Shown piece after piece: positions 1 through 16,068 of a DNA stretch of 16,068 nucleotides. A program made the position numbers and the translations under genes. This DNA comes from Candidatus Margulisiibacteriota bacterium. Its GTDB lineage: Bacteria > Margulisbacteria > WOR-1 > O2-12-FULL-45-9. Below the pieces are notes generated by a model. That model saw only the letters and a list, made by a program, of their open reading frames with translations. It made no database searches and was not told where the DNA came from. Position 1 is the first letter of the stretch. Each line of letters opens with the position of its first letter. The DNA is taken from positions 1 through 16,068 of the forward strand of contig JBDRHP010000086.1 in assembly GCA_043816785.1 (NCBI GenBank), read 5' to 3'.

Positions 1-477
1 GGTCATAATGGCCAGGATACCATTTTTATTCAGATGGGTCTTGAGTAGTTTTAAAGTAGAGAGGGGATGTTTTAAATGCTCAAAAACCTCAGTGGCGGTT
101 ATAAGATCATATTTCTTGTTTAAATAAACCTGCTCAGGCGCGAAATGCTTATCATAGATGTCAGTTTTAAAGCCTTGCTCTCGCAGAAGCTCAGCCAGAA
201 CCGGGCCCGGGCCTGAGCCAAAATCTAAAGCAGTTGATATTTGTGGTCCGTGGGGTTTGATAGCCTTGTTAATAAATTCGCGGAACATATTTACGTAGCC
301 TTCATTGGCAAAGCTGTTCTGGTGCAAGGCATACTTCTTTTTCTCTTGGTCAGTCGGGATAATTTTGCTTTCGTCTAAAAAAATAAAATCACAATTATCA
401 CAGTAATAATAATTATGATCATATTGGCTGTCATGAATAGCGCGAGCGTTTTTTGAACATATTTTGCAGGAGATCAT
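1..477 (-). CDS. Class I SAM-dependent methyltransferase with N-terminal Zn-ribbon; partial, runs off the window start
   Basis: Not in the ORF track; translated by hand from ATG at 477: MISCKICSKNAR...YYCDNCDFIFLD...ALDFGSGPGPVLAELL...YDLITATEVFEHL...NGILAIMT. Two CxxC pairs, SAM motif I (LDFGSGPG) and the DLITATEVFEH motif; open to position 1. Confidence 0.9.
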   Translation of the reverse strand, partial: MISCKICSKNARAIHDSQYDHNYYYCDNCDFIFLDESKIIPTDQEKKKYALHQNSFANEGYVNMFREFINKAIKPHGPQISTALDFGSGPGPVLAELLREQGFKTDIYDKHFAPEQVYLNKKYDLITATEVFEHLKHPLSTLKLLKTHLNKNGILAIMT

Positions 478-557
478 GGCAATCCAGCTAATTATAGCGC
501 AAATTTGCGGATAATCCTCTAGCGCGCATTTATCTTCCATGTTAGACTTTGTCCATT

Positions 558-1505
558 ATGAGGTTTTTATTGGCAATTATTCTTTTCTCTATGGTGTCAT
601 CCACGGCTTTTTCTGCAGAAGTTTACATCATAAAAACCACAAATCGTGTTGAAGGTATAAAAGCGCTTGTTGAAAAAGCCGGTTTACCTGATCTTTTTGG
701 CAAGAAAATCATTATCAAACCCAACTTTAATAGCGATGACCCGTTTCCGGCGACCACGCACTTAGACACAATTAAGACTGTTGTGCGGATCATAAAGGCG
801 TCAACCCCGGAATCCATTACTATTGTTGAGAGAAGCGGCATGGGAAATACTGGTGATGTCCTGGAAAGCCGTGGGCTTTACGCTTTAGCCTCAGCAGAAG
901 GGATTGAAGTTGTTAATCTTGATCGATTAGAAAAAGATGATTGGGTTAATAAGGGCTGGAAAGGGGACCACTGGTTAAGAGGCTTCATGGTACCCAGAAT
1001 CGTTTTAGAAGCAGACTATGTGATCAATCTTCCATGTTTGAAAACCCATCGCTTTGGCGGCGACTTTACCATGGCGCTTAAAAATCATGTTGGAACAGTG
1101 GCTAAATGGCAGGGGCCTTACAACTATATGTGGGAGCTGCATAGTTCAGGCCACCAACGCAAAATGATCGCTGAGATCAATAAAGCCGTGCCTTCTGACC
1201 TGATAATTATGGATGGGATCAAGGGGTTTTCCACTGAAGGCCCTGATAAGGGTAAACTTATTGAGCCGGGGATTATAGTGCTGGCAACTGATCCAGTGGC
1301 CAATGACGCGGTTGGTGTGGCTGTTTTGAGATTATACGGGACAACGGATAAGGTTGCCAAAGGCATGATCTTTGACCAGGAGCAATTAAAAAGAGCGGGA
1401 GAACTTGGCCTTGGCGTAAAATCCCCTGAAGAAATTCAACTAATGGCTGTTAATGAACAAGCAGCATCAATGGTTGGAAGGATAAAGTTAGAGCTTAGGG
1501 AGTAG
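558..1505 (+). CDS. DUF362 family protein with predicted Sec signal peptide
   Basis: IKPNFNS, INLPCLKTH, FTMALKNHVG, DLIIMDG..GP and DPVAND motifs are typical of DUF362. ATG 558 is preferred over TTG 549; the N-terminus MRFLLAIILFSMVSSTAFSA looks like a signal peptide. Confidence 0.85.
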   Translation: MRFLLAIILFSMVSSTAFSAEVYIIKTTNRVEGIKALVEKAGLPDLFGKKIIIKPNFNSDDPFPATTHLDTIKTVVRIIKASTPESITIVERSGMGNTGDVLESRGLYALASAEGIEVVNLDRLEKDDWVNKGWKGDHWLRGFMVPRIVLEADYVINLPCLKTHRFGGDFTMALKNHVGTVAKWQGPYNYMWELHSSGHQRKMIAEINKAVPSDLIIMDGIKGFSTEGPDKGKLIEPGIIVLATDPVANDAVGVAVLRLYGTTDKVAKGMIFDQEQLKRAGELGLGVKSPEEIQLMAVNEQAASMVGRIKLELRE

Positions 1506-1515
1506 GGGTTAGGGG

Positions 1516-2148
1516 TTAGTGCCGGGGGAGCTTGTCTGTGATGTCTGTTACTTCGATTTCCGCTTCTTCTGGTTTTGTCAAGATTTCTTTAAGTTTGGCC
1601 GTGGCTTCCTTGCAGATGCGGCTGACTTGTGACTCGGAAAGGCCGATGTCTTTGCCAATTTCTTTGAAGGTCTTATCCTTCTTATAATAACCATCGATAA
1701 CCGATTTTTCCTTGTCAGAAAAATCCTTCATAGCTGATTCAAGATGCAATGTCTTGTCGATCTCTTCATGGGCAATGGATTTCTGGTTAAAAGCCATGTA
1801 AACGTTGGCTGCTGAAGTGACATATTCATAAAGCCCGGCGACCGGGTCGCCGCCGCGCTTGCGCAAATAATCCTGCATCGCGCCTTTTAAGCGAAAGGAC
1901 ACATAGGGCCAAACCTCGCCTTTGCGCGGATCCCAGGTCTTGAGGCAATCCATAAAAGCGATCTTGGCTTCGGATTCCAGGTCATGGGCTTCGGAAGTGG
2001 CAATGTGACGGGGCAGGGAAGAAACATACCAGCGGACCGTTGCTTTGATCTGAGCCTCGTATTTTTTCAAAGCTTCTTCAGAATACTTCATGAACTCTTC
2101 ACGAAGTATGGCAATGATCCTGTTTTCAACTTCTTTTCTTGTAACCAT
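1516..2148 (-). CDS. Sigma-70 family RNA polymerase sigma factor, FliA/WhiG-like, compact (region 3 largely missing)
   Basis: Region 2-like DLESEAKIAFMDCLKTWDPRKGEVWPYVSFRLKGAMQDYLRK and region 4 HTH FSDKEKSVIDGYYKKDKTFKEIGKDIGLSESQVSRI, separated by only about 45 aa. Confidence 0.85.
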   Translation of the reverse strand: MVTRKEVENRIIAILREEFMKYSEEALKKYEAQIKATVRWYVSSLPRHIATSEAHDLESEAKIAFMDCLKTWDPRKGEVWPYVSFRLKGAMQDYLRKRGGDPVAGLYEYVTSAANVYMAFNQKSIAHEEIDKTLHLESAMKDFSDKEKSVIDGYYKKDKTFKEIGKDIGLSESQVSRICKEATAKLKEILTKPEEAEIEVTDITDKLPRH

Positions 2149-2149
2149 A

Positions 2150-2353
2150 TTAAATGAATTTCTTGGCCAGTTTCTTTAACAGCTGGTCAGCTCTGTCCTT
2201 CATCATTTCTTTGCTGAATTTCTGGGCCATCTTATGGGCGAATTTCCAGGAGGCTCTTAAGACCGGGGAAATGCCAGCGGGAGGCGCCTCGGCAACTTTA
2301 CCGGGACTAACGGCTTTTCTAAGCTGTTTGGGTGATACTCTTCTGACTGTCAC
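2150..2353 (-). CDS. Small basic hypothetical protein (67 aa)
   Basis: Fills the gap between the upstream ORF and the sigma gene. Its stop is 1 nt before the sigma ATG; the GTG start overlaps the upstream ORF by 35 nt, so the start is uncertain. Helical Lys-rich C-terminus. Confidence 0.6.
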   Translation of the reverse strand: MTVRRVSPKQLRKAVSPGKVAEAPPAGISPVLRASWKFAHKMAQKFSKEMMKDRADQLLKKLAKKFI

Positions 2354-2591
2354 TGTTATTCTTTATATATAAGCTGGCAATTGCCAGTGCTTGGCGTCGT
2401 AATTCTGGATTGGTAACGATCGAATCCGCCAGCGTATTGACCATTTTAGCAAAACCAGCGCTTAAAGTAAAGTTGCGGCCATATTCGCTTTCCAGCGCGG
2501 CAAAAACAATACATTCCGCCAGCTCCTTAGCCGTGAGGTTTGCGGTAAGGTTTTTCTCTAATTTGCTTTTAAAAGCTTCCAAATTTGGCAT
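2319..2591 (-). CDS. Hypothetical helical protein (90 aa), first gene of the sigma factor operon
   Basis: ATG preceded by a GAGG Shine-Dalgarno (2597-2600) and a sigma28-like promoter; protein-like amphipathic helices. Confidence 0.75.
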   Translation of the reverse strand: MPNLEAFKSKLEKNLTANLTAKELAECIVFAALESEYGRNFTLSAGFAKMVNTLADSIVTNPELRRQALAIASLYIKNNSDSQKSITQTA

Positions 2592-2607
2592 GATGTCCTC
2601 TGCTGAG

Positions 2608-2636
2608 TTATCGTGAGTATACTCTAGAAATTTCAG
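2608..2636 (-). promoter_or_regulatory. Putative sigma28-like promoter of the sigma factor operon
   Basis: Minus strand reads CTGAAATT-N14-ACGATAA, equivalent to GAAA-N15-CACGATAA against the sigma28 consensus TAAA-N15-GCCGATAA. Confidence 0.6.
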
Positions 2637-2669
2637 GCTGGCAAGATTGAATTAGCATTATGAAGTAAG

Positions 2670-2698
2670 CTGAAATTATTAAATGGTCTAGACGAAAG
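2670..2698 (+). promoter_or_regulatory. Putative sigma28-like promoter of the 295-aa orphan
   Basis: CTGAAATT-N14-ACGAAAG: same 8-mer and same spacing as the divergent copy; followed by AAGGAG and ATG 2718. Confidence 0.55.
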
Positions 2699-2717
2699 AA
2701 AAACAAGGAGAATTATC

Positions 2718-3605
2718 ATGCCAATTACTTTGCCAGCCTGCAGAATCGGCCAAACGAGCGGGTGCAGATTATTGAGAGTTCAAGCCCAGGTGGCCCAAAA
2801 GCAAGATTGTCTCACCACTAGAGTGAGCAAACTGAATATCGATCTGCTTATGAATCCTGCGACCTCGCTGATTAAAGGCCTTTGGTTTCAAAAGAAGGAT
2901 TGTCCCGAAGGCCAGGGATTAACGGTTTTTCGCCAGGTAATGTTTAGTTTGGGTAAGGCAGATCTTCAGCATAAAGACATTGCAGAAGATGTTGGCCTTA
3001 CTGTGGGGTATGACTCTGATTCTTTTTCTGATTCTGGCTATCAAGCAGGGATTTGCACCCTGGCCGAAAAAAATGTTTGGGGCTTTGTGATGCTGCCAAT
3101 CATTTTTGAAAATAACGTGCTGTCAAGCAGCACTAATCTGCAAAGTGATCATGACCGGGGAGGCTATGTGCTGGACGTATCTGACAAGCATGTTGGATTG
3201 ATTGCCGAGGGAGGGCTGGTGGGGCTTGATCAGAACGGCGTTGAAAATATTGGCGAACAAACTGCTCGAAGGTTCTGGAGAGAAAAAATCTACGCTTTTA
3301 TGTACAGCCGGGAGGATGCGTTTGGCATGGTTTGGGGAATTAAAACAGTGGCTGGGTTAACAGGGCCTGTTCCTTATGTCCTGGTTAATGAGTTTTTAAG
3401 CGACTTGGCCCGTTTTGTTGCCCCGCACTTTACAATTTTAAAATTTATGCCAGTGCCCAATTCCAGTTCCGGCATGCTTAAGGAGAGAATTAATATCAAA
3501 GATGAAGAGGCCAGGGAGCCTTCTTGTCTGCGCTGGCCGGAAGACCTGATGCTGTTAAATCAGCTGACTGGACAGGCAAGTCAACTTGACAAGCCGAGTG
3601 TTTAA
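2718..3605 (+). CDS. Hypothetical protein (295 aa), no recognised family
   Basis: Long ORF with a strong SD (AAGGAG, 2705-2710); no motif I recognise. Confidence 0.75.
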   Translation: MPITLPACRIGQTSGCRLLRVQAQVAQKQDCLTTRVSKLNIDLLMNPATSLIKGLWFQKKDCPEGQGLTVFRQVMFSLGKADLQHKDIAEDVGLTVGYDSDSFSDSGYQAGICTLAEKNVWGFVMLPIIFENNVLSSSTNLQSDHDRGGYVLDVSDKHVGLIAEGGLVGLDQNGVENIGEQTARRFWREKIYAFMYSREDAFGMVWGIKTVAGLTGPVPYVLVNEFLSDLARFVAPHFTILKFMPVPNSSSGMLKERINIKDEEAREPSCLRWPEDLMLLNQLTGQASQLDKPSV

Positions 3606-3615
3606 TTGCTAGTAT
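3586..3615 (+). promoter_or_regulatory. Sigma70 promoter of the thi operon
   Basis: TTGACA (3586-3591), 18-nt spacer, TAGTAT (3610-3615) with an extended TG; directly upstream of the riboswitch. Confidence 0.65.
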
Positions 3616-3622
3616 TTTTTAT

Positions 3623-3745
3623 CGTTTATGAGGGGGAGCCCTTCGACACCTCCGCTACGGCGGATTCGCTCAGGGCTGAGAGCCTCAGGAGAAACTGAGG
3701 GTACCCGTTAAACCTGATCAGGATAATGCCTGCGGAGGGAAAATG
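3623..3745 (+). ncRNA. TPP riboswitch (THI box)
   Basis: GGGGGAGCCC...GGGCTGAGAG...ACCCG..AACCTGATCAGGATAATGCCTGCGGAGGGAA matches the conserved aptamer; extra hairpin CCTCAG-gagaaa-CTGAGG; lies directly before thiG. Confidence 0.95.
3639..3675. repeat. REP-like CCCTTCGAC...GCTCAGGG palindrome forming the riboswitch P3 arm
   Basis: CCCTTCGAC-acc-TCCGC-tacg-GCGGA-ttc-GCTCAGGG; resembles a short dispersed CTTCGAC-n-GCTCAG hairpin repeat I recognise from other bacterial genomes. Confidence 0.45.
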
Positions 3746-4504
3746 TTAAAAATTGCCGATAAAACTTTCAAATCCCGACTTCTTCTAGGTACTGGGAAAT
3801 TTCCCTCAAATCAAGCTTTGCGAGAAAGCTTAGCCGCTGCTGAATGTGAAATTGTCACGGTAGCTTTGCGTCGAATTGATCTGGATTCCCCGCAGGGGAG
3901 TATCTTAGAGGCCATTGATCGGGAAAAATATTTGCTCCTGCCCAATACTTCAGGCGCCAGGACCGCGGAGGAAGCAGTTAGGCTGGCGAGACTGGCAAAA
4001 GCTGGAGGGGCAGGGAACTGGCTCAAGCTGGAAGTCACACCGGAGCCAAATTATCTTTTGCCTGATCCCATTGAAACTCTTAAGGCAGCGGAAATCTTGG
4101 TTAAAGAGGGCTTTGTTGTCCTGCCATACATTAATGCTGATCCTGTTCTAGCCAAAAGGCTGGAGGAAGTTGGAACCGCCACGGTTATGCCGTTAGGTTC
4201 GCCGATTGGCTCTCATCAAGGAATAAGAACCAAAGAAGCGATTGGCATTATTATTGAGCAAGCCAATATTCCCGTGGTGGTGGATGCCGGCCTTGGCGCG
4301 CCTTCGCATGCGGCTCAAGCCATGGAAATGGGAGCGGACGCGGTTTTGGTCAACACAGCGATAGCCATTGCGGCTAACCCGGCTGAGATGGCCAGGGCTT
4401 TTAGATTGGCAGTGCAGGCCGGGCGTATCGCCTTTGAGGTTGGGACAAGATCACCGCAAAAACAAGCAGCTGCCTCAAGCCCTTTAACCGGATTCCTGCG
4501 ATGA
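3743..4504 (+). CDS. thiG: Thiazole synthase
   Basis: [54 protein letters not shown] and VLVNTAIA motifs; downstream of a TPP riboswitch. Confidence 0.97.
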
Positions 4505-5604
4505 GTTTTTCGGATCTCCTGGGAAAAATTGATCTATCAAGGCCAGACAATATAACTCAAGAAGAAGTCCAGGCTGTGCTTAATAAGCAGCGCTTGGATT
4601 TTAATGATTATCTAGTCCTGCTCTCTAAAACTGCTTCGAATATGCTGGAAGATCTGGCGCTCAAATCCCGGGAGCTGACCTTAAAACACTTTGGCAAAAC
4701 CATTCTGCTCTATATCCCTCTTTATCTGAACAATGAATGTGATAACAACTGCGTTTACTGTGGTTTCAGCCAGAAATTATCTGAGAAAAGAAAGTCTCTG
4801 ACGGTTGATGAGGTGTTGGCTGAGGCGGAAATAATTTATCAGAAGGGCTTTCGGCATCTGCTGCTGGTTGCTGGAGAAAAGCGGGACAAAATTACTCTGG
4901 TTTATCTAAAAGAGATTATCTCAATGCTGCATGAAAAATTTGAATCGATCTCTCTAGAGATTTTTCCTCTGGAGCAAGGGGAGTACCAGGAACTTTGCCA
5001 AGCCGGGGCAGATGGGGTGACAATTTACCAGGAGGCTTATAATAGGGAAGTCTATAAGCAGGTCCATCCCTGCGGTCCCAAGTCAGATTATGAATCCCGG
5101 TTGTTGACGCCGGAGCGCGCAGCCCGGGCTGGTTTATATCGGATCAATATCGGGGCCTTGCTGGGATTAGGGCAATGGTTTGAACAAGCTGCCTTGCTTG
5201 GTCTGCACGCGGCTTATCTTAAGAAAACATTCTGGCAAGCACAGATCGCGGTTTCGTTTCCCAGGCTGCAAGGTTCAGCAGCTGGTTTTAAGCCGATCCA
5301 TCCGGTTACTGACCAACAGCTGGTGCGGATGATCTGCGCTTTAAGGATCTTCCAACCAACCTTGGGGCTGGTGCTCTCAACCAGGGAAAGCGGAGCGTTA
5401 AGGGATAATCTGATTCCACTGGGAATAACCCAAATGAGCGCTGAATCAAAGACCAGTCCAGGTGGTTATCTTGACGAAACTAAAGCACAAAAACAATTTG
5501 AGATCGCTGATCAAAGAAGTTTAGCTGAAATTAGCGCTGCGATCAGGCAACGAGGTTATGATCCAGTGATGAAAGACTGGGATAAGGAATACATTAGGGG
5601 ATGA
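4501..5604 (+). CDS. thiH: 2-iminoacetate synthase (radical SAM)
   Basis: [19 protein letters not shown] (CxxxCxxC), [33 protein letters not shown] and [13 protein letters not shown] overlap with thiG. Confidence 0.95.
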
Positions 5605-6248
5605 ACCGAAAAGAGCGTTTAGCCAAATTCAAACAAATTGATCTTTATCCGGTAACAAATGAATCACTGTCAAATGGCCGGAGTAATTTAGATATCCTGC
5701 AAGCAGTTATTGCTGGTGGCGCGAAAATTATTCAGCTGAGAGATAAAAACATTAGCCAGGACGATTTTTTGGAGCTGGCAAAGAAGTTTAGGGAAATTAC
5801 AGCCCAAAGCAAGGTTCTTTTGATCATTAATGACCATTTAGATGTTGCTCTAGAGGTTAAAGCAGATGGAGTGCATTTGGGCCAGAATGATCTGTTGGCT
5901 GCAGCAGCTCGCAAATCCGCGCCGGAGCTCCTGATCGGGGTTTCAACCCACAATGTTGCTGAGGCGGTTAAAGCTGAGCAGGACGGGGCTGATTATGTAA
6001 ATATTGGCCCGATCTTTAAAACCCAAACTAAAGATGTTGAGCCGATCGGACCAGAAAGCATTAAACCAATTGCCGCAAAGATCAAAATCCCCTTTACTGT
6101 TATGGGTGGGATAAATTTTAATAATATTGATATGGTGCTGGCGCAAGGCGCTCGACATGTCGCGGTTATTTCCGCTGTAACGCAGGCTCCAGACATTCAA
6201 CAGGCCGCCAGTCAGTTGATCAAAAAGATAAATAATTTGCGCCTGTAG
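5601..6248 (+). CDS. thiE: Thiamine-phosphate synthase
   Basis: IQLRDK, LIIND, ADGVHLGQND, IGVSTH, DYVNIGPIFKTQTK and MGGIN; ATGA overlap with thiH. Confidence 0.96.
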   Translation: MNRKERLAKFKQIDLYPVTNESLSNGRSNLDILQAVIAGGAKIIQLRDKNISQDDFLELAKKFREITAQSKVLLIINDHLDVALEVKADGVHLGQNDLLAAAARKSAPELLIGVSTHNVAEAVKAEQDGADYVNIGPIFKTQTKDVEPIGPESIKPIAAKIKIPFTVMGGINFNNIDMVLAQGARHVAVISAVTQAPDIQQAASQLIKKINNLRL

Positions 6249-6265
6249 GTTTTTAGCTGTAAAAT
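6237..6265 (+). promoter_or_regulatory. Putative internal sigma70 promoter for the iscS-like operon
   Basis: TTGCGC-N17-TAAAAT, followed by an AGGGAGG SD and ATG 6294. Confidence 0.5.
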
Positions 6266-6293
6266 GAGCCTGATTTTGTCAGGGAGGATAATA

Positions 6294-7472
6294 ATGGCTG
6301 ACGAAGTAAAACGCCAGGTCTATCTAGACCACATGGCTAACACACCGGTTGATCCTCGGGTAATTGAGGCGATCCTGCCTCATTTAAAAAATACTTATGG
6401 CAATCCTTTAAATCTCCATGACTTTGGCCAAAAGACGGCGAAGGCAATAGAAGAGGGGCGACAAAAGGTGGCAGAGCTTATCGGAGCAACTGCCAAAGAA
6501 ATCATTTTTACTTCCTGCGGCTCTGAATCTAATAATTTTGCCATTAAAGGGATTGCCAATGCTAATGAAAAGAAAGGCAAACATATTATTACTTCAGCGA
6601 TTGAGCATTTTTCTGTGCTCCATCCAGTGAAGGAGCTGGAAAAGCAAGGCTTTAAAGTTACTTATTTGCCAGTTGATAAAAATGGTCTGATCGATCCGGA
6701 AGCCGTTGCCAAAGCGATCACGAACGAAACTATCCTGGTTACTTTAACCCAGGCCAGCAATGAGATTGGCGCGATCGAGCCGATCAAGGAAATAGGGGCC
6801 AAGGTCAAAGAAAAAGGCGTTGTCTTTCATGTGGACGCAGTGCAGTCTGCAGGAACGATACCAGTTGATGTTGCCGACCTAAATGTTGATGCGCTGACCT
6901 TATCAGCTAATCAATTCTACGGGCCAACAGGCGTAGCTGCTCTTTATTTAAAAAAGGGGACACGGATTATTCCTTTTATTCTTGGCGGGACTCAGGAAGA
7001 AGGTAAACGGGCAGGAACCCATAACATTGCCGGGATCGTTGGGCTGGGGAAAGCCGCTGAGTTGGCCAAGACGGAGATGAAGGTTCGCGCTGATAAGCTG
7101 GTCCCTTTGCGGGATAAATTGTTAAAGGAATTGCCAAAGAAGATCTCTGATTTTTTTGTGACAGGGCATCCAACCCAGCGGCTGCCAAACCATGCCAGCG
7201 GCTGTGTAAAGTTCATTGAAGGTGAATCAATGTCCATGCTGCTCAATATGGAAGGTATTGCTGTTTCCACCGGCTCAGCCTGCGTTTCCAAGGCTTTAAA
7301 AGCCTCCCATGTGCTTTTGGCGATCGGTGTTAGTCCTGAGAACGTACATGGTTCATTGGTGTTTTCCTTGGGTAAAGATAATTCAGCGGCGGATGTGGAT
7401 TATCTGCTGGAAAAGCTGCCGCCGATCGTCAACCGCCTGCGCGAAATGTCGCCTTTAGGGAAAAGCAAATAG
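6294..7472 (+). CDS. IscS/NifS-family (group I) cysteine desulfurase homologue with a degenerate PLP site
   Basis: YLD, IIFTSCGSESNN, IEH, FHVDAVQ, RAGTHN and STGSAC are present. The S-x-H-K-x-x-G-P-K-G motif reads SANQFYGPTG and RFSLG reads VFSLG. Start ATG 6294 chosen from the GGAGG SD. Confidence 0.9.
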   Translation: MADEVKRQVYLDHMANTPVDPRVIEAILPHLKNTYGNPLNLHDFGQKTAKAIEEGRQKVAELIGATAKEIIFTSCGSESNNFAIKGIANANEKKGKHIITSAIEHFSVLHPVKELEKQGFKVTYLPVDKNGLIDPEAVAKAITNETILVTLTQASNEIGAIEPIKEIGAKVKEKGVVFHVDAVQSAGTIPVDVADLNVDALTLSANQFYGPTGVAALYLKKGTRIIPFILGGTQEEGKRAGTHNIAGIVGLGKAAELAKTEMKVRADKLVPLRDKLLKELPKKISDFFVTGHPTQRLPNHASGCVKFIEGESMSMLLNMEGIAVSTGSACVSKALKASHVLLAIGVSPENVHGSLVFSLGKDNSAADVDYLLEKLPPIVNRLREMSPLGKSK

Positions 7473-7481
7473 GAGTTTGTC

Positions 7482-7952
7482 ATGGAAAAATTTAATATAG
7501 TTGTCTTTTCTGGCGACATGGATAAAGTGCTGGCGGCGTTTATTTTAGCCACAACCGCGGCTTCCATGAACATGGAAGTTAACATGTTCTTTACTTTCTG
7601 GGGGTTAAATGTTTTGCGCAAGAAGAAATTTACCAGCGGCAAGAATATCCTGCAAAAATTGATGAATTGGCTGAACAAAAGCGGGGCCAGCCGGTTACCG
7701 CTATCCAAATTTAACATGTTGGGTGCTGGTCCGGCCATGATGAAGATCATGATGAAACAGGCTAAAGTTCCGAGTATTGAAGAATTTCTTCAGCTCGCAA
7801 AGGGCCTAGGCATAAAAATGGTTGCCTGCACCACCACTTTCAGTTTTATGGGCTTTACGGAAAAAGATTTTATTGATGGCCTCGATTCCTTTGCCGGCGC
7901 GGCGACATTTTTGCAGCTGGTCCGCGAAGGCAAGATCAGTTATTTTATTTGA
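7482..7952 (+). CDS. DsrE2 / DsrE-DsrF-DrsH-like sulfur-transfer protein
   Basis: IVVFSGDMDKVLAAFILATTAA, MFFTFWGL, LPLSKFNMLGAG, conserved Cys in MVACTTT, GAATFL and a terminal FI. Confidence 0.9.
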   Translation: MEKFNIVVFSGDMDKVLAAFILATTAASMNMEVNMFFTFWGLNVLRKKKFTSGKNILQKLMNWLNKSGASRLPLSKFNMLGAGPAMMKIMMKQAKVPSIEEFLQLAKGLGIKMVACTTTFSFMGFTEKDFIDGLDSFAGAATFLQLVREGKISYFI

Positions 7953-8026
7953 TGGAACCTGAGACTAAACGTCTCGGTTCCATCAATCTAGAGAGTGAGG
8001 AGCCGAGAAGTTCATTCTCAGGCTCC
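7949..8026. repeat. Pair of related 28-bp palindromes in inverted orientation (REP doublet-like)
   Basis: 7954-7981 is GGAACCTGAGAC-TAAAC-GTCTCGGTTCC; the reverse complement of 7999-8026 is GGAGCCTGAGAA-TGAAC-TTCTCGGCTCC; 23/28 identical. Confidence 0.75.
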
Positions 8027-8048
8027 GAACGAAAAAGGAGGAGAATTT

Positions 8049-8282
8049 ATGAAAGCAGATGAGACTTTGGATTGTTTTGGGCTGCTGTGCCCCATGCCGA
8101 TAGTTAAGACAGCGGAGAAGATCAAGGCCATGAGAGTCGGCCAGGTGCTGGAAGTTGACGCGACTGATGTGGGGATCAAATCTGATATGCCGGCCTGGTG
8201 TAAGGCAACGGGGCAGGAGTACCTGGGGATCGAGGAAAAAGCCGCGGAATATAAAGTTTACGTGAAGAAGGTAAGGCAATGA
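8049..8282 (+). CDS. tusA: TusA family sulfur carrier
   Basis: MKADETLDCFGLLCPMP (CPxP), GQVLEVDATD and DMPAWC; 77 aa from ATG 8049 with an AGGAGG SD. Confidence 0.92.
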   Translation: MKADETLDCFGLLCPMPIVKTAEKIKAMRVGQVLEVDATDVGIKSDMPAWCKATGQEYLGIEEKAAEYKVYVKKVRQ

Positions 8283-9022
8283 CCTGGATATACACGTTAA
8301 CAGCGGTATTTATCGTCAGCCTGGTTTCGTTCATCGGGATTCTGACGATTGCGCTTAAGATGGAAGTCTTAAAAAAGATTGTCATGTTCCTGGTGAGTTT
8401 ATCAGCCGGAGCATTGTTGGGCGGGGCTTTCTTCCATCTTATCCCTGAAGCTGCGGAGGAATTCGGCTTTACTTTAAGATTGGGCGTTTTTATTCTTTCC
8501 GGGATACTGGTTTTCTTTGCCCTGGAAAAAATAATCTGCTGGCGCCACTGCCACATCCCGACCTCAAAGGACCATCCCCATCCAGTTGCTATTATGAACC
8601 TGATCGGCGACGCTTTTCACAATTTGATCGACGGCGCGATCATTGCGGCTTCATTTCTGGTCAGCTTCCCGCTAGGCGTCAGCACGACAGTGGCGGTGTT
8701 GCTCCATGAGATCCCGCAGGAGATCGGAGATTTTGGGGTTTTGGTCCATGGTGGTTTTGGCCGCTTCAAAGCGTTGCTGCTAAACTTTGCTTCAGCCCTG
8801 ACCTCGGTGCTTGGCGCGGTCCTGGTGTTATCCCTGAACGTCAAGGTTGAGACCATTGCCTGGTTCCTGGTGCCATTTACCGCGGGCGGATTTATCTACA
8901 TTGCCGGGTCTGACCTGATCCCTGAAATGAAAAAGGACATTGTTCCGCTTAATTCTTTAATTCAGATGTTCTTTCTGCTGTTAGGGCTGGCCATCATGCT
9001 GGCGCTGGTTGTTTTTGGATAG
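8279..9022 (+). CDS. ZIP family metal (Zn/Fe) transporter
   Basis: LSAGALLGGAFFHLIPEA, His-rich loop WRHCH..HPH, DAFHNLIDG, LHEIPQEIGDFG and GGFIYIAGSDLIPE. Confidence 0.93.
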   Translation: MTWIYTLTAVFIVSLVSFIGILTIALKMEVLKKIVMFLVSLSAGALLGGAFFHLIPEAAEEFGFTLRLGVFILSGILVFFALEKIICWRHCHIPTSKDHPHPVAIMNLIGDAFHNLIDGAIIAASFLVSFPLGVSTTVAVLLHEIPQEIGDFGVLVHGGFGRFKALLLNFASALTSVLGAVLVLSLNVKVETIAWFLVPFTAGGFIYIAGSDLIPEMKKDIVPLNSLIQMFFLLLGLAIMLALVVFG

Positions 9023-9902
9023 GGGCAATCTCGAACTTCTTTTCTAACTTCAGGGGGTAATAAGAAAGCTTGGCTTTCCGCAGCCCCGGGATTCCCAGGT
9101 CCTGCTCAAGATTGATATGAGTAAAATTTTGGAAGGTCTTGTTGCAGGCCTCCCAGAGCAGGGTTTGGAATATTCCCCGCAGAGCAGGGTGGGCATACTG
9201 GAAATGGGCGGAAACCGTTCTTTTGTTAAGCTGGCTGCCGATCATGAACCCCTTTACTTTTTTATCAATAAGCAAAGCGCTACCAATCATTTTTAAATCA
9301 TCATAATATTTAAAGGCTTTTTCCAGGGCGGTTTTTTGGGAGGTGTGGGCCAGCCTGGGGAAGTAGCGCGATTCCTGCCTGACGGCAAACCATTCCTCAA
9401 AAAGCTCCAGGCAGCCGTTTTTCAGTTCCGGCGCCAGAGGCAGATACTCATAGCCCGGATGGCGGCGCTTAAAATTCTTGATATGATTGCGTTTGCCGTC
9501 AAACTTCCTGCCTTTAAGCTCAGCCAAAACCTTGGTTTCGTAGAGATAATCAAACTGATCTCGCAAACAGGTAACACGGATGCGCAGCAGGGAAAGTTTC
9601 CCGGTGAAACTTTCAGTGGCGCGGGAGATCTTACCGCAGTGTTTAAGGCATTCCTCAACTGTTTCCAGGGGCAGGTTCTCGCCAAGCGGCTCCAGGAAAA
9701 AAGGGGATTCGTTCAAGGGAGTTATCAGCAGGCACAGGTTCCCGTTAATTAAAGTGATCTTGGGCCGGTCAAAATCTTTCCAGATCATTAAGTTGGCCGG
9801 CGAGAATTCGCAGATGTTGGGCTCCGTGTCTTTTAGGTGCTTCTTGACCTGATCAAGGTTTTCAAATTCCAGGGATTTAAATTTGGGATATTCAGGCGGC
9901 AT
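8994..9902 (-). CDS. DUF2156 protein (aminoacyl-phosphatidylglycerol synthase C-terminal-like domain, stand-alone)
   Basis: CEFSPANLMIW, RDQFDYLY, LKGRKFDGKRNHIKNF and INLEQDLGIPGLRKAKLSYYP are family motifs. Confidence 0.88.
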   Translation of the reverse strand: MPPEYPKFKSLEFENLDQVKKHLKDTEPNICEFSPANLMIWKDFDRPKITLINGNLCLLITPLNESPFFLEPLGENLPLETVEECLKHCGKISRATESFTGKLSLLRIRVTCLRDQFDYLYETKVLAELKGRKFDGKRNHIKNFKRRHPGYEYLPLAPELKNGCLELFEEWFAVRQESRYFPRLAHTSQKTALEKAFKYYDDLKMIGSALLIDKKVKGFMIGSQLNKRTVSAHFQYAHPALRGIFQTLLWEACNKTFQNFTHINLEQDLGIPGLRKAKLSYYPLKLEKKFEIAPIQKQPAPA

Positions 9903-10305
9903 GTTTTATCATGGTAACGCATTTATCAGAAAAACATTCTTCGCAAATGTAGCGGCCTTTAGAAGGCAGGTCGGCTGGTTTTTCCTGCGTGGTCTCAAAG
10001 CCGAACTTTTTGAAGAAATCAGGGATGACGGTGTATAGATAGGTGTCTTTATCTGTGGTTGCCAGCGCTTTTGAGATCAATTCTTTAGCAATGCCGTGGC
10101 TTTGCTCAGTTTTAACCACGCCAACTGAGCTTAAGAACGCTATCTTGCCATAGGTGGCTAATTGAGCCATTCCAATGATCTTCTGGCCTTTTTCCGCCAC
10201 CCAAAAATCAGTTAACGATAAAGTGGGGTAGTAAAGATTGAGGTCTTTTGAGATCTTTAAGATCTGGGGGTTATCTTTATCCGTTGCCAAGCGAATAGTT
10301 GTCAT
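9892..10305 (-). CDS. GNAT family N-acetyltransferase (ArgA-like short form)
   Basis: Start reassigned to ATG 10305 (MTTIRLAT). FWVAE..KIIG, LSSVGV..QSHGIAKELI (acetyl-CoA motif A), YLYTVIPDFFKKFGF; C-terminal CEEC...C. Confidence 0.85.
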   Translation of the reverse strand: MTTIRLATDKDNPQILKISKDLNLYYPTLSLTDFWVAEKGQKIIGMAQLATYGKIAFLSSVGVVKTEQSHGIAKELISKALATTDKDTYLYTVIPDFFKKFGFETTQEKPADLPSKGRYICEECFSDKCVTMIKHAA

Positions 10306-10337
10306 AACGCTGGTTATTTTAGCATTATGGAGTACCC

Positions 10338-10370
10338 TTGACAAATGTAGCTGGTTCGCTACACTTTGTC
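10338..10370 (+). promoter_or_regulatory. Sigma70 promoter overlapped by an inverted repeat
   Basis: TTGACA (10338-10343), 16-nt spacer, TACACT (10360-10365); inverted repeat GACAAATGTAGC-tggttc-GCTACA(c)TTTGTC at 10340-10370. Confidence 0.55.
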
Positions 10371-10387
10371 TAAAGGAAAACGACACC

Positions 10388-10918
10388 ATGAAAAGAAAGA
10401 GCAAAAAAAATCTAAAAAGACTGGCGTTTTTTGCTGGGTTTTCGGTTGTTATTTTGGTGGTTTTGGCCAGTTTTTATTTAGGCAGAAGATCTGCTGAGCA
10501 GGAGCAGCCAAGTATCACTTTGACTGACGGCAAGGTAGCGGTCAAGCTCTACTATTATAATAAGCTAAAGGATAAGCTCAGGACTTTTGATCCCAAATTT
10601 GTTTTGCCGGTGGAACGGAGAATTCCCCGCGGCAAAGCCCCGATCCAGGATACGATCAAGTTACTGCTCCAGGGTAAACTGCGCTGGCAGGAAAAATCAG
10701 CTGGTTTTGACACTGAATTCCCGAATCCAGAGTTTAAGTTGTTGACTGTCAAACTAAAAGACGGAGTCCTGACCTTAAAATTTACTGATGTGCCTGGATT
10801 CACCAGCGGTGGAGCCAGTCGGGTGGGGTTGCTGGCCGCTCAAATTAAGAAGACTGCTTTGCAATTTCCTCAGGTTAAAGAAGTTAGGATCATTCCCGAA
10901 TACCTTTTTCAGCCCTAA
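10388..10918 (+). CDS. GerMN-domain membrane-anchored protein
   Basis: Start reassigned to ATG 10388 (AAGGA SD). Basic N-terminus plus one TM helix; VKLYYY, VLPVERRIP, IKLLLQG, GGASRV..AQIKKTALQFPQVKEVRI. Confidence 0.85.
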   Translation: MKRKSKKNLKRLAFFAGFSVVILVVLASFYLGRRSAEQEQPSITLTDGKVAVKLYYYNKLKDKLRTFDPKFVLPVERRIPRGKAPIQDTIKLLLQGKLRWQEKSAGFDTEFPNPEFKLLTVKLKDGVLTLKFTDVPGFTSGGASRVGLLAAQIKKTALQFPQVKEVRIIPEYLFQP

Positions 10919-11598
10919 TGAAGTATACGGAAATAATAAAAAAGCTAAAATCCAAGTCCAACCCCCAAAATATTGAAGGGATGGCACGCTTTGGAATTAA
11001 CCCGAAAAATAATCTCGGCTTAAGCGTGACAACCATCAGAAAGATCGCCAAAGGAATGGAAAAAGATCACGAATTGGCCCGGCGGCTTTGGGCCTCTGGT
11101 ATTCGTGATGCCCGAATGCTGGCTTGTTTGATCGAGAAAATCCCTTTGGTCACGGAAAAACAGGCTGATCACTGGGTCAAGGACTTTGACTCCTGGGATC
11201 TGTGCGACCATGCCTGCGGCAATCTTTTCGATCGGACAAAGTTCGCCTATAAAAAAGTGGGGCAGTGGGGGAAAAGCAAAAAAGAATTTATCAAGCGGGC
11301 GGGATTTGCTCTATTGGCCTGGCTGGCTGTGCATGATAAGCAGGCTGAGGATAAGAAGTTCCTGAAGTTTTTGCCGCTCATAAGGAAAGCTTCTACGGAT
11401 GAGAGGAACTATGTAAAAAAAGCGGTTAACTGGGCCCTGCGATGTATTGGTAAGCGAAATCTCAAGTTAAATCTGGCTGCGCTTAAGGCCGCCAGAGAAA
11501 TCCAGAAGATAAATTCTAAAGCTGCCCGATGGAATGCCGGTGACACCTTGCGGGAATTAACCTCAAAACAGGTCCTCAAAAGGCTCCGCAAGAAATAA
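10918..11598 (+). CDS. DNA alkylation repair protein (AlkD-like HEAT-repeat glycosylase family)
   Basis: MARFGI, HELARRLW, DARMLA, DFDSWDLCD, EFIKRAGF and DERNYVKKAVNWALRCIGKRN; TAATG coupling to the upstream gene. Confidence 0.9.
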   Translation: MKYTEIIKKLKSKSNPQNIEGMARFGINPKNNLGLSVTTIRKIAKGMEKDHELARRLWASGIRDARMLACLIEKIPLVTEKQADHWVKDFDSWDLCDHACGNLFDRTKFAYKKVGQWGKSKKEFIKRAGFALLAWLAVHDKQAEDKKFLKFLPLIRKASTDERNYVKKAVNWALRCIGKRNLKLNLAALKAAREIQKINSKAARWNAGDTLRELTSKQVLKRLRKK

Positions 11599-11622
11599 TT
11601 TCTAGAATTCTCTAAAAAGGCC

Positions 11623-11660
11623 TTGACAAACTTCTTAAATAGGTATAATTTGTACCTATT
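11623..11660 (+). promoter_or_regulatory. rrf2 promoter with a palindromic operator
   Basis: TTGACA at 11623-11628 and TATAAT at 11644-11649 (short 15-nt spacer; TAATTT at 17 nt is an alternative). Perfect inverted repeat AATAGGTA-N7-TACCTATT at 11638-11660 abuts the ATG. Confidence 0.7.
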
Positions 11661-12062
11661 ATGCAGATAACAAGAGCCTCTGATTACGCGATCCGCCTGT
11701 TGGCCCATCTGGCAGCCGGGGAGGTGGAGACGACAAGCCAAACCTTATCAAATGAACTTGGCGTGCCTTTGAACCATTTGGCTAAACTGGTCCAGAATCT
11801 GGCCCGGCGCGGCTATTTGATCACCCGCAAGGGCAAGGGCGGCGGCTTACGTTTGGCTGTTGACCCTAAAAAGATCAATCTGGCTCAGGTAATTGAGGCA
11901 ATTGAAGGCCCGATCATGATCAATAAATGTCTTTTTCACAGTCAAAGCTGCCGCTTCAGCAGAAAGTGTAAAGTCAGGAAATGTTTGGGCGGAGTGCAGG
12001 GCAAGATCCAGGAAATGCTGGCCAGCACAACTATTTTTGACATGGCGCTTCAATATAGCTAA
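11661..12062 (+). CDS. Rrf2 family transcriptional regulator, likely Fe-S binding
   Basis: MQITRASDYAIR, HLAKLVQNL, RKGKGGGLRLA, INLAQVIEAIEG; C-x6-C-x5-C cluster. Confidence 0.95.
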   Translation: MQITRASDYAIRLLAHLAAGEVETTSQTLSNELGVPLNHLAKLVQNLARRGYLITRKGKGGGLRLAVDPKKINLAQVIEAIEGPIMINKCLFHSQSCRFSRKCKVRKCLGGVQGKIQEMLASTTIFDMALQYS

Positions 12063-12078
12063 GAAAGGGGGTGAATTT

Positions 12079-12375
12079 ATGATACTCGAAGAATTAAATG
12101 TCTTTTTGGAGAATAATCCACAAGTAGAATGGGCCCAGGATGATGACGGCACTCTATATCTTAGACACTCGGTCTTTGATAAGGAGCACGAAAAGATCAA
12201 GATTGAACCCGGGGCGCTAGCCAATCTAACTTCGGAAAAGCTGGAGCAGGTATTGATCGGCGGCCGCAACGTTGAGCACATTACCCGCGTCACTGGTTAT
12301 TTCTCAAGGATCTCTGGTTGGAATAAAGGCAAGAAGGGAGAATTAGCAGATAGACATCGAATGAATATTTTGTAA
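12079..12375 (+). CDS. Small protein carrying the class III ribonucleotide reductase (NrdD) C-terminal glycyl-radical motif
   Basis: 98 aa from ATG 12079 (GGGGGTG SD); ends VEHITRVTGYFSRISGWNKGKKGELADRHR, the NrdD RxxGY...WNxGKxxExxDR signature. Confidence 0.85.
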   Translation: MILEELNVFLENNPQVEWAQDDDGTLYLRHSVFDKEHEKIKIEPGALANLTSEKLEQVLIGGRNVEHITRVTGYFSRISGWNKGKKGELADRHRMNIL

Positions 12376-12398
12376 TCTACTTGAAAGATAAATATGAT
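12370..12398 (+). promoter_or_regulatory. Putative sigma70 promoter for trxB-like and VIT genes
   Basis: TTGTAA-N17-TATGAT; supports ATG 12417 over TTG 12381. Confidence 0.5.
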
Positions 12399-12416
12399 TT
12401 AGTTAAGATAGGCGAT

Positions 12417-13319
12417 ATGAAGGACTTAATTATTATCGGAGCTGGTCCAGCGGGCATAACCGCTGCGGTCTACGCTGCCAGAAAAAAGCTGGATTTCGCA
12501 GTTATCTCCAGGGATATTGGCGGTCAAACTGCCTGGTCGCTGGAAGTTGAGAATTACACGGGCTATCAATTCATTCCCGGGCCTGAACTGGCCATGAAGT
12601 TCCGCGAGCATTTGGAAAAGTTTGATTTTGAGTTGCGCGAGGGCGAGAGCGTAAAAACAATCGAGAAAACCGGCCAAATCTTTAAAGTCACTACCACTAA
12701 GGGAGATGTTCTCGAAAGCAAGGCAGTTATTGTTGCCACGGGCAAGCGGCCGAAATTACTCGGCGTGCCGGGCGAAGGAAAGTTTAAGGGCAAAGGCCTG
12801 ACCTATTGTGCCACCTGCGACGGCCCGCTTTTTACCGGAAAAAACGTCGCAGTGATCGGCGGCGGCAATTCCGGGCTGGATGCCACCATGCAGCTGATGC
12901 GGCTGGCAAAAAAAGTTTATCTGATCAATAGCGTGGATAAGCTTACCGGTGATCCAATTATGCAGGAGAGGATCGCTCAGGCTGTAAATGTCGAGGTCAT
13001 AAATTCAGCCAAAGTCCTGCAAATATCCGGCGAGCAATTTGTTAAGGCGCTCAAGGTTGAGATTAATGGCCAGGAACGGGACCTGCCGGTCGAAGGCATT
13101 TTTGTGGAAATAGGGCTGGTGCCAAATTCAAAATTCGTTGACCTGGCGGAGAAGAACGAGCGCGGGGAGATCGTTGTTAACGCCGCAGCAGAAACTTCTG
13201 TTGAAGGACTCTTTGCCGCAGGCGATGTTACCAATGTTCCTGAAAAACAGATCATTGTAGCAGGTGGGGAAGGGGCCAAGGCGACCTTGACGGCTTTTAA
13301 ATATCTTTCTACCCATTAA
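12417..13319 (+). CDS. trxB: Thioredoxin reductase / AhpF C-terminal-like FAD disulfide reductase
   Basis: IIGAGPAG, VENYTG, IVATG, redox motif CATCDG, VIGGGNSG, GLFAAGD and KQIIVAGGEGAKA. Confidence 0.9.
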   Translation: MKDLIIIGAGPAGITAAVYAARKKLDFAVISRDIGGQTAWSLEVENYTGYQFIPGPELAMKFREHLEKFDFELREGESVKTIEKTGQIFKVTTTKGDVLESKAVIVATGKRPKLLGVPGEGKFKGKGLTYCATCDGPLFTGKNVAVIGGGNSGLDATMQLMRLAKKVYLINSVDKLTGDPIMQERIAQAVNVEVINSAKVLQISGEQFVKALKVEINGQERDLPVEGIFVEIGLVPNSKFVDLAEKNERGEIVVNAAAETSVEGLFAAGDVTNVPEKQIIVAGGEGAKATLTAFKYLSTH

Positions 13320-13331
13320 AGGATTTTGATC

Positions 13332-14207
13332 ATGCCCAAAGTTGATGAACAAACACAAAATATTGTAAAAATATTTCAGCGCAATGAGATAACCGAGTAT
13401 TTTATCTACGAAAAACTGGCATCCTTGGAAAAGGATCAGAACAATAAAGAGGTTTTGTTAAGAATTTCTCTAGATGAGCTGCGGCATTATGGTGTTTGGA
13501 AAGTTTATAGTGGCGGAGATGTTGCTCCTAGCCGTTTTAAGATCTGGTGGTATGTGTCCATTGCCAGAATTTTTGGCGTAACTTTTGGGATAAAATTGAT
13601 GGAATCAGGAGAAGAGGGGGCCCAAGCTGCTTATGGCGAAATTGCGAAAGTGATCCCTGAGGCGGACAGTATCAAAAACGATGAAAACCAGCATGAAAAT
13701 GAACTGATCGCCATGATCGATGAGGAAAGATTGAAATATATTGGTTCAGTGGTCCTGGGGTTAAACGACGCACTAGTTGAGCTGACGGGAACTCTGGCAG
13801 GCTTAACCTTTGCTTTGCAAAATGCCAAGTTAGTCGGGGTTGCGGGTTTGATCACAGGGATTGCTGCTTCGCTTTCTATGGCAGCCTCAGAATATCTTTC
13901 AACCAAGGTGGAGGAAGGGGAGAAGAACCCGCTTAAAGCTTCTTTTTATACTGGCACGGCTTATGTATTAGCGGTTACAGTCTTGATCTTGCCGTTCTTA
14001 TTATTGGGCAATCCTTTTATCTCATTAGGCCTGGCGTTGACCAGCGCCATCCTTTTGATCCTGGTCTTTACTTTTTACTTTTCGGTTGTTAGAGGAGTTT
14101 CGTTTAAGAAGCGTTTTACGGAAATGGTCGTTATAAGCCTGGGAGTAGCTGGCCTAAGTTTTATTATCGGCCTGGCGGTCAGGCAATTTTTGGGAATAGA
14201 TATTTAG
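13332..14207 (+). CDS. Ferritin-like/rubrerythrin domain fused to a VIT1/CCC1 transporter (MbfA-like architecture)
   Basis: N-terminal NE..Y, DELRH and DENQHE di-iron-type motifs; C-terminal VLGLNDALVE and ASLSMAASEYLS plus about five TM segments. Confidence 0.9.
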   Translation: MPKVDEQTQNIVKIFQRNEITEYFIYEKLASLEKDQNNKEVLLRISLDELRHYGVWKVYSGGDVAPSRFKIWWYVSIARIFGVTFGIKLMESGEEGAQAAYGEIAKVIPEADSIKNDENQHENELIAMIDEERLKYIGSVVLGLNDALVELTGTLAGLTFALQNAKLVGVAGLITGIAASLSMAASEYLSTKVEEGEKNPLKASFYTGTAYVLAVTVLILPFLLLGNPFISLGLALTSAILLILVFTFYFSVVRGVSFKKRFTEMVVISLGVAGLSFIIGLAVRQFLGIDI

Positions 14208-14734
14208 CCTTCAACGATCCAGCGTTCTTCTTTTTTAAACCAGTCGCCGGGATTGTTTAAGTATTGTAAGGTATCTTCCAGGATATCATAATGTTCCCTT
14301 TCTTCCTGGGCCAGGGCAGCGTAGAATTTTTTAGTGGTTTCATCACTGTTTTCTTTGGATATTGTGTCGTAGAGGTTGTAGCTGTCACGCTCCAGGCCTT
14401 CAGCAACTACATAAGCCTTGTTAATATCGGACGGGGTCTTGAATTTCATGTTCAGATCGTTTTTGAGTTTCAGGAGGATCGGTCTCAGCAATTCTTCTTT
14501 CTTGGGCGGGATGGCAACGCCTTTGAGCCAGTCGCTTTTTAGTTTGCTTTCGCCGGTTAAATTCTTATAAAACTCGGTTATTTTAGCTAAATGCTCGGCC
14601 TCTCTGTCAGCTAAGCTTAACAGGGTAGCCTGGGCCAGGGGGTTGCTGGTTTTTGCGGCAGACCCGGAATAGAAGTCGTAACCATTTTTCTCCAGTTCGA
14701 TCGCCAGCTTGGTGTCCGCAATAAGATTGTTCAT
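14204..14734 (-). CDS. Ferritin-like (rubrerythrin-domain) protein
   Basis: Two repeats of AxxLE..Y..Y...LAxxExxH (AIELEKNGYDFY..LADREAEH; AEGLERDSYNLY..LAQEEREH). Start ATG 14734 with a GGAGG SD. Confidence 0.9.
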   Translation of the reverse strand: MNNLIADTKLAIELEKNGYDFYSGSAAKTSNPLAQATLLSLADREAEHLAKITEFYKNLTGESKLKSDWLKGVAIPPKKEELLRPILLKLKNDLNMKFKTPSDINKAYVVAEGLERDSYNLYDTISKENSDETTKKFYAALAQEEREHYDILEDTLQYLNNPGDWFKKEERWIVEG

Positions 14735-14753
14735 TTTGTGCACCTCCAGCTGG

Positions 14754-14822
14754 ATTTTAGCAAGGTAAGGGGAAATAGGCAAGGTGGAACAAGTTGAGCA
14801 ATGATAATGGATGGTGTAAGAT
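14754..14822. promoter_or_regulatory. Divergent sigma70 promoters for the ferritin-like gene and the dfx operon
   Basis: Minus strand: TTGCCT-N17-TAAAAT with extended TG (14782-14754). Plus strand: TTGAGC-N17-TAAGAT (14794-14822). Confidence 0.5.
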
Positions 14823-14849
14823 TATTAAGGGTAAATAGGAGGTAATATC

Positions 14850-15239
14850 ATGGTAAATGTAGGACAGCAGTTAGAAGTTTATAAATGCGGGGTTTGTGGC
14901 AATATTGTTGAGGTTGTCCATGTTGGTGGCGGGGAACTGGTTTGTTGTGACCAGCCGATGATATTGCAGAAGGAAAACACCGTTGACGCGGCAAAAGAGA
15001 AGCATGTCCCGGTTATTGAAAAGAACGATAAGGGGATTTTGGTTAAGGTCGGAACTGTGGCTCATCCCATGGAAGATAAACATTATATTGAATGGATAGA
15101 AGTTATTTCTGACGGCAGGTCCTGTAGAAAGTTCCTTAAACCAGGCCAGAAGCCTGAAGCCCATTTTGGCGCGAAATCAGCGGATATCATCGTTAGGGCA
15201 TACTGCAATCTCCACGGGTTATGGATGGTCAAGGCTTAA
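14850..15239 (+). CDS. dfx: Desulfoferrodoxin (2Fe superoxide reductase)
   Basis: [24 protein letters not shown] desulforedoxin domain; [17 protein letters not shown] and AYCNLHGLW. Confidence 0.96.
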
Positions 15240-15244
15240 ATGTT

Positions 15245-15409
15245 ATGAATCAAAAGTATGAATGTCTAATTTGCGGTTATATTTATGATCCGGAGAAAGG
15301 GGATCCTGATTCTGGTGTTGCACCAGGAATGGCTTTTGAGGCAATTCCTGACACCTGGGTCTGTCCGATCTGCGGGGCGGCTAAGGACCAGTTTGAAAAG
15401 GTGGGCTAA
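15245..15409 (+). CDS. Rubredoxin
   Basis: [41 protein letters not shown]; 54 aa from ATG 15245. Confidence 0.96.
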
Positions 15410-15424
15410 GGAAAGGAGAAAACA

Positions 15425-16003
15425 ATGGTAAAAAGTTTAAAGGGATCTAAAACAGAGAAAAATCTTCTGGCGTCTTTTGCCGGGGAGTCCCAGGCCAGGA
15501 ACCGCTACACCTATTTTGCCAGCGTGGCTAAGAAAGCCGGCTATGAACAGATAGCGGCGATCTTTTTGGAGACAGCGGAGAATGAGAAGGAGCATGCTAA
15601 GCGCTTTTTCAATTTACTGGAGGGTGGGGATGTTGCAATAACCGCTTCTTATCCAGCCGGGGTGGTCGGCACGACTGAAGAAAATCTTCTTGAAGCAGCC
15701 AATGGCGAAAAGCTGGAGTGGTCCAAGCTCTATCTGGATGCGGAAAATGCTGCGCGGGAGGAGGGGTTTGAAGAGATCGCTGTCCAATTCAAGGAGATCG
15801 CTGAGGTTGAGGAAGAGCATGAGAAAAGATATCGTAAGCTCCTGCAAAATTTGAAGGAAAAAACTGTTTTCAAAAAGGATAAGGTTGTTAAATGGAAGTG
15901 CCGCAATTGCGGTTATGTGCACGAAGGCAAGGAAGCTCCGGATAAGTGTCCGGCCTGTGACCACCCAACGGCATATTACGAGCTGTTAGCTGAAAATTAC
16001 TAA
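15425..16003 (+). CDS. rbr: Rubrerythrin
   Basis: LKGSKTEKNLLASFAGESQARNRYTYFA, NEKEHAK, GEKLE and EEEHEKRY; C-terminal WKCRNCGY...CPACDHP. Confidence 0.97.
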   Translation: MVKSLKGSKTEKNLLASFAGESQARNRYTYFASVAKKAGYEQIAAIFLETAENEKEHAKRFFNLLEGGDVAITASYPAGVVGTTEENLLEAANGEKLEWSKLYLDAENAAREEGFEEIAVQFKEIAEVEEEHEKRYRKLLQNLKEKTVFKKDKVVKWKCRNCGYVHEGKEAPDKCPACDHPTAYYELLAENY

Positions 16004-16068
16004 TGGCCAAGCAGAAAATTCTATTTGCTTGTATCGGCAACTGCTGCCGTTCTCAGATGGCTGAGGGT
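16003..16068 (+). CDS. arsC: Arsenate reductase, LMW-PTP family; partial, 5' end only
   Basis: Not in the ORF track; TAATG coupling to rbr. MAKQKILFACIGNCCRSQMAEG contains the CX5R P-loop with the CRSQMAEG signature. Confidence 0.82.
   Translation, partial: MAKQKILFACIGNCCRSQMAEG

Follow-up and report, generated by a model that had tools for sequence, protein, structure and literature searches.

The window, i.e. the whole stretch of 16,068 nucleotides that was analysed, carries at 12079..12375 (plus strand) a gene for a stand-alone NrdD glycyl-radical protein of 98 amino acids, here called P0001 (ORF translation, Pfam). An earlier note on this DNA had described such an ORF with its own ribosome-binding site, and both were recovered, the latter as the Shine-Dalgarno-like AAGGGGGTGA at 12065..12074 on the same strand. 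The small gene begins 16 nt after the stop codon of a gene for an Rrf2-family regulator of 133 amino acids (11661..12062, plus strand; PF02082 with 101 bits, TIGR00738 above its cut-off). The regulator had been described as a three-Cys protein placed at this distance, and the three conserved residues (Cys90, Cys97 and Cys103) and the gap were found, but there is an additional, variable Cys108. Its assignment to the Rrf2 superfamily holds, whereas the scores with the IscR equivalog (50 bits against a cut-off of 208) and the NsrR equivalog (62 against 182) do not place it in either of these groups. The regulator presumably carries an Fe-S cluster.

A -35-like TTGACA lies upstream of rrf2 (11623..11628, plus strand), is found at the same place in 13 of 14 relatives, and is followed by TATAAT at a spacing of 15 nt and by TAATTT at 17 nt, which suggests a promoter; the rrf2 promoter was not called by a consensus promoter scan, the counts of which were about the same as those in shuffled sequence. 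The putative -10 region is covered by the operator-like palindrome AATAGGTA-N7-TACCTATT (11638..11660), which ends directly before the rrf2 ATG. The palindrome that had been claimed is therefore real: it is the best one in the intergenic stretch and it recurs in relatives, in one of which (L025) both arms have changed together; its role as the operator to which Rrf2 binds is the probable one. A matrix built from nine relatives scores the rrf2 site at 33.4 and the next-best site in the genome at 17.2. Since it detects nothing strong in front of nrdD, nrdG or dfx-rd-rbr, no wider regulon is indicated.

Downstream on the plus strand follow genes for a thioredoxin reductase/AhpF-like flavoprotein (12417..13319; Pyr_redox_2 with 154 bits, TRX_reduct with 295 bits and thus under its cut-off of 343) and a VIT1-family membrane protein (13326..14207; PF01988, 47 bits). 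A gene for a ferritin/rubrerythrin-like protein is located on the minus strand (14204..14782; PF02915, 45 bits), and beyond it the plus strand encodes a desulfoferrodoxin or superoxide reductase (14850..15239; TIGR00320, 200 bits), a rubredoxin (15221..15409; NF045768, 100 bits) and a rubrerythrin (15425..16003; NF045767, 298 bits), all three above their cut-offs. The genes of the TrxR/VIT/SOR/rubredoxin/rubrerythrin cluster proposed earlier are thus confirmed by Pfam and NCBIfam, but the cluster is interrupted by the gene on the opposite strand. Since that gene is on the minus strand and no operator site precedes dfx-rd-rbr, the operon is likely to consist of rrf2, the small gene, trxR and vit, and to end at the ferritin-like gene. 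As stated before, nrdD and nrdG are absent from the window. In one RNA run 10% of the words were present, and its contigs lay outside rrf2 and the small gene.

The first 60 residues of P0001 (12079..12258, plus strand) form an N-terminal domain, as delimited by AlphaFold2 prediction and by profile comparison of this part alone, and the glycyl-radical loop with the helix that follows it (G62...TRVTG73YFS...WNKGK..EL..R92; 12262..12354, plus strand) was delimited by homologue alignment. The motif RVTGY corresponds to R70-V-T-G73-Y74 (12286-12300), with the radical-loop Gly73 encoded at 12295-12297. That the C-terminus has the NrdD signature was borne out in two ways: residues 64-93 align with the final 30 positions of the Pfam NRDD model (29.7 bits, cut-off 26.2), PF13597 being the only match above cut-off, and the tail aligns with the C-terminal tail of Prevotella copri NrdD (8p23), such that Gly73-Tyr74 equals Gly711-Tyr712 if the numbering offset of 4 that we take from the available text of PMC11226230 is applied. 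The full-length NrdD model TIGR02487 gives only 29 bits against a cut-off of 326, and the 98-residue translation contains no Cys. Lacking the barrel, the ATP-cone, the finger-loop Cys and the Zn ribbon, the protein should not be catalytic by itself.

Homologues of P0001 number 174, most of them 97-99 residues long, and those with a named source stem mostly from Margulisiibacteriota/WOR-1/Saganbacteria; a broader profile gave 1101 matches of 51-221 residues, which were inspected in part. In 53 aligned close homologues G62 and fifteen loop residues are invariant, and 12 of these are also fixed in 42 homologues from six groups. Beyond the loop, W81, N82, G84, K85, E88, L89 and R92 are invariant. 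A loop of 7 residues suffices for PFL-AE (PMC10665898, in the text available), and the conservation beyond such a loop suggests that these residues serve in docking on the barrel. For the WOR-1 small genes the synonymous distance was saturated, and thus outside the usable range, in 376 of 378 pairs, while the proteins remain more than 50% identical; the two usable pairs gave a dN/dS of 0.19. The Eisenbacteria-like small genes have a median dN/dS of 0.21 (165 of 210 pairs usable). The conserved length and purifying selection that the earlier note had asked for are thus present.

The segment in front of the loop had been regarded as an unrelated acidic stretch. It appears instead to be a conserved domain: the AlphaFold2 prediction shows residues 1-60 packed into one helix, three strands and two helices (pLDDT 83-91), and the radical loop as disordered and exposed. 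Foldseek found no match of the N-domain model to a solved domain at E<=0.001, and the best VIA-align hit had a Z of 5.4 (rmsd 2.6, 58 aligned residues). Profiles of the N-domain without the loop linked the WOR-1 proteins to those of the Eisenbacteria-like group (92%), of Edwardsbacteria (92%) and of four phages (97%), and linked Omnitrophota and Thermoplasmata via intermediate groups (89-99%), each link standing above 30 column shuffles; the direct comparison of WOR-1 with Omnitrophota or archaea was not significant (10-12%). Judged by these profiles the N-domains are homologous across six lineage groups, some of them only via intermediates. Among 7995 candidates scored, no long protein carried the N-domain, which is weak evidence for its absence there; the 32 long matches in that scoring were all loop-only, with 34-48% coverage. 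An Atlas search with the whole of P0001 returned only NRDD-labelled clusters of 93-102 residues, many of them viral (0.93-0.94), and residues 1-61 alone scored below 0.8. A tree of the small proteins (without L132, L144 and L021, and without L058, which has masked bases) has too few columns to give a direction of transfer. At nine of 20 viral loci the small protein is encoded without nrdD or nrdG in the fetched flanks.

On contig C5 of the home genome nrdR is found together with two full-length nrdD genes in tandem (703 and 711 residues), and nrdG lies on contig C1 (nrdG2 model, 194 bits, above cut-off). Both NrdD proteins contain SECCR, two CxxC and their own RITGY (tail RITGY...WNKGK), and the P0001 loop is 71% identical to either tail. 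Full-length nrdD with its own RxxGY motif and nrdG, for which the earlier note had proposed to look, are therefore present; the genome does have a class III RNR, and with two intact loops the small protein does not look like an obligate split subunit here. Neither a class I/II or monomeric class II RNR nor a PFL-type GRE (PF01228) was found in the genome, which is 86.75% complete. No RNR other than class III thus came to light, and the small protein is an extra in this organism. The ECCR of both NrdD proteins, with two Cys and no Met, points to a thioredoxin-type reductant, in line with the N. bacilliformis type, which uses thioredoxin and likewise has two Cys but no Met in its finger loop (Burnim et al., bioRxiv 2022.04.23.489257, in the part available).

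The small gene is accessory in WOR-1. It was found in 31 of 55 genomes of the class; 13 have the home-type NrdD tail without it (one of these a single-contig genome, 95% complete), two have only an unrelated 50-residue type and nine gave no match. Expressed relative to the class genomes with the home NrdD type or the gene, it is present in 31 of 44, and it occurs in none of the 11 class genomes that lack a home-type NrdD tail. No full-length match was obtained in 66 genomes from outside the class. An intact NrdD loop was read in all 20 WOR-1-group genomes of which nrdD tails were inspected.

The genomic surroundings in WOR-1 resemble those in the window. Of the 28 WOR-1 loci, 25 have a gene for an Rrf2 protein within the flanks fetched, versus 1.8% at random points of the home genome, and this gene lies directly upstream of the small gene in the 15 WOR-1 loci measured; genes for Dfx, Rd, Rbr, Hcp or flavodiiron proteins flank 14 of 28 loci, versus 0.5% at random points. 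As the WOR-1 loci are kin, 25 of 28 does not represent 25 independent observations. The gene order around the small gene varies among loci, hcp is a frequent neighbour, TrxR occurs in the flanks of only six of the 28 loci and nrdD adjoins the gene in none of them (nrdD was left uncounted in the neighbour survey proper, where any small protein would score through its likeness to the NrdD tail). Four of six archaeal loci lie beside genes for Fur-family, rubredoxin and flavodiiron proteins, with an intact NrdD in five of the six genomes, and two Omnitrophota have one copy after a truncated nrdD and a second after rrf2-hcp. The rrf2/oxidative-stress neighbours expected earlier thus recur in WOR-1, but they are no property of the whole family: stress genes were absent from the flanks of all 21 Eisenbacteria-like loci, including those of genomes with an intact NrdD, of all four Edwardsbacteria loci, of all nine phage loci and of two of the six archaeal loci. 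The siting in a stress cluster where NrdD is intact supports a putative role in repair.

Much of what can be said about the function of the family derives from relatives in which NrdD has lost its own radical loop. Fifty genomes with the small gene were surveyed (for 50 of the 64 loci intended), and in many of those outside WOR-1 the NrdD ends early. Reading of the tails identified 27 loop-dead NrdD proteins, in the Eisenbacteria-like group, Omnitrophota and Edwardsbacteria. The genomes are without exception MAGs or SAGs, those with a loop-dead NrdD being incomplete, so that the absence of other RNRs is to be read as "not found". Archaeal RVTGF loops were scored as intact, and the first NrdD of L124, which has a frameshift in the core, was kept outside the loop-dead set. 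The lesions are a Gly-to-Asp replacement, a stop within the loop, or a truncation near the site of the oxygen cut: the replacement affects an otherwise full-length loop in L098 and L145, a recognisable loop remnant follows the stop in L096, L152, L153 and L088, and others are cleanly truncated. The Eisenbacteria-like class presents a decay series, with eight genomes intact, two with Gly-to-Asp, and then remnants and clean truncations at the Gly position. We rejected the idea that the in-loop stops are read through, since the Gly motif has been lost already ahead of the stop, and also sequencing error, the same lesions being found in sister genomes.

Apart from the loop these proteins look functional. 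Both CxxC motifs are retained in all 27 and the xG[IVL] strand is in register in 23, while 13 end 11-13 residues past the last Cys, where an oxygen cut would leave 12. The catalytic motifs are whole in 18 of the 20 checked, and the remaining two have long insertions at these motifs, which are likely inteins. The cores have a median dN/dS of 0.12 (60 of 66 pairs usable). An nrdG is present in 19 of 20 loop-dead genomes and in two pieces in the twentieth, and a class I/II RNR was found in one of 20; the monomeric class II profile matched once in 25 genomes, and that match was the same gene.

A small-gene homologue is present in 26 of the 27 genomes with a loop-dead NrdD, but 22 of these were found via the small gene and their co-occurrence is thus by selection. 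A class-wide sample of 25 genomes had the small gene in 14 of 15 with a loop-dead NrdD, in seven of eight with an intact one and in both of the two in which no nrdD was found; in the loop-dead G059, an incomplete MAG, three queries gave no small gene. In the order to which G039 belongs nrdD is truncated in six of six genomes and the small gene is present in five, with the sixth ending at a contig edge. The small gene lies closely 3' of nrdD in Omnitrophota/Ratteibacteria and Edwardsbacteria, and is unlinked to it in the Eisenbacteria-like class.

A quick tree of 44 NrdD cores requires at least six changes of loop state, and quick trees reject a single clade of the loop-dead proteins (p-AU 4e-5, and 0.008 within the Eisenbacteria-like group). 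On this evidence the covalent loop has been lost several times independently, where the direction, loss, is deduced from the loop remnants and not from the tree. Loop-dead NrdD proteins with cores under purifying selection, in genomes that keep both nrdG and the small gene, are most simply explained by a radical in trans, and it is very likely that the small-protein family supplies the radical Gly in this way. This support is strong but indirect, and comes from relatives rather than from the home pair of NrdD proteins. In Omnitrophota, Edwardsbacteria and many Eisenbacteria-like genomes NrdD seems to be a two-piece enzyme, with the small protein as an obligate subunit.

The earlier note had proposed P0001 as a candidate spare part for oxygen-cleaved RNR. 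The loop-dead relatives support the element of action in trans, but the link to stress does not extend to the whole family, and in other lineages the protein seems to have become an obligate subunit. For the WOR-1 protein itself we consider it probable that it is a stress-induced replacement radical subunit, which would dock into O2-cut class III RNR and restore its activity. In such a scheme Rrf2 on its palindrome would release rrf2, the small gene, trxR and vit once O2 or NO damages its putative cluster. O2 would cut the activated NrdD at the radical Gly, Gly674 in one copy and Gly686 in the other, a step assumed from the GRE chemistry described for PFL, which O2 cuts at this residue (PMC8683613); O2 cleavage of NrdD is stated likewise in the available text of PMC12288474. 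The cut NrdD would keep the barrel, the SECCR finger loop, the Zn ribbon and the I-E-G-I strand. P0001 would then bind it, with its N-domain and the retained strand as probable recognition elements, a step suggested by the loop-dead relatives and by analogy to YfiD; the radical domain of NrdD is itself mobile (PMC11226230, PMC12662201, as far as available). Once anoxia is restored NrdG would install the radical on Gly73, probably within the complex because NrdD retains the Zn ribbon, and the radical would be handed on from there to the finger-loop Cys. The Met-less double-Cys NrdD may be fed by the neighbouring TrxR. Such a spare part could have made the loop of NrdD dispensable, upon which several lineages would have lost it and arrived at two-piece enzymes, the decay of the loop being a genetic copy of the oxygen-cut enzyme. 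In a two-piece RNR oxygen would destroy only a consumable subunit of 10 kDa.

The trans radical subunit could also act on an uncut NrdD, where it would displace a loop that is damaged or unactivated, e.g. after exposure to NO, or provide a second, separately regulated route of activation. We consider this rather unlikely as the main role, although in L098 and L145, with their full-length loops with Gly-to-Asp, the partner must be capable of displacing an uncut loop. A parallel would be GrcA, which reportedly reactivates inactive PFL of full length (Kammel and Sawers 2022). Hcp often adjoins the small gene and, according to the available part of a preprint (bioRxiv 10.1101/2025.02.23.639758), NO destroys the PFL radical without cleavage of the chain and inhibits class III RNR, so that a neighbourhood with hcp need not mean repair of cleavage. 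The superoxide reductase, rubrerythrin, rubredoxin and flavodiiron neighbours indicate O2 as well, however, and in 13 of the 27 loop-dead NrdD proteins the chain naturally stops no more than one residue away from the O2 cut. Action on an uncut loop and repair of the cut enzyme are compatible with each other.

That P0001 is a decoy or brake, which occupies NrdG (or NrdD) under stress so that NrdD remains unactivated and hence uncut, would agree with its co-location with stress genes, with a radical loop predicted to be disordered and exposed, and with short loop peptides being substrates of PFL-AE (PMC10665898, in the text available). This is improbable in our view, as it does not account for the retention of the gene and nrdG where the only RNR found lacks its own Gly, nor for the invariant residues past the loop; a switch of the small protein to a decoy role specific to WOR-1 may be conceived. 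Even less is to be said for a loop that serves another radical partner, or an N-domain with a sensing or binding role, with NrdD not being the target in WOR-1. Although fold searches assigned no fold to the N-domain and nrdD is the neighbour in none of the 28 WOR-1 loci, this is made very improbable by the loop identity of 71% with the NrdD tails, by the lack of a PFL-type GRE among the genes found in the home genome and by the absence of the gene from the 11 class genomes without a home-type NrdD tail. We give scarcely any credence to an obligate small subunit of the home NrdD pair, with the covalent loops unused and the location behind rrf2 incidental: a precedent would be the seemingly obligate homologues of Omnitrophota, Edwardsbacteria and many Eisenbacteria-like genomes, but both home proteins have RITGY, the loop is intact in 20 of 20 WOR-1-group genomes read, and the small gene is missing from 13 of 44 genomes, including the single-contig, 95%-complete one. 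A decaying nrdD fragment or chance ORF, as the short length and the automatic database label "NrdD fragment" might imply, can practically be dismissed given the constant length across 174 homologues, a dN/dS of about 0.2 with saturated synonymous sites in WOR-1, and an own N-domain that was absent from the long proteins scored.

The proposed replacement subunit has its closest parallels in GrcA/YfiD of E. coli and Y06I of phage T4, which likewise are small free duplicates of the C-terminal radical loop of a GRE. Y06I is reportedly an autonomous glycyl radical cofactor for PFL, and the nine viral loci similarly represent phage-borne copies of the small NrdD-tip protein. Like the autonomous cofactors, P0001 is small and stands alone, has a radical Gly loop that is invariant and lacks a catalytic barrel, and its genome encodes the parent GRE, with its own loop, and the activase. 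It shares with GrcA/YfiD the inclusion of the strand that stays behind on the enzyme after O2 cleavage, some 60 extra N-terminal residues, and a parent enzyme with its own loop. YfiD binds the cut PFL via its first 60 residues, needs the duplicated strand that is left on PFL and becomes activated solely as part of the complex (PMC8683613, in the text available). P0001 nevertheless does not belong to the GrcA/YfiD family: its loop is of the NrdD type (PF13597) and not PF01228, no PFL was found in the genome, and its putative partners are RNR and NrdG. Its N-terminal part has a predicted fold, whereas that of YfiD is disordered, and the gene follows an Rrf2 operator-like site, whereas YfiD is called constitutive (both PMC8683613, in the text available). 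Moreover, relatives of P0001 have lost the covalent loop, and rescue by P0001 is a prediction.

The single-chain NrdD proteins that work with NrdG (P. copri 8p23, T4 and T. maritima) have the same R-x-T-G-Y loop and W-N-x-G-K-x-x-E-L-x-x-R helix as P0001, together with the barrel, ATP-cone, finger-loop Cys and Zn ribbon that it lacks. A separate chain for the C-terminal part is likewise found in NrdJa/NrdJb, the split class II RNR of Pseudomonas aeruginosa, but this enzyme is B12-dependent and obligately split, and its separate chain is the reducing Cys/Zn-finger part, which bears no glycyl radical (bioRxiv 2022.04.23.489257, in the part available).

According to the available text of a review of June 2026 (PMC13450708) no GREs but the formate lyases have spare parts that are known, the matter being undetermined for the others. 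We found neither a NrdD spare part nor a split class III NrdD in the openly accessible literature that was searched. The P0001 proteins may well be the founding spare-part family for class III RNR and the first outside PFL, induced by O2 or NO where NrdD is whole, carried by phages, and repeatedly turned into the sole carrier of the radical. The spare-part question can now be tested with three small proteins (truncated NrdD, NrdG and the 98-residue protein), and the natural loop-dead NrdDs are built-in test cases, which should be inactive without the partner. If the reading as a replacement subunit is correct, strict anaerobes with class III RNR only would protect the synthesis of DNA precursors by replacing 10 kDa rather than 80 kDa, and the glycyl radical of an RNR would be able to work on a separate chain. 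The decay series would then be a clear case of a repair part that became an essential subunit, and many genes annotated as "truncated nrdD" or "NrdD fragment" would encode functional two-piece enzymes. RNR database annotations may mention split nrdD.

A second type of split NrdD, unrelated to that of the stand-alone glycyl-radical protein, is found in five loci with nrdD of another clade (L159-L163, from genomes G149, G179, G159 (L161, a G161-type locus), G064 and G089, respectively). Here the nrdD product has no Gly loop at its end, and the coding sequence of a 48-76 aa peptide lies behind the gene or overlaps it. The peptide has the motif C-x-x-x-T-E-V-Y-S-R-V-V-G-Y/F and may contribute a Zn ligand as well.

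Two of the NrdD proteins that lack a functional loop of their own are about 1210 aa long (L059:2176-5799 and L076:2216-5848) and contain insertions of about 400 aa at the YCSG motif, which we presume to be inteins. The viral NrdD proteins of L135-L140 carry an extension C-terminal to the Gly loop that contains a CxxC motif and that we take to be glutaredoxin-like. A separate small CxxC ORF lies behind nrdD in the Eisenbacteria-like relatives.

In the source genome, nrdR is followed by two tandem full-length nrdD genes on the minus strand (G000:C5:34225-38938, equivalent to L001:6226-10939), which are 67% identical to each other. Across WOR-1 the two copies form separate clades, with longer branches for one of them. 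In L123 (G005:C34) both tandem copies share one reading frame; the genome search reported an open frame of 1427 aa, whereas translation gave a single stop between the copies.

The small gene of the Eisenbacteria-like class (L032-L047, L065) is preceded by a conserved gene of about 550 aa, for which no Pfam match was found. The phage copies in L128 and L134 adjoin portal or terminase genes rather than genes of nucleotide metabolism. In L014, L027 and L029, ThiG is encoded in the vicinity of the small gene; in the window itself, the cluster at 3743-9022 resembles thiG-thiH-thiE-cysteine desulfurase-DsrE-TusA-ZIP transporter, judged by motifs.

The ATG of rrf2 abuts the palindromic operator without an intervening SD (11638-11663; likewise in most relatives inspected), an arrangement that suggests a leaderless transcript. 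Elsewhere in the source genome, a weak operator-like site (score 17.2, G000:C11:114477) precedes, at a distance of 226 nt, an ORF of 435 aa, the start of which, we assume, resembles HypC.
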